Source: Promethearchaeota archaeon (GTDB taxonomy: Archaea; Asgardarchaeota; Lokiarchaeia; Sigyniarchaeales; SOKP01). From it: a DNA stretch of 64,000 bases. This document shows positions 1 through 64,000 of this stretch, in pieces. The stretch spans positions 1 to 64,000 of the forward strand of contig JAHPZJ010000015.1 in assembly GCA_019058245.1 (NCBI GenBank). Reading direction: 5' to 3'. The position numbers were made by a program, and so were the translations under genes. The notes beneath the pieces are model-generated. The model did not search any database. It had not been told where the DNA came from and was given only the letters and a program-made list of their open reading frames with translations. Every line of letters starts with the position of its first letter. Position 1 is the stretch's first letter.

Positions 1-367
1 CTAATTCTGAAGCCATATTAGATACTTGAATTGAAGTATCTGTTGATTTTTGAATTACACTTTTTAGAGATTTATATACAATATCTATTGTTTTTACAGT
101 ATACATCACAATTAGAATTACTACAATAATGCCAATACTCATCAATATCATTCCTAAGATTAAAGAATTATTAACAAATGTTGTTTGTAATATTGAAAGA
201 ACAACCATTATCATAATGTCTGCAGATATAAGAACAGCTACTTTAAAATATAGCCTTTTTACATTTCTACCATATATTAGGTAAAAAATTAATACAAACA
301 GCAAAAAGACAAATGGAAGCCAAAAAATAAAGTATTGAATAGGTTCAATATACATTATATTTGCCAT
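1..367 (-). CDS. Membrane protein, probable methyl-accepting chemotaxis-like protein (N-terminal part; runs off the window)
   Basis: Not in the ORF track. ATG at 367 reads MANIMYIEPIQYFIFWLPF..., with about 3 hydrophobic segments, then ...STDTSIQVSNMASEL, which resembles the start of an MCP signalling helix. Frame is open to position 1. Confidence 0.55.
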   Translation of the reverse strand, partial: MANIMYIEPIQYFIFWLPFVFLLFVLIFYLIYGRNVKRLYFKVAVLISADIMIMVVLSILQTTFVNNSLILGMILMSIGIIVVILIVMYTVKTIDIVYKSLKSVIQKSTDTSIQVSNMASEL

Positions 368-640
368 GTAATCACATCTTTATTATTAATTGATTAGAAG
401 CATTAATGATTTTCTATTAAAAAAGTTAATAGTATTTTTTCTATTTAAATGTTTTATTAAAAAAAATACTCTTTTTTATTACTTTTCATATTCTTATACT
501 TCGAAAATATGATTCATATCAATAAGCTTATATAGGTTTTTACAATAATTTGGTTTAATTAGATAAATAATTAAACAAATAAACATTTATTTTTTTTAAC
601 CGTTACCAAGGAAAAATAACATTACTGGGAAAAACATTTT

Positions 641-2275
641 ATGCTTTCAGACGACTACTTATTTTCTGACATCGGAATTGATTCAATTGGATTTTACGCA
701 CCTAGGCATTTTGTAGCTTTAAAAGACCTTGCTTTGAAAAGAAGTGTAGATCCTGCAAAGTATTCTCAAGGACTTTTATCTAAAGAAATGCGAGTTGCTG
801 AAGTTGATGAAGATATTATTTCTTTAGGATTAAAGGCAGGATATAATGCACTATTAAGAGGGCGTATTTCACCTAAGAGTATAGATGCGTTATTTGTAGG
901 TACAGAAACAGAGGTATATGCAGCAAAATCAATTTCAAACATTTTTGCACAGATGTTAGAAATATCGCCAAATGCATTAACCCAAGATGTCTATAATGCA
1001 TGTGCTGGAGGAACTTTAGCAATTTTAAATGCTATTGCGATGATTGAAAAGGAAATCATTAATAAAGCTCTTGTTATAAGTGCAGATATTTCTTCTTATC
1101 ATTTAGGATCTCCTGGAGAGCCTACTCAGGGCTCAGGAGCAGTAGGAATTGTTATTTCAAAAGATCCCCGTGTGGCTACATTTTCTAAACGATTTGGAAA
1201 AGTATCTGGTAATGTTAACGATTTCTTTAGACCTCCAAATGACAAAAACGCAAGCGCATTTGGAAAATATTCTCAAAACACTTATATAGATTTTCAATTA
1301 AAAGCATATGATGATTTACTTAATAATGCGGGTGATTTTCATGCTGATTTTTATACATTTCATGCGCCCTATTCAAAATTACCGTTAAAAATAATGCAAC
1401 AAATCATTTTAAAACGATGGACAAAACACATAAGCGATTTACCTAAATTTGAAAAAGATAAAATAAAAATATCAATTCTCAAGAAACTTGATTCATTCTT
1501 ACATGATGTTACTGTATTACCAGAATATTTATATCTAAAATTGAATGAAAGAGGTTATTCTTCTTCAACACTAGAACAACTTTCAAGTTGGATAAATACC
1601 AATATTAAAGCAAGAGTTCTTCCCCAATTAAGAGTACCAATACATTTTGGTAATATGTATAATGCCAGTATCTGGGCACAAATCATTTTTCTTCTTGAGA
1701 ATTATGCTCGTGTGAGTGATACGTTATATTTTGGTTCTTATGGTTCAGGAGCGACCTGTATTTCTGGACTTTTAAAAGTTCAAGAGACATTTAATGAAAT
1801 AGTCCAGAAGGGACCTTTTATAAATGATTTTATCCATTTAAAGAGAAAGCAATCAGTATTAGAATATGAGCTAATAAAAAATGGCGATGTAAAACCTATC
1901 GTTTTATTAGGGCGTATTAGGGAGCATGAACAAAACGATGATAGAGGCTTTACACTCCATTTTTGCGATGAAGGTTGTATTATACCAAGCATAAAGGGAT
2001 TAGATCATTGTCCTAAAGGTCATACTGGATATCATGAAAGATTTTTCCCGCTTTTTGCGAAATTGACATCTGACCCTATTGCTCATAATAATATAACAGA
2101 TTTAAGGTATCTAAATAAAGGATTAGTAAGAGTAGCAAGCAATGTAAATAAGGGGAATTCTTTAGAATATGAAATTAGGAGAGTTGAATCGGAATATGAG
2201 GAAAATGTCAATGCAAGAGGTCTTTTAACTTGGACACCTTTCTATATTAATCTCCCAAATCATCACGTTTATTGA
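641..2275 (+). CDS. mvaS: Hydroxymethylglutaryl-CoA synthase with C-terminal DUF35-like (Zn-ribbon/OB) extension
   Basis: GIDSIGFYAP, VGTETE, catalytic NACAGG, GEPTQGSGA, FHAPY, FGNMYNAS and SYGSG motifs; extra ~120-aa C-terminus containing FCDEGC..HCPKGH. Confidence 0.9.
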   Translation: MLSDDYLFSDIGIDSIGFYAPRHFVALKDLALKRSVDPAKYSQGLLSKEMRVAEVDEDIISLGLKAGYNALLRGRISPKSIDALFVGTETEVYAAKSISNIFAQMLEISPNALTQDVYNACAGGTLAILNAIAMIEKEIINKALVISADISSYHLGSPGEPTQGSGAVGIVISKDPRVATFSKRFGKVSGNVNDFFRPPNDKNASAFGKYSQNTYIDFQLKAYDDLLNNAGDFHADFYTFHAPYSKLPLKIMQQIILKRWTKHISDLPKFEKDKIKISILKKLDSFLHDVTVLPEYLYLKLNERGYSSSTLEQLSSWINTNIKARVLPQLRVPIHFGNMYNASIWAQIIFLLENYARVSDTLYFGSYGSGATCISGLLKVQETFNEIVQKGPFINDFIHLKRKQSVLEYELIKNGDVKPIVLLGRIREHEQNDDRGFTLHFCDEGCIIPSIKGLDHCPKGHTGYHERFFPLFAKLTSDPIAHNNITDLRYLNKGLVRVASNVNKGNSLEYEIRRVESEYEENVNARGLLTWTPFYINLPNHHVY

Positions 2276-2457
2276 TTTTTTACTCTAAAAGTGGATTTTC
2301 ATTTAAAAACTTAAAATTCTCTTAGATATTATTTTATAAAAATCGCATATTAACTTCTATACTCAAAATAAATAGATACTAATAAAATAAAATAGGATGT
2401 AGATAAACTTTTTAATTTTTAGAAAAATGAATTAAATAATTCATACAATTATAAATC

Positions 2458-3669
2458 ATGATGGAGAAACCAATATCATATACTCTAAAGATCAAATTAA
2501 AAGAAGATTACAATGAAATTTTACAGTATTTGTTAGATAGAGATTATATTATACAAAATCTTCCTTCTGATTTATCTGCCAAGAAAAATCATGGTGAAAC
2601 CTATACTTTAGCATATCCAATTCAAGGTATATTAAAATATCATGGAATCGCAAATGAAGAACACCGAATTTCTTATTTTCCAAGTATTTCTTTAAATAAT
2701 GATTGTTCATATACAATTACATATTTAAAATTTGATAAAAATTTAAAAGAAGATCTAGCTTTTATAAATGGAAAACCAACTTTTGGGGAAGTTCTTGAAA
2801 GAATTAAATTCTCTTTAAATAAAATTCGTAGATATTCTAAAATAAAGACTAAAGCAATTCTAATATCTCGAAACTTTCTGAATACCAGTAAAGAAGGTCC
2901 AATGGGTAAAGGACTTGGAACTTCAGCTTCAGGTTCATCTGCTTTAGCTTTAGCAGCTATATCTATCTTATACAATAATGATCCCCTTTTTTTAGAAAAC
3001 AAACGATTATTAAGTATTTATTCTCGATATTTGTCAGGTTCTGGTTGTCGTAGTGCTTCGGGAGGATTTGCTTTATGGTTGAGTTATCCTGACATTAATT
3101 CACTCGATAGTTTCGCGATTAGATTAGATAGAAAAGAACATCGTGATTTTATTAAGAGTATTTCCCTTATTACGATCCCAATACCATCTGATTTAAGAAC
3201 TATTCAAGTTCATAAAATTGCACCAAAATCTCCTTTTTTTACAGCATGGTTAGAACAAAGAAAAAAATTAGTATTTGAATTTTTTGAAGCGCTAGATAAA
3301 CACGATTTAAATAGAATAGGAGAATTAGCAGAATATGATACTATGTGTTTACATTCAGTTACAATGACAGCACAAAATAAAGATAATATAATTGCTTGGG
3401 AGCCTGATACAGTAAAAATCATGCAGAAGATCCAAGAATTACGAATGAAGGATTCCTATAATGTGTATTATTCAATTGATACCGGTCCATCTTTAGTTTT
3501 ATTAACTCTAGAAAACGAAAAAAAAGAAATAATTAATGAATTAAAATCCTTTATTCCAAAATATGATTTCATTGAGGGAAAAATAGGAGGATCTCCTATG
3601 ATAGTTAGCCCAAATTCATTAGAAGCAAAAAAATTAAAATCAGATTTAGAAAAGTTTAATAGTTTTTAG
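2458..3669 (+). CDS. mvaD: GHMP-family mevalonate-phosphate decarboxylase, haloarchaeal phosphomevalonate decarboxylase-like
   Basis: AYPIQGILKYHG (PMD-type signature), GLGTSASG, SGSGCRS and SIDTGPS motifs; located in the MVA cluster. Confidence 0.8.
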   Translation: MMEKPISYTLKIKLKEDYNEILQYLLDRDYIIQNLPSDLSAKKNHGETYTLAYPIQGILKYHGIANEEHRISYFPSISLNNDCSYTITYLKFDKNLKEDLAFINGKPTFGEVLERIKFSLNKIRRYSKIKTKAILISRNFLNTSKEGPMGKGLGTSASGSSALALAAISILYNNDPLFLENKRLLSIYSRYLSGSGCRSASGGFALWLSYPDINSLDSFAIRLDRKEHRDFIKSISLITIPIPSDLRTIQVHKIAPKSPFFTAWLEQRKKLVFEFFEALDKHDLNRIGELAEYDTMCLHSVTMTAQNKDNIIAWEPDTVKIMQKIQELRMKDSYNVYYSIDTGPSLVLLTLENEKKEIINELKSFIPKYDFIEGKIGGSPMIVSPNSLEAKKLKSDLEKFNSF

Positions 3670-3685
3670 AAGAGTGGTTTAAATT

Positions 3686-4966
3686 ATGGAAGAATTCCGT
3701 TCAGATATTTCCGGTTTTTATAAATTATCATTTGAAGAACGTCAGCAAACTATCTCAAAAATTGTAAATCTAACTCACGATGAAATTAAGATTTTACAAA
3801 ATTTAGGATATTTTACGTCTAGTCAAATTACTAATTTCATTGAAAATGTTGTTGGGAGTTACCAATTACCATTTGGTTTAGCTTTCAACTTTAAAATCAA
3901 TAATAAAGATTATATTATACCCATGGTTATTGAAGAACCTTCAGTTGTAGCTGCTGCATCAAATGCAGCGAAATTCGCTAGAAAGCATGGAGGATTTCAA
4001 TCAGAAGAAGTGAAATCTGTAATGATTTCACAAATTCAAATAACTAATTTGCATGAAATTAATATCGCAAAAAAAGAAATTATTGATAATAAAGATCAAA
4101 TTTTACAAATTGCCAATGAACAGGATCCGTTTCTGAATGAATTAGGTGGTGGTGCAATTGACCTTGAAATTAGAGAATTGGATACTCGTAAGGGAAAAAT
4201 GTTGATTTTACATCTATTAGTTGATGTCTTGGATGCTATGGGTGCTAATGTTGTAAATACAATGGCTGAGGCGGTTACTCCCTTTATTGAAGAACTTACT
4301 AATGGAAAAATCTATCTTCGGATAGTATCAAACCTAGCTTCACACAGAATTGCAAAAAGTAAGGCTACTTTCGATCAAGATTTATTAGGTGGAGAAAAAG
4401 TTGTTGAAGGCATAATGAATGCATTTGAGTTTGCGGTAGCAGATCCTTTCAGGGCAACAACTCATAATAAAGGTATTATGAATGGAGTTATAGCATTAAC
4501 ATTAGCCACGGGAAATGATACACGTGCTATTGAAGCGGGAGCTCATGCTTATGCATCATTGAAGGGAAATTATTCACCATTAACTACCTTTGGAGTTGAT
4601 TCAGAAGGTAATTTAGTTGGGGAGATAGAAATTCCACTTGCTCTTGGTATTATTGGAGGGATGACTAAAATTCACCCTATGGCCCAGTTAGCTTTAAAAA
4701 TTTTAAATGTTAAAAGTGCTAATGAACTCTCTCAGGTTGGTGCGGCTCTTGGATTAGCCCAGAATGTTGCCGCATTAAGAGCTTTAGCGTCAGAAGGTAT
4801 CCAAGAAGGACATATGAAACTTCATGCTCGTAATATAGCAAAAGCAGCAGGTGCTTCTGATAAGTTGATTGAAGAAGTTGCAAAAAAGATGATAAAAGAT
4901 AAAAAAATTAGAATTGATTATGCAAAAGAAATTTTAAAAAAAATAAGCGACAATAAAAACCTTTAG
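3686..4966 (+). CDS. mvaA: HMG-CoA reductase, class II
   Basis: ENVVG, EEPSVVAA, DAMGAN, THNKGIMNG, GNDTRA and GHMKLH motifs. Confidence 0.95.
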   Translation: MEEFRSDISGFYKLSFEERQQTISKIVNLTHDEIKILQNLGYFTSSQITNFIENVVGSYQLPFGLAFNFKINNKDYIIPMVIEEPSVVAAASNAAKFARKHGGFQSEEVKSVMISQIQITNLHEINIAKKEIIDNKDQILQIANEQDPFLNELGGGAIDLEIRELDTRKGKMLILHLLVDVLDAMGANVVNTMAEAVTPFIEELTNGKIYLRIVSNLASHRIAKSKATFDQDLLGGEKVVEGIMNAFEFAVADPFRATTHNKGIMNGVIALTLATGNDTRAIEAGAHAYASLKGNYSPLTTFGVDSEGNLVGEIEIPLALGIIGGMTKIHPMAQLALKILNVKSANELSQVGAALGLAQNVAALRALASEGIQEGHMKLHARNIAKAAGASDKLIEEVAKKMIKDKKIRIDYAKEILKKISDNKNL

Positions 4967-5047
4967 TTTTATAATAAGTGGTTCTGTAACTCCTCTAAGA
5001 AAAACAACAATTGAAATTTATGTTATCAAGATAAAAATTAATAAGAG

Positions 5048-6358
5048 ATGAAAATTATGACATTTAGAGAATATATAAATCAGATTGAAAAGGAAGGAAA
5101 ACTCCGAAAGGTAGATATGGCAGTTTCTAAAAAATTAGAGATTTCTGGAATTTTGAAAGAAATTGAACCGACCCCAATATTATTTAATAATGTGAAAGAA
5201 TCAGATTTTCGAGTTGCTGGTAATGTCTTTTGTACAAAAGATGCAATTGCTACTTATTTTGGTATTAACCCTGCAGAAATTATACCGCTGCTTTCAAAAG
5301 CCATTAAAAATCATTCTGAACCAGAAGTAATTTCTAAGGCACCTTGTCAAGAGATTATCGAATCTAACATAGATTTAGATAAAATTCCTATATTATATCA
5401 TTGTGAAAGAGATGGAGGAAACTATATTAGTTCTGCGATAGTAGTCACAAGAGATCCAGACTATGGTCAAAATTTAGATTTTCACAGAGCAATGCAATTT
5501 TCAAAAAATAAATTCTCCGTTCGTGTAGTAAAGGGACGTCATTTTGATAAATTTTTAGAAAAAAATGGAGAATTAGACGTAGCTTTTTGTATAGGAAATA
5601 CGCCTAATATCTTAATCGCTGGAGCAACATCAGTAGAGATTGGTCTTAATGAATTACATATTGCCAATGCATTAGAACAAATTAAAGTAGTAAAAGCTAA
5701 TTCAGTCGATCTTTTAATACCTGCTGATGCAGAGTTTGTTCTAGAAGGGCGTATATATTTGGAGGATAAACATTCAGAGGGTCCTTTTGTTGATCTCACT
5801 GAAACATATGATACAATACGAGAAGAACCTATTTTTGAAGTAAAAAGAATTACTCATAGAAAGGATGCAATTTGGCAGGCGCTCCTCCCAGGTGCTCTTG
5901 AACATAAGATTTTGATGGGTATGCCTAGAGAACCTACTATTTTTAACAAAGTGAATGAACAGGGAGTTAAATGTTTGGATGTAAACATTAGTCCTGGTGG
6001 ATCTTCTTGGTTACATGCAATAGTACAAATTGATAAAAAATCAGAAGAAGATGGAAGAAAAGCAATAGAAGGAACCTTAGCTGGACATACAAGTTGTAAA
6101 CATGTTTTTATTGTAGATAAAGATATTAATATATATAATCCATTATCTGTTGAGTGGGCAATGGCAACTCGTTTTCAAGGAGATTCAAGAATGATTATTA
6201 AGGATAAGGAACCTGGGAGTAGTTTAGATCCTAGTGCTGAACCTGGAACAAAAATGACAACGAAAATTGGGTTTGATTTAACCAAACCACTTGTAGTCAA
6301 GGGAAAAAGTTTTGAAATTGCTGAATTTCCCAAAGTTGATATCAATAAATACTTTTAA
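5048..6358 (+). CDS. ubiD: UbiD-family decarboxylase, probable trans-anhydromevalonate phosphate decarboxylase (AMPD)
   Basis: DGGNYISS, AEFVLEG, EGPFVD, VEWAMATRFQ and SSLDPS motifs; adjacent to the AcnX subunit genes. Confidence 0.85.
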   Translation: MKIMTFREYINQIEKEGKLRKVDMAVSKKLEISGILKEIEPTPILFNNVKESDFRVAGNVFCTKDAIATYFGINPAEIIPLLSKAIKNHSEPEVISKAPCQEIIESNIDLDKIPILYHCERDGGNYISSAIVVTRDPDYGQNLDFHRAMQFSKNKFSVRVVKGRHFDKFLEKNGELDVAFCIGNTPNILIAGATSVEIGLNELHIANALEQIKVVKANSVDLLIPADAEFVLEGRIYLEDKHSEGPFVDLTETYDTIREEPIFEVKRITHRKDAIWQALLPGALEHKILMGMPREPTIFNKVNEQGVKCLDVNISPGGSSWLHAIVQIDKKSEEDGRKAIEGTLAGHTSCKHVFIVDKDINIYNPLSVEWAMATRFQGDSRMIIKDKEPGSSLDPSAEPGTKMTTKIGFDLTKPLVVKGKSFEIAEFPKVDINKYF

Positions 6359-6374
6359 GTGGAGGAAAGAAAAA

Positions 6375-7568
6375 ATGAAATTGACATTAGAAGAACAAGA
6401 TATGTTAGATGGTAAGTATGGAAATGCTACTCAGAAATCAGTGGAAATATTAATCACATTAGGAGATATATTTGATGCTGATGGTATGGTTGACGTGCAT
6501 GGAGTTCAAATAGCTGGAGTTTCATATGCTAATTTAGGAGAAGCTGGTTTGGAATTCTTAAGTGAAATGGCAGAGGATGGTAAAGTTAGAGTCTTAACAA
6601 CTTTGAATCCTGCAGGAATGGATCGAGAAAATTGGCAAGCTTTAGGGATTGATGAAGAATTTGCTAAAAATCAGAATCGAGCTATTGATGCCTTTGCAAA
6701 AATGGGTATAATTACTACTTGCTCTTGTACCCCTTATTTAATTGGGAATTCTCCACATTATGGGCAACATATTGCTTGGGCAGAAAGTAGTGCTGTTTGT
6801 TATGCTAATTCTGTTATTGGAGCTCGAACCAATCGTGAAGGAGGACCAAGTGCTTTAGCATCAGCTATTACTGGAAAAACACCAAAATATGGATATCACC
6901 TGGATGAGAATCGTCATGGGGAAGTTTTGGTAAAAGTAAATGCTGCAGTTAATGGTACAGATGAATTTGGAGTTTTGGGGAAAATAATTGGTGATAAATT
7001 GGTAGAATTAGGAAAGAAAATACCATATATTGAGGGTATACCTGAAGCAACAATTGAAGAACTCAAATCATTTTGTGCGTCTGTTGCAACATATGGCGGA
7101 ACAGCATTATTCCATATGGAGGGAATCACACCAGAATATAATAAATATCCTAAACCAGTTGATATTTCATTTGAAATTAGTCAAAGCGACCTTAATAAAA
7201 CTCGTTCTGAACTTATTGATGACGATCTTGAGATAGACTTTGTAAGTATAGGTTGCCCGCATGCTTCAATTTATGAGATTGAAAGAATTGCTAGTCTTTT
7301 AAAAGGAAAGAAAGTAAAGAAAGAATTTTGGATTACTACTGCCCGTCCCACAAAAAGAATCGCTGACGAAGCTGGATATTCAAAAATAATTGAGGAAGCA
7401 GGAGCGAAATTTGCAGCAGATACGTGTTGCGTCGTTGCTCCAATTAAGGGTCGTTTTAAAGGCATAATGGTAGACTCAGCGAAAGCATGTTATTATGGAC
7501 GCGCAAAAAATCAATTTAAAGTAAAAATTGGTCCAATTAAGGAATGTGTGGAGGAGGCTATAAAATGA
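6375..7568 (+). CDS. Aconitase X catalytic (large) subunit, probable phosphomevalonate dehydratase
   Basis: TCSCTPY, AWAESSA, NSVIGARTNREGGPSAL, IGCPHAS and DTCCVV motifs. Start moved to ATG 6375, which follows GGAGG. Confidence 0.88.
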   Translation: MKLTLEEQDMLDGKYGNATQKSVEILITLGDIFDADGMVDVHGVQIAGVSYANLGEAGLEFLSEMAEDGKVRVLTTLNPAGMDRENWQALGIDEEFAKNQNRAIDAFAKMGIITTCSCTPYLIGNSPHYGQHIAWAESSAVCYANSVIGARTNREGGPSALASAITGKTPKYGYHLDENRHGEVLVKVNAAVNGTDEFGVLGKIIGDKLVELGKKIPYIEGIPEATIEELKSFCASVATYGGTALFHMEGITPEYNKYPKPVDISFEISQSDLNKTRSELIDDDLEIDFVSIGCPHASIYEIERIASLLKGKKVKKEFWITTARPTKRIADEAGYSKIIEEAGAKFAADTCCVVAPIKGRFKGIMVDSAKACYYGRAKNQFKVKIGPIKECVEEAIK

Positions 7569-7957
7569 AGTTAGAAGGTAGAAAAATTTATAAAGGTACT
7601 GCTGAAGCAGAAGCCATAGTCACTAAAGATGGAATCTCTTTCTATGGTGGTGTTGATCCTGATACGGGAAAAGTAGTTGAAGTTGGACATGAACTTGAAG
7701 GTCAATCAATAGCAGGAAAAGTGTTTGTTTTTCCTACTGGCAAAGGATCAACAGTAGGATCATATACTATGTATAGGATGAAGAAGAATAATCTGGCTCC
7801 AGCAGCAATTGTTAATAAACAAATTGATACTATCATAGCCGTAGGTTGTATTATCAGCGAGATTCCTTGTGTGGATCAAATTAATACTAATGAAATAAAG
7901 ACTGGACAAAGACTTATTGTTAATGGTACAGAAGGAACAATAGAAATAATAGACTAG
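7565..7957 (+). CDS. Aconitase X swivel (small, DUF126) subunit, phosphomevalonate dehydratase
   Basis: ISFYGGVDPDTG and GKGSTVGSY motifs. ATG 7565 follows GGAGG and lies at the 3' end of the large-subunit gene. Confidence 0.88.
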   Translation: MKLEGRKIYKGTAEAEAIVTKDGISFYGGVDPDTGKVVEVGHELEGQSIAGKVFVFPTGKGSTVGSYTMYRMKKNNLAPAAIVNKQIDTIIAVGCIISEIPCVDQINTNEIKTGQRLIVNGTEGTIEIID

Positions 7958-8260
7958 TCTAATTTTGATATTAATGAAAGGTTCAGCAATAACTCATTCA
8001 AAGATAACGTTAATAAAATATTGGGGTCATTGGAATGAGGTATCCCCTGAACTAAATATACCTTTAAATGATAGTGTAAGTATAATGAAATATTGGTTTT
8101 CATAAAATTCTCAATTAAAATTCTATATTACAATTGAATTTTTTTTACTTCTTCTCCAACTTTTTAAATAAAGTAAAAAATTATCAAAATAAGTTATAGA
8201 ATAAGAAACTTAAAAAATTTGAATATTTACAAATTTTATTATATTACACGAGTATAATTG

Positions 8261-9236
8261 GTGAAAAATTTGGGTATTGGAAAAGGATACGGAAAGACCA
8301 TACTTTTTGGCGAAATTTAATTCTTAATTAAAGATTAAACGCAATCATTTTGTAGTTTATGGTCTTCCTGCAATAGCATCAGCATTAGGATCTTTTACGA
8401 CTGCGGAAGTTAACATAGTTGAGGGTAATGATTGGGATGTTAATGATAAAAGATTAGCAACACCCAGTTATAAAAAACAAAAATACAATGAGGCAATGGA
8501 ATCAATTAAAAATGTTATTAACTTTTTAAAAATTGATACAGACAAGCAAAAACTTGAGATAACGTTTGCAGGTGATTTAATTGCCGCTAGTGGTGTGGGT
8601 GCTTCAGCAGCTCAATGTACATCACTTTCTCGTGCATTAAATGATACATTTAATCTTAATTTAAATGATGAGAGAATTAATGAAGCTGCTTATGAAGGAG
8701 AGAAAGCTTATCATGGTACACCCTCAGGAATTGACAATACAGCTTCAACTTATGGGGGATTAATTTGGTTTGTTAAAAACCTATCTGGCGGTAAAAATAC
8801 TATGGAACTATTGCAATCACCAAAGAAGATGCCTTTAGTAATTTTAAACACAGGAATAACAGCGTCAACAACAGAAGTTGTAGCTGATGTTAGACGATTA
8901 AAAGAGGAATCTCCAGAAAAATTTGAAAAGATTTTCAACCAATATGAAAATTTAATAATAGAGGCAAAAAAAGCTTTACTTGAGGGAAATATAGTCAAGA
9001 CGGGTGAATTAATGAATCAAAATCATAAATTATTACAAGATATATCAGTTTCTGGAGAAATTAACGAAAAATTAGTCAAAATTGCCCTTCAAAATGGTGC
9101 CATAGGTGCTAAAATGACTGGAACGGGAAGAGGAGGATTAGTAATTGCTTTGGCTGAAACTAATAAAATACAAGATAAAATTGCCAAGGCTGCTGAAAAA
9201 GAAGGATATGATGCCTGGAAAACCATGATAGGATGA
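8261..9236 (+). CDS. mvk: Mevalonate kinase, split gene: join(8261..8314,8346..9236), 314 aa if spliced
   Basis: GTG 8261 gives MKNLGIGKGYGKTILFGE. From 8346, HFVVYGLPAIASALG... is in frame with the 8496 ORF (SGVGASAA, HGTPSGIDN, GAKMTGTGRGG). The ORF track shows only the 3' 246 aa. Confidence 0.9.
8315..8345 (+). other. Putative 31-nt bulge-helix-bulge-type intron in the mvk mRNA
   Basis: ATTTAATTCTTAATTAAAGATTAAACGCAAT interrupts GE|H. Central helix GGCG 8309-12/CGCA 8340-43; 3-nt bulges AA^A and AT^C; internal hairpin TTTAAT/ATTAAA; exon-exon stem AAGACCATA/TATGGTCTT. Confidence 0.75.
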
Positions 9237-9249
9237 GTGCGAGGAAAAA

Positions 9250-11142
9250 TTGAAAAACAACAATGAAATAATTCTGCTTAAATTAGGTGGAAGTTTATTA
9301 ACTGACAAGAATAGACCATTTTCCCTAAGGGAAGAAATTTTAGAAAAATGTGTTAATCAAATAATAGATAGTAAAAAATCAATTATATTAATTCACGGTG
9401 GTGGTTCATTTGGTCATCCTCTTGCTAAAAAATATAAAATATCTCAAGGTTTGAATAATTCTATTGAAGATCAAATCATAGGACTTTCAAAGACGCATGA
9501 TGCTATGAATCAATTGAATTCTATTATCATAAAAAAATTTCTTGAAAAAGAATGTCCCGCAATTTCAATTCAACCTTCAAGTATTTTTATACAAGATTTT
9601 AATGAAATTAGTATTAAATCAATAGAACCTATTGAAAAATTACTTGATCTTGGAGTAATACCAGTCCTTTATGGAGATATTCTTCTCAGTAAAGATTACT
9701 CTTTTTCAATTCTATCTGGAGATTACATTATTTTAAAATTATGCGAGAATATTAAAAATTTTAAGATCTCAAAAGTAATATTTGCAATTGAAGAAGATGG
9801 TATCTTTATTGATGAGAATAGTAATAAAAAATTAGCTTCGAAATTAACACTTAACGATTTATCTACGATAAAATTAGCGAAATTAGATCAAAAAATAGAT
9901 GTTACTGGAGGAATAAAAGGAAAATTAAAAGAAATTGAAAAAATCTTAAAATTAAATATACCTGTTCAAATTATTAACGGTATTAAAAATAAAAATATAT
10001 TCAAAGCTTTAACGAACCAATATATAGAATGTACTAATATTGAAATACCATTAAATAAATCAGATGAAAGTCAAATATACAATAGAAAAATTGAACATAT
10101 TAAGATACCTTTAGAACACAACGTTCAACACACAATTAACTATTTTGATGATATTACGCTGATTCATCATCCACTTCCAGAAATAGAATTAGAGGAAACT
10201 AATATTTCTGTTGAATTCTTTAAAAAACATATATCTGCTCCAATTTGTATTTCAGCAATCACAGGGGGTCACCAAGTATCTAAAGCTATCAATAATATTT
10301 TAGCAAATGCTGCAAAATCGGAAAACATCATACTAGGGATTGGGAGTCAGAGAATAGGTTTAGAAGATCCCTCTACAATTGAATCTTTCAGTATAGTTCG
10401 AGATGTAGCACCAAAAATTCCTATCATAGGGAATTTAGGTATTGGACAGGTATGTGATCCCAATTTTGATATTGATAATTTCAAAAAATGCATTGATATG
10501 ATTAAAGCAGATGTTATGGCTATACACTTTAATGCTTTACATGAACTTGTTCAAAAAGAGGGTAGCATTTCCTATAATAACTTTGAAGAAAGATTTAAAG
10601 AAATAAGAAAAAAACTGAATATACCAATTATTGCTAAAGAAGTTGGGTCAGGATTTAATAAAGAATTAGCTTTAAAGCTTGATTTATTAGGTTTTGATGG
10701 GTTTGATGTTGGTGGAGCAGGTGGTACTAGTTTTGCCGCAATTGAGTCATTACGTGATGACTATAGTAATGAAGTATATACGCGAAAAATTGCGGATACA
10801 TTCAGGGAATGGGGAATCCCAACACCAATTGCAATAATCTATGTAAGACAAGCTACCGAAAAACCCATAATAGCTACAGGGGGATTGCGGTCTGGAGTTG
10901 ATATTGCCAAATCTATCGTTTTAGGGGCGGATATTGGAGGTTTTGCGTTCAAATTCTTAAAATCGGCTTGGCAGGATTATAAAAGTAATTCCATGAATAA
11001 CACGATCAAGGAAATTAAAACTCTAAAGCATGAATTAAGATCTTCGATGTGGTTGATGAATATAGAAAATATTAACAAGCTTAAATGTAATAGTGAGAAA
11101 AGAATCTTAGTTGGGAAATTATATCAATGGCTAAATCAATAA
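9250..11142 (+). CDS. fni: Fusion of isopentenyl phosphate kinase and type 2 isopentenyl-diphosphate isomerase
   Basis: N-half: KLGGSLLTDK, HGGGSFGH, SGD, DVTGGI (IPK). C-half: RKIEHI, AITGG, GSQR, KEVG, GAGGT, ATGGLRSG (IDI-2). Confidence 0.92.
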   Translation: MKNNNEIILLKLGGSLLTDKNRPFSLREEILEKCVNQIIDSKKSIILIHGGGSFGHPLAKKYKISQGLNNSIEDQIIGLSKTHDAMNQLNSIIIKKFLEKECPAISIQPSSIFIQDFNEISIKSIEPIEKLLDLGVIPVLYGDILLSKDYSFSILSGDYIILKLCENIKNFKISKVIFAIEEDGIFIDENSNKKLASKLTLNDLSTIKLAKLDQKIDVTGGIKGKLKEIEKILKLNIPVQIINGIKNKNIFKALTNQYIECTNIEIPLNKSDESQIYNRKIEHIKIPLEHNVQHTINYFDDITLIHHPLPEIELEETNISVEFFKKHISAPICISAITGGHQVSKAINNILANAAKSENIILGIGSQRIGLEDPSTIESFSIVRDVAPKIPIIGNLGIGQVCDPNFDIDNFKKCIDMIKADVMAIHFNALHELVQKEGSISYNNFEERFKEIRKKLNIPIIAKEVGSGFNKELALKLDLLGFDGFDVGGAGGTSFAAIESLRDDYSNEVYTRKIADTFREWGIPTPIAIIYVRQATEKPIIATGGLRSGVDIAKSIVLGADIGGFAFKFLKSAWQDYKSNSMNNTIKEIKTLKHELRSSMWLMNIENINKLKCNSEKRILVGKLYQWLNQ

Positions 11143-11175
11143 ATCTTAAATGTTAAATTTCTACTATGAATAATA

Positions 11176-11571
11176 TTACTTAGAATCTGATGGTTTTTCT
11201 TCTAAAAAATCTTCAATCTCATTTATGAAATCAGAAAAACTACCAATTTTCCTTGTAATGTTTTTTAGTTTTTCACCATAAAGTTTAATGAATTTATCAG
11301 AGAGTTTTTTTAATTCTTTATTTACTTTTTTCTGTTTGAATTTTTTAGAAGAATTTGCTATAAATATCAACTCGTATTGCTTTATAATGGTGAATCTAGA
11401 ATTTTCTAATTCGAAATTTGACATACCGCCTTCAGCTAATTGTTCAGAAAACATGTTTAAAGCGCTCATCATTGCTCCAAAAAGTTGAGGAGATACCGCC
11501 TTATCAAATTCTCTATGAAAAATTGCAATTCCTGATTGCTCAAGAATCCAAATATCCTGAAATATTTTCAT
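11176..11571 (-). CDS. Stand-alone longin-like domain protein
   Basis: IWILEQSGIAIFHREF...LFGAMMSAL...LIFIANS...LSDKFIKLYG pattern typical of Asgard longin/roadblock-like proteins. Start likely ATG 11571. Confidence 0.65.
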   Translation of the reverse strand: MKIFQDIWILEQSGIAIFHREFDKAVSPQLFGAMMSALNMFSEQLAEGGMSNFELENSRFTIIKQYELIFIANSSKKFKQKKVNKELKKLSDKFIKLYGEKLKNITRKIGSFSDFINEIEDFLEEKPSDSK

Positions 11572-11740
11572 TTGAATTCCTCTTTCTCTCACTTTTATGC
11601 AAATTTTTCTAAATTTTAATAAACCGCTTCTATAAAAAATTATAGATCTTTTTATTTATTTTATGAAATAAATTTATTCTTTTTTAGATTTATAGTTTTT
11701 AATTCGTTATTTTTTGTTCTAATAATTTAATTAAAAGAGA

Positions 11741-12289
11741 TCATGAATTGCCCCATCTTTTAATATTGCTCTCAATACCTATCTGATCCAAAATTCTCCC
11801 TATTGTAAACTCAGTAAGTTCTTCTAAATTTTTAGGTTTAATATAATAAGAAGGAATAGGTGGAAAAATTATAACACCCAGTTTTGCTAATTTGAGCATA
11901 TTTTCCAAATGAATTACGCTAAAAGGAGTTTCACGTACTATAAGTATAAGTTTTCTCTGCTCTTTTATCATTACATCAGCAGCTCTTGTAATGAGATTAT
12001 TTGCATAACCATTTGCGATAGCAGAAAGAGTTTTCATTGAACAGGGAATTATTATCATGGAATCAAGTTTATAGGATCCACTCGCGGGAGGTGCTAATAG
12101 ATCATGTACTTCATAATTTTTATCAGCCAGTTTACGTACTTCTGATATATTATGATTAGTCTCAATTGAAACAATCTTTTCAGCATTTTTTGAAATAATT
12201 AATTCCGTTTTAATACCTTTCTTTTTAAGTATTTCAAGAAACCTAATTGCTAAATGAATTCCAGAGGTGCCAGTAACTGCAACTAACAT
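11741..12289 (-). CDS. ubiX: Flavin prenyltransferase UbiX
   Basis: VAVTGTSG, ASGS, PCSMKTL, NLITRAADV and RETP motifs; would supply prFMN to the UbiD enzyme. Confidence 0.93.
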   Translation of the reverse strand: MLVAVTGTSGIHLAIRFLEILKKKGIKTELIISKNAEKIVSIETNHNISEVRKLADKNYEVHDLLAPPASGSYKLDSMIIIPCSMKTLSAIANGYANNLITRAADVMIKEQRKLILIVRETPFSVIHLENMLKLAKLGVIIFPPIPSYYIKPKNLEELTEFTIGRILDQIGIESNIKRWGNS

Positions 12290-12478
12290 TTACCTAATTC
12301 TTGGAGTTTTTGATGAAGAATCAATTTTGATTTTAATAATTCAATTATGATTTCTAGTTCTTATTCTTTTTTAATTTAAAAGATAATAAGAATATTCCTT
12401 CAATTAGAGGTTTTTATTTAATTAGTTTATGATTTGATGTGATAAACATTTTAAGGAATATATTACAGGGATAAACGA

Positions 12479-12865
12479 TTATGTAGTATTAACTTGTTCT
12501 ATGAGATCAAAAATTTCATTAAAGTCATTTAAATCAAAAAGTTTTTTTAAATAACCATCTGCTCTCGTTTCAAGTGTCTTTATAGCAATTTCTGCTTCGG
12601 AAAGTCCTGTAAAATAATAAACCAATACATTTCTATATTTCTTTTTTTTCTTAAGAAATTTGCAAAATTCAAATCCATTTGAATCAGGCAGATAGACATC
12701 TAAAAATATTAATTTTGGTTTTTGTTTGATTAACTCTTCTTTTGCCTGTGAGATACACATAACAGCTTTAGAAGTATACCCTTTTGATTTTATAATTTGT
12801 TTTAATAACTTTATTATAAGCCTACTATCATCTACAATTAAAATATCATAATCTGAAAGAATAAT
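12479..12865 (-). CDS. Stand-alone response regulator receiver domain
   Basis: LIFLDVYLPDSNGFEFC. The frame extends upstream of the tracked ATG through DILIVDDS to ATT codons at 12862/12865. Confidence 0.8.
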   Translation of the reverse strand: MILSDYDILIVDDSRLIIKLLKQIIKSKGYTSKAVMCISQAKEELIKQKPKLIFLDVYLPDSNGFEFCKFLKKKKKYRNVLVYYFTGLSEAEIAIKTLETRADGYLKKLFDLNDFNEIFDLIEQVNTT

Positions 12866-13032
12866 TACCTGCCAACCCCGGATTTTTTACTTTACTAGTT
12901 GAGTTTTTCTAGTAACTATTTGCAAATTTTTAAAAAAAGTAAGATTATTTAAAGGTGGGTTTAAAAAAGAAATTACGTAATACTATCAAGAAATATTAAA
13001 ATCAGAAAAAATGTATTCTATTTTTTTAATAA

Positions 13033-14100
13033 TTAAAATTTTCTCTCAAATACAAAATTTAAAAGGTTTTCAAAGAATTCTAATTCCGATTCATTGATTT
13101 TCTTACTCAAATTATCGAGAGATAACTTTGCTTCATTAAAGTATGAATTTGCTAGGCTTTTACACGAATTAATAACATCAGCTTTAATGAATAAGTCTTT
13201 AATTTCTTGAACATTATCACTTGTCATATCTTTTTTTTCTATTAATTCTACTAGTCTATTCTTCTTAATTTTATCTAATTTATTTAAAGCTTCGATTAAT
13301 AAACATGTCTTTTTACCTTCTCTGATGTCGCCATCTGTTGGTTTTCCAGTTAATTTTTCATCGCCAAATGTTCCTAAGATATCGTCTATTATTTGAAAAA
13401 TGATACCAAGATTAATACCATAAATTGAAAGGTCTTTTAAAGACTTCTCATTAACCTTTGCATAATTTGCACCAATTAAAATCGATTTTTCAATTAAAGC
13501 TCCAGTTTTTAATGATATCATTTTAATATAATCTGATATTGTTAGATTTTTCTGATTAACCATATCTGTTTCAATTAAAACCCCGTTTGCAATCTCAATA
13601 AAAGCTTGCTTATAATAATCGACAGCTTTTAAATTAAGGTCTTTTTCAAACTCATTATAGAGATATGATTCTAATCCTAAGAAGTATGCAGAATCACCGC
13701 CTATAATACCTATTGAATTACCAAAATCAACATCAATCATTCTTTTCAAATTATATTTTTGATGATAATTTCTGAATCTGAAGTGAAAAGCAGGTTTACC
13801 TCTTCTAAAATCATCTTTATCGATTATATCATCATGAATTAGTGAAGCATTATGAAGAAACTCGACCCCTACGCTTGGTAATACAATTTCTCCATTTCGG
13901 TTTTCAGTAAAAGCATTATAAGTAGCTATACATAGCAATGGTCTAATTCTTTTTCCACCCGAAAGGAAATAATCTTTTAATTCAGAATAGTAATCTTTTA
14001 AGAAAGGATTTTCCACACTATTTAATTTCCTCTCATAAATTGATTTTATAGCATTATTAATCTTAGGAATATATTGTTTTGAATACTCAGAAAATTTCAT
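13033..14100 (-). CDS. Trans-prenyltransferase (GGPP/polyprenyl diphosphate synthase)
   Basis: GGKRIRP, first DDxxD (HDDIIDKDDFRRG), KTGAL, FQIIDDILG and DIREGKKT motifs. Start likely ATG 14100. Confidence 0.92.
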   Translation of the reverse strand: MKFSEYSKQYIPKINNAIKSIYERKLNSVENPFLKDYYSELKDYFLSGGKRIRPLLCIATYNAFTENRNGEIVLPSVGVEFLHNASLIHDDIIDKDDFRRGKPAFHFRFRNYHQKYNLKRMIDVDFGNSIGIIGGDSAYFLGLESYLYNEFEKDLNLKAVDYYKQAFIEIANGVLIETDMVNQKNLTISDYIKMISLKTGALIEKSILIGANYAKVNEKSLKDLSIYGINLGIIFQIIDDILGTFGDEKLTGKPTDGDIREGKKTCLLIEALNKLDKIKKNRLVELIEKKDMTSDNVQEIKDLFIKADVINSCKSLANSYFNEAKLSLDNLSKKINESELEFFENLLNFVFERKF

Positions 14101-14517
14101 AATATTACACATTCTCACTAAATTATGATATTTTATAATAGGTAAGTTATCTATTTTATTAAAATAATTAATGATTATCAAAAAATTATAATATTCCTTA
14201 TTTTCCTAATAAATAAAGCTGAAAATTTTATTTGCCTAGACTAAAATCAGTAAACCTATTTGATAAACTACTCACTTCATCCCTGAATACGATATTCTTT
14301 TGAAAAGATTCCATTTCCTGTAAGATATTATTTGATATTTAAATTGTTTATCAATATTTAAAGACTTAGTTTTACATTTTTATGGATTTTATAAAAGAAA
14401 GGATAAAACAAGACAAATAAATTTTAAGAATAATTTTTTAACTAAATTTTTAATTATAGAGTAAATAGATAAAAAAGTACTTTAAAAGAATTTTATTAAA
14501 AAAAATTATATAAAAAT

Positions 14518-16185
14518 TTGAAAAAAATCAGAAAAAAATTAGGATTATTAATAGCTCTCTCAATTAGTATAATAGGCTTATTTCCTCTTTTAATTTTAAC
14601 ATTTAATCCTGATTTAAATCAATCATGCAATATTGAAACTTTATCACTTAAATCTGAAGATGGAACCCATATTAGTGCTTTTAAATATACACCTAAAGGA
14701 GAAAAAAGGCACGGCGGAATAGTAGTTGCTCATTCCTTATTAGGAAATAAAGTCCATATGAACGCTTTAAGTATAGAACTTGCGAAAAATGGTTTTACAG
14801 TTATTAATATAGATTTTAGGGGACACGGAGCTTCTGGTGGTTACTATTTACAAAGTGAATTAATAAATGATATTAAAGCTGCCGTTGAGTACTTAGAATC
14901 TGAAGTACCTTACATTACTGAAATTGGGCTTGTTGGGCATTCGTTAGGTGGCATAATAGCATTAGACTTTGTCCAAGAGTATCCAAATAGAATTAATGCA
15001 ACGGTATCAATTGGATATATCCCTTATAATGCTAAAAACATTTCAAATCTTCTAATAACAATAGGTTCATTTGAACAAGGATTTCCAGAAGAGAATCTTT
15101 ATAGAGTAATAAAGAGTAATTTGGGAATAGAAAATATAAGCATAGGAGTCACATATGGAGACTTTTCTAGCGGAAATGCTACAAAAGTATTCATAGGCTC
15201 ATTTTCAGAGCATTTATTTACTGTCAAAGACGCATCCATTATTTCCCAAATAATTCAATGGTTTGAGGGGGCTTTTAATGTGGAAATGGTTAATAAAATA
15301 TCTGTAACATCAGTAATTTTTGAAATATTTTCATATATTTTTCTATTTGGATTAGTTTCAATTAATTTTATTATAATAGTATATTTTGGCAATTATCTAT
15401 TTGATCGTAAAAACTTTTTTTCTGATAAAGAAGTTGTAAATGAAATAACAGATATATCTCTGAAAAAATTATTAGAATATTATACTTTTCCAATTGCTAT
15501 AATTCAGTTTGTTCTTTTTATTTTTATATGGAGTACTCTAAATGATATTATTCCACTCTCTACGGTTAACGTGACATTTATACTTCTTGGTACTTCAGCA
15601 TTTGGAACCATTTTTATATATTATTTTCTTGTATTTGTAAAGCAAAAAAATCGAGATAATAAGATTTTTTTTTTAAGAATAAGGAAATGGCTCTCATTTA
15701 AAATTGCTCGTTCAATACTATATGGAATTTTTTCAGCTTTATTAATAATATTTACCATATCGATAGTTTGGTATTGGAATGTTCAATATACTTTACCAAT
15801 AGATATAAATATAGCTGTAATAATCATATTAATTTTTACATCATTTCCCTTTTTCCTAATAAGAGAATTTTATTTCAGGAATGTCCAAGAAAAATTAAAA
15901 TATACGAATAAAATTAAAGAATATTTCATAATGGTGGGAATTGGAATTTTCATGGATAATTTGATTTTACTCATAATGAAGTTTGTTAGTTGGATGAATT
16001 TTGTTTATATGCCCTTAGGTGGAGATTATATTCTAGTTTGGATAATAATGTCAATTATTCTTCAGATTATGGTCACATGGATTTATATGTATTCAGGGAG
16101 AAATATTGTAGGTTCCGCAATATTCCTTGCTATCATCTATGCTTGGATATCTCTCATTTTTCTCCCTTCTTATGGTTTCCTATAA
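14518..16185 (+). CDS. Alpha/beta hydrolase with C-terminal multi-pass membrane region
   Basis: N-terminal TM, DFRGHGAS, GHSLGG nucleophile elbow, EHLF, then several TM segments. Confidence 0.8.
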   Translation: MKKIRKKLGLLIALSISIIGLFPLLILTFNPDLNQSCNIETLSLKSEDGTHISAFKYTPKGEKRHGGIVVAHSLLGNKVHMNALSIELAKNGFTVINIDFRGHGASGGYYLQSELINDIKAAVEYLESEVPYITEIGLVGHSLGGIIALDFVQEYPNRINATVSIGYIPYNAKNISNLLITIGSFEQGFPEENLYRVIKSNLGIENISIGVTYGDFSSGNATKVFIGSFSEHLFTVKDASIISQIIQWFEGAFNVEMVNKISVTSVIFEIFSYIFLFGLVSINFIIIVYFGNYLFDRKNFFSDKEVVNEITDISLKKLLEYYTFPIAIIQFVLFIFIWSTLNDIIPLSTVNVTFILLGTSAFGTIFIYYFLVFVKQKNRDNKIFFLRIRKWLSFKIARSILYGIFSALLIIFTISIVWYWNVQYTLPIDINIAVIIILIFTSFPFFLIREFYFRNVQEKLKYTNKIKEYFIMVGIGIFMDNLILLIMKFVSWMNFVYMPLGGDYILVWIIMSIILQIMVTWIYMYSGRNIVGSAIFLAIIYAWISLIFLPSYGFL

Positions 16186-16265
16186 ACTTATTATTTTAAT
16201 TTTACTTCTTGAAATAAAAGGAATGAAAATCTTATAATAAAGATAAAAAAAGTTAGCAAACTATT

Positions 16266-17384
16266 TCAAAGTAATCGTTTCATAACTATTTCAGAACTGC
16301 GATACTTTTCCCATAAAGAAAGAAATCTTTTTAAACTCTCATCATTTTTGAATATTTGGTCACGAGCGATTCTTTTAGCTTTTAGAACGCGGAGAAATCT
16401 CCTATCTAAATTCTTTTCATAAAGTGTTCCGAGTTTATCCAATTTATCCCTTTTCTCGCAATTTTTAATCGTTTCGATTGCTATTTGTCCGCTCATCATT
16501 GCATAAGGAATTCCTTTTCCGCTAATTGGATCTACAATTCCTCCCGCATCACCTACAGCAAATACGTTATTCTCATAAATTTTTGGTCTTAACCCCACTG
16601 GAATGAGATGGGCTTTATAAATATTCAATTTGGAGTCAATTAGAGAATTTTTAACAAAAGGAAGGTTTTCAAATTTTTTAAATTCCGACCTAGAATTCTT
16701 TACCAAATTTATTTGATTTCCCCATCCTACGGTAATTGTTTCTGCCTTTGGAAATAACCATGCATAACCAATAGGAATAAAACTTTCTATTCCAAAAAAT
16801 GCATGAATTGCATCATCACCTAACTTATTTTTAATATTTTCTTTTGAAGTTTTCATTTCTTTAGTAATTGTCAAAACTATATTCTCTTTTGTGAAATATG
16901 GCCACCCAAGTATTTTTAGTGTTGTAGAAGTGGCACCATCGGCTGCAATAATGTATTTAGCAGTATATTTTCCCTTGTTGGTATTAATTCTATAAAATCC
17001 ATTATTCTTTTCAATATGAATTAAAGGTTCATTTTCTTTCAGAGTTACTCCACTGTTTAGTGCCATATCGCTTAGAAATTTATCAAATACATTACGCCAA
17101 ATAGTTATACCTTTACCTTTCTTAGAACCTGTATCACCATCTACATGATGAAGTTCTAGAGACTCAAAACTACGGCTTATTTTATCCTCTGGATAATCTA
17201 TCTCTTCAACTAACTCCCAACCTATAGCTCCTCCGCATGCTTTATATCGACCTTTATCACCAATTACCTCCTTTTCAATAATGCAGGTTTTATAACCATT
17301 TTCAGCAGCTACCCGACCCGCTATAGAACCTCCTGGACCTGCTCCTATAATAAAAACATCAAAATCAAGGTTAGAATCTTCCAT
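16266..17384 (-). CDS. Geranylgeranyl reductase family FAD-dependent oxidoreductase
   Basis: GAGPGG, KACGG, ADGA, GYAWLFPK and VGDAGGIVDPISGKGI motifs. Confidence 0.85.
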   Translation of the reverse strand: MEDSNLDFDVFIIGAGPGGSIAGRVAAENGYKTCIIEKEVIGDKGRYKACGGAIGWELVEEIDYPEDKISRSFESLELHHVDGDTGSKKGKGITIWRNVFDKFLSDMALNSGVTLKENEPLIHIEKNNGFYRINTNKGKYTAKYIIAADGATSTTLKILGWPYFTKENIVLTITKEMKTSKENIKNKLGDDAIHAFFGIESFIPIGYAWLFPKAETITVGWGNQINLVKNSRSEFKKFENLPFVKNSLIDSKLNIYKAHLIPVGLRPKIYENNVFAVGDAGGIVDPISGKGIPYAMMSGQIAIETIKNCEKRDKLDKLGTLYEKNLDRRFLRVLKAKRIARDQIFKNDESLKRFLSLWEKYRSSEIVMKRLL

Positions 17385-17481
17385 AAAAAATCATGCTTTA
17401 AATATTACTATTAAAATTATAAAATTTATAACTCCTTTTAAGACATTTCAAATGTCCAAGAATATTATTATATTTAATAAA

Positions 17482-20268
17482 TTAAAGTAATTCAAAATCA
17501 ATCCTAAAAGTAGTTATTACATGTGGATCCAATTTTATTTTAAGCTTATTATTTTTATAACTAATTAATTTTGCTTTAATATCATTTTTTGGCTTTTCCT
17601 CTAGTAAATTTACTATTTCAGCATTTTTAATAGAAAATTTTTTATAAAACACTATAACTGCTTTTTGAGTTAGGGAAGATATATTATATACTCTAATAAT
17701 TAGTGAATTTGTTTGTTCAGCTTTTTTTAATGCACTTAAAACCACACATTTATTATCAATTCCAAGAAATCTTAATGTAGATGGAAGATACGATTCAATA
17801 TCTTTCTGTTTTAGCTTAAAAAAATATGATAAAACCCCTGTTGGCTTTAATATAACTTTATCTGTAATTCTAAAAGGACTATGAGCCATTGTAGGAAAAA
17901 TTGGTCTAAGTGGATTATTAAATTCTTTTCCTTTAGTATGTATTTCTGAATCTAACCAGTTTGATTTTGATGAGGTAGTTATTGCTAATTCAAATGAATT
18001 TTTACCAAGACATTGCGCACCTGGAGTGTTAAAGCCAGGACCAGCATGAGACATTCTAGATGCACAATCATCTCGGGATAACCATTCAACACATCTCAAA
18101 AGAGTTATTGCAAAAGTTATTGTATTATCTTCATTTATTATTGCCTCATATTCTGGTAACCCTTTATTTAATACTGCAAAAGTTCTTGAATCATTACTTA
18201 CTGAAACAAAATCCTTTTGATGATTCATAGGTAAAGGTTTTTGAGCCCAATTTTCTGCATTTGGTAGCTTTACTTTTCTTGGAACCACATAAAACTGTCC
18301 ATCAGCGAACACTTCGTCCGCTTTTATCATTGTTGGAAATAAAACGCGAATTCTATGATCTTTACTATTATTTTCCAACTCAATCTTAAGATCAATACGT
18401 TTAATCCCTTTGTACAGTGAGATATACATAGTTATTTTGTTATCAACTAACCAATCTTCTCTATTGTATCGATCTTTTGTAAGGGAATAAGGAAGCTTCA
18501 AGTTTAGCCTTAATTTATATGTTTTCTGAGAAGGACCGTCTATATATACAGCTCTCTCAAATATAGCAGCATCTTCAGATGTAAAAACAAGATCTAATTG
18601 ATTATCTTTTGGACCTGAAAAATCATATTCATCACCCCAATCACCCAAATCTTCGAATTCACAAAAATTTTCATAAATAATTCCTGTCTCTTTATCAATA
18701 ACTTCAATAAAACCATCTGATTGTATATTAATTCGATAATATTCATTTTCTAAGAATTCTCTTGTAATTATAAAATCCATATTTTTAGTAATAGAATTTG
18801 TAATCGTATCTGCAGGAACGACATAATACGTTCTATAACCACATGCAGGAATATCTGCTAAGAAGGTAAATTCATGACTGATACTTTCCTTTTGAATATA
18901 TCTAGGTTGTTCATCAATATAATGATGCTGATTCTCAATTGCATTATCATTGGAGTCAATTATAGTTATATTATATGGAAATTTATCACCAGTACTTTTT
19001 TGAGCAATACAATTAAATTTAACTATATCTATTCTTTGCCATGGAAGTGGGTTATATACAATTAATACGTTAGAAGATGTATATTTAAGATTAAAATTTA
19101 TAAGCTCACTTAAATAAATAAAAGCATTATTAAAGAGTTCTCTTCCAATTTGTTCTGCCCAGTCAAACCGAACCTTCATCTCATCATGGACTTCATCAAT
19201 ACTACAACCACAAATACTATCATGGGGGGCATTTTTTTGAAGCCATTTTAGTCCTGTTAATATATATTCTCTGGGGTATGAGAATTTATTATATTTGTCA
19301 AGAATCCAAGTAATTGTAGATATTGGTTCGGAATACTTTTCGTATAAGTATTCTATCTTGGTATTTCTTTGTTTTATCCACATTCGTGCTGAAAAAACTC
19401 CTGAAAGTAAATGAGCAAATCTGCCTCCCCTGAGTTCGCCTTGGAATTGTTTTAATTTTGGATTAAATTCTAATACTTTTTTAGTATAATATTCAAAATC
19501 AGCTTGCTCAATATGAATATCTGGATTTGTTTCATTCCACTGTTTAATTATCTCTGGAATTTCTGGTAATGCCTCATGATGATCCGAACCATTATTAAGC
19601 AAAATAAAAGGAGTATTGATATAATTTTCAAATTTCTTTATTGCATTTTTAATAGCTCTATGAGCTTTTCTATATTCTCCTTGAGTTTTTTTTGGATTTA
19701 ATCCTTCTAATGACATATAACCAAATCGTAAAAAAATTGCTAATATAGATGCTGCATTTCCAGGAGCATTCCATAAAAATTCTATGTTAAGATTATTTTC
19801 TTCAAATTCATTACCAAATCCCCTCCAAAATAATAGAGAAGGAATTTCAAAACCTTTTATAATTTGAGGTAATTGAGCTATATGTCCAAAAGGATCTGGA
19901 ATATATCCTGCTTTCATTACTTTTCCAAATTTTCTGCCAATCTGATACCCTATCATTAGGTTTCTAATTAATGATTCACCACTAACTAAAAATTCATCAG
20001 GAAGTATATACATAGGGCCAATAGACAGTCTTCCTTGTATTATATATTCTCTGATTTCTTCTTCTTTCTCTGGTCTAACTTCCAAATAATCCTCAATGGG
20101 AATAACTTGCCCATCTAATGTAAAATTTCTATAGTTAGGGTCAGTTTCCAAGATATGTAACAATTTATCCATCATAATTACCAATCTGGCCCGAAACTCT
20201 TGAAAAGGTAGGTACCATTCCCTGTCCCAATGAGTTTCTGGAACAATTATTATACTATTAGCTTTCAT
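17482..20268 (-). CDS. Glycoside hydrolase family 38 (alpha-mannosidase/MngB-like)
   Basis: THWDREWY, LDGQ, PDPFGH, GSDH and HDSICGCSIDEVH motifs. Confidence 0.92.
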   Translation of the reverse strand: MKANSIIIVPETHWDREWYLPFQEFRARLVIMMDKLLHILETDPNYRNFTLDGQVIPIEDYLEVRPEKEEEIREYIIQGRLSIGPMYILPDEFLVSGESLIRNLMIGYQIGRKFGKVMKAGYIPDPFGHIAQLPQIIKGFEIPSLLFWRGFGNEFEENNLNIEFLWNAPGNAASILAIFLRFGYMSLEGLNPKKTQGEYRKAHRAIKNAIKKFENYINTPFILLNNGSDHHEALPEIPEIIKQWNETNPDIHIEQADFEYYTKKVLEFNPKLKQFQGELRGGRFAHLLSGVFSARMWIKQRNTKIEYLYEKYSEPISTITWILDKYNKFSYPREYILTGLKWLQKNAPHDSICGCSIDEVHDEMKVRFDWAEQIGRELFNNAFIYLSELINFNLKYTSSNVLIVYNPLPWQRIDIVKFNCIAQKSTGDKFPYNITIIDSNDNAIENQHHYIDEQPRYIQKESISHEFTFLADIPACGYRTYYVVPADTITNSITKNMDFIITREFLENEYYRINIQSDGFIEVIDKETGIIYENFCEFEDLGDWGDEYDFSGPKDNQLDLVFTSEDAAIFERAVYIDGPSQKTYKLRLNLKLPYSLTKDRYNREDWLVDNKITMYISLYKGIKRIDLKIELENNSKDHRIRVLFPTMIKADEVFADGQFYVVPRKVKLPNAENWAQKPLPMNHQKDFVSVSNDSRTFAVLNKGLPEYEAIINEDNTITFAITLLRCVEWLSRDDCASRMSHAGPGFNTPGAQCLGKNSFELAITTSSKSNWLDSEIHTKGKEFNNPLRPIFPTMAHSPFRITDKVILKPTGVLSYFFKLKQKDIESYLPSTLRFLGIDNKCVVLSALKKAEQTNSLIIRVYNISSLTQKAVIVFYKKFSIKNAEIVNLLEEKPKNDIKAKLISYKNNKLKIKLDPHVITTFRIDFELL

Positions 20269-20425
20269 ACCTATTATACTCGAAAATTATTTGTTCTCCA
20301 ATCCATTCTATTTATTTTAACTCTAAATAAAAATTAATTTTCAAAAGAACTTGGATATAAATGTTTAATTGTTAATATCCAAAATATATAATCAAAAATA
20401 GACTTATATAAAAAATATTTCACCA

Positions 20426-21955
20426 TCATTTCAATATAGATCTTCCGATTACACTTAAATGCGGTTTAATTCCTAACAAATCTAAGAGAGTGGGGACCAT
20501 ATCTGTTGTTTTACAATATGCTAATTCCATTTGTGGAATTTCTAAAGAGCCACCAATAATGAAGGGAACAATCATTGACTCTCTAAGCCCGTTATCGTGA
20601 GAATATAGTGAATTGCCTTTAGTTATTCCATGTTCATAATTAAAATTGTATTCACCTAACGTAGAGACAATGATGTCACATGATCTAGGATTTTTAAAAT
20701 AGCGAGGGATTTGATCTATAATCATTGGAAATTCAATACTATGTGTAGCTTCTAACCATTCTTCTAAGCTATGAAATTTGTTATCTAAAATTTTTGCTGA
20801 ATTATCATTTTTACAATATCCGTAAGGATCCTTTTCATTGTAAATAATTCTGGTCTTTTGCTGTTTGCCAAAACCCTCATATTCAATTAGACCTTTGATT
20901 CTTTTTCCAAGTGTTTTTTCTTGATATTCAATGATAATTGTTCCCTTCTCAGGCTTATTATCATCCTTTCTGTAGTACATATGCTCAACTCCTGGAATTT
21001 CCCATAATGTATCTATAAGATTTAAATTTTGTATCCCACTTCCACTCACCTTGAAATGCTGTAGTTGTTGAAGTGAGGGATGACAATGCCAATTATCTCC
21101 TGGAAAATTAAAAAATCCAACTGATCCAAAATTACAATCAAATTCTCCTGTTCCTTTTTTAGGATTAAACGGTTTCAATCCTTTTTGTTGAAAAAAAGAT
21201 TCAAGATCAAAATGCTTTTTTGCTTTAAAATTACCATGATCTGAAATTATACCAATCGCTGTAGAATCATAATATCCCGTATTTTTTAATATATCCATTA
21301 ATGAACCAAGAAATTTATCACAATCAACTAGTAGTTTGATATACTCGGGATTATCAAATCCTTTTTCATGTACAATATTATCTGTTTGGAAAACGTACCC
21401 TACAGTTATTAGAGGGATTTCATTATTTGGAAAGAACTTCTTTGGTTGTTCAAATGCATCTGATATATTCCTAAAGATGCCTTCTATATCAAATACACTT
21501 TTTCCAGCCACAAAATAAGCTCCACGATATAAAAAACAACTAGAACTTAAATTATTTTGTTGAGGTGCTTGTTCAAAAATAGTCTTCACATTTTTTCCAA
21601 TATCTTTATTAATTTTTAGTAATTGAGACCTATCACCATAATTACGAATAAAAGGTGGTTTTTTACTCTCTGATGGGGGATCATTCCTGTTTATCCAATG
21701 ATACAACGGAACAGCGCTTCCTTCTTTAGGAAAATATCCTGAATATGCACCAGTAACTATATTACCATAGCAAGGAAAAGTAATAGAAGGATAGGATGTA
21801 ATACAATTTGAACATTTTACTCCATTATTAGCTATTTGAGCTATATTTGGCAACTTATCTTTACTTATCAAATCAAATAAATGTTCAGCACGAACATCAT
21901 CTAGAATAATTAAAATAATTTGATTAACTTTGGATTTTCTTACCATTATAATCAA
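20426..21955 (-). CDS. Alkaline phosphatase superfamily / nucleotide pyrophosphatase-phosphodiesterase
   Basis: ILDDVR, SYPSITFP, DNIVH, SDHG, SHD and DMVPTLL motifs. Confidence 0.8.
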   Translation of the reverse strand: MIIMVRKSKVNQIILIILDDVRAEHLFDLISKDKLPNIAQIANNGVKCSNCITSYPSITFPCYGNIVTGAYSGYFPKEGSAVPLYHWINRNDPPSESKKPPFIRNYGDRSQLLKINKDIGKNVKTIFEQAPQQNNLSSSCFLYRGAYFVAGKSVFDIEGIFRNISDAFEQPKKFFPNNEIPLITVGYVFQTDNIVHEKGFDNPEYIKLLVDCDKFLGSLMDILKNTGYYDSTAIGIISDHGNFKAKKHFDLESFFQQKGLKPFNPKKGTGEFDCNFGSVGFFNFPGDNWHCHPSLQQLQHFKVSGSGIQNLNLIDTLWEIPGVEHMYYRKDDNKPEKGTIIIEYQEKTLGKRIKGLIEYEGFGKQQKTRIIYNEKDPYGYCKNDNSAKILDNKFHSLEEWLEATHSIEFPMIIDQIPRYFKNPRSCDIIVSTLGEYNFNYEHGITKGNSLYSHDNGLRESMIVPFIIGGSLEIPQMELAYCKTTDMVPTLLDLLGIKPHLSVIGRSILK

Positions 21956-22086
21956 AAAAATCTGATTGAATATTTTAAATTTTGATAATTTAGATAAAAT
22001 ATTAAAAATCAGAGGTTATATTTGAAATTTAAATTTTTCCTTTTTGAAGATAAAATTTTTGTTTAATTAAATATTTAAAAGATTTA

Positions 22087-23187
22087 ATGAGTGAATCTGT
22101 TGAACATAATTTTCTTGTAGGAATTTTTGGGGAAAATTTAGATAATAATAAACTTGTAGGACAAGCATTAGGGGCTCCCGGTACTTCATCAGACATTCAA
22201 TTTTATAATCGGCTTGATGCTGAATTAAATCAAGTATTTTGTGCATTAACTCCATTGAAATATCCTGATAAAATTAAGCCTTTTTTGCAAACATTAGTTT
22301 TAACTAATATACATGTATTAAATGTTGATCTTAACATTGACTTAAACTCTATTATAGGAGAAATAATAGTAGGAATAGACTTATTCCACAAATTATTTGA
22401 TACTAGAGTTTTAATAGTTATTTCTGGAATTACTTCAAATAATGAATGGAAATTGTCAGATTTTAGGATTAAAATTAAAAATATTCTTGATACAACAAGT
22501 TTAAAAGATACAGAAATTTTCAATTTAAGAATTAAAGAAGATTATAATAATCTAAAAAAAAAAATTGTTGAAATCGGATTAGCAAGTCAAAAATCAAATA
22601 ACGATATAAATGTAATCACCAAAATATTAATAGATCATGCATTCTCTGTAAAAGGTATTGGTACAGTTATTTTAGGAATTATCAAGGAAGGTAGAGTTGA
22701 TACAGGTCAAATGTTAGAATTAATAGGATATAGTGGCTCTAATAAAAAAGTGATTATTCGAAGTATTCAGAAACATGATAGAGATTTTAAAACTGCTATA
22801 AAGGGGGATCGTGTTGGACTTGCATTAAAAGGAAATATTTCGGCAAATGAAGTTAGTAGAGATAATATATTAACTAATCAAGGAATATATAAGTCGGAAA
22901 TTTCTATTAAAGCAAAGGTTTTTATCAATCAATTTTTTAAACCTAAAAATAATACAATTAAACCTGGAGATGGTATTCAATATAGTGTTATGGTAGATTT
23001 AAGGACTACGCCATGTAAATTTATTGCTGGAGAAGAAATATCTCCTGGAAATAGTGGAATAGTAAATCTAAACTTTTTAAAACCTCTTTATCATAATGGT
23101 TCTGGATTAAAAGGTATTATTGCAGATTTCTCTCGTTTTGATAATAAATTAAGAATAATTGGATATTTTATTCAAATTTTGGACTAA
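22087..23187 (+). CDS. SelB/EF-Tu-like factor with degenerate G domain (MM1309-like)
   Basis: LGAPGTSSDIQFYN, then domain II motifs IDHAFSVKGIGTVILG, IRSIQKHD and GDRVGLALKG. No canonical P-loop. Confidence 0.7.
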   Translation: MSESVEHNFLVGIFGENLDNNKLVGQALGAPGTSSDIQFYNRLDAELNQVFCALTPLKYPDKIKPFLQTLVLTNIHVLNVDLNIDLNSIIGEIIVGIDLFHKLFDTRVLIVISGITSNNEWKLSDFRIKIKNILDTTSLKDTEIFNLRIKEDYNNLKKKIVEIGLASQKSNNDINVITKILIDHAFSVKGIGTVILGIIKEGRVDTGQMLELIGYSGSNKKVIIRSIQKHDRDFKTAIKGDRVGLALKGNISANEVSRDNILTNQGIYKSEISIKAKVFINQFFKPKNNTIKPGDGIQYSVMVDLRTTPCKFIAGEEISPGNSGIVNLNFLKPLYHNGSGLKGIIADFSRFDNKLRIIGYFIQILD

Positions 23188-23291
23188 AAATTTAAATTTC
23201 CTTATTCGCCAAACTATATATTATCATATTGAATTTGAAATTTAAATTATTAAAAATTAAAACAAATAATAGATTAAATTAAAAAGTAATA

Positions 23292-24359
23292 ATGGAAACA
23301 GAGCACAAGGTTTATTTCAAAAATTCAACTGATATGGGAGAGATTGAGGCAAATTCTATTGATTTAATAATAACTTCTCCACCTTATCCTATGATTGAAA
23401 TGTGGGATCAATTATTTTCTTCTTTAAACAAAGAGATTAAGCAAACGCTCCAAGAGGAAAATTCTAAACAAGCATTTAATTTGATGCACCAAGAATTAAG
23501 AAAAGTATGGAGAGAAGTTGTCCGTGTATTAAAACCTGGAGGAATTGTTTGTATAAATATTGGGGATGCCACTAGAAAAATTGGAGAATGTTTCCAACTA
23601 TTTCCTAATCATATTAAAGTTTCTAGCTATTTTCATGAAAATGATTTTGTAGAATTACCATGTATATTATGGAGAAAACCAACAAATAGTCCTAATAAAT
23701 TCTTAGGTTCAGGAATGATACCACCGAATGCGTATGTTTCACTTGAGCATGAATATATTTTAATTTTTAGAAAAGGAATTGAAAAACGAAAATTTACTCC
23801 AAAATCAGAAAAAAGATATAACAGCGCTTTTTTCTGGGAGGAACGGAATAAATGGTTTTCTGATATTTGGCAGGATATTAAAGGAACGTCTCAAATTATA
23901 AATAAAACAAATTATAATCAAAATCAAATAAGGGAACGATCTGGAGCCTATCCATTAGAACTAGCCTATCGTTTAATAAATATGTTTTCTTTATATGAAG
24001 ATTTGATTTTAGATCCATTCTGGGGAACTGGTACAACGTCATTAGCCTCTATGATTACAGCTCGAAATTCAATTGGATATGAAATTAACCCTGAATTCAT
24101 GGAAATATTTAAGAAAAATTTGAAGAATATTATACAATTAAATGATGAGTTTAACAAAGATAGACTTAATCAGCATGTTAGCAATATGAAAAATTATAAA
24201 AAACTTAATAAAGAGATTAAATATAGATCTGTGTATTATAAATTTCCTGTAATCACAAATCAAGAACGTAAGATTTTACTGTATAAAATTACAAAATGTA
24301 GAGCTGTAAAAAATAAATTTATTCTAAACCATCAAATATATGATTTTAATATTAAATAA
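23292..24359 (+). CDS. Site-specific DNA methyltransferase, beta class (probably N4-cytosine)
   Basis: TSPPY precedes DPFWGTGTT; HEYILIFRK. Confidence 0.88.
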   Translation: METEHKVYFKNSTDMGEIEANSIDLIITSPPYPMIEMWDQLFSSLNKEIKQTLQEENSKQAFNLMHQELRKVWREVVRVLKPGGIVCINIGDATRKIGECFQLFPNHIKVSSYFHENDFVELPCILWRKPTNSPNKFLGSGMIPPNAYVSLEHEYILIFRKGIEKRKFTPKSEKRYNSAFFWEERNKWFSDIWQDIKGTSQIINKTNYNQNQIRERSGAYPLELAYRLINMFSLYEDLILDPFWGTGTTSLASMITARNSIGYEINPEFMEIFKKNLKNIIQLNDEFNKDRLNQHVSNMKNYKKLNKEIKYRSVYYKFPVITNQERKILLYKITKCRAVKNKFILNHQIYDFNIK

Positions 24360-24449
24360 TATTTTTATAAATCCAAACTCGAGCAGAGTTTTCATCAAAT
24401 AACTTTCCTCTAACGGGTTTTTTATTTGAATCCTTATTTTGGATTTATA

Positions 24450-25310
24450 TTAATTACAATCTTCGGCTTGCTGGAGATTTATTTTTCTAAATGCTTCTTC
24501 CTGAGTATTCCGTGGTGTTGATTTCACAGATCGATTTACTTGATGTAAATGTTTCATTGCATTATTTTTTCCTTCTTTGATATTTTCAATGAATTCTTCC
24601 TTACTAAATCCCCCAGATATAACTAAAGCTGTCTGAAAAGTATGATTAGGTTCTAATGTCATAAATTCTATTTGTAAAGCTGATAGAATTTCTCCTGGTC
24701 CTTTATACAAAGTATTTGAAAGATTCATATGATCTCGATCAATTTTAAAATCTTTTGTTAAACATGATTCGTAGTTAGTTGATTTTGATATTGGTGAGAA
24801 TCCTCCGTATAATCCCGTATTATCATATTGATAAATAATGTCATTTTCTTGATCATATCCAGATAGATCATTATCGTAACCCGCAAGTCCATTTAAGTCA
24901 AAATCAAAGACAAAATACATCGAAAAATCTTTTAGGGCAAAATTCGAAATATTTTTGATTGTGAAAAACGTATTAATATAAGATATGTGAGGAGGATTAA
25001 AGATATCTTTATAAACTCTGATGAATTCCTTCTTTTCTAATGGCTTCAGTTGTAAATTTTGTTCTCGAGATATTTTTTTAAGATATTCCGTGATATTAAA
25101 GTCTAAAGTAATTCTACTTATTGAAGTTCCTTTGCGAGTATTTACCATATTGTATATAGGTGTGGGTTCTATGTTTTTGAGAACGACGGGGATATTACCA
25201 ATCTCCTTTCCCTCCAATGTAAAGCTAAACCAAGGACCAGTTAATTCTTGTTCACTAAGATATATAAGATATTTTCCCTTATATGTGAGTTCTTTAATTG
25301 AAAATCCCAT
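24450..25310 (-). CDS. Hypothetical protein (beta-rich)
   Basis: 286-aa ORF downstream of the GTPase gene; no recognised motif. Confidence 0.6.
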   Translation of the reverse strand: MGFSIKELTYKGKYLIYLSEQELTGPWFSFTLEGKEIGNIPVVLKNIEPTPIYNMVNTRKGTSISRITLDFNITEYLKKISREQNLQLKPLEKKEFIRVYKDIFNPPHISYINTFFTIKNISNFALKDFSMYFVFDFDLNGLAGYDNDLSGYDQENDIIYQYDNTGLYGGFSPISKSTNYESCLTKDFKIDRDHMNLSNTLYKGPGEILSALQIEFMTLEPNHTFQTALVISGGFSKEEFIENIKEGKNNAMKHLHQVNRSVKSTPRNTQEEAFRKINLQQAEDCN

Positions 25311-25476
25311 AACATATCCAGCAGCGTTTCAAGTTGACATAATATCATGCCAACTAACCTTTAGAACTATTCTTTCATAACCTCCTTTAATTAATTTTGA
25401 ATTTTATATTCTATCTATTTTAATTTATCAATTATTTAAAAAATTAGGAATCATAAAAACATTTGTGATAAAAAAC

Positions 25477-26463
25477 CTAAAGATCTTCAATAACTCTATA
25501 AGCAATGTATAGAAAAGCATCGTTTACATTTTCGCCAGTGAGAGCAGATGTAACAAGATAATGAAATCTGAATTGCTTAGCAACTTCTTCTATTTGTTCT
25601 TCAGTTATTACAATGTTATCTACTAAATCAGATTTATTTCCAACTATTACAATAGGAATATTTCTTTTTATGGATTTCTTAATATCATTATACCATCTTT
25701 CTATACTATTCAAAGCATCTGATCGAGTTCTATCCAGTACAATGAAAGCAGCATTAGCACCATTATAGAAATTTGCTCTATAAGGTGCCATCTGTTGAAC
25801 TTGACCTCCAATATCCCAAATTATAAAATTGAATTTAGTTTTTTCACTAAGGTTCACTGTTTTTTTACTGATTTGGACGCCTATGGTAGAAATATAATCT
25901 TGGTCAAACTTATTTTCTACATAACGTCTAATTAATGATGTTTTACCTACTTGATTCTCTCCACATAATATTAATTTATTTGAATATTCTTCCGCTATAT
26001 TAGGAAGTTGTCCACCGCGTGTTTTTGCCAATGCCTTAATAATTTCGGGAATTTTTGGAGAAACCTCCTCATTTGTTGAAAGTACTAATTCTATTTTTGA
26101 TGCGACATGTTCAGAATATACCTTTAATTCAATATCAGTGGTTGTTTGTTCTGCTACTGTGGTTAAAATTGAATTTGGACCCATTGAACTAAACACAAAT
26201 TTTTTATCTCCTGTTGAAGTAATATTAAAAAAGCTGTCCGAATTTCCAAATTCTGATTTAATTCTATCAATAATATATGAATCAAGCATAGCTGAAAGAG
26301 CACCAATAATTTCATCAGATTCATCTGACTTTTCTTGTTTCGATTTTGAAGCTATAATAAAACCATTTCGATCGCAAATCGCACAAGCTAAAATTCCTTC
26401 AATTTCTTTGAAATAATGTTCCAATATCTCTTTCAGTAAGCTAGAACTTGGAAGCCGTTCCAT
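25477..26463 (-). CDS. Roadblock/longin-like domain fused to a Rab-like small GTPase
   Basis: N-terminal ACAICDRNGFIIAS (roadblock-like). G-motifs GENQVGKTS, STIG, WDIGGQ, NKSD and TSALTG. Confidence 0.88.
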   Translation of the reverse strand: MERLPSSSLLKEILEHYFKEIEGILACAICDRNGFIIASKSKQEKSDESDEIIGALSAMLDSYIIDRIKSEFGNSDSFFNITSTGDKKFVFSSMGPNSILTTVAEQTTTDIELKVYSEHVASKIELVLSTNEEVSPKIPEIIKALAKTRGGQLPNIAEEYSNKLILCGENQVGKTSLIRRYVENKFDQDYISTIGVQISKKTVNLSEKTKFNFIIWDIGGQVQQMAPYRANFYNGANAAFIVLDRTRSDALNSIERWYNDIKKSIKRNIPIVIVGNKSDLVDNIVITEEQIEEVAKQFRFHYLVTSALTGENVNDAFLYIAYRVIEDL

Positions 26464-26585
26464 TAGTATTCAATCCTCAACTTTAATATATTAAGAATAT
26501 AAGATCTCTAAATAATAAATATATGTATTTAGATAATATTATAATCATATTTCTGGAGATATCACCATAGCATACTATTTTTTAT

Positions 26586-26777
26586 TTGAAATTTAAGATA
26601 TTTTTAAATATGATAGAAAATGTATCTAAAGATTCAGAAATTGTGAAATATGAAGAAAGTATTGCTGAAATCTTAGACCGAGCTGTTAATCTATTTAGAA
26701 GAACAAATCTCACCGAATTGGCAGATAAATGGGATCGAATCTTAAAGACATATAATTCGAAAAGGAGAATTCAATAA
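26586..26777 (+). CDS. Small hypothetical protein or gene fragment
   Basis: 63-aa helical ORF in an otherwise empty gap. Confidence 0.35.
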   Translation: MKFKIFLNMIENVSKDSEIVKYEESIAEILDRAVNLFRRTNLTELADKWDRILKTYNSKRRIQ

Positions 26778-26791
26778 ATTTTTATTCGATC

Positions 26792-28705
26792 TTAATTATT
26801 TAGAGAGTCCATATAATCCAGAATATATTTTTGGTTAGTTTCAGAAATCTCATATAGATCAAAAACTAAATCATTAACTTTCTTCTGAAGAGATTCCATC
26901 TCATCAAAATTGTTAAGGATTCTTTTTATTAATTCTATTATTTTTTTTGCTTTTTGCTTCGTTTTATCAGTATCTGGAATTTTAATAGGAAATACCTCAA
27001 TTTTTTCAATCAATATTCTGGGGAATAACTTTTTATAAGATCCAAATGATTTTATGAAGAAATATGATAGAAGCATTGAATTTATTATTCCTAATAAATA
27101 AAAATGATTAAATTCAGAAATAGGTGAATTTTTGATTTTTAAATTATAAAATGATTGGGATGTTAAAGATAAGTTCTGATCGTATGTAGCACATATCATA
27201 TTATCTTGATTTATCTGTCTAATAATTATTCTTTCTTGATAATTACTCAAGTCTTTATAATTTATTCCTACTTTGGATGTATCAATATATTTATATTTCA
27301 TTTTTTGATATCGTTTAATTGAGTATAAATATAGTTTATATTTATCGTTTAATGAATCATTTGGATGATTACTATAAATAATAGTTTCAATTCTCCGCTT
27401 ATTCAATGGTAAATTGCATTGGTGGCATTTTAGCAAATCTTTTGGAATTGGAAAGTATTTTTTGCATTTTTCACAATATATTACTTCCCCTGCTTTTGTC
27501 AATTCAACTCCTCGGCTTAATGAATATTTAAATTCATCCATTGTGTTTAAATCCTTTAATTCCAAGAAATTCATAGTTAAGTGCTCTATAATTGAGAAAT
27601 CTATCTTATTCAAATGTATTAGAAATTTATAGCTCCATTTTTCAATCATTACTTGTGGAATTATTTTTTCATACTCACCAGTCGTCTTTATAATAATTTG
27701 GTTCTTATTCCTTTCTATTACATTAGGTTCCTTCTCTAAAATGATAATGATATTAGAAACAATAGGATCATTGAATTTAGGCCCTGTATGATAAATTTCC
27801 TTTATTTTAGTATTATTATATATATATTTACGAATGATAGATCGATTTGATAATGCTAAAAGAGAGTCGGGAACAATATAACCTAGTACCCCTTGTGGTT
27901 TAAGAAATCTTATTCCAAGTTCTAGAAAAATTTGATAATAATCATATTGACCTTCATTTGTTATAAAATCAAGATTTTCAATAATTTGTCTTTGATCAAG
28001 TGGAATATCTCTAATGAATAAGTAAGGAGGATTTCCTATAACAAAGTCATACTTTTCAGCGTGATCCATTATTAAAGCATTACCATTTTTAATATTAAAT
28101 TTGGGAAAATGATAAGCTGAATCAGATTTTTTAACTATTTCAAATAATTCATATAATTCAAATTGGATATTAATTTGACACAAAATACAGGCAATTTGAT
28201 TAATATCAATTCCAAAAATGTTTTTCTTAACAACTTTTATTATAATTTTGGCTTCCTCAGGAGTTAATTCAGAAATTTTTCCTCTCCCTAGAATTTTAAG
28301 ATATTTTCTTACTAATTTTCTTATCGCATATATGATAAAACTTCCACAACCACAGCTAATATCTATGATTTTTTTATCTTCTATATCATTTAGATGATTA
28401 TATCCAGTTGCCTCTAGTATGTAATTTACTACTGAAATTGGAGTATAAAATTCTCCCAATTTTTTCTTTTTTTTATTATTTAAAATATATTCATATAAGG
28501 CACTAATAGTATCAATCTCTAAATCTTTTATATTTCCCAATTTTCTTTTTTTTTTTCCTTCTTTATTGTTTTTTAATAAATCAAGATTCTCATATAATTT
28601 TTCAAAAATAAAGTGGTCAGATTTCTCGATAAGACTATTCTTATAATAGTGTTTTATCTTCTCTATGATTCTTTCCTTCTTCAGATAATCAACAAAGTCT
28701 AACAT
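26792..28705 (-). CDS. Gamma-class N6-adenine DNA methyltransferase (TaqI/Eco57I-like) with TRD and Zn-ribbon insert
   Basis: GEFYTP, DISCGCGSF, GIDIN, GNPPY; C-terminal IIIRQ...YLLGIINS; CEKC..CHQC. Confidence 0.88.
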   Translation of the reverse strand: MLDFVDYLKKERIIEKIKHYYKNSLIEKSDHFIFEKLYENLDLLKNNKEGKKKRKLGNIKDLEIDTISALYEYILNNKKKKKLGEFYTPISVVNYILEATGYNHLNDIEDKKIIDISCGCGSFIIYAIRKLVRKYLKILGRGKISELTPEEAKIIIKVVKKNIFGIDINQIACILCQINIQFELYELFEIVKKSDSAYHFPKFNIKNGNALIMDHAEKYDFVIGNPPYLFIRDIPLDQRQIIENLDFITNEGQYDYYQIFLELGIRFLKPQGVLGYIVPDSLLALSNRSIIRKYIYNNTKIKEIYHTGPKFNDPIVSNIIIILEKEPNVIERNKNQIIIKTTGEYEKIIPQVMIEKWSYKFLIHLNKIDFSIIEHLTMNFLELKDLNTMDEFKYSLSRGVELTKAGEVIYCEKCKKYFPIPKDLLKCHQCNLPLNKRRIETIIYSNHPNDSLNDKYKLYLYSIKRYQKMKYKYIDTSKVGINYKDLSNYQERIIIRQINQDNMICATYDQNLSLTSQSFYNLKIKNSPISEFNHFYLLGIINSMLLSYFFIKSFGSYKKLFPRILIEKIEVFPIKIPDTDKTKQKAKKIIELIKRILNNFDEMESLQKKVNDLVFDLYEISETNQKYILDYMDSLNN

Positions 28706-28919
28706 TCGAATTTAAAGTATAATTCCATTTCTTTAAAATTAAATCATAAGAATTTATCTTTTTTTTTATTGGTAAATTAATATAATAAGATTATAAAGGT
28801 CTAAATTAAATATAATAGAAGAATTGAGAAATTTTGAATTAAAAACTAAAATATGACAAATTTAAATAAATATAATTTATATTTCTTTTGTTAGATAATA
28901 AGGAATTCATGAAGAACCT

Positions 28920-30017
28920 ATGATGATAAATATACTTATAATTATTATGTCAAGTATAATTTCATTGGTTGCCATGTTTTTTGTTTTTTTTAATCGAGTG
29001 AGTTTCGGCAACACTTTTACTTACTTTTTAACAAACATTATATTTCTATTGATGGGAATATTTTTTTTGGGATCCTTTCTCTTATCTACTGAAATTCATC
29101 TGAATGAGAATATTGCCTTAAATTTATGGTATTTTTCAATTGTTTTTTGGGTATTATCTATTGGTTTATTAAGTATTTTACAGAAAATAATTATCAAATT
29201 TGAAGAAAAAATAATTCTATATACACTCTTTTATTCATTTATTATTGGTATAATTGTGGGTTTGACATTTCTTTCCAATTCAATTATGATTATTTCTGAT
29301 AATGGACATTATAAATTTAGATTTGATAACTTATTGTTATTTAGTCTTCTTTTAATTTATAATCTAATCATAATCCTGGTAATAAGTTATAATTTCATTA
29401 AGTATTTATCTAATATTCGCAATAACAAATCTCAAATAATATTAAGTATGATTACCTTCCAATTTACTTTTATTATCTTCGTATATTCAATGAATATTAT
29501 TACTCAAAATATTATATTCATTTATATTTTTGTAATTCTTTTTCTTGTAGATGAAATTTTTATTGTGTTTTATATAATTAAAATACCTTTTCCATTCATT
29601 GAATTTACTAATAAGATCTATGATTTCATTATATTCCACCGAAGTGGAATTCTCTTATATTCCTATAATTTTGAGACGGGAAAAGAAACTGATGAGGCTC
29701 TCATAAAAGGGTCAATACTTATTGGGATTAACCATATACTCTCTAATTTTATAGATAGAAAAGACCAACTTAATCTTATTAAAATGAAAAATAGAGATAT
29801 TGTTTTTGAATATGATAATATTCATGGTTATGCTCTTCTATTAACTACTAATCATAAAAATGCTTTTATTGATAAAGCGGTTAATAGTTTTATGACAAAA
29901 TTTTCTTCAATTAATGGGAATATCTTGAAAAATTTAACTGGATTAATTGATGTCTCAGAATTTCGGAATGCAAAAGAAATTATATTAGAAAATTTTGAAC
30001 CCTTTTTAATAAAATAA
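28920..30017 (+). CDS. Multi-pass (about 7 TM) membrane protein with C-terminal longin-like domain
   Basis: Hydrophobic N-terminal two thirds, then IYDFIIFHRSGILLYSYNF...GSILIGINHIL...LIDVSEF. Confidence 0.7.
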   Translation: MMINILIIIMSSIISLVAMFFVFFNRVSFGNTFTYFLTNIIFLLMGIFFLGSFLLSTEIHLNENIALNLWYFSIVFWVLSIGLLSILQKIIIKFEEKIILYTLFYSFIIGIIVGLTFLSNSIMIISDNGHYKFRFDNLLLFSLLLIYNLIIILVISYNFIKYLSNIRNNKSQIILSMITFQFTFIIFVYSMNIITQNIIFIYIFVILFLVDEIFIVFYIIKIPFPFIEFTNKIYDFIIFHRSGILLYSYNFETGKETDEALIKGSILIGINHILSNFIDRKDQLNLIKMKNRDIVFEYDNIHGYALLLTTNHKNAFIDKAVNSFMTKFSSINGNILKNLTGLIDVSEFRNAKEIILENFEPFLIK

Positions 30018-30206
30018 TCATTTAATTAAAATTGTAAATCTATGTATAACTATCCTTAAGAATATTAATGTAATTCTATTTTTCTAGTATTTAACTGATA
30101 AGAAAAAAATAGTTTTTAAAAGCATATGTTTTTATTCTATAAGATTACATTATTTTTAATGGAATTCATATCAATTATACTATAAATTAATAGAAAAGAT
30201 TCTTAA

Positions 30207-31364
30207 TTGAATAAAAATATGTCTGAAATTTTATTTATATTACCTTTAATCATAAGTTATATCTTCCTTCAAGGTGTTAGTTTTTATACAATATTTTTTA
30301 TTTTTACTCATCCTGAAAAATTTGGTACAAAAATTAATGCCGTATTAAATTCAATTTCTATTTTTCATGGAGGTATAATTTTTTCAGGATTATATTTTAT
30401 TTCTGTAATCTTCTTTTTTTCTGAAATGATTAATATAATTCTATGGAAAATTTCTCTTATTTTTGGTTTTATTAGCTTAATGTGGATGGCTTTGATGTAT
30501 TCTTTCCTGAAGGAATTTAAAAAAATTCCATATTTTCCCTTTTTATATTTTATGATAATTTTTGGGCTTTTGCTAAGTTCCCTAATGATGCCAAATTCCA
30601 TTCAAGTTTCTGTAAATTATTCCGATTCAACTCCGTTTTTAATTTCAAATGTTTCAAAAATAAATTATAAATTCAATTTTATAACTGGAATACTCACTGA
30701 AATTTTTCAATTATCATTTGTTCTATATTTTATTTATTTAACTTATACAATTTCTACAGAAGCAAGGAATAAAGCAGCTCTAAAAGGATTGACCCTTATC
30801 GCATATACTTTTTTCTTCCCAATTCTAATGTTTATTTTTTATATCATATTCCAATCATGGATCTTTAGAGAAATCTTCATTTTTTCATTATGGATTGAAT
30901 TAATATCGTTATGTTTAGTAATCATAAAGAAACCTGAAGTCTTTTCAGAATTAACAAATAAAATATATTATATCAATATTTATCATAAATCTGGTATCTT
31001 ACTCTTTTCTTATAAATTTAAAAACATAAAAAATGAAGTTGATTCATCCATATGGGGTAATATTTTAATAGGGATTAATCATATACTTTCAGAATTTGTA
31101 TATACTAACGATCAAATAGATGTACTTCAAACTAAGAATTCAGATATAATTGTTAATTATGATGACTTAGGATTTGCCGTAGTACTAATAACTAACCATA
31201 AAAATGATATAATAAAAGAATTAATGGATAACTTCTCAAAAGAATTTCATAATAAATTTAAAAGCGAGTTAACAGAAATTCAAGATCTTAATAAATTAAT
31301 AAATGTCTCAGAATTTAAAGAAACTAAGGAGATCATAGAGAAAAATTTTCAAATATTTCTATGA
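30207..31364 (+). CDS. Multi-pass membrane protein with C-terminal longin-like domain (paralog of the previous gene)
   Basis: IYYINIYHKSGILLFSYKF...GNILIGINHIL...LINVSEF, closely matching the neighbouring gene. Confidence 0.7.
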   Translation: MNKNMSEILFILPLIISYIFLQGVSFYTIFFIFTHPEKFGTKINAVLNSISIFHGGIIFSGLYFISVIFFFSEMINIILWKISLIFGFISLMWMALMYSFLKEFKKIPYFPFLYFMIIFGLLLSSLMMPNSIQVSVNYSDSTPFLISNVSKINYKFNFITGILTEIFQLSFVLYFIYLTYTISTEARNKAALKGLTLIAYTFFFPILMFIFYIIFQSWIFREIFIFSLWIELISLCLVIIKKPEVFSELTNKIYYINIYHKSGILLFSYKFKNIKNEVDSSIWGNILIGINHILSEFVYTNDQIDVLQTKNSDIIVNYDDLGFAVVLITNHKNDIIKELMDNFSKEFHNKFKSELTEIQDLNKLINVSEFKETKEIIEKNFQIFL

Positions 31365-31573
31365 GAAAATACATTTTTTTAAATTAGCGTATATTACGAA
31401 TTTAATAAAGAATTTATATGATAAAAAAAAAAATAATATTTTTTTCATTTTGATTCTTTTAATTCATCAGAAAATTATTGCTATCTAAACATTTAAAAAG
31501 TTAAATTTTTATGGATAAGCTCAGAGAATATAATAATAATCTTTAATAATAATTTAAGGAGTGTTTTTTTAAA

Positions 31574-31774
31574 ATGGAAATAATACAGGATCTTGAATGG
31601 TCAAATGATTGGAAAGTTATTGTTGAAATTTTTGAAACTATTGATCTACTTAATTCTTTGTTTAAAAAATTAGATGTGCCATATTTAAGAGAATTACAGC
31701 AAAAAATGCTTATTTTAAATCTTGAAAAATACGCTTGGTCTTTACAAAATTATATTATTGAGAAGTATTCTTAA
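31574..31774 (+). CDS. Small hypothetical helical protein
   Basis: 66-aa ORF with an AGGAG-like site upstream. Confidence 0.6.
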   Translation: MEIIQDLEWSNDWKVIVEIFETIDLLNSLFKKLDVPYLRELQQKMLILNLEKYAWSLQNYIIEKYS

Positions 31775-31930
31775 CTAGATATATATTTATAATTCTTTCA
31801 ATAGAAAATATATAAAATAATTAATTCTATTTTTAACTCTGGCTAAAATAATAATTATTAAACTATAGATAGATTTAATACCAATCTAATAAAATAATAA
31901 AAATCTGAAAGAAAAAGTATTATTTTAAAA

Positions 31931-32044
31931 ATGAGTGAAGAACAATGCTTTGGTAAACGCCAAAAATGGAGTTTTGGAATTGGGTCTTTTGCTCAGTGGT
32001 TTATAAATACAGAAGTTAATACCAGAACATTAGAGCTGATATAG
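31931..32044 (+). pseudogene. Probable truncated MFS/GPH transporter N-terminus
   Basis: MSEEQCFGKRQKWSFGIGSFAQWFINT... stops after 37 aa; resembles the first TM region of GPH-type MFS carriers. Confidence 0.4.
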
Positions 32045-32047
32045 AAG

Positions 32048-32782
32048 TTAGAGATGGGTATTATCTTCAGATTTTTTCTTAAAATTTTTAAAAAGTTCGA
32101 CAAAATTTATTTTTAACATCAAATATACACTTATAATAATGAAATATAGAGTAAGTATACTGATTAACCAATCTTCTCCTCCCAAAAAAATGCAAATATC
32201 AAATAAATTATAAGCAAATATTAGCATTAATCCAAGTTTTCCAAACCATATCCAGAATATTGTCTTTTTTATATCATACTTTATTAAACCTAAAGGTACA
32301 GTTATCATATCATCATTTAAGGGAGTAATTCCAAAAAGATATATAAGAAGTGGGGCTATTTTTGGGTGATCTACTAAAAATTGTTGATACTGTTTCAATG
32401 TTTCATTTCTTTCAGCTGAAGTAAATTCAGAAGCACCCCTCCCAACTAAATACCCTCCCATCTCTCCAACTAAACAGCCTAATGAAGCTATAAATCCAAC
32501 TAATAGTGGAATTAATATATTCATTTCTCGAAATGGTTGAGCGCTAAAACAAACTACGAAAGTATATGGAGTAGGAACGGGAATTAGAGTTCCTATCATA
32601 CATACCAAAAAAGTAATAAGAAGTCCAGAACCTAAATCTTGAAATTGAGGATAACTTGAAATATTTTCAATTATTTCTCTATGGGACGCATTTATCAAAA
32701 GATCTAATGAAAAAATTGTTAAAATTGTTAATAAAATTATAAAAATTAAGTCAATCCTTTTTAGCTTAATTTTAGGTTTCAC
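32048..32782 (-). CDS. DedA/VTT-domain membrane protein
   Basis: LIPVPTP, GCLVGEMGGYLVGRG, ITPLNDD and PLGLIKY motifs. Confidence 0.8.
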   Translation of the reverse strand: MKPKIKLKRIDLIFIILLTILTIFSLDLLINASHREIIENISSYPQFQDLGSGLLITFLVCMIGTLIPVPTPYTFVVCFSAQPFREMNILIPLLVGFIASLGCLVGEMGGYLVGRGASEFTSAERNETLKQYQQFLVDHPKIAPLLIYLFGITPLNDDMITVPLGLIKYDIKKTIFWIWFGKLGLMLIFAYNLFDICIFLGGEDWLISILTLYFIIISVYLMLKINFVELFKNFKKKSEDNTHL

Positions 32783-32843
32783 TTTTTGTATAGTAATTTA
32801 GGTAAAGGATTTAAAGTTAAATAATTAATGCTTCTATTATGTT

Positions 32844-32996
32844 TTAGAACATTGGAGTTAAAATTAGAATGAAACTTATTAGTATACTAACAAAAAAAAT
32901 TAAAGTAAGAAAAATACCAAGAATTCTTTTTTTTCTCTGTCCCTTTTTTCTAACAGTTTTTTGCTCTTGAGATGGCTTACGTCTTACATGAGACAT
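32844..32996 (-). CDS. 50-aa basic, tail-anchored membrane microprotein
   Basis: Not in the ORF track. MSHVRRKPSQEQKTVRKKGQRKKRILGIFLTLIFFVSILISFILILTPMF*, starting 27 nt after the gelsolin-like gene stop. Confidence 0.65.
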   Translation of the reverse strand: MSHVRRKPSQEQKTVRKKGQRKKRILGIFLTLIFFVSILISFILILTPMF

Positions 32997-33023
32997 GAGT
33001 TTTTATGTAGAGTAATTTTTAGA

Positions 33024-33707
33024 TTAATTGTTTTTATTATCAACTTTTTTTAAGAGTTCAGTCAAAACTACATTATTGAATGAAAAAAGCATCCTTGGGG
33101 TATAATTTTCCGCTAAATATGGACCATCTTCAACCTCTTCCTTTAATGGAAAAAGCTGTTTCTCTTTTATAACTGTTCCTAAATAATTTCTATCATACTC
33201 TTTATAACCAAAAATTTGATTTTTAACAATAACCATTTTTCTTTCATATCCTTCAGGAACACCCGCTTTTTCTAATAGTAAAAGTATCTTTTCTCTGGAA
33301 AGTGATTCAAGTAATTCTAAATCTTCTTGAGTTCCCTCATAAGCAGGTCCAACTTGTGCTTCAGTATAATCAATTTCCTTTTCAACACCTGTTGCAATTT
33401 TAAATCCCAAAGTCTCATTGCCTTCATCAACCGCAGCAATTTTAAACCCAAAACCATATCTATCTCTAATACTGGGTGCTAATTTAGCTGCTATAAACTT
33501 CATTCTTGTAGTAGTATTACTTCCATGCCATATCCATACTCTATACCTGTTAGGATCAATAAAAAGTAAGATGAAATCAGGATCGAGTAACTCATGTATT
33601 TCAATATCATCTGCAAACTCTAGTTCTTGAAAATCATTTAATTGATCATTATATTGAAATACAATAATTTTTTCTTTATCCAATTCAGGTAAAGTATCAT
33701 CTGACAT
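33024..33707 (-). CDS. Gelsolin-like single-domain protein with C-terminal extension
   Basis: LDPDFILLFID...RVWIWHGSNTTTRMKFIAA...VDEGNETLGF resembles a gelsolin repeat. Confidence 0.7.
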   Translation of the reverse strand: MSDDTLPELDKEKIIVFQYNDQLNDFQELEFADDIEIHELLDPDFILLFIDPNRYRVWIWHGSNTTTRMKFIAAKLAPSIRDRYGFGFKIAAVDEGNETLGFKIATGVEKEIDYTEAQVGPAYEGTQEDLELLESLSREKILLLLEKAGVPEGYERKMVIVKNQIFGYKEYDRNYLGTVIKEKQLFPLKEEVEDGPYLAENYTPRMLFSFNNVVLTELLKKVDNKNN

Positions 33708-33819
33708 AATGGTGGTTAAAATATGTTCAATATATATTACTAAATAATTTTACTAATTTATTATTATTTGTAATTTACATATAAAAGATTCTACTATGAT
33801 TAAAATTCTAGCGGATTAA

Positions 33820-33959
33820 TGCGGGAAGGGAGATTTGAACTCCCGAACTCCTACGAGAATGGGTTCCAGGTTATCAAATAAAACTTTCTGAGCCCATCGC
33901 CTATAATCGGCTTTTGAATACAAATATTTCCACCTTTGACCAAACTTGGCAATTCCCGC
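33820..33959 (-). tRNA. tRNA-Leu(CAG) with two BHB introns (33 nt at 21/22; 22 nt at 38/39 or 37/38)
   Basis: Acceptor stem GCGGGAA/TTCCCGC; anticodon stem ATGGG/CCCAT around CAG; long variable arm; T-arm GGGAG TTCAAAT CTCCC. Introns at 33935-33903 and 33885-33864 give an 85-nt mature body; CCA not encoded. Confidence 0.9.
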
Positions 33960-34093
33960 AAAGTTATTGTATTTTTTCTTAATTCTTTATATATTTAACT
34001 ATTGATTATTCAAAATTGTTAATAATTTTAACGATTTTTACTTATATTCGTAAGGAATTTGATATAAAAACTATCCTACATTCTGATGAAAAA

Positions 34094-34720
34094 ATGGAGT
34101 CATTATTATCTGCTATTAGAGACCTTCAAAGCAGTGAAGTAAGAGAGATAGTAACCAATAGGATTAATGAATTTAAAGAACAGGGGAAAAAATCTATTGA
34201 AAATATATTTAAAGAACTATGTTTCTGTATAACGACCGCTAATTGTAGTGCTGAACGATGTATCGAGTTACAGCAAAATATAGGGGATGGTTTTCTCACT
34301 CTTTCAGAAACAGAGTTACCAGAAAAAATGAAAGTGGAAAAATATAGATTCCCTAATGTCCGCTCCAAATTTATTATTGAAGCCAGAGAAAAAATGAATC
34401 AAATAGAAGATATCATGAAGTCTGAGAGCAATGGAAGAAAACTAAGAGAATGGATTGTAAAAAATATAAAAGGTATTGGATATAAGGAAGCAAGTCATTT
34501 CTTAAGAAATATAGGATATAAGGAGTTTGCAATAGTAGATTTTCACATTGCTGACCTTTTAGCAAAATATAACATTGCAGAAAAACCAAAAAGGATGACA
34601 AAAACCAAGTATCTAGAAATTGAAGAAATCTTGAAAATTATAGGTAATAAAGCAAATTTAAATATGGCTGAATTGGATCTTTATTTATGGTATTTAGAAA
34701 CAGGAAAAATACTTAAATAA
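34094..34720 (+). CDS. ogg: 8-oxoguanine DNA glycosylase/AP lyase (Ogg2 family)
   Basis: ELCFCITTAN, KGIGYKEASHFLRNIG, IVDFHI and C-terminal LDLYLWYLETGKILK. Start likely ATG 34094. Confidence 0.92.
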   Translation: MESLLSAIRDLQSSEVREIVTNRINEFKEQGKKSIENIFKELCFCITTANCSAERCIELQQNIGDGFLTLSETELPEKMKVEKYRFPNVRSKFIIEAREKMNQIEDIMKSESNGRKLREWIVKNIKGIGYKEASHFLRNIGYKEFAIVDFHIADLLAKYNIAEKPKRMTKTKYLEIEEILKIIGNKANLNMAELDLYLWYLETGKILK

Positions 34721-34822
34721 GAAAATTAACGCTTTAAGGGAGTGAGGAATTATCTTAAGGTTATTCTCCTTAAGAAACTTTTTTGTTAAAAATTAAAATA
34801 ATGGTAAAAAAAAAGGGTATTT

Positions 34823-35506
34823 TTAGCTTTTTAAATCATATCCACAGCCAGGACAAAATTGAGCTGCAGCATGAGGTATTTTTTCACCACAAGCAGGACA
34901 AAATTTAACTGTGTGAGTTTCCTCAATTGAAATAGGTTGAGAGATTGGTTCACTTACCAGAGGTTCCTCTTTACTAATGGGTTTAATTTCCACTCCTTCT
35001 GTTCCAGTAATTTTATCAATAACAAAAGCTAAGATTGAAATTCCGCCTGTAATGAATGGTGCTATAGTTGCGAAGCTAGGAGTGAAGGTTCCCCAAAATG
35101 TTTGGGGAGATAAATCATGTATTATTCCATAGAACATATATGCCATTTGAGATCCTGCAATATAATAAATTGCAACTCCTATAAGTATAATGCCTAAGGC
35201 TAACCAAGAACCAGGTATTTCTTTCTTTCTATGGGTGAGAGAGGAGATAAACATAACAATTATGCATATTATTATTAGACTTAAAGATATAATTCCAATA
35301 ATCAATAAGATTGGAATTTCAATAAATCCAAATGAGGGTCCCATCATTCCTCCAAAATTTATATACAAACCATCCATATATAGAAATTCAGTTCCCGGTC
35401 CAGAAAGATGAGCAGCTGCAGGGGTAAAAAGACTAATAAATGTAAGTATACTACCAATTAAAGGCAATACCCAGAGATAATTTCTAACTTTTTGCATTTC
35501 ATTCAA
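34823..35506 (-). CDS. Four-TM membrane protein with C-terminal zinc ribbon
   Basis: Hydrophobic segments; FCPACG...FCPGCG. Confidence 0.75.
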   Translation of the reverse strand: MNEMQKVRNYLWVLPLIGSILTFISLFTPAAAHLSGPGTEFLYMDGLYINFGGMMGPSFGFIEIPILLIIGIISLSLIIICIIVMFISSLTHRKKEIPGSWLALGIILIGVAIYYIAGSQMAYMFYGIIHDLSPQTFWGTFTPSFATIAPFITGGISILAFVIDKITGTEGVEIKPISKEEPLVSEPISQPISIEETHTVKFCPACGEKIPHAAAQFCPGCGYDLKS

Positions 35507-35741
35507 CTCATTAATTTAATTATTATATATTGGAATAAGATATTATATAAAATTTATGTGCTGATTTATGTTTATCTTGTTTCTTATTTAATATTTTACC
35601 TTCTAATTTAAGATAAGAAATGGATTTATCCTAAGAGATTTCAATTCAACTTGAAGTTTTTAAACACGAGAAAACTTATTAAATGAATATGCAATTTAGA
35701 ATTCCATTGGACAATGTATATTTAAAAATATTAATAGAAAA

Positions 35742-36419
35742 TTGAAAATGAAACCTACGTGCCATAAGTGTAATAGTATTAATTTTTGTACTATAGGAAA
35801 GCCAAATCATAATATAAAAAACTGTCCTATGATAGTATGCTCTGAAATTGAGGAAAAAGCATTTAATCTTTATAAGTCTGATGAGCTAATAAAAAAGACT
35901 ACAAAAGAGGCGTCTATAGTTGAAGCAACAGGGTATATTTTGTGGTCTCGATTAAAAGATACTATAGAATTTGCTAAAAGAATGAATTTTAGAAAAATAG
36001 GTTTAGCTTTTTGTGTTGGATTACAACGAGAGGCAAAAAAAACGGCAGAAATCCTAGAGAAATATGATTTTGAGGTATTTTCAGTGTGCTGCAAAACAGG
36101 GTCAATGAAAAAAATAGAGTTAGGTGTTCCAGAAGAATATACAAACATTTCAAAAACAGGGTATCCTATTGGGGTTGTATCATGCAACCCCGTTGCCCAA
36201 GCACTCCTTTTGAATAATGCCCAGACAGATTTAAACTTAATAATTGGATTGTGTGTTGGACATGATATTACTTTTACACAACTTTCAAATGCTCCAGTCT
36301 CTACTTTAATTGCAAAAGATAGATCAAATCAGCATAATCCAGCATCAGTTTTGTATACACACTATGGAAATTCCTTTTTTACTAAAGATTTATTAATTAA
36401 AAAAAAAGAAGTAAAATGA
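35742..36419 (+). CDS. DUF1847-family metal-binding protein
   Basis: KIGLAFCVGL, SVCCK, CNPVAQA, GLCVGHD and KDR..HNP motifs. Confidence 0.85.
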   Translation: MKMKPTCHKCNSINFCTIGKPNHNIKNCPMIVCSEIEEKAFNLYKSDELIKKTTKEASIVEATGYILWSRLKDTIEFAKRMNFRKIGLAFCVGLQREAKKTAEILEKYDFEVFSVCCKTGSMKKIELGVPEEYTNISKTGYPIGVVSCNPVAQALLLNNAQTDLNLIIGLCVGHDITFTQLSNAPVSTLIAKDRSNQHNPASVLYTHYGNSFFTKDLLIKKKEVK

Positions 36420-36573
36420 GGTTTTTTTAAGATATTGAATGACAAATCTGGCAACTTATATAATGTATCAAAAATTATACTCTAAACTAAATTTATTTTA
36501 CAAACAAAGTAAATTTAAATAATTAATTGTGAAATTCATCATTAATGCTCAGAAAATAACAAAGTGATTTAAA

Positions 36574-38430
36574 ATAAGATACCCAAATATTGTAGTAGAA
36601 TTTATTAAACAACTCCCTCAAGACCATTATGGTTTAAAAAAGCTAATTAAAAAAAATTATAAAAGAATAGATTTTGGTAAAATTAAATCTCCTAAGGTAA
36701 ATACTGGAAAAAAAAAAATAGAAAATCTTTATAACCTATTGGTTAGTGAAATTCTCTCTACAAATCCAAAAGCATTAGAAATGCTTAAATATTTGTCTGT
36801 TATAAATACAAAAGTTGAGACCAATATTGATAGAATAGCAGTAGAACAGTCATATGATTCACAGAATTTTAATAATAACTTTAAAATACTATTAGAGACA
36901 GGATTAATAAAAGAGAAAGAGGGAAAAACAGGAATATATGAATTCGCATTTCCATATCTTCAAGAAATGTTAGAACTACAAACTGATAAAAAATCACATG
37001 AGTATGCACTTCGATACTACGAAGTAAAAACTAAAAAATTAAAGATTGATATTCTAGATGATATTGAAATTCTGTTTCATAAAGTTAAAGTAAATCCTAC
37101 CGAGATATTGATAAATGAATTTCTTTCTATAGCAAGTAGTATAGATCAATTTGATCAACGTCATAATAAATTAATTGATATTGGCATAGAATTACTTATA
37201 TTTGAAGATAAATATAAAGCACCCATTTTATTCGTGCTTGGTAATATTCTATCTATTATTGGAAATCCGGAGGACGCTGAGAAGACCTATCTTAATGCTA
37301 TAAAGATTTTCAAAAAGTTAGCAAAAAAGTACTACAGAATTTATTTACCTTATATTGCGACAATTCAAAAAAATCTTGGAACCCTTTATACAGACTTAAA
37401 ACGGTTTGAAGAAGCAGAAAAAATATATAGTAATGCCCTAAATTCATATAAAGAAATAGAAAAGAACTACTATGATGTGTATACCCCTGATTTTGATTCA
37501 AAAGAATATTCTAAAACGGAAGAATCCTATATTGATGATTTAAAGGCATACACTAAGTTATTAGAAAAAAATTACGATATCTATTTACCTGAAGAACCTT
37601 CTCCTACAAGTAATTTAGGAAATGTTTGTATTGATTTAGATTTACTAGAGGATCTTCAAGATGGGTCAATTGATTCTTTTGATAATTATAAAAAATTAGC
37701 ACATATGTGCTATCATATGTATTTAATTGATATTGCGAAAACCCAGAGCAATTTAGGACTTATTTATACTAATTTAGGAAGATATGAAGAAGCCGAAAAG
37801 ATGCATCTAGAAGCGTTAAAAATTAAAAGAAAAATAGCTGAGACTTATCCTGATCAAGTGTTGCCTGAATTAGCGTTCAGTTTTTTAGATCTCGGTGATC
37901 TCTATGCTAGTCTAAATAGATTTGAGGAGGCTGAATCTATGTTTAAGGATGCATTAAAGACTTCAAAAGAGTTAGTAAAAGAAAATCCAGAAGTATATAT
38001 GTATAATACAGCTCTTATACAAAATTCCCTTGGAATTATATATACAAGATTAAAAAATTATGATTTAGCAGAACAGATGTATCTTGATGCCCTTAAAACA
38101 TTTAAAATTTATGCAAAAGAAAATCCTGAACCTTACATTTATAATGTTGCTGATGTCCAGAACAATCTTGGTAATTTATACCTCATTTTAAGAAATCTTG
38201 AAAGAGCCCAATATTATCTTAGTAAGGCTATTAAGAAAGATCCTAATAATACTATAATATTATATAATATTGCGTGTCTTGAAGCACTAAGCAATAATCC
38301 AACTAAAGCATTAGAATTATTATCCAAATTAATTGAAATAGATAATAGTTATATTGAAAGAGCAAAATCAGATCAAAATTTCAATAATATCAGAGATTTA
38401 AAGGAATTTAAAGAAATAATTGGTAATTAA
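36574..38430 (+). CDS. TPR-repeat protein with N-terminal winged-helix-like region
   Basis: Repeated NLG.LY..L.RFEEAE TPR units and C-terminal YNIACLEAL. The frame is open 55 codons upstream of the tracked TTG (36739); true start uncertain. Confidence 0.8.
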   Translation: MRYPNIVVEFIKQLPQDHYGLKKLIKKNYKRIDFGKIKSPKVNTGKKKIENLYNLLVSEILSTNPKALEMLKYLSVINTKVETNIDRIAVEQSYDSQNFNNNFKILLETGLIKEKEGKTGIYEFAFPYLQEMLELQTDKKSHEYALRYYEVKTKKLKIDILDDIEILFHKVKVNPTEILINEFLSIASSIDQFDQRHNKLIDIGIELLIFEDKYKAPILFVLGNILSIIGNPEDAEKTYLNAIKIFKKLAKKYYRIYLPYIATIQKNLGTLYTDLKRFEEAEKIYSNALNSYKEIEKNYYDVYTPDFDSKEYSKTEESYIDDLKAYTKLLEKNYDIYLPEEPSPTSNLGNVCIDLDLLEDLQDGSIDSFDNYKKLAHMCYHMYLIDIAKTQSNLGLIYTNLGRYEEAEKMHLEALKIKRKIAETYPDQVLPELAFSFLDLGDLYASLNRFEEAESMFKDALKTSKELVKENPEVYMYNTALIQNSLGIIYTRLKNYDLAEQMYLDALKTFKIYAKENPEPYIYNVADVQNNLGNLYLILRNLERAQYYLSKAIKKDPNNTIILYNIACLEALSNNPTKALELLSKLIEIDNSYIERAKSDQNFNNIRDLKEFKEIIGN

Positions 38431-38629
38431 TATATAAATTACTTATTTAAGTTCTGCTCTTTAGCTCAAATGTGAATAAAAATAATCTATATGATTCCTT
38501 ATAATAGGAAATCTATTTATTCTTACAATAATAAATTTAAATGAATAGTATTTATTCTATCAATCATTAGGATTTAGATATATAATAAATTAAAAAAGTA
38601 ACTTATAAAAATAGAAAAGAGGAGTTTAA

Positions 38630-40234
38630 ATGGGAAATTTAAAAGTTCTCGTTCTTGATAACCTTGATAATGTAGGTATTGAAATCTTTAATCAAGAGGG
38701 AATTCAAACTGACATTAAGGGAAAGCTAACACCAGATGAATTAGCAGCTATTATTGATAATTATGATGGTATCGCTCTCCGAGGAGCTACAAAAGTTACT
38801 GCTGAAGTATTTAAAAATATTTCTCGTTTGAAAGTGATTGGTCGTGCTGGTTCTGGAACCGACAATATTGATACAAAAATTGCCACAAAAAACGGTGTAG
38901 TAGTAATGAATGCTCCAGGGGGTAATACGATAACCACAGCAGAACATGCAATCGCTTTAATGTTTGCTCTAGCACGTCGAGTACCTCAAGCTTCTGCTTC
39001 TATGAAAGAGGGAAAATGGGAGAAGAATAGTTTTATAGGAACCGAACTCACTGATAAAACGCTGGGGATAATAGGAATTGGGAACATCGGAAAAATTGTG
39101 GCTGAGCGTGCTTTAGGTCTCAAAATGATTGTTTTAGGATATGACCCCTTTGTTAATAAAGAAGATATGTTGAAACTAGGCATTGAACCAGTTAAACTCG
39201 ATGAAATTTATGCTCGATCTGACTTTATTAGTTATCATACACCCCTTACTCCAGAAACAAAAGGAATGATCAATGCTCAGACAATTGCTAAGATGAAAAA
39301 GGGAGTTTTTCTTATAAATTGTGCACGGGGAGCTTTAATCAATGAAATTGATCTTCTGAACGCTCTTGAATCTGATCACGTTAAAGGAGTTGCTCTTGAT
39401 GTATTCCCTGTAGAGCCACCCTCCTCAAATACAGGACTATATAAACATCCTAATGTAATTCTAACTCCTCACTTAGGTGCTTCTACGAACGAAGCTCAAA
39501 AAAAAGTTGCGGTTATGATAGCAGAACAAATCTGTGATTTTCTTAAAAATGGTATAATTCGAAATTCAATTAATTTTCCTTCTGTGGCAGCGGAGCTGCT
39601 CCCAATTTTACAACCCTACTTTTCCCTATGTGAAAGATTAGGATCATTTTTAGGACAAATCCTTGAAGATCCCCTAAATGAACTTCGAGTTGAATATTTA
39701 GGAAACGCATCAAATCTTAAGGTTGCTTCACTCACGCTTTTTGTTCTAAAGGGAATTCTTCAACACCAAATTGAAGATGTCAATTTAGTTAATTCACGTA
39801 TGATTGCTGAAGAGCGCGGAATAAAAATTACAGAAGCTAAATCAAATAAAGCAGATAATTATATGAGTTTAATTCGTGTGATTACTATTACTGAAAAGGG
39901 TGAAAAATCAGTATCAGGAACTATCTTCGGGAATGGCCCTAAAATTATACAAATTAATAATTTTCCAATTGAAGCTGAATTATCAGGAGGAATGTTAATG
40001 CTTGAAAATCAAGATGTTCCTGGCGTTGTTGGCAGAGTAGGAACTTTCCTTGGAGAAAAAGCTATCAACATAGCAGGGCTTCAACTTGGTCGAAAAGAGG
40101 CAGGGGGTATTGCTATATCTCTTATAAATGTAGATAATGTTGTACCTGATGATGTACTTGCTCAACTTGCAAAATTACCTCATATAACATCAGCCAGATA
40201 TCTAAGATTCTCTAAAAATTCTCTGCAACAATGA
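38630..40234 (+). CDS. serA: D-3-phosphoglycerate dehydrogenase (long form with ASB and ACT domains)
   Basis: RAGSGTDNID, TAEH, GIGNIG, NCARG, DVFPVEP, TPHLGAST and DVPGVVG motifs. Confidence 0.95.
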   Translation: MGNLKVLVLDNLDNVGIEIFNQEGIQTDIKGKLTPDELAAIIDNYDGIALRGATKVTAEVFKNISRLKVIGRAGSGTDNIDTKIATKNGVVVMNAPGGNTITTAEHAIALMFALARRVPQASASMKEGKWEKNSFIGTELTDKTLGIIGIGNIGKIVAERALGLKMIVLGYDPFVNKEDMLKLGIEPVKLDEIYARSDFISYHTPLTPETKGMINAQTIAKMKKGVFLINCARGALINEIDLLNALESDHVKGVALDVFPVEPPSSNTGLYKHPNVILTPHLGASTNEAQKKVAVMIAEQICDFLKNGIIRNSINFPSVAAELLPILQPYFSLCERLGSFLGQILEDPLNELRVEYLGNASNLKVASLTLFVLKGILQHQIEDVNLVNSRMIAEERGIKITEAKSNKADNYMSLIRVITITEKGEKSVSGTIFGNGPKIIQINNFPIEAELSGGMLMLENQDVPGVVGRVGTFLGEKAINIAGLQLGRKEAGGIAISLINVDNVVPDDVLAQLAKLPHITSARYLRFSKNSLQQ

Positions 40235-40292
40235 TAAATGAATTTCAATATCCAAAATTTCAGTAAAAAAATTAATTAATAAATTAAAAAAA

Positions 40293-41999
40293 TTAAATCC
40301 TTCTTACTATTTTTCTTACTGAATTCCGTTTCACATAGAGTATAATTATTATTATAACTCCAAGCAATGACCCTGTAAACAAAAAAGTAATTTGAAAGCC
40401 TGGTATTCTATCTTCTTCAAATGTAACTAGTATTGTGGTTTCTTGATCATTACCAGTGGTATCTACAGCTCGAGCTGTGATATTATGAAGTCCCTTACTA
40501 TAATCTGCTGTATTTAAACTATGAATTACTACAGGGTATGGGTAATAATTTGGCATATCTTCTTCTTTCAATAACACTTCATCAAAGTAAATTTGTATTT
40601 TATCAAGTGCTTGGTCATCATCGCCCTCTACTGTAATATTTACGATCCCACTTAAACCTGCCCCCGATTCGGGATTTGTAATTATTATCGTAGGATCAAC
40701 ATTATCTGCTGGAGCAATTCCATCTCCATTAATACTTACTTCAGTGGAAATAATTTGACTACCTCTTCCGTTCACATCTTCAGCAAAAAATGACATTTTA
40801 TAGTTAGAACCAAGTGTTGGAGAATTGATCGATACTCTTCCAGAAAAATTTCCATTCCCATCAGGTGTTAATTTCCATTGATATGCAGGTTCATTCTCAT
40901 CCCAAAGTCCCATTGATTCATTATCATTCGGGTCTGGGGGTGTCCAATCATCAGGTATTACTCTACAAGTCACATTCGCAATAGCCGTTGAACTATCAAC
41001 TCCTATGGTAATTGGAAAAGTTATTCTTTCGGGATTAAATACTACCCAAAATTTTAAAGGAACAAACAGAACTTGCGGATACGGAATCAAAAAAAGAGGA
41101 CATCCCTGACATATATAAGTATTTTTTGCATCGTTTCCATCTCCCGAACTTGGAAGTTGTCCCCAAGCATTTACTATATGTCCAACACCATCATGATTAT
41201 CCTCAATACATGGGTTTTGCACCTCATAACCTAAAGCTTTAATCTCATGATGAGCATCTACGAAAGCATCTCCAATGGAATTTCCTGCCAGAATAGAATT
41301 TAAAAGCCCTTCTCCAAACAACGAAATATGAGGTGGGATCGGACTCCACCATGCGCTATAACCAGGTTCCGTTGAAGTCATAATTATCCTATTGGATTTA
41401 CTTAAATCATCTAACCAAGATCCAGAAGCACATGCCTCATATATAACAATAATCCGATCACATCCAGAAGCTGCCTCAAAATCATCCAGATATTGATCAA
41501 CTTCCCAAGCAGCTAATGAAGTAAAAGGAGCCATTGACATTGCATCGGTTCCTCCATGATCATGTATATAGACCGCTAACACACCATTTGGACCAACCTT
41601 ACTTGGTGCCCATTCAGTAAATGCATATTCTAAATTTGGACGATAAGAAGCCGCATATTCCCGTGTAGTATATGTAACAGAATATAATGGAACTAACATT
41701 AAAATTTCATCAGCAGTATTGCCACATGCTAATGCTTGATCATAGACCCATTCACATGTCAATAATACTAATTCCCATGCTTCATGATCTGATCTATCTC
41801 CTCCAATAATGATCCAAGCATCTATACACTCGTATTGAGCAGTACTAGCTTTAACCGAATTATTGGAATTAGTTATAAATTGATTATCACTTAGATTTCC
41901 ACTAGAATTATTTATAAGTATCATTTGTGTACTTGGTAGAAAAATTACGAGAATTGTTAAAATCATTAAAAACATTATTTTTAAATTGAATTTCTTCAT
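40293..41999 (-). CDS. Secreted clan CD (C13/legumain-like) cysteine peptidase with Ig-like domain and IPGF C-terminal anchor
   Basis: Signal/TM N-terminus; catalytic dyad YIHDHGG ... YEACASG; PTIIITNP..G Ig-like domain; IPGF + TM + basic tail. Start 41999 inferred from the paralog. Confidence 0.75.
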   Translation of the reverse strand: MKKFNLKIMFLMILTILVIFLPSTQMILINNSSGNLSDNQFITNSNNSVKASTAQYECIDAWIIIGGDRSDHEAWELVLLTCEWVYDQALACGNTADEILMLVPLYSVTYTTREYAASYRPNLEYAFTEWAPSKVGPNGVLAVYIHDHGGTDAMSMAPFTSLAAWEVDQYLDDFEAASGCDRIIVIYEACASGSWLDDLSKSNRIIMTSTEPGYSAWWSPIPPHISLFGEGLLNSILAGNSIGDAFVDAHHEIKALGYEVQNPCIEDNHDGVGHIVNAWGQLPSSGDGNDAKNTYICQGCPLFLIPYPQVLFVPLKFWVVFNPERITFPITIGVDSSTAIANVTCRVIPDDWTPPDPNDNESMGLWDENEPAYQWKLTPDGNGNFSGRVSINSPTLGSNYKMSFFAEDVNGRGSQIISTEVSINGDGIAPADNVDPTIIITNPESGAGLSGIVNITVEGDDDQALDKIQIYFDEVLLKEEDMPNYYPYPVVIHSLNTADYSKGLHNITARAVDTTGNDQETTILVTFEEDRIPGFQITFLFTGSLLGVIIIIILYVKRNSVRKIVRRI

Positions 42000-42175
42000 A
42001 ATTATTAAATCACTTATGAATAAATGATGCATAGTAAATGATTATAAGGGACTATTTAAATCTATGGAAGAGTGCTGGAATTCAATATCATATTTTTTAT
42101 TCTTCTCTACTTATAATATTTTTAAAATTTAATGAAAAAAAGAAAATAAAAAGTATAAAAAAAAAGATTTAAATC

Positions 42176-43882
42176 TCATTTATTTTTCCTTACTAAGTTC
42201 CGTTTACTTAAGAGAATGAATATAATAATCACTCCAATCAATGTCCCGCTAAATAGAAAAGAAATTTGAAAGCCTGGAATTCCTTCTTCTTCAAATGTAA
42301 CTAGTATTGTAGTCTCTTGATAATTGCTTGAGTTATCTACTGCTCTAGCTGTTATGTTATGAAGTCCCTTACTGTAATCTGCGGTATTTATACTATGAAT
42401 TACTTCAGGATATGGGTAATAATCTGGCATAGCTTCACTTTTTAATAATAATCCATCAAGATAAAGTTCTATTCTATCAAGTGCTTGATCATCATCTCCT
42501 TCTGCTGTTATGTTAACTATACCACTTAGCCCCGCGTTCGATTCTGGGTTTGTAATTGTTATTGAAGGATCTGTAGTATCTGGGGGTGCTGTTCCATCAT
42601 CATTAACTGTAATTAGAGTTGATTCAGCCTTAGCTACAGTACCATCCAGGTTTTGTACATGGAACACAACTTTATAATCCCCTAAAGAAGCACCTTGTGC
42701 AGATAAACGTCCTAAATAAAGATTGTTTCCATATATTCCATCATTGGCCTTTCCATCTCCATGGTTCCCGTCGTCATATACATAGGTTTGTTTAATATTG
42801 TCTTGAATCATTGGTACAATTCCGTCTCCATCTGGATCTGGAGGTGTTGGAGGTACCCATCCTGGGGGAAGTACTCTCACATACACCTTTTCAATAGGTG
42901 TATGATTGCTTACAACGACCCAAATAGGAGTAGTAGGGGCTTGGACAGATATATATGCTCTTAAAGGGAACTGAAATATAAAGGTTTCTGGAGGACAATT
43001 AGTTCCAGTGCCTATCCAATAATTTAATGCATCTGAGCCGTCTCCTCCGTTTGGTAAATCACCCCATGTATCTACTTCATGACCCAAATCGTCATGATTA
43101 TCATCAATCAAAGGTTTTTCTACACCTCCATACCCACTAGCTATTACATGATCTACAGCATCTTCAAAACATTCTCCGATAGTATTACATGCTACTAGTG
43201 ACGAAAAAAATTCTTCAGAAAAATATGCCCATTCAGAACTTGCAAATGCATTATGAGTAGTGTCCGTTGAGGTAATTACAATTCGATTACTTTTGCTAAT
43301 ATCGTCAATAAATGAACCTGCATGACAAGCTTCGTATATTATAACCATACGATTACAGTCAGTAGCAGTCTCTAATTCATCTAACCAACTACTTAAAGAA
43401 CTAGCTGCTAAGTTTGGACCTGTAATAGACATTGAATTAGTACCTCCATGATCAAACATATATATCCCCAGAGCCTGACTTGGACCTACTCTACTAGCAG
43501 CCCAATTAGTAATCGCATCCTCAATATTTGCAAGATTAGCAACATCATCTTGAAAAAGAGAAATATGATATGCATCAGTAACAGTTGGATCTGGTCCTAA
43601 ATACTTTATGTTACTTGCTGAAACATCTCGACTGACTAATATAAAATAAGCAACATCACATCCCTTTTTTATTTGTGTAACACATGCATGATCGGATTCT
43701 CTATCACCTCCAATTATAATCCATGCTCCAATATTTAAGCGCGCAGCTGCTGATTTTGGATTTGGGACCTCTGAATTAATAGATTGATGATTATTCATAG
43801 TTATTATCTGTGCATTTGGAATAATAGTTGTGAAAATCGCAAAGATCAATAAAAAATATATTTTTTTTTTAAATTTCCTCAT
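42176..43882 (-). CDS. Paralogous C13-like peptidase with choice-of-anchor-X-like motif, Ig-like domain and IPGF anchor
   Basis: MFDHGG ... YEACHAG; DDGNHGDGKANDGIYG; C-terminal ~130 aa very similar to the neighbouring gene. Confidence 0.75.
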   Translation of the reverse strand: MRKFKKKIYFLLIFAIFTTIIPNAQIITMNNHQSINSEVPNPKSAAARLNIGAWIIIGGDRESDHACVTQIKKGCDVAYFILVSRDVSASNIKYLGPDPTVTDAYHISLFQDDVANLANIEDAITNWAASRVGPSQALGIYMFDHGGTNSMSITGPNLAASSLSSWLDELETATDCNRMVIIYEACHAGSFIDDISKSNRIVITSTDTTHNAFASSEWAYFSEEFFSSLVACNTIGECFEDAVDHVIASGYGGVEKPLIDDNHDDLGHEVDTWGDLPNGGDGSDALNYWIGTGTNCPPETFIFQFPLRAYISVQAPTTPIWVVVSNHTPIEKVYVRVLPPGWVPPTPPDPDGDGIVPMIQDNIKQTYVYDDGNHGDGKANDGIYGNNLYLGRLSAQGASLGDYKVVFHVQNLDGTVAKAESTLITVNDDGTAPPDTTDPSITITNPESNAGLSGIVNITAEGDDDQALDRIELYLDGLLLKSEAMPDYYPYPEVIHSINTADYSKGLHNITARAVDNSSNYQETTILVTFEEEGIPGFQISFLFSGTLIGVIIIFILLSKRNLVRKNK

Positions 43883-44114
43883 AATTATAAAATCTCTTTT
43901 AATTAAATGAATTATAGAGATAGATTATAATCCAGTATTTAAATCTATTGCAGAGTAGTGGAGATCAAAGCTGGCTTAAATTAGATAGAAAATCTGTAAT
44001 TAACAGCCTTGATCTTAAAATTAGTGATAATAACAGATACAAATGTATAAACCCTAAATTTTTATTCAATTGAAAAATTATTCTTCACAAAATTTTCATC
44101 GAAATTAGCCTCTT

Positions 44115-44876
44115 TTAATTGTAGAAAGGAAGAGTGCTAAGTCTCTTTTGGATTTCAATAAATGGGTGTATAACCATTTTTTTGGTAAGTTCATATACAT
44201 CTTTTGTACCTGAATAGATATCATGCCATTTTACGGCTTTTCCAAATACATTTTTTAATGTCACCTTCTTGTTAAGTAGAGCGTCTTTTGTAATATCTTT
44301 TGGTATATTCACCATTGTTTCTTTATAGACCTTCTCAATGGCAGTTTTTACATTCATTTTAGGTTTACTCTGTAGTTTAACAACTACTTTATCCATAAAG
44401 TCTTTATATTCACTTAAATAATCAAATGTCTTTTCAGCATATTTAACAACTTTTTGAGCATCAATTCTACCCGCATCAAAACTTTGAATTGTGTCTCTCA
44501 TCCTATCTTTCGCTTTATCTATAAGGCGATCCTTAATTTCTTTAATTAGAACATCTATTGAGCCTTCACCGGATAAGACATCATTAGCTTTCTGATCTAA
44601 ACTTGAAAGTAGACTTTTTTCCACCTCTAATGGTGAAGACTTAGTGTTTTCAAGAATCTCACGCATATTTTCGGTGTATTCTGTTTCATTTTTATTAGTT
44701 ATATACTCTTTTACAATTTCTTGCTGTTTTTGCTGTTCTTGTTGTTCTCCTTCAGCGCAAGAAACACATAGTCCAGTATAAGAATGTATCTCACCTATCC
44801 AGGCTTCAGTACCATATACCTTTTTACACTTCTCACAATGTTTGTATTTTACCATAGACACCACATACCTAATCAT
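44115..44876 (-). CDS. Hypothetical protein with N-terminal Zn-ribbon and helical C-terminus
   Basis: CEKC..CVSC. Start may be ATG 44855. Confidence 0.6.
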   Translation of the reverse strand: MIRYVVSMVKYKHCEKCKKVYGTEAWIGEIHSYTGLCVSCAEGEQQEQQKQQEIVKEYITNKNETEYTENMREILENTKSSPLEVEKSLLSSLDQKANDVLSGEGSIDVLIKEIKDRLIDKAKDRMRDTIQSFDAGRIDAQKVVKYAEKTFDYLSEYKDFMDKVVVKLQSKPKMNVKTAIEKVYKETMVNIPKDITKDALLNKKVTLKNVFGKAVKWHDIYSGTKDVYELTKKMVIHPFIEIQKRLSTLPFYN

Positions 44877-45043
44877 TATGTAAATTAATTTATTATTTTA
44901 ATTTTTCACTTAAGTTCATATTATTCCTCATTATTCTATGAGAATAAAATTTGTCAGTGACCTATAATTAGGTTAAGTTTCATTATATATATTTATCATT
45001 GAGTTTATTGGTTTGGATTAGATTATTCAATGAAAATTTCGTA

Positions 45044-45078
45044 GAATTCAGACTCTGAATTTACTTTTCCATTCCAAT
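45044..45078. repeat. Intergenic direct repeat, copy 1 (palindromic core ATTCAG-ACT-CTGAAT)
   Basis: 31/35 identical to 46336-46370. Confidence 0.75.
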
Positions 45079-45195
45079 TTCAAAAAAAATTAGGACAAAA
45101 TTTAAAAAGGCTCGAACCGTGTGTTTCTTAAAAAGGTGGATAATACAAATAAGAGAAAAATGCATTAGAAGAAATAAATCATCTATTATAGAAAA

Positions 45196-46302
45196 ATGAG
45201 AGAGAATAAAATAATTACTGATATAGAGCAGTTAACACCAGAATGGTTGACGAGGATCCTCAAAGATAAAGGATACTTTAACCAAGGAAAAGTAATAAAA
45301 ATAATTAAGAAAAGATCGCAAGAGACTGTAACTTCTAATGTACATTTCTTAGAGCTTAACTTTTCAATTGATACTCAAACGGAACCAGCTTCTTCTGAAA
45401 TAGTTGTAAAAATCCCTAAACCTAATGAAGTAGCTAGATCTGTCGGGAAACATGAAGCAAAATTTTATCGTATTCTAGCTGAAATGATGAGCGAGATGCC
45501 AATTCCAATCTGTTATGAGGCAGCGTTTTCTGAAGAAACTGGATTGTCACATATTATCCTTGAAAATTTATCAAAAACACACATAGAAAATTTCGAATAT
45601 CCTCCTTCAAAAATAAATAATGAAAGAGCAGTTGACTGTTTAGCAGAATTACATGCTTTTTGGTGGGATCACCCCAAGCTTAAGGAACTATCGAAAAGTT
45701 CTTACGTTCTTTACACATTTAAAGAAAATTCTTTTAATAAAGAAGAAATTTTTAAATGGTTTAATAGCCAAAAAATGACACTCAAGCCATTTTTAGAATT
45801 CTTAGGAGAAAGAATAGGGAGTAAAAGTAAGGAGTTATTTAAAACCATATTCTCATTATATCCTCAAGTGGTATATGAACGAATCTCAAAAGAGAATATA
45901 ACTGTAATCCATTGTGATGCTCATTTCTGGAATTTTTTCTATCCAAAAGACATAATAGATCAAAAATATAAAACAATATTACCTGATTGGCAAACTTGGA
46001 GTATCGGTGTAGGAGCTCAAGATCTTGCATTTATGATAGGACTCTTTTTCTTTCCTGACTATCGGCATTTGGTAGAAAAAGATCTTATCAAACGTTATCT
46101 TAATAAGCTTTTAAAATCAGGTGTGAAAAATTATAGCTGGGATGAGTGTTGGTATGATTACAAGTTATTTACTATATTAAATATTTACAGAATTGTCTGG
46201 TGGTGGAGTGTTGGTATGCCTTCTATAGTTTGGTTGCCTAAATTAGAAGCTTCCATTAGTACTATAAAAGATCTAAATTGTATGGAGCTTTTAGAAAGCT
46301 AA
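45196..46302 (+). CDS. Aminoglycoside phosphotransferase/ecdysteroid kinase-like protein
   Basis: IVVKIP, HEAKFY, LAELHAFWW, IHCDAHFWNFF, DWQT and QDLAF motifs. Confidence 0.85.
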   Translation: MRENKIITDIEQLTPEWLTRILKDKGYFNQGKVIKIIKKRSQETVTSNVHFLELNFSIDTQTEPASSEIVVKIPKPNEVARSVGKHEAKFYRILAEMMSEMPIPICYEAAFSEETGLSHIILENLSKTHIENFEYPPSKINNERAVDCLAELHAFWWDHPKLKELSKSSYVLYTFKENSFNKEEIFKWFNSQKMTLKPFLEFLGERIGSKSKELFKTIFSLYPQVVYERISKENITVIHCDAHFWNFFYPKDIIDQKYKTILPDWQTWSIGVGAQDLAFMIGLFFFPDYRHLVEKDLIKRYLNKLLKSGVKNYSWDECWYDYKLFTILNIYRIVWWWSVGMPSIVWLPKLEASISTIKDLNCMELLES

Positions 46303-46335
46303 AATACTAATAATTTTTTCAAAGGAATTTTTATT

Positions 46336-46370
46336 GAACTCAGACTCTGAATTTACCATTTCATTCCAAT
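46336..46370. repeat. Intergenic direct repeat, copy 2
   Basis: GAACTCAGACTCTGAATTTACCATTTCATTCCAAT, matching 45044-45078. Confidence 0.75.
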
Positions 46371-46448
46371 CTTAAATTCATCAAATGACCAAAACTCAAA
46401 AAACAGGACTGTTTAAAGATAAATTAGAATGATTAAGGAATAAATACA

Positions 46449-48599
46449 CTATTTTAATTCCAGTTTATTTTGGCAATAAGGACAATGAAGAGGTAATTCT
46501 TCATCACAATTCTCTAATTCTTCACTACTTATAATATTCTTCCAACATATTAATTTATCTCCCTTTTGAACCATATCTCTGCCATGGTGCTGTGGTATAA
46601 TATCTTTTGTTTGGCAATTCTCACATATAATAAGTTTAGCTTTACTCTCTAACTTTTCAGTGGAAATTTCTTTGTATAAAAACTTGTACTGGAAAATAGT
46701 TAAACTATTAAGCAGAACTAACAATGACACTCCCATATCACCAATTCCAACCGCTAACCAGAGAGTCATGAAGCCAATAACAGTTAAAATTGCGAATGAG
46801 ACTTTTACGATTATGGAAGTCCATATATTTTGTTTTATTTTTTTATTTGTCTTTTTCGCGATGTCAACATAGGTAAGAATTTTTTTTAGATCATCTCCAA
46901 TTACAATAATGTCTGCAGTTTCTAATGTGATATCGGTGGCAGAAGCACCTATTGCGATTCCTAAATCTGCCAATGCTAAGGCGGGTGCATCATTTATTCC
47001 ATCACCAACCATTGCCACTCCTTTATATTGCTGCTGTAAATTTTGTATTTCTTGAAGTTTTTGGTCAGGTAAATGTTCACCATAAGCTCTATCAATATCC
47101 AGACACGATCCAATTGAATTACATACTCTCTGATTATCCCCAGAAATTAATACTGTCTCATAACCACGTTCTTTTAAACCATTTATTAGAATTGGAGCAG
47201 AAACCCTTAAAACATCTCGAATTGAAATGATGCCTAATAATTGTTTGTGATTTCCTAATAAGATTGGAATTGTTCCTGATGATTCAATACTTTCAATATC
47301 ATTGATTGGAAGCTCATAATTTAATTCTTTCATAAATTTTGGACTCCCTACATAGAACATCTCTCCATTAATCTTACCTTTTATTCCTTTTCCTTTTATC
47401 ACCTCAAAGTCATTAATAGGTTGAAAATCTAACTTCATTTCTTTTGCTTGATTCACTATCGCTTTTCCAATTGGATGTTCTGAAAGAGATTCTAAACTCG
47501 CTGCAATACTAATTATATTTTGTTTGGTAACACCATTGTAAGAAATAATCTCAAAGATTCTCAATCTTCCTTCAGTGAGAGTACCAGTTTTATCAAAAGC
47601 AAAAGTTTCTATATCCTTTAGTTTTTCAATAAATTTATTCCCTTTAACTAATATTCCCTCTCTTGCTTGCTTCGTTAGAGATGCTATATTCGCTAAAGGA
47701 GTAGACAATGTTAAAGCACATGGACAAGAAACTACTAATAAAATTAAACCACGATAAAACCAATCAATAAAATTCAACCCAAATAGAGGTGGAATAACCA
47801 TTACTACAATCGAAGAACATAAGATAATAGGGGTGTAGTACTTTGCAAATTTTTCAATGAATTTTTCATGGTTACTCTTATTTTCTTGCGCAATTTTCAC
47901 ACTTTCAGCAATTTGAGCAACAATAGTGTTAGTACTTTCTCTTGTAACTTCAATATCTATAAAACCATCAGAATTTAAGCTAGCAGCAAATACTTCATCT
48001 CCTTTGTTTTTAAAAATCGGAACTGATTCACCGGTGATCGCACTTTCATCTAAATATGAATTTCCTTTTACAATTATACCATCTAAAGGTACTTTCATTC
48101 CAGGTTTTATTCCAACAATATCCCCAATTTTAATTTCCCTCGATGCTACACTTTTATAACCATTTTCTGTCTTTAAAAGAGCCTCATCAGGAGCAAGTTC
48201 AAGTAATTCTTTAATAGCATTTCTAGACTTATCTGTTGTCATTTCTTCTAGTCTTTCTGCTATAGCATATAATAATAATGCAGTTGCTCCCTCTTGTCCA
48301 TGAAAAATGAAAAATGAAGCAATACCAGCTATCAACATTAAAAGATTTGCTGTAATTTTTTTAGCTTTTATATCTTCTATTGCTTCTTTTACAATTCCAG
48401 GACTCGAAAGAAGAATTGAAGTCACAGCTAAAATCTGAGCAATTAATAGATTTTTAAATCCAAAATCAAAAAATATTGATATTCCGAGTAGAACCCCAGC
48501 CGGAATAATAAAATACCAAAATTTTTTTTCAAAAAAGGATTCTTCCTCAATTTCTTCGACTTCACATATAGATGATGAACATGCAATTGTAGTAATAAT
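46449..48599 (-). CDS. Heavy-metal P1B-type ATPase (ZntA/CadA-like) with C-terminal Cys/His domain
   Basis: TGES, SCPCAL, DKTGTLT, SEHP, GDGINDAPAL and DMG motifs. The frame extends upstream of the tracked GTG to ATT 48596/48599, adding TM helices. Confidence 0.9.
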   Translation of the reverse strand: MITTIACSSSICEVEEIEEESFFEKKFWYFIIPAGVLLGISIFFDFGFKNLLIAQILAVTSILLSSPGIVKEAIEDIKAKKITANLLMLIAGIASFFIFHGQEGATALLLYAIAERLEEMTTDKSRNAIKELLELAPDEALLKTENGYKSVASREIKIGDIVGIKPGMKVPLDGIIVKGNSYLDESAITGESVPIFKNKGDEVFAASLNSDGFIDIEVTRESTNTIVAQIAESVKIAQENKSNHEKFIEKFAKYYTPIILCSSIVVMVIPPLFGLNFIDWFYRGLILLVVSCPCALTLSTPLANIASLTKQAREGILVKGNKFIEKLKDIETFAFDKTGTLTEGRLRIFEIISYNGVTKQNIISIAASLESLSEHPIGKAIVNQAKEMKLDFQPINDFEVIKGKGIKGKINGEMFYVGSPKFMKELNYELPINDIESIESSGTIPILLGNHKQLLGIISIRDVLRVSAPILINGLKERGYETVLISGDNQRVCNSIGSCLDIDRAYGEHLPDQKLQEIQNLQQQYKGVAMVGDGINDAPALALADLGIAIGASATDITLETADIIVIGDDLKKILTYVDIAKKTNKKIKQNIWTSIIVKVSFAILTVIGFMTLWLAVGIGDMGVSLLVLLNSLTIFQYKFLYKEISTEKLESKAKLIICENCQTKDIIPQHHGRDMVQKGDKLICWKNIISSEELENCDEELPLHCPYCQNKLELK

Positions 48600-48916
48600 T
48601 TATCACCTATGTAATAATGAGATATAATATAATTAGAATTTTCCATTTATAGATAATAAAATTAAGAGATTGTTAATACACTATGTTAATACCATTTCCA
48701 GATTTTTTTTATTAAATATAAAATGTGGGATGTAATCAATTAATAACTAAAAATTAGAGTTGCTAAAGAAAAAAGATAGGGATAACAAAAATAAAGACTA
48801 TCATATTTACTTTTTTAAAGAAAATAAATCTTTTTCATAAAATCTCTTAGAATTTAGTTGATTTTTATGTTTAAATTAAAATTAGAAAATAAAAAAAGAA
48901 AAAAATTTAAAAATTT

Positions 48917-49723
48917 TTAAAGTGTAGTCTTTTTCTGAAAGATTCTAATGCCTAAAATGATAAATATAGCCGCAAATGCTAATATCATTAAGATTCCACT
49001 CCATATAGGAAAGAAAGTAGCTACAGAGGTGGGAGTAATAATAGTACCACTATACAATAGATCAGAGAATGAATCTCCTACAACAGTTAATTGAAGATAA
49101 ACCTGTTTAACCCAATATTGTGGAGTGAAAAACACGCTCACATTATCTAAAGGAAAAAATGAACCCGAAACAAACATTAAGCACATGTGACTTAACATTG
49201 CAATCCCATTCGCACCTTCAGGAGAATTAAGAAAACTCGCAATAATAAGACCTAATCCAATTGATGCGATACCATAAATTAACGCAATTAAGTATCCTAT
49301 TGGCATCATTGCAAGTTCGAAATGAGCCCCTAAAATCCCATATCCAAATAAGTATATTAAAATAATCTGTAGATTCATAAAAACTCCTTCAGATATAACA
49401 GCTCCTAAAAATACATTTCCACGACTTACAGGCATAGCATCTATACGTTCTAATGTTCCATCCTTTTTACTCATTGAAAACATAACTGCACTTGTCACGC
49501 AGGATATCCCAATTGTATATACAACTATTCCAGGAAACTCCACGTCAAAAGTGGTCAATCCATTTATCAAATAACTACCATCATCCGCACTGAAGGCTAG
49601 TTTATAGACAATTAACATCATAATTGGAAATGCAATAGTCCAGAACATCGAACTATAGTTCTTAAGTTTTTCCTTTATATTCTTCTTAGCTATATACCAT
49701 GCTTTTAAATCAATTGTACTCAT
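48917..49723 (-). CDS. ABC-2 type exporter permease
   Basis: Six TM segments, GTLERIDAMP and SGSFFP motifs; coupled to the ATPase gene. Confidence 0.85.
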   Translation of the reverse strand: MSTIDLKAWYIAKKNIKEKLKNYSSMFWTIAFPIMMLIVYKLAFSADDGSYLINGLTTFDVEFPGIVVYTIGISCVTSAVMFSMSKKDGTLERIDAMPVSRGNVFLGAVISEGVFMNLQIILIYLFGYGILGAHFELAMMPIGYLIALIYGIASIGLGLIIASFLNSPEGANGIAMLSHMCLMFVSGSFFPLDNVSVFFTPQYWVKQVYLQLTVVGDSFSDLLYSGTIITPTSVATFFPIWSGILMILAFAAIFIILGIRIFQKKTTL

Positions 49724-50733
49724 TAGTCGCGAAGCCCCCTTCCAGTTAATTTTAAAAATATATCTTCTAGAGAATCTTCTCTAAAGTGTAAAGTTTTAAA
49801 CGATTCTATCTTTCCTAAAATTTCATTCTTAAGTGTCTTAACGCCTCCAGTAAATGAGATAATTAACTTATTATTCTCCATTTCTGTAATATTTTTCACG
49901 TCAGTTATTTGTTCTAACCTGTTTTTTGCTTGAATGAGCTCTTTTCTTGAAGAAAAACTAAACTCAAGAATATTCCCATTATTTGAATTACTTTTTAGTT
50001 CATTTACCGTTCCGAAAGCAATAATTTTACCATGATCCATAATTGCGATATGATCACTTAAAACATCAGCCTCTATCATATCATGAGTAGTAAGGATGAT
50101 TGTCATTCCTGTCTTTTTAAGATCCTTGATAAAATCCCAAACAAGGCGTCTAGCTTGGGGATCTAATCCTGCACTTGGTTCATCAAGAAAAAGAATTTGT
50201 GGTTGATTAATAAGGCTCATTACAATATTTAATCGTCGTTTCATTCCCCCAGAAAAGGATTTTGCAGACTTTTTTCGTCCAGCAATATTCATTTTCTCCA
50301 ATAAGATTTTCGTACGTTCTTTTATATCATCAGTATTCATACCATGCATACGACCAACAAATTCTACATTATCCTCTGCTGTTAAGGCTTCAAAAACAAC
50401 ATTTTCTTGAGGACATACACCAATAAATGGTTTAATTTTATCTTTTTCTTTTATTAGGCTATATTCCGCAATTCTAGCGTCTCCGTTTGAGGGTTTTAAT
50501 ACGGTGGTAAGCATTCTAATTGTTGTAGATTTTCCTGCTCCATTTGGACCTAAAAGAGAGAAAAGTTCACCCTTTCGAACTTTAAGACTAATACCATCAA
50601 CTGCTTTAACACTATTGAATGATTTTTCTAGATTTTGAACTATAATAATATATTCAGTTGAAAGTTTATTCTCATTGAATTGATTATGATCTGAAGATAA
50701 TATTATTGCTTCTTTTTTTGTTGATACATTCAT
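49723..50733 (-). CDS. ABC exporter ATP-binding subunit (DrrA-like)
   Basis: GPNGAGKST, FSGGM, LDEPSAGLDP and TTH motifs. Start likely ATG 50733. Confidence 0.92.
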   Translation of the reverse strand: MNVSTKKEAIILSSDHNQFNENKLSTEYIIIVQNLEKSFNSVKAVDGISLKVRKGELFSLLGPNGAGKSTTIRMLTTVLKPSNGDARIAEYSLIKEKDKIKPFIGVCPQENVVFEALTAEDNVEFVGRMHGMNTDDIKERTKILLEKMNIAGRKKSAKSFSGGMKRRLNIVMSLINQPQILFLDEPSAGLDPQARRLVWDFIKDLKKTGMTIILTTHDMIEADVLSDHIAIMDHGKIIAFGTVNELKSNSNNGNILEFSFSSRKELIQAKNRLEQITDVKNITEMENNKLIISFTGGVKTLKNEILGKIESFKTLHFREDSLEDIFLKLTGRGLRD

Positions 50734-50769
50734 AATTTTAATTATAATTAATTTGAATAAGTTTCTTCC

Positions 50770-50805
50770 ATAGACCAATTTTTAATGTATAGACCAATTT
50801 TTAAT
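50770..50805. promoter_or_regulatory. Tandem 17-bp direct repeat upstream of the ABC exporter operon
   Basis: ATAGACCAATTTTTAAT at 50770-50786 and 50789-50805. Confidence 0.55.
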
Positions 50806-51087
50806 ATAATTATAAGAAATTAATTTTTTTAAAACGTGAATATAATATATCCTAGTTTTAATTGACTAGAATTAAAATCTTCAATTAGAAGATGTTGTTT
50901 TTAAATGAAAATAATAGATTTCTGGGAAATTAATATTTCTTTATTAAGGAATTTTAGAGTTTTTTCATATATATAACATTCTTTGTATAGATTAAGTCTG
51001 CTGTGTAATGATCTTCCCGAAAAATTAATAAATGAGTACTCTTGAATACTCAAGATTTCTAACAAAAATCTAAAATAAAAAATGATT

Positions 51088-51981
51088 TCACTTTATAATG
51101 TAAACAAGTTTTTGACCTTCTTGTTCTTCGAGGTCTAGTTCTCGTCTAATTGCATTTCTGATTAAATATCCTCCAACATGCAATATTGAATCTTTAAGAA
51201 TAGAATCTTGATCCATTGAAGCATTACAAGGATAAGCATGATGTGCTTTACTTATTCTTTCATTCAATGAGATATTATTACTTTTACCATTCTTAAAATA
51301 TTTGGATTTTAATTGTTGGCAGATATAATAAGTGCTACCACAAGGAGCGCTTTGAATTACGCAAGTATCTTCAATTGAAGTACCATCCTTGCTTAGTAAG
51401 AATGAAACAATAGGTACTCCAATTTTAAAGTAATTTATAAATTCATGAATAAAATTATATTTTTTTGTTAAATTAAAGCCAACTTTATTATATTCATTTA
51501 GTTCTTTACTTAGCGCACAAAAAGGTTTAGGAAATGCTGCTTGAATCCCATATTTTTCGAATTCTTCTAAAATCATTACTTGCAGTCCTGATGGTACCCA
51601 TTTTGGGTCTTCAATTGGCACTATAACTGCTTTAATCCCTTTATCCTTGAGATAATTAGGAAGATCTAAAAGTAAATCTTGATGAATACCAATAACCAAT
51701 AGAAAGTCAACAGGTGGCAAATTCTTTGGTAGATATTCTGTTGAGTCTTCAATAAATTCAGGAATGTTTTCACCTAGTTTCTCATAAAAATATAATGAAT
51801 TGGCAAAACTCTTTAAATGTTCCCTACATTTATCACATTTCACATTTTGTTCTAAATCCTCGCAAGCTTTACAGAATTCTTCATTATTTATAAGATTGCC
51901 AGCAAATTTTTGAGCAAGCATTTCTGTATCTGGACTAGTCCCATAAAAAATACCTAATTTATAATTATTGTTCCTCAACAT
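51088..51981 (-). CDS. DUF166-family protein
   Basis: FPKPFCAL, SAPCGST and HHAYPCNASM motifs. Confidence 0.7.
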   Translation of the reverse strand: MLRNNNYKLGIFYGTSPDTEMLAQKFAGNLINNEEFCKACEDLEQNVKCDKCREHLKSFANSLYFYEKLGENIPEFIEDSTEYLPKNLPPVDFLLVIGIHQDLLLDLPNYLKDKGIKAVIVPIEDPKWVPSGLQVMILEEFEKYGIQAAFPKPFCALSKELNEYNKVGFNLTKKYNFIHEFINYFKIGVPIVSFLLSKDGTSIEDTCVIQSAPCGSTYYICQQLKSKYFKNGKSNNISLNERISKAHHAYPCNASMDQDSILKDSILHVGGYLIRNAIRRELDLEEQEGQKLVYIIK

Positions 51982-52106
51982 TGCAATGGAATAAATCCTA
52001 TTTTTTATTTATATTTTTAATAAATTATAAAAGATTTAATTATTGAGCTGAACATGTTCAATTCTGGGTAATTCCAGGCTAGAATTAAATATCGATTAAC
52101 TTTTTC

Positions 52107-52562
52107 TTATTCCTCAAAAAAAGCCATAGTACTTTTACTTTCTTCTACTTTTACTGATATTTTTTTATTTCTATATATTTCTTTTAATTTTTCATGGATA
52201 TATTTTGCAAGAAGCTCGCTTGTTGTGGCAGGTAAAGGTAAAAAGAAAACATCCTCTCGAGGAAAAACATATCTTTTGTTTGATCCAATAATTTCTATGG
52301 AATCTTTCTCCTCCCGTATTTCTAATTCATCGGATTTTGTCGGTATTAAAACATAATGATCCATAGGTTTAATTATAGAGATTAAATTTTCCTTTAAATC
52401 AATAAAATCTACAACAAAATTATTTTCATTAAGCTTATCACTTATTTCAACAGATACATAATAGTTATGGCCATGCAACCTTGTACATTGAAGTGGTTCT
52501 TTTAAAAAATGACAAGCACTAAATTTAATTTCTGATGATTCGACAAATACTTTGAATCCCAT
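52107..52562 (-). CDS. queD: 6-carboxy-5,6,7,8-tetrahydropterin synthase (QueD/PTPS)
   Basis: FSACHFL, CTRLHGHNY, VDF, MDH and TTSELLA motifs; divergent from queC. Confidence 0.88.
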   Translation of the reverse strand: MGFKVFVESSEIKFSACHFLKEPLQCTRLHGHNYYVSVEISDKLNENNFVVDFIDLKENLISIIKPMDHYVLIPTKSDELEIREEKDSIEIIGSNKRYVFPREDVFFLPLPATTSELLAKYIHEKLKEIYRNKKISVKVEESKSTMAFFEE

Positions 52563-52782
52563 AAAAAAATGCCCCCACCGTATTTTTTTTGTTTTTACTA
52601 TTTTTGTATTGTAGAAGCGCTTTGGTATTTTTATATTTTATGCTTAGATACAATAAATATAAAAGAAGATTTCATAAAAATAAGTCATACAAAATAAACT
52701 ATAAAATGTAAAAAAATAAATTATTCTAAGATTCAAATCTAGATGAGTATCATCTTATGAAAAAAATAAAAATGTACTTATA

Positions 52783-54351
52783 ATGAAAAACAAGAAATTA
52801 GCAATTACCGGTGCCAATGGATATTTAGGAAAACATACAATAAAAGCAGCAATTCAAAAAGGATGGGAAGTTGTTGGAATTGTGAGACGAGATGATGCCG
52901 CTAAAGAAGTGGAAAACCTAGGTGCTAAACCAGTGATAATCAAGGATTTTTTAATAGAACCTTTGAAAAATGCGATAACAGGGTGTAAAGCAGTCTTGCA
53001 TTTTAGAGGAGTTGTGTGTGGTTCTAAAGAAACTTTTGAAAGAGTTAATATTCAAGGTATGCGTGTTTTAGTTCAAGCAGCTTTAGAAGCAAAAGTATCT
53101 AGAATAATCTTTCCTTCAGGTTTGGGCGTTGATAAGTATGGAATAGAAGAATGGGCTAATAACGCATATTTCCATTCTAAGAACATGGCTGAACAAGTTC
53201 TTAGAAATGGAAGTGTTCCTTATATAATTTTTAGACCTTCCTATATTTTAGGTCCTGAAGACGAATTAATTCCAGAATTAATTGAACAACTAAGAACAGG
53301 TATAGTTCAAATTGCTGGAAATGGCCAAACACCTATGCAACCGATTTTTGTCAAAGATGCAGTTGAAGCATTTTTAGCAGCTGCAGATGGTATTGGGGAA
53401 AATAATCAAATATTCGATCTTATTGGCTCGAAAATAATAAATATGTTAGAATTAATCGAAATGGTATTAAAGAATATGATTGAATTAGGATTTAATATCC
53501 CTCAACCACGTATCTATAATATAAGATTTGAAAATGCTCCAGAACAATTAGGAATATGCAAAGAAATGATTGATGTAATGAGATGTGATATTACTTCAAA
53601 TGAAAATATTGTTTCTAAAGCTTTAAATTTTAAATTATCAGACCTAGAAAAAGCAATAAAAGCTGCTATAGTCGCAAAAATGTTTCCAAAAGTAAAAGAA
53701 AACAATAAAAGGGGAATTTTATTGTTATCGGGAGGTATTGATTCTGTTGTTGCACTTTATTGGGCACTTCATAATGGTTATGAAATAATAGCACTTTCAT
53801 TCAATTATAATCTCCGACCAGAACAAGAAAAAAAAGCAGTTAAAAAGATAACTGATAACCTGAATATTAAATTAATCGAAGTTCCATTACAGTATATTAA
53901 GGAAGCAATAGATTTACGAATAGAAGGATTTCCCATTCCCTCAGTGATTCAAGCTCCTGAAGGATATATACCATCCCGAAATCTTGTCTATTATTCTATT
54001 GCATCATACTTTGCTGAAATCTATGGTTGTAATTTTATAATCGGTGGACATATCTCAATAGATCCGATTAAATTTCCTGATGCTGATCCAATCTTTTTTA
54101 AATCATTAGAGCAATTAGTCAATAAAGGAAAACATAACAAAGATAAAAGTATCATAAAAATTGTATTACCTCTTTCAAAAATGAATAAAATTGAAGTCAT
54201 TAGCTTAGGGAATGATTTGAATGTTCCTTTCAATTGGACTTGGAGCTGCTATAGTGATGGGGATCAACCATGCGGTAAATGTTCTTCTTGTCGAAATCGA
54301 GACGAGGCTTTTAATAATTTAAATTATTCTCAACCAAAATTTTCTTTATAA
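52783..54351 (+). CDS. queC: Fusion of an atypical SDR (NAD(P)-binding) domain and 7-cyano-7-deazaguanine synthase QueC
   Basis: N-terminal TGANGYLG, YFHSK, RPSYILG, QPIFVKD; C-terminal LLSGGIDS, YIPSRN, FPD, TWSCY..CGKCSSC. Confidence 0.85.
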   Translation: MKNKKLAITGANGYLGKHTIKAAIQKGWEVVGIVRRDDAAKEVENLGAKPVIIKDFLIEPLKNAITGCKAVLHFRGVVCGSKETFERVNIQGMRVLVQAALEAKVSRIIFPSGLGVDKYGIEEWANNAYFHSKNMAEQVLRNGSVPYIIFRPSYILGPEDELIPELIEQLRTGIVQIAGNGQTPMQPIFVKDAVEAFLAAADGIGENNQIFDLIGSKIINMLELIEMVLKNMIELGFNIPQPRIYNIRFENAPEQLGICKEMIDVMRCDITSNENIVSKALNFKLSDLEKAIKAAIVAKMFPKVKENNKRGILLLSGGIDSVVALYWALHNGYEIIALSFNYNLRPEQEKKAVKKITDNLNIKLIEVPLQYIKEAIDLRIEGFPIPSVIQAPEGYIPSRNLVYYSIASYFAEIYGCNFIIGGHISIDPIKFPDADPIFFKSLEQLVNKGKHNKDKSIIKIVLPLSKMNKIEVISLGNDLNVPFNWTWSCYSDGDQPCGKCSSCRNRDEAFNNLNYSQPKFSL

Positions 54352-54462
54352 GAATTTTAATGCAAATTATAAATTCTTTTTTCCAATTGATGAAAGATAT
54401 TAAAATCAAGATTAATATCTTATAAATAGAAAATCTAAATAATTCAAAAATATTAATTCTAT

Positions 54463-55119
54463 ATGACTGAAACTGAAGATTTGCCTGATGTAGAGGATTA
54501 TCAAGACATTATTGTAATATGTCCAAAATGTAAAACTAAAAAAGAATTAAAAATCCCTACCAAGATTATTAATCAAGCAAAGCAATTAACAACAGTTTCT
54601 ATCCCTTCAGGAACAGTTTGTGAGCATAGTTTTCAATCTTTCGTAGATAAGAACTTTAAAGTAAGAGGATATCAGACGGTAGATTTTGAATTCTCTCATA
54701 TGGAATTTTATGAAAGTAGAGATATTCAATCATCGGAATCAGATGATGTAATTGCTCAATTAAGTTCTCAGCAATTATTTCAAGATATTATTAAATTATT
54801 GAGAAGTTTTGTGGATGATAAAGAAATTCTCGGAAGTGGTATATTTACGGTGGATGGTCATATTCTCTTTTCATCACTTCCAAGTAATACACTCTTTTCA
54901 ATAATGAAAGAATTCGAAGTGAGGAGCAAGAAGAAATTAAGCAGCTTAAAGAAAATGTACCTTGAGCTTGAGAACGATCAGAAAATTTGTTCTAATTATA
55001 TTGAAATACAAGATATTCAATTAGCAATTGTCTTATTTTTTTCTCAATCTGTAAAACTTGGTATGGGAAATTTGTATCTTAATGACCTAGTAAAGAAAAT
55101 TAGAAAATTGGAAAATTAA
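54463..55119 (+). CDS. Zn-ribbon protein with C-terminal roadblock/profilin-like domain
   Basis: CPKC...VCEHSFQSFVDKNFKVRGYQ; ILGSGIFTVDGHILFSSLP. Confidence 0.65.
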   Translation: MTETEDLPDVEDYQDIIVICPKCKTKKELKIPTKIINQAKQLTTVSIPSGTVCEHSFQSFVDKNFKVRGYQTVDFEFSHMEFYESRDIQSSESDDVIAQLSSQQLFQDIIKLLRSFVDDKEILGSGIFTVDGHILFSSLPSNTLFSIMKEFEVRSKKKLSSLKKMYLELENDQKICSNYIEIQDIQLAIVLFFSQSVKLGMGNLYLNDLVKKIRKLEN

Positions 55120-55249
55120 ATGGTTAATCTAATTTCTTAAGGTTATTACTTCTTATATTAAATATATTAAAGTTTGCATAAATAGGTATAAATATAGCTA
55201 TAATTATGTGCTTTATAAGAGCAAAAAGTTAAAGACTATTTACTTAAAA

Positions 55250-56089
55250 ATGGATCTTCAGAAAATCAAAGATAAAATGATTCAGGACTTACACGAGCAG
55301 ATCCCTGAAATAAACGATGAAAATATAAAAAGTTTTTCTGAATTACCAAGTAAAAAAAATTCTGTAATTAGTCTAGCTTTTAATAAAAAACCTTCAACAT
55401 TGCCACAAGAAGTAGTGGTTAAAATATTTAATAATAAGAATTTTGCTAATGAAATAAATATATTAACTAGATTAAAAAATCAAAAATTTCAAGTGCCAAG
55501 TATTTTATTTTTTCAAAAACCCTATTTAATCCTTGAAAAAGTTAAGGGCACTAATTTATGTGATTTTATTAATGATAAATTAAAGGGTGCTCAACAATTG
55601 GAAGATTTGGATCTTGCTGTAAGAAACCAGATTATTAACAGTATAGAAAAACTAGCTGAATTTCTTGCTCAATTCCACGAAAAGAATTTTGTAAGAAAAG
55701 TAATAAAATCAAAAATGAAATTCGTTCTATGTAAAGGAGATACAAGATTGAGAGATTTTATTTATGATTTTACTAATGATGTTATTTATGCTCTTGATTT
55801 TGAAGATGCTTATGAAGGAAATCATATGGACGATTTAGCATGGATTTGTACTGCTCTTCTCGATACTAACCCTGGAATTTTTGAAATGGAAGAACCTAAA
55901 CATAAAGTTGACCTAATCAATAAATTCTTGAGAAAATATTACCGTATAAATCATAACTTTCCTTTTGATTTTAACTACCTAGCAGAAAAAATTATAGAGT
56001 ATTTGAATATTGTCATTGAAAGACGAGATTTACATTATGGCATAATAAGTAAAGAGAAATTAATAAACAATATTTCAAAAGAGATTTAG
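55250..56089 (+). CDS. Atypical protein-kinase-like (APH/RIO-like) phosphotransferase
   Basis: VVVKIF, NEINIL, LEKVKG, KGDTRLRDF, LDFE and DDLAW motifs. Start uncertain (55208 or 55250). Confidence 0.7.
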   Translation: MDLQKIKDKMIQDLHEQIPEINDENIKSFSELPSKKNSVISLAFNKKPSTLPQEVVVKIFNNKNFANEINILTRLKNQKFQVPSILFFQKPYLILEKVKGTNLCDFINDKLKGAQQLEDLDLAVRNQIINSIEKLAEFLAQFHEKNFVRKVIKSKMKFVLCKGDTRLRDFIYDFTNDVIYALDFEDAYEGNHMDDLAWICTALLDTNPGIFEMEEPKHKVDLINKFLRKYYRINHNFPFDFNYLAEKIIEYLNIVIERRDLHYGIISKEKLINNISKEI

Positions 56090-56185
56090 TTTTTTTTTCA
56101 TACTTTCTAAAAATCAAAATTTAATAATGCACACACTATTATTTTATAAAAATTTAATAAAACTTTTTTTAAAGGTGTAATAAAT

Positions 56186-56935
56186 TTGAGCACTTTAACA
56201 GATGCTAAATCTAGTCTGAAAAAAATTATGTCAATTATTGAAGAATTAAATGGATTAAATTCCGATTCAATTCCTAAACTTCAAACTCAACCAACTAATC
56301 TGCTCGAACAGATAGGAAACCTTGAAGAAGCTAAAGCTAGTGACCAAAATTCTATTGAAGCTAATGATGATGAAACTAATTCATTAAAAAATAAAATTTC
56401 TCAAAATCAACGAGATATTGCTTCTTTGGAAGAAAATAATACTGAATTGACAACTCAACGTCAAGCACTCCTTGATAAAATTCAAGATACTCAAAATGAA
56501 CTAAATGAAACTCAAACAAAAATTACAGCACGAAGAGAAGAATTAGCAGCTCGTAGCAGCCGATTGGCTGAGTTAGAAAATAGACTTTTAGAATTAAAAG
56601 ATCTTCAAGATAAATTTGATAATAAAATGAAAGAACAAGAAACTCAATTGCAAGAAGAATATAATAAAAAAGAAAACTTCAGTAATTCATATGCTATGCG
56701 AGCAGCTGCAATGAAATCTTTAATTAAGGCAGGATATATTCAATCACCACAACTAAAGGTGATTAACTCATTAGTGCCTCAAACAACTTTAGAAATAAAG
56801 GGTTTAGTTTCAGCTAGTGGTTTAAGAGAAGATGTATTTAGAAATATAATTGTTAAAATGATTCAAAAGAATGGACCACTCGAATTTGATGAGGGAACTG
56901 GGACAGTTACATTAAAGGAGGAGGTAGATTTCTAA
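56186..56935 (+). CDS. Long coiled-coil protein with C-terminal winged-helix-like domain
   Basis: Heptad-rich E/Q/K/L region, then LKVINSL...IIVKMIQKNGPLEFDEGTGTVTL. Confidence 0.7.
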   Translation: MSTLTDAKSSLKKIMSIIEELNGLNSDSIPKLQTQPTNLLEQIGNLEEAKASDQNSIEANDDETNSLKNKISQNQRDIASLEENNTELTTQRQALLDKIQDTQNELNETQTKITARREELAARSSRLAELENRLLELKDLQDKFDNKMKEQETQLQEEYNKKENFSNSYAMRAAAMKSLIKAGYIQSPQLKVINSLVPQTTLEIKGLVSASGLREDVFRNIIVKMIQKNGPLEFDEGTGTVTLKEEVDF

Positions 56936-57663
56936 TGGGCTCACAAGAAATTCTAGCGTTAATAGAACAATTTGAAACTGCTTATGATACCTATTGGCAA
57001 GTTCTGCAAAAACGTAATGAAGAAGTTCTCTCTCAATTAAAGGAAGCATGGCGATATATGCAAGCAGAACAAAAAGAAGAAGAGATAACAAAAGAAAAAT
57101 TATCTGCACAAAATTCGGAACTAACAGAATTAAGAACAAAATCAGAAGAATTGGATAAATCAATTGAAGGATTAAAGGCAAAAAAAGATGAATTAAATTC
57201 AAAAATATCTGAATTAACTAATACCTTGGAAACCAGCGTTAACGATTTAAAAAAACCCTCTTTTGAACTTACACAACTTGAGGAAAAACTTGCAGCCGTA
57301 AATGAAAAAATTACCGTGAAAGAAGAAGAAAAAACTGTAATGGATCAAAAGACAGTTGAAAATGAAAACCGAGAAGTAGAATTAAAAAACACCTATCAGA
57401 AAAAGATGGACGAATTAGAAGCAAAAATTGATCAATTGAGGCAAGAAAACTTTTTTACTTCCTTTTTAATCGAAAATTCGGACGAGGAAATTCATGAAGT
57501 TGATATTCTCGCTACAATTATGGAAAAGGGGGAAGCTAAATTAGATGATTTAAAGAAACTTCTTGATGTTCCACCAATAATGGCTGTTCGCACTATAAAA
57601 CAGTTAGCTGTTAAGGGAATTCTCAATCTCGACGAAAATAGTGGGAAAGTAACATTACCTTAA
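56935..57663 (+). CDS. Long coiled-coil protein with C-terminal winged-helix domain
   Basis: Overlaps the previous stop (TAATG); coiled coil, then VDILATIMEKG...AVRTIKQLAVKGILNLDENSGKVTL. Confidence 0.7.
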   Translation: MGSQEILALIEQFETAYDTYWQVLQKRNEEVLSQLKEAWRYMQAEQKEEEITKEKLSAQNSELTELRTKSEELDKSIEGLKAKKDELNSKISELTNTLETSVNDLKKPSFELTQLEEKLAAVNEKITVKEEEKTVMDQKTVENENREVELKNTYQKKMDELEAKIDQLRQENFFTSFLIENSDEEIHEVDILATIMEKGEAKLDDLKKLLDVPPIMAVRTIKQLAVKGILNLDENSGKVTLP

Positions 57664-57877
57664 ACAGTTTTTTTTTATTTGTTTATTTTTATTTTTTTAA
57701 TTTCCTAGTATTTACCAGAATTTTAGAAAAAAATATCTATTAAATATTCTAATTTTTACTTTTGATTATAGTTTCAGAAGGCTTAAAGGAAAATATCAAT
57801 TATTTATTTTAAATTTCAAACTTTTATATAAAATTTTTATGAATCACCACTTAGAAAAACACTACCTGTAATAGCTT

Positions 57878-58972
57878 ATGAAGAGATTAAAAAGTATTGA
57901 TATTTTTCGGGGTTTAGGAATGGTTTATATTATGGTTGGACATATGATAGATTGGTGGGCCATAGAAGATTGGTTATTTTATATATTCGTATCCCTGTTT
58001 TCAGCTTTAGGGGCGGCAGGTTTCGTTTTTATTTCGGGAGTAAGTACAATGATTTCTTATAAAAAAAGAATTGATAGAGTTAAAACAGATGTAAATTATG
58101 GTTATAAAACGGTCAAAAAAGAGTATATTATTAGAGGTTTTTTAATTATGGGCCTTGGATTAATTTATAACTGTGTTGTCGCTATTGAATTTCTTGATCC
58201 TTTGTTAATATGGAAATGGTTTATTATTTTAACAATGGCGGTATCCATTCTCTTAGCCTGGCCATTACTCAGAACTTCAAAAACTATTAGAATTATTTTT
58301 GCTGCTATAATCTGGATTGTTAATCAAGTAGTATTGGCATTTTTAGTGAAATTCGAAGGAGAATTTGATTTTTTTGGGATTATTTTTTATATATTATATA
58401 ATTCTCTTGACCAAAATCCTATCTTAGCCTTCTTTACTTTTTTTATCATAGGTACAGTTATAGGAGATATAATTTATGATTATTCAAATATAGAGATCGA
58501 AGCTGAAAGAAAAAAATTTTTTAAAATGAAAATTATTACCCCTCTTTTAGTATGTGGTGTAATTCTGATTGCAATAAGCTTTTGTTTTTTACTTCCTAAT
58601 TTATTTACTGAAAAAATCCTCACAATTAATACTAATATCTGGTGGTTAATTTATACTTTGGGATTAGATCTAATTATATTTTTAATATTTTTAATCCTTG
58701 AAGACAAAAATATTTTTGACACTAATAAAGACTACAAATTCTTATTTTATTTCTCTTATTACTCTCTGACTTTGTTTCTATTGCAAAATGTGAATTATTT
58801 TTTATTTTTAGGTTTATTAAATAGATTCAATATCTGGTTTTTCATCATAATAACAATAATAATTTATGGTTTTTTTTTAAGATTAATGTACAAAAGATTC
58901 GAAGGTAAATTTTCATTGAAAGTACAAATTGGGAAATTAACCTTATCAATAATGAGAAGATTTAATAATTAA
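57878..58972 (+). CDS. Membrane acyltransferase (HGSNAT/DUF1624-like)
   Basis: RLKSIDIFRG..M..GH and FVFISGVS motifs; multiple TM segments. Confidence 0.75.
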   Translation: MKRLKSIDIFRGLGMVYIMVGHMIDWWAIEDWLFYIFVSLFSALGAAGFVFISGVSTMISYKKRIDRVKTDVNYGYKTVKKEYIIRGFLIMGLGLIYNCVVAIEFLDPLLIWKWFIILTMAVSILLAWPLLRTSKTIRIIFAAIIWIVNQVVLAFLVKFEGEFDFFGIIFYILYNSLDQNPILAFFTFFIIGTVIGDIIYDYSNIEIEAERKKFFKMKIITPLLVCGVILIAISFCFLLPNLFTEKILTINTNIWWLIYTLGLDLIIFLIFLILEDKNIFDTNKDYKFLFYFSYYSLTLFLLQNVNYFLFLGLLNRFNIWFFIIITIIIYGFFLRLMYKRFEGKFSLKVQIGKLTLSIMRRFNN

Positions 58973-59419
58973 AAATCATCACAATAAATCTGATTGATAA
59001 AGAATATTACTTATTTAACTAATCAGGTTTTTAATTAAACTAATTCTTTATACTTTTTTCTAAATATTAGCTTCATAGTAGCAACATTTATTTGTCAAGA
59101 AGAACCAAAAAATAATTCAAGGGCCATATTAGAAAAGACATATATATTGATATTTAATTTGTGTTCAGTTAAATAATATATAGTTTAAATAAATTCCGCT
59201 TCAAATTCTACACTTTTAAAGAATTTACATCTTAAATATTCATTATATTCTTTTTAATTGTAATTGTTTAATAATCAAGCTGATGATCTGGTATTTTCTA
59301 TAAGTTTAAAATAATATCTGAATTTAAAGAAATACCATAAAAATTGAAAATATAAATTATTTTCTGAGAAAAAGCTATAAAAAAAGGATTAGAGGTGGAA
59401 TAAAATCTCTGATAAGAAA

Positions 59420-60331
59420 ATGACTATGAAAGATGCGATAAGAAAATTTGTTAATGATGGAGAGATGGTTTTTTTGGGTGGTTTTGCGCATGGTATTCCG
59501 TTTTCTGCGGCTCATGAAATGATTAGATTAAAAAAGCGAAAACTCAAACTTTGTAAAGCCAGTGGAGGGATCCTATTTGATCAACTAATTGGCGCAGGAG
59601 TTACAAATCATATAATTACATCACATTGTTGGAATGGATTCGGTCCACAGCCTACTTGGAATTATAAGCGAGCTATAGAAAAGGGAATACCACATAAAAT
59701 AATCTATAATGAACAGTCATTATTTATGATTAATATGTCTTTTTTTGCGGGTTATATGGGTATTCCATTTGTTCCTATTAGATCATTAGTAGGTACAAGC
59801 ATCATTGAACATCCAAAAGAAGTTGGACTAAAAGCTACTATGGTAAAATGCCCATTTACGGGAGAGAATACTTGTGTTGTTCCTGCTATCAATCCTGATG
59901 TTGGAATAATACATGTACAAAGAGCCGATAGTGAAGGAAATGCTCAAATGTGGGGTTTTATTGGTGAAAATAAATATGGGATTAACGCTTGTAAAAAAAT
60001 TATTGTATCTGCAGAAGAAATAGTAGATAGAAAGGTTATTATGGAATCTCCTGAACGTACAATAGTAAACTCATATAAAGTTGATGCTGTTATTCATGAA
60101 CCATGGGGTGGACATCCTTATAGCATGCAGGGATTTTATTATACCGATTTGAAATATAATTTTAATTATACGAAAGAAACAAAAACAATTGAAGACTGGG
60201 AGGATTGGCTTGAAAAATGGGTTACTGGAGTAAATGATAGACAAGAATATTTAAAAGTTTTAGGTGAGAAAAGGATTAAGAAATTGAAAGCGAAGAATAT
60301 GATACAAGGAGCTGTTGATTATGGGTTCTGA
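59420..60331 (+). CDS. Family I CoA-transferase subunit A (glutaconate CoA-transferase-like)
   Basis: FLGGF, DQLIGAG, CPFTG, PDVGIIHVQRADSEGN and PWGGHP motifs. Confidence 0.9.
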   Translation: MTMKDAIRKFVNDGEMVFLGGFAHGIPFSAAHEMIRLKKRKLKLCKASGGILFDQLIGAGVTNHIITSHCWNGFGPQPTWNYKRAIEKGIPHKIIYNEQSLFMINMSFFAGYMGIPFVPIRSLVGTSIIEHPKEVGLKATMVKCPFTGENTCVVPAINPDVGIIHVQRADSEGNAQMWGFIGENKYGINACKKIIVSAEEIVDRKVIMESPERTIVNSYKVDAVIHEPWGGHPYSMQGFYYTDLKYNFNYTKETKTIEDWEDWLEKWVTGVNDRQEYLKVLGEKRIKKLKAKNMIQGAVDYGF

Positions 60332-61160
60332 AGAAGAGAAAAAGTATTGTACTGAATACACTGGCTACGAAATGATGCTAATATCAGCGAGTAGGCAAAT
60401 TAAAGCAAATGACATAATATTTAATGCTTTTCATTGGCCATACCTAGCCGTTCACATAGCAAGATTATTACACTTTCCCAATCTCTATACTGTTATTGAA
60501 ATAGGAAACATACAAGACCAACTTATTAAACCAACTAGGATGCCCTATTCTATAAGTGATCCAGTTATTGTTCCAAACTCCCTATTTATAGGAGATTCAG
60601 TGGATGTTTTATCAGTTCTACAGCGAGGAGAAATAACATTAGCCTTTCTAAGTACTTCAATGATAGATAAGTATGGTAATTGCAATACTACTGTAATAGG
60701 ATCATATGATAAACCTATTTATCGATTACCAGGTGGTGGTGGCGCTACAGAGATTGCTGCATTATCAAAAAAGGTGATCTGGCTTTTAGATGAACATACT
60801 AAACGCAAGTTTCAAGATAGATTACAATATATTACCGATCCAGGATATCTAGATGGATATGATAGTAGAATAAAGGCGGGATATCCTCCTGATAGTGGTC
60901 CTGAAGCTATTATTTCTCCTCTATGTATTATGCGGTTTGATTCCAAAACTAAAGAAGCATATCTGGACGCTTTGCACCCAAATATATCCATTGAAGAAGT
61001 AAAAGAAAATACCGGTTGGGATCTAAAGGTTGCGAAAGAATTAAAACAAATTGAACCCCCAACAATTAGAGAAATCGAAGTATGCAGAAAAACTATGAAA
61101 GACGCTATTGAACAGTGTTATATATTAAAACCAGAGTGGATTACCTATTTAGAGAAGTAA
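60321..61160 (+). CDS. Family I CoA-transferase subunit B
   Basis: VIEIG (catalytic Glu region), IDKYGNCNTT, RLPGGGGA and VKENTGW motifs. Confidence 0.9.
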   Translation: MGSEEEKKYCTEYTGYEMMLISASRQIKANDIIFNAFHWPYLAVHIARLLHFPNLYTVIEIGNIQDQLIKPTRMPYSISDPVIVPNSLFIGDSVDVLSVLQRGEITLAFLSTSMIDKYGNCNTTVIGSYDKPIYRLPGGGGATEIAALSKKVIWLLDEHTKRKFQDRLQYITDPGYLDGYDSRIKAGYPPDSGPEAIISPLCIMRFDSKTKEAYLDALHPNISIEEVKENTGWDLKVAKELKQIEPPTIREIEVCRKTMKDAIEQCYILKPEWITYLEK

Positions 61161-61279
61161 TTTTACATCCTCTATATAACTTTATAATCTGTTTTGTTAA
61201 AACATCTTTATAATTTTCTTTTAATTTTAATTCTTTAAGGGTTTTAGAGAATAAAATTAATATTGCATTTATTCATTGA

Positions 61280-61370
61280 TGACTAATAGTCAATTAGTGA
61301 CCAAAAGTTTAAATATGATTATACTCATTATATAAATAATGACCCTTGGTCAAAATATGAATTATAGTCA
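61280..61370. promoter_or_regulatory. Four TGAC-N5-GTCA-type operators upstream of tetR
   Basis: TGACTAATAGTCA at 61280, TGACCAAAAGTTT at 61298, TGACCCTTGGTCA at 61340 and TGAATTATAGTCA at 61358. Confidence 0.7.
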
Positions 61371-61393
61371 GTATCATAAATAGTGAATTTATT

Positions 61394-62080
61394 ATGAATT
61401 CATCAAATCAAGAAAAATTAAGTCCAGCAAGAATCAGAAGAGAAAGAGAAAAAAAACAACGACGCTCAACCATTATTCAGGCAGCAGAAAAACTATTTAT
61501 CTCTCGAGGATTTGAAACAACTACTATGGAACAAATTGCTAATGAATCAGAATATAGCAAGGGAACATTATATAATTATTATAAGTCTAAAGATGAATTA
61601 TTTCTAGCTATTGGGATAAAAGCTTATTCTCTAATAATCAATTATTCCACTGAATTTATAGAAAAAGAAAAGCCCGGATTAAAACAACTAATGGCAGTAG
61701 GATATGCTTATTATGAATTTACAAAAGATAATCCAAATTATGCTTCGATCTTTCATGATATAGGATTGAAATTTCCTGATATTGCATCTAAATCTAAAAA
61801 TGAGCTCTCAAAGATTGAAAAAGAGTATCTTGATTTAAGTAATAAATATAGAGATATTTTTGTTAAAGTAATGAATGATGCTGTAAAAAACAAATCAATT
61901 CGTGCTGATAAAACTCCTTTTATGATAGGTTATGTACTCTCAACTCTCACAAGAGGTTTAGTTGAAGATTTAATGCATTCAAAGGAAATTGCTAAGAAAA
62001 GATTTAATTTAAAACCGGATGAAGTTATAGATTTTGCATTCGATATTATTGGTGAAGGTTTAAAACCAAAGGAAAAATAA
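61394..62080 (+). CDS. TetR/AcrR family transcriptional regulator
   Basis: IIQAAEKLF...TTMEQIA...SKGTLYNYYKSKDELF. Confidence 0.92.
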   Translation: MNSSNQEKLSPARIRREREKKQRRSTIIQAAEKLFISRGFETTTMEQIANESEYSKGTLYNYYKSKDELFLAIGIKAYSLIINYSTEFIEKEKPGLKQLMAVGYAYYEFTKDNPNYASIFHDIGLKFPDIASKSKNELSKIEKEYLDLSNKYRDIFVKVMNDAVKNKSIRADKTPFMIGYVLSTLTRGLVEDLMHSKEIAKKRFNLKPDEVIDFAFDIIGEGLKPKEK

Positions 62081-62101
62081 AAATAAGGAGGAATAAAAAA
62101 A

Positions 62102-62590
62102 ATGTCGAAAGTATTAATTGTATATTATTCTCTCACAGGTAATACTAAATTAATTGCAGAAGCAATAACAGAGTCAATAAATGCAGATGTTCTTGAATTA
62201 AAACCTGTGAAAGAACTCAATGCTGAAAGTGGGATGAAATACTTTTGGGGCGGTTTCCAAGCAACAATGAAAAGAAAACCCAAATTAAAAGATTTTGATA
62301 TCGATCCACTAATCTATGATTTAATTATTATTGGAACACCCGTATGGGCGTGGACATATTCTCCACCAATTCGTTCTTTCTTGTCAAAATTTGATCTATC
62401 AAGTAAGAAAGTGGCACTCTGGACAAGTAGTGATGGAGATGGTGTAAAAGCAATGAGTAGATTTAAAAATACTCTAAGGAATAGTAATATCATTGGTGAA
62501 ATCAGTTTTATATCTCCAAAAAAGCATGGAGTAGACGAAGCCAAAGAAAAAGCAATAGCTTGGGCAAATGAGATTATTCAGAATATATAA
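62102..62590 (+). CDS. Flavodoxin-like protein
   Basis: YYSLTGNT and GTPVWAW motifs. Confidence 0.88.
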   Translation: MSKVLIVYYSLTGNTKLIAEAITESINADVLELKPVKELNAESGMKYFWGGFQATMKRKPKLKDFDIDPLIYDLIIIGTPVWAWTYSPPIRSFLSKFDLSSKKVALWTSSDGDGVKAMSRFKNTLRNSNIIGEISFISPKKHGVDEAKEKAIAWANEIIQNI

Positions 62591-62609
62591 ATTATGAGAG
62601 TGTTATAGA

Positions 62610-63386
62610 ATGGGACAACGCAAGAAATCATTTAAATTCAGAAAACTTTTGATGTTCTTATGGCTAATTGCTTTACCCATCACGTTTAATTGGATGTCGC
62701 CTGTTCTCATTATAATGGGAGGCTTTGAAGGTTATATTACAATAAGCTTCATTGTCTTTGCTACTTGGTTCATTTCATCATTATTTTTCGGTAGAGCTTT
62801 TTGTGCATATGGGTGTCAATGGGGAGCAGTTCAAGAAGTTCTAGGGGATACAATACCAAAGAAATTAGATCCCACTAAAAAAAAGAAAAGAAGGAAGATT
62901 AAATATATTGTCTTTATTGTTTGGATTGCTTTTATTGCTTTAGGACCAATATTAAATTTAGGATATCAATATGGATTTAGTCCATTTTATCCAACTCCCG
63001 AAGATCCTACAGCAATAATTTCATGGAATGAATTTGCAATTGGAATGTTGATTTTCTATTTTGGAATTATTGGATCGGTAGCGATTCTATTTACAATAGT
63101 AGGAGGAAAACGATCTTTTTGTAATTATGCGTGTCCTATGGGAGTTTTAGGAGTTATAGGGACAAAAATCAAAAATGCCTTTAAATACCCTTCCCTCCAC
63201 TTAGAAGTAAATAATGAAAAATGCACTCAGTGTAAGCAATGTTCAAAAACATGTGAGATGGGGCTTGATGTCAATGAATTAGTACAAAAAGGAGATATGT
63301 ATGATCCAGATTGTATTCTATGCGGCAGTTGTATTTCTAATTGCCCTCAGGATGTTATAAATTATGCATTGAAATGGAGAAAGTAA
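62610..63386 (+). CDS. Membrane 4Fe-4S binding protein (NapH/MauN-like)
   Basis: GRAFCAYGCQWG, RSFCNYACPMG and two CxxCxxCxxxC motifs. Confidence 0.85.
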   Translation: MGQRKKSFKFRKLLMFLWLIALPITFNWMSPVLIIMGGFEGYITISFIVFATWFISSLFFGRAFCAYGCQWGAVQEVLGDTIPKKLDPTKKKKRRKIKYIVFIVWIAFIALGPILNLGYQYGFSPFYPTPEDPTAIISWNEFAIGMLIFYFGIIGSVAILFTIVGGKRSFCNYACPMGVLGVIGTKIKNAFKYPSLHLEVNNEKCTQCKQCSKTCEMGLDVNELVQKGDMYDPDCILCGSCISNCPQDVINYALKWRK

Positions 63387-63571
63387 AAATCTTTAATAAA
63401 TATCTTTCATTTTTTATTTAAAATTTTTTTTATACAAATGTCAAGAGATAGAGAATATATAGTGCTCTATATTGTATTTTAATTTACATTTTTCACATAG
63501 AATAAAGCAATTACATTGAAAAGCTGTTTTTAGTTATTTTTTATTAAGGGTATATAAAAAATAATAAGATA

Positions 63572-63691
63572 ATGCAAGTACAAGCAGAAATAATTCAACT
63601 CACATGGGTACCTTGCACTAAATGCAAGTGGATTTTTAATGCAAAAATTACAACAGACATCCTTCATCATCCAAGTTTTTATTTTAGATAG
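63572..63691 (+). CDS. Possible 39-aa CxxC microprotein
   Basis: MQVQAEIIQLTWVPCTKCKWIFNAKITTDILHHPSFYFR*, preceded by TATATAAA at ~63551. Confidence 0.35.
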   Translation: MQVQAEIIQLTWVPCTKCKWIFNAKITTDILHHPSFYFR

Positions 63692-63819
63692 ATTAAAAAT
63701 ACTTCTTCTTCATAACCTTTTTATTTGAATTTTAATTATCTTTATCGATATGTACAGTCATACATATCATTAATCTTTAATTTATAAAATAACTAAAACA
63801 AAAAATAGGAAATTATAAA

Positions 63820-64000
63820 ATGTCATCAAGAAGACCATTAAAAGAATTTGTAGGTGATCATAAAACAGCTATTATATTAGCAATTATAATCATTGTGGGA
63901 GGTTCAGTTGGAACATATTTTGTTATTGATTATTTGAATGCTCAAAATCCAGAAAAAATAACATTAGCAACAACAACATCTACATATGATTCAGGACTAT
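63820..64000 (+). CDS. tupA: Tungstate ABC transporter substrate-binding protein (partial)
   Basis: N-terminal TM, then the TupA signature LATTTSTYDSGL; runs off the window. Confidence 0.8.
   Translation, partial: MSSRRPLKEFVGDHKTAIILAIIIIVGGSVGTYFVIDYLNAQNPEKITLATTTSTYDSGL

What the first reader, a model, noticed from the sequence alone, without database searches (positions are those of the whole stretch)
2458..12289. Two alternative mevalonate-5-phosphate to isopentenyl phosphate routes in one cluster
Seen in the sequence: a GHMP decarboxylase with the PIQGxxKYHG signature sits beside UbiD, both AcnX subunits and UbiX, with IPK present and no phosphomevalonate kinase in the window. Established knowledge: the haloarchaeal route uses an ATP-dependent phosphomevalonate decarboxylase, while the archaeal route uses an Fe-S dehydratase plus prFMN-dependent AMPD and saves one ATP. 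The two routes are normally treated as alternatives. Inference: a dual pathway (ATP-sparing but O2-sensitive versus ATP-costly but O2-tolerant), or an evolutionary transition state relevant to the origin of the eukaryotic MVA pathway.
Basis: partly seen in the sequence, partly recalled or inferred. Interest (0 to 1): 0.75.

Follow-up and report, generated by a model that had tools for sequence, protein, structure and literature searches.

The report
Lokiarchaeal mevalonate cluster with two routes
One gene cluster of a Lokiarchaeal (Promethearchaeia) genome carries both known ways of turning mevalonate 5-phosphate into isopentenyl phosphate; this is real and inherited, but the same co-occurrence is already listed in published gene tables.

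Summary
Observation confirmed. Window 641-12289 holds HMGS, a 403-aa GHMP decarboxylase, class II HMGR, UbiD, AcnX large and small subunits, MVK, an IPK-IDI2 fusion and UbiX. No phosphomevalonate kinase was found in this genome (76% complete) or in five roughly 100% complete relatives.

The decarboxylase belongs to a Lokiarchaeal clade that also contains the Thermoplasma bisphosphomevalonate decarboxylases. It keeps the archaeal PMD motifs (IQGxLKYHG, KGLGTSAS, DTGPS) that those enzymes have lost. It is under purifying selection (dN/dS 0.16-0.25). Its tree matches the HMGS tree.

Among 154 genomes of the order, 25 of 135 in the own family carry it, and 23 of those also have AcnX, mostly in the same cluster. 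The sister family has only the decarboxylase. The dual state is therefore old and stable, not peculiar to this genome.

A decayed remnant of a second, DMD-like decarboxylase lies at 7975-8106.

Novelty is limited. Zhu et al. 2024 (PMC11052028, Table S3) already tabulate PMD+AcnX+AMPD genomes, one of them Lokiarchaeal. The oxygen rationale has no support, because these organisms are anaerobes. No enzyme of this clade has been assayed.

In passing: MVK is split by a conserved 31-nt intron-like insert with a bulge-helix-bulge fold. The scan had already noted it.

The parts
641..2275 (+). HMG-CoA synthase, 544 aa, long form
   Evidence: PF01154 and PF08540 match. The best NCBIfam model is TIGR01835 at 221 bits, below its cut-off. 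The gene is syntenic in all relatives.
2458..3669 (+). Lokiarchaeal-type GHMP decarboxylase, putative ATP-dependent phosphomevalonate decarboxylase (403 aa)
   Evidence: PF22700 and PF18376 match. NF040847 scores 169, NF040704 152 and TIGR01240 119.5 bits, all below their cut-offs. Best PDB matches are 6n0x (1.6e-28) and 7t71 (2e-27). Clade and motifs. dN/dS is 0.16-0.25.
3686..4966 (+). class II HMG-CoA reductase
   Evidence: PF00368 scores 352 bits and TIGR00532 scores 483 bits. It starts 16 nt after the decarboxylase.
5048..6358 (+). UbiD-family decarboxylase, putative anhydromevalonate phosphate decarboxylase (AMPD)
   Evidence: All three UbiD domains are present; TIGR00148 scores 372 bits. 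It is the only UbiD in the assembly. It is always next to AcnX in relatives. The EGPFxD motif is invariant.
6375..7568 (+). AcnX large subunit, putative phosphomevalonate dehydratase (the ORF can be read from TTG 6312)
   Evidence: PF04412 scores 498 bits. 7cnr_A (T. kodakarensis) matches at 1.7e-103, against 1.6e-59 for hydroxyproline dehydratase. The three cluster-binding cysteines are aligned and conserved.
7544..7957 (+). AcnX small (swivel) subunit
   Evidence: PF01989 scores 122 bits, NF003046 scores 179 bits (above cut-off), and 7cnr_B TK1248 matches at 2.9e-40.
7975..8106 (+). remnant (44 codons) of a DMD-like GHMP decarboxylase gene
   Evidence: PF22700 scores 22.5 bits. It is 69% identical to the start of the intact 339-aa gene that occupies this slot in G012. 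About 850 nt are deleted. G087 shares the same deletion junction and has an added stop; the G024 copy is further decayed.
8261..8314 (+). mevalonate kinase, first coding piece (GTG start to ...GKTILFGE)
   Evidence: Read from the sequence. It is 83-94% identical in relatives.
8315..8345 (+). 31-nt intervening sequence in MVK, candidate bulge-helix-bulge intron
   Evidence: The insert is present at the same site in 55 of 154 genomes of the order. A precise intronless junction is found in 30.
8346..9236 (+). mevalonate kinase, second coding piece (HFVVYGLPAIA...)
   Evidence: TIGR00549 scores 187 bits over profile positions 68-276 for the ORF 8496-9236. The frame is open from 8346.
9250..11142 (+). 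isopentenyl phosphate kinase fused to type 2 IPP isomerase (630 aa)
   Evidence: NF040647 scores 218 bits over residues 8-264 and TIGR02151 scores 348 bits over residues 278-613, in one ORF.
11176..11592 (-). longin-domain protein, syntenic passenger of the cluster
   Evidence: PF19036 scores 26.8 bits. It is conserved at this place across the genus.
11741..12289 (-). UbiX flavin prenyltransferase (makes the prFMN cofactor for UbiD)
   Evidence: TIGR00421 scores 250 bits and PF02441 scores 152 bits.

Best explanation
The cluster encodes a complete mevalonate pathway with two parallel branches from mevalonate 5-phosphate to isopentenyl phosphate.

- Branch 1 is the archaeal one. The two-subunit Fe-S dehydratase AcnX makes trans-anhydromevalonate 5-phosphate. 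The UbiD enzyme, loaded with prFMN from UbiX, decarboxylates it.
- Branch 2 is a single ATP-dependent GHMP phosphomevalonate decarboxylase of a Lokiarchaeal clade.

MVK feeds both branches and the IPK-IDI2 fusion finishes both.

The double state is inherited from the common ancestor of the two main families of the order. It has been kept in about one fifth of the species of this family. The sister family lost branch 1 and most species of this family lost branch 2.

Shown here: gene content, intactness, conservation, selection and phylogeny.

Inferred: the substrates of the decarboxylase and of UbiD, and that both branches carry flux.
For: Gene identities.

AcnX. It is closest to the T. kodakarensis enzyme, which was solved with MVA5P. 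The three cysteines that hold the [4Fe-4S] cluster in A. pernix PMDh are aligned and conserved.

UbiD. It is the only family member in the assembly. It is always adjacent to AcnX, and UbiX lies in the cluster. An 82%-identical orthologue (YT1_053) comes from a genome in which PMC11052028 counts one AMPD.

Decarboxylase.
- The catalytic Asp (D341, in SIDTGPS) aligns with the catalytic aspartates of AthPMD and PtoMBD.
- In a 124-sequence tree it lies in a 30-member clade (SH-aLRT 100) that also holds the MBD lineage. That lineage sits on a long stem of 0.75, and archaeal PMDs are the next group out.
- At the motifs where MBD departs (KFLGYY, GLgES) it keeps the PMD states KYHG and GLGTSAS.
- It is the only MVD-like gene in the genome, and no PMK was found.
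- In the sister family the cluster reads HMGS-PMD-HMGR-MVK-IPK-IDI2 with no AcnX. There this enzyme is the only candidate for the step. PMC11052028 says the same for MK-D1.

Selection. dN/dS is 0.16-0.25, against 0.05-0.15 for the neighbouring genes.

Inheritance. The PMD tree is congruent with the HMGS tree over 11 genomes.

Recurrence. 25 of 135 genomes of the family carry the decarboxylase. 23 of them also have AcnX, and in 19 both lie on one contig.
Against: - No member of the Lokiarchaeal clade has been assayed.
- The protein scores below the cut-offs of all NCBIfam equivalogs. In this protein the MBD model scores slightly above the PMD model (169 against 152 bits).
- Its dN/dS is about twice that of its neighbours.
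- It has been lost in about four fifths of the family's genomes, so it is dispensable when AcnX and UbiD are present.
- The AMPD assignment of UbiD rests on context. No AMPD structure is in the PDB, and the best hit there is HmfF.
- The own genome is only 76% complete.
- Nothing shows that both branches are expressed.
Confidence: 0.65

Rival explanations
1. The decarboxylase is a redundant leftover on its way to loss. Flux runs through AcnX/UbiD and the gene is kept only weakly.
For: The distribution is patchy: about 80% of the family's genomes lack it. dN/dS is twice that of the neighbours. Fragments of such genes occur in G065, G100 and G101. A second decarboxylase has already decayed in this very cluster.
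Against: dN/dS of 0.16-0.25 is still clear purifying selection. The frame is intact in 25 species of nine genera. The tree is congruent with HMGS back to the split of two families, which is a long time for a useless gene to survive.
Confidence: 0.15
2. The protein is an ATP-independent decarboxylase like the Thermoplasma bisphosphomevalonate decarboxylase, or acts on some other phosphorylated substrate, so it is not a second route from MVA5P by itself.
For: The MBD model is its best NCBIfam match (169 bits). It shares the clade, the N-terminal extension and the W-SYP-I insert with MBD.
Against: No mevalonate 3-kinase or second MVD-like gene is in the genome. The phosphate-loop and KYHG motifs are of the PMD type, not the MBD type. 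MBD sits on a long derived branch. In the sister family no other enzyme could supply a 3,5-bisphosphate.
Confidence: 0.1
3. The protein is a diphosphomevalonate decarboxylase of a eukaryote-type route whose phosphomevalonate kinase is unrecognised or unassembled.
For: The genome is 76% complete. TIGR01240 gives 119.5 bits.
Against: No PMK of either type was found in the own genome or in five about 100% complete relatives. The protein lies outside the DMD clade. IPK is present and fused to IDI2.
Confidence: 0.04
4. The juxtaposition is a chimeric contig of a metagenome bin.
For: The genome is a draft of 31 contigs.
Against: The same gene order occurs on contigs of independent genomes, for example G024, G087, G005, G048 and G135. 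G+C content is uniform.
Confidence: 0.01

Closest known systems
Archaeal (modified) mevalonate pathway: PMDh (AcnX type IIb) plus AMPD (UbiD) plus IPK, as in Aeropyrum pernix and Methanosarcina mazei
   Same: Two-subunit AcnX with the three cluster cysteines, a UbiD next to it, UbiX, MVK and IPK. No PMK.
   Different: Here a GHMP decarboxylase sits in the same cluster. IPK is fused to IDI2. MVK is interrupted by a 31-nt insert.
Haloarchaea-type pathway: PMD (MvaD) plus IPK. The Lokiarchaeal 'PMD' of Zhu et al. 2024 (PMC11052028), sole route in Prometheoarchaeum MK-D1
   Same: The 403-aa protein is an orthologue (42-48% identity) of the decarboxylase in the sister-family cluster HMGS-PMD-HMGR-MVK-IPK-IDI2, and it occupies the same slot between HMGS and HMGR.
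   Different: It scores far below the MvaD equivalog cut-off (152 against 475 bits). It has a roughly 50-aa N-terminal extension and an insert that it shares with MBD. Here it coexists with AcnX/UbiD.
[quoted passage not shown]
   Same: Same clade (SH-aLRT 100), shared extension and W-SYP-I insert, and the catalytic Asp.
   Different: MBD has lost the PMD-type KYHG and GLG(T/S)S motifs, needs M3K and M3PK, and uses no ATP. Those partner genes were not found here.
Published mixed gene sets: Hodarchaeales with PMK+DMD+AcnX+AMPD on one contig; Bathyarchaeia, Thermoplasmata and Lokiarchaeal MAG GCA_019058515 with PMD+AcnX+AMPD (PMC11052028, Table S3)
   Same: Co-occurrence of a GHMP decarboxylase with the AcnX/AMPD pair in one genome.
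   Different: For Lokiarchaeia the paper tabulates the co-occurrence but does not discuss it. This report adds the shared cluster, its vertical inheritance, the selection figures and the decayed second decarboxylase.

Membership tests
Phosphomevalonate dehydratase (AcnX type IIb) | Separate large and small subunits encoded side by side | tested here: met
   6375-7568 and 7544-7957 are adjacent. PF04412 scores 498 bits and PF01989 scores 122 bits.
Phosphomevalonate dehydratase (AcnX type IIb) | Three cysteines that bind the Fe-S cluster (A. pernix C122, C297, C356; sites A, 1 and B) | tested here: met
   In the alignment to 7cnr_A the cysteines in sCTPY, IGCPHAS and DtCcVV pair with those of the T. 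kodakarensis enzyme. Their role is taken from PMC10040528.
Phosphomevalonate dehydratase (AcnX type IIb) | [quoted passage not shown] | tested here: met
   1.7e-103 against 1.6e-59. The NF051439 model scores 295 bits against a cut-off of 700.
Anhydromevalonate phosphate decarboxylase (UbiD family) | UbiD fold with the catalytic E...R...E/D motif (EGPFxD) | tested here: met
   All three UbiD domains are present. E244-G-P-F-x-D249 is invariant in four orthologues down to 43% identity. The mapping to the Fdc1/UbiD motif is from memory.
Anhydromevalonate phosphate decarboxylase (UbiD family) | Falls in the clade of characterised AMPDs | tested here: inconclusive
   No AMPD is in the PDB; the best hit is HmfF. 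Two large searches returned only Asgard relatives. The support is indirect: fixed adjacency to AcnX, the only UbiD in the genome, and one AMPD counted in the genome (YT1_053) of an 82%-identical orthologue in PMC11052028 Table S3.
Anhydromevalonate phosphate decarboxylase (UbiD family) | Activity on trans-anhydromevalonate 5-phosphate with prFMN | not testable with these tools
   Needs an enzyme assay.
Phosphomevalonate decarboxylase (GHMP, MvaD-type) | Reaches the curated score of the equivalog model NF040704 | tested here: not met
   152 bits against a cut-off of 475. Orthologues score 137-203 bits.
Phosphomevalonate decarboxylase (GHMP, MvaD-type) | Catalytic Asp and the Arg of the SGSxxRS motif | tested here: met
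   D341 in SIDTGPS and R in SGSGCRS align with AthPMD and PtoMBD. The role of the Asp is taken from PMC9254496.
Phosphomevalonate decarboxylase (GHMP, MvaD-type) | PMD-type N-terminal and phosphate-loop motifs (IQGLxKYHG; KGLGxSxS) as opposed to the MBD or DMD states | tested here: met
   Group consensus comparison.
Phosphomevalonate decarboxylase (GHMP, MvaD-type) | ATP-dependent conversion of MVA5P to IP | not testable with these tools
   No member of the Lokiarchaeal clade has been assayed, as far as the papers searched show.
Mevalonate 3,5-bisphosphate decarboxylase | Partner kinases M3K and M3PK in the genome; equivalog score | tested here: not met
   Only one MVD-like gene is in the genome. 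NF040848 scores 26.7 bits on the same protein. NF040847 scores 169 against a cut-off of 560. M3PK was not searched for.
Diphosphomevalonate decarboxylase (eukaryote-type route) | PMK present; protein in the DMD clade | tested here: not met
   No PMK was found. TIGR01240 scores 119.5 against a cut-off of 171. The protein lies outside the 76-member DMD clade.

The most novel reading that the evidence does not exclude
Selection keeps both branches as a two-mode lower mevalonate pathway that predates the split of the two Lokiarchaeal families.

The Fe-S/prFMN branch saves one ATP and would carry routine flux. The GHMP decarboxylase would be a cofactor-independent bypass that can restart the pathway. 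The reason is that AMPD depends on prFMN, whose prenyl group comes from a product of this same pathway.

The lineage of this genome carried a DMD-like decarboxylase, now a decayed remnant, while it keeps the Lokiarchaeal one. This would mean that one such bypass is wanted, whichever gene supplies it.
Probability: 0.3. Interest if true: 0.6.

Novelty: new member of a known kind. Interest (0 to 1): 0.4.

Why it matters
The two routes differ by one ATP per isoprene unit and in their need for an Fe-S cluster and prFMN. An organism that keeps both in one operon-like cluster is a natural test case for when each route pays off. It is also a source of matched enzyme sets for pathway engineering.

For evolution, the result shows that the Lokiarchaeal ancestor probably had both routes and that lineages sorted them out by loss. 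That weakens step-by-step replacement schemes for the mevalonate pathway variants.

It also places the uncharacterised Lokiarchaeal decarboxylase clade as the nearest ATP-type relative of the Thermoplasma MBD. That makes it the right enzyme to assay in order to date the loss of kinase activity.

Tried and rejected
1. A third, unknown route in congeners. Several genomes of the genus showed neither AcnX nor a decarboxylase (G006, G011, G017, G018, G020). G018, G011 and G020 lack HMGR too. In G006 a 100-N gap follows HMGR, and in G017 HMGR sits at a contig end. These are assembly breaks, not biology.

2. Placing UbiD among named AMPDs. The protein search and the genome-contig scan returned only Asgard relatives, so the clade test stayed open.

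3. An outer exon-exon helix for the MVK insert (window 8291-8302 with 8358-8368). It is 97% paired but shows no covariation, and one pair breaks at a wobble base. It may be a by-product of the coding sequence.

4. ARAGORN found no tRNA in the window. It therefore gave no check of the splicing motif on tRNA introns here.

5. Horizontal origin of the decarboxylase. Its dS against G024 (0.146) is well below that of the flanking genes (0.5-0.75). This points to recent recombination among close species. The family-wide tree, however, is congruent with HMGS, so import from outside the family was rejected.

6. No structure prediction or complex prediction was run. Neither would separate PMD from MBD activity.
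Full report
**What is there.**
The window is contig C15 of a 3.09-Mb draft genome (31 contigs, 76% complete, about 29% G+C). Its closest database relatives are labelled Promethearchaeota/Promethearchaeia, that is Lokiarchaeia.

On the plus strand lie, in order:
- HMG-CoA synthase (641-2275);
- a 403-aa GHMP decarboxylase (2458-3669);
- class II HMG-CoA reductase (3686-4966);
- UbiD (5048-6358);
- AcnX large subunit (6375-7568) and small subunit (7544-7957);
- mevalonate kinase (8261-9236, interrupted);
- one 630-aa ORF that joins isopentenyl phosphate kinase to type 2 IPP isomerase (9250-11142).

On the minus strand follow a longin-domain gene and UbiX. The decarboxylase carries PIQGILKYHG at residues 54-63.

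**No phosphomevalonate kinase.**
The archaeal and the Gram-positive PMK models hit only the MVK gene, and the animal-type model hits nothing. Because the genome is incomplete, I repeated the search in five relatives of about 100% completeness that carry the same cluster. The result was the same. The cluster's decarboxylase is the only MVD-like gene in the genome, apart from a short remnant and a weak GHMP cross-hit on the MVK gene.

**The archaeal branch.**
The AcnX large subunit matches the T. kodakarensis enzyme (7cnr_A) at 1.7e-103, against 1.6e-59 for the bacterial hydroxyproline dehydratases. The small subunit matches TK1248. The three cysteines shown by mutagenesis to hold the [4Fe-4S] cluster of A. 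pernix PMDh (PMC10040528) are aligned and conserved.

UbiD has all three domains, an invariant EGPFxD motif, and is the only UbiD-family gene in the assembly. In every relative examined it lies directly upstream of AcnX. I could not place it beside characterised AMPDs. None is in the PDB, and two large searches returned only Asgard sequences. Its assignment therefore rests on context. It also rests on Table S3 of PMC11052028, which counts one AMPD in the genome (YT1_053) whose orthologue here is 82% identical.

**The decarboxylase.**
It scores below the curated cut-offs of all four equivalog models: MBD 169/560, PMD 152/475, DMD 119.5/171 and M3K 26.7/440. Its best solved relatives are the Anaerolinea PMD (6n0x) and the Picrophilus MBD (7t71). 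Its Asp341 aligns with their catalytic aspartates.

I ran an exhaustive search of 1.84 billion representatives and built a tree of 124 full-length hits. That tree places the protein in a 30-member clade (SH-aLRT 100). The clade holds 16 Lokiarchaeal-type sequences, a few intermediates, and an 8-member group on a long stem (0.75) that scores 395-439 bits on the MBD model. Outside this clade come archaeal PMD-type sequences and then a 76-member DMD clade. This reproduces the published sister relation of Lokiarchaeal 'PMD' and Thermoplasma MBD (PMC11052028).

Motif by motif, the Lokiarchaeal group keeps the archaeal PMD states (IQGxLKYHG, KGLGTSAS, TExAH..SPxF, DTGPS). The MBD group has changed them (KFLGYY, GLgES). 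There is no PMK, no M3K and an IPK. In the sister family this enzyme is the only candidate for the step. ATP-dependent PMD activity is therefore the most economical reading, but no enzyme of the clade has been assayed.

**Is it a live gene?**
Against three congeners its dN/dS is 0.16-0.25, compared with 0.05-0.15 for HMGS, HMGR, UbiD, AcnX and MVK. Selection is purifying but about twice as relaxed. Its dS against G024 (0.146) is well below that of the flanking genes (0.5-0.75), which suggests recent recombination among close species.

**How common is the double state?**
I surveyed 154 genomes of the order.
- Full-length orthologues occur in 13 of 14 genomes of the sister family (42-48% identity).
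- They occur in 25 of 135 genomes of the own family (49-94% identity), spread over nine genera.
- AcnX is found in 111 of 135 genomes of the own family but in only 1 of 14 of the sister family.
- Of the 25 own-family carriers, 23 also have AcnX, and in 19 it lies on the same contig within a few kilobases.

Gene maps show three cluster types:
- most of the own family: HMGS-HMGR-UbiD-AcnX-MVK-IPK-IDI2;
- the sister family: HMGS-PMD-HMGR-MVK-IPK-IDI2;
- this window: the exact union of the two.

The decarboxylase tree over 11 genomes is congruent with the HMGS tree: the families are separated and the genera are recovered. The simplest history is an ancestor with both branches followed by losses. 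This is long-lived redundancy, not a brief transition.

**A second decarboxylase that decayed.**
In at least 12 species of the genus a 339-343-aa decarboxylase lies between the AcnX small subunit and MVK. It passes the DMD model (233 bits against a cut-off of 171). These are the 'CR-4 DMD homologues without PMK' of PMC11052028.

The window keeps only its first 44 codons (7975-8106). About 850 nt are deleted. G087 shares the same deletion junction and has an extra stop codon, and G024 has a more decayed trace. This lineage thus once carried the DMD-like gene and lost it, while the Lokiarchaeal gene remains. In G069 the Lokiarchaeal gene itself sits in that slot, flanked by a duplicated end of the AcnX small-subunit gene. 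The modules have moved within the cluster.

**Comparison with what is known.**
PMC11052028 (2024) describes the Lokiarchaeal PMD and the CR-4 DMD homologues. It also describes Hodarchaeales contigs with PMK, DMD, AcnX and AMPD together. Its Table S3 lists PMD+AcnX+AMPD in five Bathyarchaeia, several Thermoplasmata and one Lokiarchaeal MAG that has DMD as well. The co-occurrence is therefore on record, although the text does not discuss it for Lokiarchaeia.

The paper notes that the decarboxylase route is the only one in strict anaerobes such as MK-D1. The window's protein is not on the line to eukaryotic DMD.

**Seen in passing: the MVK gene.**
The conserved kinase motif GKTILFGE|HFVVYG is split by 31 nt (8315-8345) that carry a stop codon and shift the frame.

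- The same insert, of 28-31 nt, is at the same site in 55 of 154 genomes (five genera). 30 genomes have the uninterrupted junction, and none has both.
- The boundaries fit a bulge-helix-bulge motif: bulge AA|A, a central helix GGCG/CGCA, bulge AU|C, and an inner hairpin.
- Across 48 distinct 31-nt alleles the three inner central pairs are always formed. There are four C-G to U-A double changes and five G-U variants. The flanking U-A pair is invariant. The fourth pair forms in 19 alleles.
- Intron-bearing genes use only GGC or GGT for the glycine codon and only TTT for the phenylalanine codon. Intronless genes use GGA 13, GGT 8, GGG 6, GGC 3 and TTC 20, TTT 10 (read).
- The genome has two EndA paralogues.

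In the papers searched here, introns in archaeal protein-coding genes are documented for cbf5 (PMC2738675). The scan had already noted this insert on this window. I had reached it independently, and I add the comparative evidence.

**Verdict.**
The finding is real and carefully observed. The gene-level claim of two routes in one cluster holds. The mechanism is probable but untested. The phenomenon is a further, well-documented case of something already visible in published tables.

Noticed in passing
window 8261-9236 (insert 8315-8345): The mevalonate kinase gene is split by a 31-nt insert at GKTILFGE|HFVVYG. The insert is conserved at the same site in 55 of 154 genomes of the order and precisely absent in 30. 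Its boundaries fit a bulge-helix-bulge motif with compensatory changes in the central helix. Codon choice in the flanking exon is constrained only in the intron-bearing alleles. Two EndA paralogues are present in the genome (C28:126271-126495, C20:60077-60325).
   Followed up: yes
window 7975-8106: A 44-codon remnant of a DMD-like GHMP decarboxylase gene. The gene is intact at this slot in at least 12 congeners. G087 shares the same deletion junction, and the G024 copy is further decayed.
   Followed up: yes
window 9250-11142: Isopentenyl phosphate kinase and type 2 IPP isomerase are one 630-aa ORF. In the congener checked (G024) the two halves are in one frame; in the sister-family genome G038 they are in different frames. 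A quick literature search found only engineered fusions of this kind.
   Followed up: partly
window 11176-11592 (-): A small longin-domain protein (Fuz/MON1-type, 26.8 bits) is conserved between IDI2 and UbiX across the genus, inside a metabolic cluster.
   Followed up: no
window 641-2275: HMG-CoA synthase is 544 aa and scores below the cut-offs of all HMGS equivalog models. The C-terminal roughly 150 residues have no Pfam match at E<0.001.
   Followed up: no
L042 (G069:C9) 8053-9343: In G069 the Lokiarchaeal decarboxylase sits between the AcnX small-subunit gene and MVK. It is flanked by a duplicated 3' fragment of the AcnX small-subunit gene, a sign of insertion by recombination.
   Followed up: partly
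window 2458-3669 versus L018 (G024): Synonymous divergence of the decarboxylase gene between G000 and G024 (dS 0.146) is three to five times lower than that of the flanking genes (0.5-0.75). This suggests recent allele exchange among close species.
   Followed up: partly
G030:C13:13840-14247: One sister-family genome has an AcnX-like fragment (39.9 bits) with five in-frame stops. It may be a trace of the lost archaeal branch. My tblastn with the window's AcnX did not recover it.
   Followed up: partly
L049 (G006:C1) 1149-1248; L050 (G017:C9) start: In two congeners the assembly breaks directly after HMGR, where UbiD-AcnX should follow: an N-gap in G006 and a contig end in G017. This stretch seems hard to assemble or bin.
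   Followed up: partly

What the first reader, a model, noticed from the sequence alone, without database searches (positions are those of the whole stretch)
8261..8370. Candidate bulge-helix-bulge intron inside a protein-coding gene (mevalonate kinase)
Seen in the sequence: the GHMP motif GKTILFGE-HFVVYG is split by exactly 31 nt (8315-8345), which add an in-frame TAA and shift the frame. Removing them gives GGC GAA CAT and a full 314-aa kinase. The junctions form an archaeal splicing motif: a 4-nt central helix GGCG(8309-12)/CGCA(8340-43) with three G-C pairs and one G.A pair, and 3-nt bulges AA^A and AU^C whose cut positions (after the 2nd nt) fall exactly at the boundaries the protein motif requires. 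The intron hairpin is UUUAAU/AUUAAA plus CUU/AAG. A 9-bp exon-exon helix AAGACCAUA(8294-8302)/UAUGGUCUU(8358-66) lies beyond an internal loop, so this is a relaxed BHB/BHL form. Established knowledge: archaeal EndA/RtcB splice BHB introns from tRNA and rRNA, and mRNA examples are very rare (crenarchaeal cbf5 is the classic case). Inference: this is mRNA splicing of a core lipid-biosynthesis gene in an Asgard archaeon, which automated annotation would report as a truncated or pseudogenised mvk.
Basis: partly seen in the sequence, partly recalled or inferred. Interest (0 to 1): 0.95.

Follow-up and report, generated by a model that had tools for sequence, protein, structure and literature searches.

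The report
tRNA-type mini-intron in Asgard mevalonate kinase
The mevalonate kinase gene of this Loki-type Asgard archaeon is broken inside its active-site motif by a 31-base hairpin shaped like a tRNA intron; comparison with 90 related genomes indicates that the mRNA is cut and rejoined by the tRNA-splicing enzymes, which the papers I could search show for the coding part of only one other archaeal gene (cbf5).

Summary
Observation confirmed. Removing 8315-8345 is the only excision of 25-39 nt that restores the conserved GE|HF motif. Of 91 genomes of this Promethearchaeota (Lokiarchaeia) family, 56 carry a 28/30/31-nt insert at exactly this site and 35 lack it cleanly. Every insert examined puts a stop in the exon-1 frame. 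The insert-bearing genes stay under purifying selection (dN/dS 0.12 vs 0.10) and are each genome's only mevalonate kinase above the family cut-off. The central helix and intron stem covary, and the exon-exon helix is kept at synonymous sites only in intron-bearing alleles. The genome encodes RtcB and two EndA subunits; the catalytic one keeps the loop lysine needed for relaxed motifs. The motif is relaxed (HBh'/BHL), not strict. A second insert of the same type, in ahcY, was confirmed by comparison. No RNA run was available, so splicing is inferred (about 90%), not seen. The likelier start is TTG 8270 (311 aa). The scan has already reported this same mvk intron, and similar ones in other genes, on other Asgard genomes.

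The parts
8260..8264 (+). Shine-Dalgarno-like GGTGA (overlaps the in-frame GTG 8261-63) upstream of the likely TTG start at 8270
   Evidence: TTG 8270 aligns with the ATG of orthologues (inference)
8270..8314 (+). mvk exon 1 (15 codons from TTG 8270; 18 from GTG 8261), ending ...GKTILFGE
   Evidence: exon 2 alone matches TIGR00549 only from profile position 11
8315..8345 (+). 31-nt relaxed bulge-helix-bulge (HBh'/BHL) intron; in-frame TAA 8318-20; hairpin 8316-8339
8309..8312 (+). Central helix, exon strand (GGCG), followed by the 5' bulge 8313-8315 (cut after 8314)
   Evidence: three inner pairs kept in 40/40 orthologues
8340..8343 (+). Central helix, intron strand (CGCA), followed by the 3' bulge 8344-8346 (cut after 8345)
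   Evidence: C-G to U-A double change in 2 of 40 loci, plus G105 and G142
8291..8302 (+). 5' arm of the outer exon-exon helix (8294-8302, extended by G8291-G8292)
8358..8368 (+). 3' arm of the outer exon-exon helix (8358-8366, extended by C8367-C8368)
8346..9236 (+). mvk exon 2 (296 codons plus stop), starting HFVVYG
   Evidence: TIGR00549 211.5 bits (cut-off 163); best PDB match 2hfs mevalonate kinase, E 4.9e-66
7958..8259 (+). AT-rich spacer between the AcnX small-subunit gene and mvk; seen almost only with intron-bearing alleles
3686..14181 (.). Context: intact mevalonate/isoprenoid cluster (HMG-CoA reductase, UbiD, AcnX large and small subunits, mvk, IPK-IDI2 fusion, UbiX-type flavoprotein, polyprenyl synthase)

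Best explanation
The 31-nt insert is an intron in the mevalonate kinase pre-mRNA, removed by the archaeal tRNA-splicing machinery. Shown in sequence and by comparison: the flanking exons form an outer helix that brings the two junctions together, and the insert folds as a hairpin whose 3' end pairs with the last exon-1 bases. This gives a relaxed BHB with a 3-bp (in some relatives 4-bp) central helix and 3-nt bulges. Inferred: the (alpha-beta)2 EndA cuts after the second nucleotide of each bulge (after 8314 and 8345), RtcB joins the exons to give GAA|CAU, and a 311-aa kinase is translated. Unspliced RNA gives only a 16-aa peptide (from TTG 8270) or a 246-aa N-truncated product lacking the GKxILFGEH motif. 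History (inferred): one origin in this family's mvk lineage, then repeated loss and lateral allele exchange. It is probably a tolerated passenger that forces the flanking codons to keep the helix, not a dedicated switch.
For: Unique excision restoring GEHF. Same-site insert in 56 of 91 family genomes across 5 genera, lengths 31 (51), 30 (4) and 28 (1), with clean absence in 35. All 40 inserts examined give an early stop in the exon-1 frame, including the in-frame 30-nt ones. dN/dS 0.122 with the intron vs 0.104 without; no stops in any spliced CDS. One mvk above cut-off per genome, including intron-bearing genomes that are 99-100% complete. Central helix inner pairs 40/40 with compensatory changes. 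Whole structure: 89% of cells paired vs 42-44% when slid, 25 double-change cells vs 11.3 in shuffles (0/500). The exon-exon helix follows the intron: at least 4 of 5 variable pairs are kept in 39/40 intron alleles vs 1/38 intron-less, and about 6 of 6 independent pairs agree, sign test median p 0.031. Flank divergence is half that of intron-less pairs (0.093 vs 0.192). EndA alpha and beta plus RtcB are present. The alpha subunit keeps the Lys aligned with K44 of 3p1z_B, the residue that confers relaxed-motif cleavage (PMC6379350). A second gene, ahcY, has a 32-nt insert of the same layout in 2 of 39 genus genomes and is precisely intron-less in 37.
Against: No spliced RNA was seen. The motif is relaxed: G.A in the central helix in 28/40 loci and only one exon pair next to the 3' bulge. 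A competing exon-exon fold is about as stable (P about 0.5 vs 0.3 at 37 C), and RNAalifold's consensus picks it, although with no double-sided changes. A motif-first genome scan shows no enrichment over its control. Related sequences can beat the covariation shuffles without structure, so the 0/500 is not a p-value.
Confidence: 0.9

Rival explanations
1. Translational bypassing (ribosome hopping as in T4 gene 60 or fungal mitochondrial byps): the ribosome slides over the hairpin without RNA cutting.
For: Short hairpin insert, often with a stop soon after the last exon-1 codon; lengths of 28, 30 and 31 nt would all be tolerated.
Against: The take-off codon GAA never matches the last insert triplet (AAT 24, TAT 6, AAA 4, TAA 3, TAG 2, CAA 1), and the GGC/CGC register would land before a stop in 5 of 40. 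Pairing between exon 1 and the insert's 3' end, and the exon-exon helix, are what splicing needs, not bypassing.
Confidence: 0.04
2. Pseudogene, or a gene expressed only as the N-truncated 246-aa ORF from ATG 8496.
For: The longest ORF in the DNA starts at 8496; G000 is only 76% complete, so another copy could be missing.
Against: dN/dS 0.12 over the whole spliced gene; exon-1 motif GKTILFGE unchanged in all 40 intron-bearing alleles; no other mvk above cut-off in complete intron-bearing genomes; intact operon.
Confidence: 0.02
3. Removal at the RNA level, but by another enzyme or by self-splicing rather than EndA/RtcB.
For: The relaxed motif is only marginally stable in silico.
Against: Too short for group I or II introns, no Rfam match; both boundaries follow the EndA rule of cutting after the second bulge nucleotide; a relaxed-specificity EndA is present.
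Confidence: 0.03
4. Assembly or sequencing artefact.
For: The genome is a metagenome assembly.
Against: The insert is in contigs with 0 differences from runs X1, X3 and X5, two studies, two of them possibly the source, and divergent versions occur in 55 other genomes.
Confidence: 0.005

Closest known systems
BHB intron in cbf5 pre-mRNA of Sulfolobales and Desulfurococcales (Watanabe 2002; Yoshinari 2006; Yokobori 2009, PMC2738675)
   Same: [quoted passage not shown]
   Different: Different gene (lipid-pathway kinase) and phylum (Promethearchaeota); far patchier (at least 7 forced changes on the tree, with a recombination tract); not the only such gene in the genome (ahcY too); splicing not yet shown by cDNA.
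BHB intron in the 5' UTR of Haloferax volcanii HVO_1309 (Schwarz 2020, PMC7714728)
   Same: mRNA substrate of the splicing endonuclease.
   Different: Lies in an untranslated region and does not break a reading frame; different host group.
Non-canonical BHB introns of Asgard tRNA genes (PMC11291895; bioRxiv 10.64898/2026.10.13.758758)
   Same: Asgard hosts, repeated gains at sites that can form a BHB, and two EndA paralogues consistent with (alpha-beta)2.
   Different: Those are in tRNAs; the preprint does not mention mRNA (0 occurrences), and its intron-rich focal families are not Lokiarchaeia.

Membership tests
Strict BHB (hBHBh') intron | 4-bp central helix | tested here: not met
   3 of 4 pairs here (G8309.A8343); the fourth pair forms in only 12 of 40 orthologues
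Strict BHB (hBHBh') intron | Exon helix h of several pairs directly closing the 3' bulge | tested here: not met
   One pair only (U-A in 40/40 vs 11/38 intron-less); the long exon helix lies beyond a 5x10 internal loop
Relaxed BHB (HBh'/BHL) EndA intron, cbf5 type | Central helix plus 3-nt bulge closed by an intron helix h' | tested here: met
   Inner three H pairs 40/40; first intron pairs 39, 38 and 37 of 40; covariation
Relaxed BHB (HBh'/BHL) EndA intron, cbf5 type | Cuts after the 2nd nt of each bulge coincide with homology-defined boundaries | tested here: met
   Unique excision; 35 genomes lack exactly this stretch
Relaxed BHB (HBh'/BHL) EndA intron, cbf5 type | Host encodes a broad-specificity (alpha-beta)2 EndA with CSL-type Lys, and RtcB | tested here: met
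   Two EndA genes, one with the catalytic His and a Lys aligned to K44 of 3p1z_B, one lacking the His; RtcB at 566 bits. Activity not tested.
Relaxed BHB (HBh'/BHL) EndA intron, cbf5 type | Spliced mRNA or excised (circular) intron detected | not testable with these tools
   No RNA holder listed
Relaxed BHB (HBh'/BHL) EndA intron, cbf5 type | Cleavage by EndA in vitro | not testable with these tools
   Bench experiment
Group I / group II self-splicing intron | Catalytic core of 100 nt or more, Rfam match | tested here: not met
   31 nt; no Rfam match at E<=1
Translational bypass element (T4 gene 60, byps) | Matching take-off and landing codons | tested here: not met
   0 of 40 match
Mevalonate kinase (TIGR00549) | Score above the curated cut-off, N-terminal GKxILFGEH motif | tested here: met
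   211.5 bits vs cut-off 163 for exon 2 alone; motif complete after splicing

The most novel reading that the evidence does not exclude
In Lokiarchaeia, tRNA-type endonuclease splicing is a routine step of mRNA maturation for several essential genes. Micro-introns of about 30 nt are gained, lost and exchanged between species by recombination, and they constrain exon codons. This would be a non-spliceosomal mRNA intron system in close prokaryotic relatives of eukaryotes, resembling IRE1/RtcB splicing of HAC1/XBP1, and possibly tunable through the competing fold.
Probability: 0.7. Interest if true: 0.88.

Novelty: new variant of a known kind. Interest (0 to 1): 0.78.

Why it matters
In the papers I could search, archaeal endonuclease splicing of a coding sequence is shown only for cbf5. 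Here a core lipid-pathway enzyme of an Asgard archaeon appears to depend on it, in more than half of a whole family, and a second gene (ahcY) has an insert of the same type. This bears on whether introns in protein-coding genes predate eukaryotes in the Asgard lineage. It also means that metabolic reconstructions of Lokiarchaeia will misread such genes as truncated. It is directly testable: one RT-PCR junction, or one in vitro EndA assay on an 80-nt transcript, with natural intron-less alleles as controls.

Tried and rejected
(1) RNA evidence: no RNA holder listed, so no evidence either way. DNA contigs show no joint skipping 8315-8345; the intron-less contig in run X1 is a divergent relative. 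(2) Motif-first genome census: a relaxed BHB plus frame-restoration scan gave about equal counts to a mirror-geometry control (66,326 vs 65,841 raw; 31 vs 25 after filters at 26-36 nt). It recovered mvk and ahcY but cannot give a count of introns. (3) The idea that the intron entered a pre-existing hairpin was rejected: intron-less alleles have no excess pairing across the junction (median percentile 0.54), whereas spliced intron-bearing alleles do (24/24 at or above 0.9). (4) Copying from elsewhere in the genome: no second copy within 6 mismatches. (5) Comparison with this genome's tRNA introns failed because ARAGORN returned only 14 doubtful genes. (6) RNAalifold did not recover the BHB. (7) No Rfam match and no informative promoter or terminator hit. 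(8) Ten literature searches found no paper on BHB introns in Asgard protein-coding genes; the library lacks most subscription journals. (9) A dedicated regulatory switch for lipid synthesis was not supported by anything tested; intron-less alleles sit in the same operon.

Full report
Observation. The sequence is as described. From TTG 8270 (or GTG 8261) the frame reads ...GKTILFGE and then meets TAA at 8318. The rest of the kinase, HFVVYG onward, starts at 8346 in another frame and runs 296 codons to 9236. Of all frame-restoring deletions of 25-39 nt in the region, only 8315-8345 gives GEHF. Exon 2 alone scores 211.5 bits against TIGR00549 mevalonate kinase (cut-off 163) but only from profile position 11. 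Its best PDB match is mevalonate kinase 2hfs from residue 28. Exon 1 therefore supplies the N-terminal motif, whose Lys, Glu and His are substrate-binding residues in this family (my own knowledge). An ORF caller finds only a 246-aa product from ATG 8496. The gene lies in an otherwise intact mevalonate cluster. TTG 8270 aligns with the ATG of orthologues and has GGTGA upstream, so 311 aa is the likelier length.

Host and distribution. Most of the nearest public records are titled Promethearchaeota. A pattern search of 135 genomes of the same family found the site in 91: 56 carry an insert (31 nt in 51, 30 nt in 4, 28 nt in 1; five of six genera) and 35 are continuous at exactly this point. Outside the family one genome matched, without an insert. 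Among 82 distinct full-length loci, 40 have the insert and 42 do not. Contigs with no differences carry it in runs from two studies, although two of the three runs may be the source of this DNA. With 55 other genomes, an assembly error is excluded.

The gene is alive. All 40 inserts produce a stop in the exon-1 frame within 8 codons, including the three in-frame 30-nt ones, so neither read-through nor one fixed frameshift can explain them. After excision no CDS has a stop. Median pairwise dN/dS is 0.122 among intron-bearing alleles and 0.104 among Loki-like intron-less ones, at dS above 1. Each genus genome has at most one TIGR00549 match above cut-off. In intron-bearing genomes that are 99-100% complete (G024, G005, G096, G103) it is the interrupted copy. 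G000 itself is 76% complete and has one match.

The structure is selected. The three inner pairs of the central helix are kept in 40/40 loci, with C-G changing to U-A in two and to U-G in one. The outer position is G.A in 28, G-U in 11 and G-C in 1. The 5' bulge is AA^A in 36 of 40, and the first intron-stem pairs hold in 37-39 of 40. On the 36-sequence alignment, 89.3% of cells pair against 42-44% when the partner is slid, and 25 cells show double changes against 11.3 in shuffles; kinship can inflate this. The exons are constrained too. At five variable positions of the exon-exon pairing, 39 of 40 intron alleles keep four or five pairs, against 1 of 38 intron-less alleles. On starred branches about 6 of 6 independent pairs go the same way (sign test, median p 0.031). 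At equal divergence elsewhere in the gene, the 21 nt on each side differ at 0.093 per site between intron alleles and 0.192 between intron-less ones. The motif is relaxed, because only one exon pair closes the 3' bulge. In silico the BHB state has a probability of about 0.3 against about 0.5 for a competing exon-exon fold inside the same outer helix, and RNAalifold picks the latter without any compensatory change. I count this as a real but modest weakness, since enzyme binding could select a near-isoenergetic state (inference).

Machinery. G000 encodes RtcB and two EndA subunits. The 197-aa subunit is most like 3p1z_B (E 4e-35; Aeropyrum pernix by my own knowledge). It keeps the catalytic His and has a Lys aligned with K44. 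The 200-aa subunit lacks the His and is presumably structural. PMC6379350 reports that (alpha-beta)2 enzymes with this loop lysine cleave relaxed motifs.

History. On an exon-2 tree that leaves out the junction flanks, intron presence needs 14 changes, at least 7 of them forced by well-supported branches. The shared site, length and ends point to one origin; the deepest family branch (L104) has the intron and the outgroups do not. Direction on single branches cannot be read from these counts. One sister pair, L067 with and L101 without, differs at 56 of the first 225 nt and at only 25 of the next 699, which marks a recombination tract over the 5' end (breakpoint chosen as the best of a scan). 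So allele exchange between species explains part of the patchiness, and precise loss followed by drift may explain the rest. Intron-less alleles show no pre-existing hairpin at the site.

Beyond this gene. My motif-first census could not separate signal from control, so I give no genome-wide count. The scan has reported this same mvk intron on other genomes (e1-5562454, e1-4761705) and similar introns in many Asgard genes, two with claimed RNA support (e1-5583151, e1-5425387). These are unchecked AI notes, and I do not count them as evidence.

Comparison and verdict. It works like the cbf5 pre-mRNA intron of Crenarchaeota (PMC2738675) and meets the testable criteria of a relaxed BHB intron, but not those of a strict one. 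PMC7714728 names cbf5 as the only earlier mRNA example and adds a 5' UTR intron in Haloferax. Asgard tRNA introns are documented, but ten searches found no paper on Asgard mRNA introns. Bypassing fails on codon matching; the pseudogene and artefact readings fail as above. Splicing by EndA/RtcB is my best explanation at about 0.9, inferred rather than observed. Novelty: new variant of a known kind. Interest 0.78.

Noticed in passing
G000:C10:121063-121094 (- strand): 32-nt insert of the same layout in ahcY between GHFDIE and IP; shared with G108, absent precisely in 37 genus genomes.
   Followed up: yes
L038, L046, L048, L050, L060, L065, L067, L068, first codon of mvk: The start position reads ACG directly after the stop of the upstream AcnX small-subunit gene, where others have ATG, GTG or TTG: a candidate non-canonical ACG start kept in 8 genomes.
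   Followed up: partly
window 7958-8259: A long AT-rich spacer before mvk occurs in 19 of 40 intron-bearing alleles but 1 of 38 intron-less ones (counted by eye), including alleles far apart on the exon-2 tree; the spacer, exon 1 and intron may move as one block.
   Followed up: partly
L078, L081, L086, L087, L089, L090, L092, L097, L103, L108: A clade of Bathyarchaeia-labelled mvk genes (one labelled Nitrosopumilales) nests inside the Lokiarchaeia alleles, all intron-less and with the same upstream gene end: probable operon transfer.
   Followed up: no
L067 vs L101, first 225 nt of mvk: Clear inter-species recombination tract that covers the intron site.
   Followed up: yes
window 9250-11142: Isopentenyl phosphate kinase fused to type 2 IPP isomerase in one 630-aa ORF.
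   Followed up: no
window 8310-8314 with 8349-8353: Competing exon-exon pairing that blocks the central helix and is about as stable as the BHB fold; could make splicing inefficient or temperature-sensitive.
   Followed up: partly
G000, whole genome: ARAGORN finds only 14, mostly doubtful, tRNA genes in 3.09 Mb, as expected if most tRNAs carry several non-canonical introns.
   Followed up: no
L075: A record titled Nanopelagicaceae bacterium carries a Loki-type mvk with the intron; probably a mis-binned or mislabelled contig.
   Followed up: no
e.g. G019:C65:45213-46043, G009:C201:1296-2126: Many genus genomes have a second mvk-like GHMP kinase just under the TIGR00549 cut-off (137-158 bits), with or without the intron in the main copy; absent from G000.
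   Followed up: no
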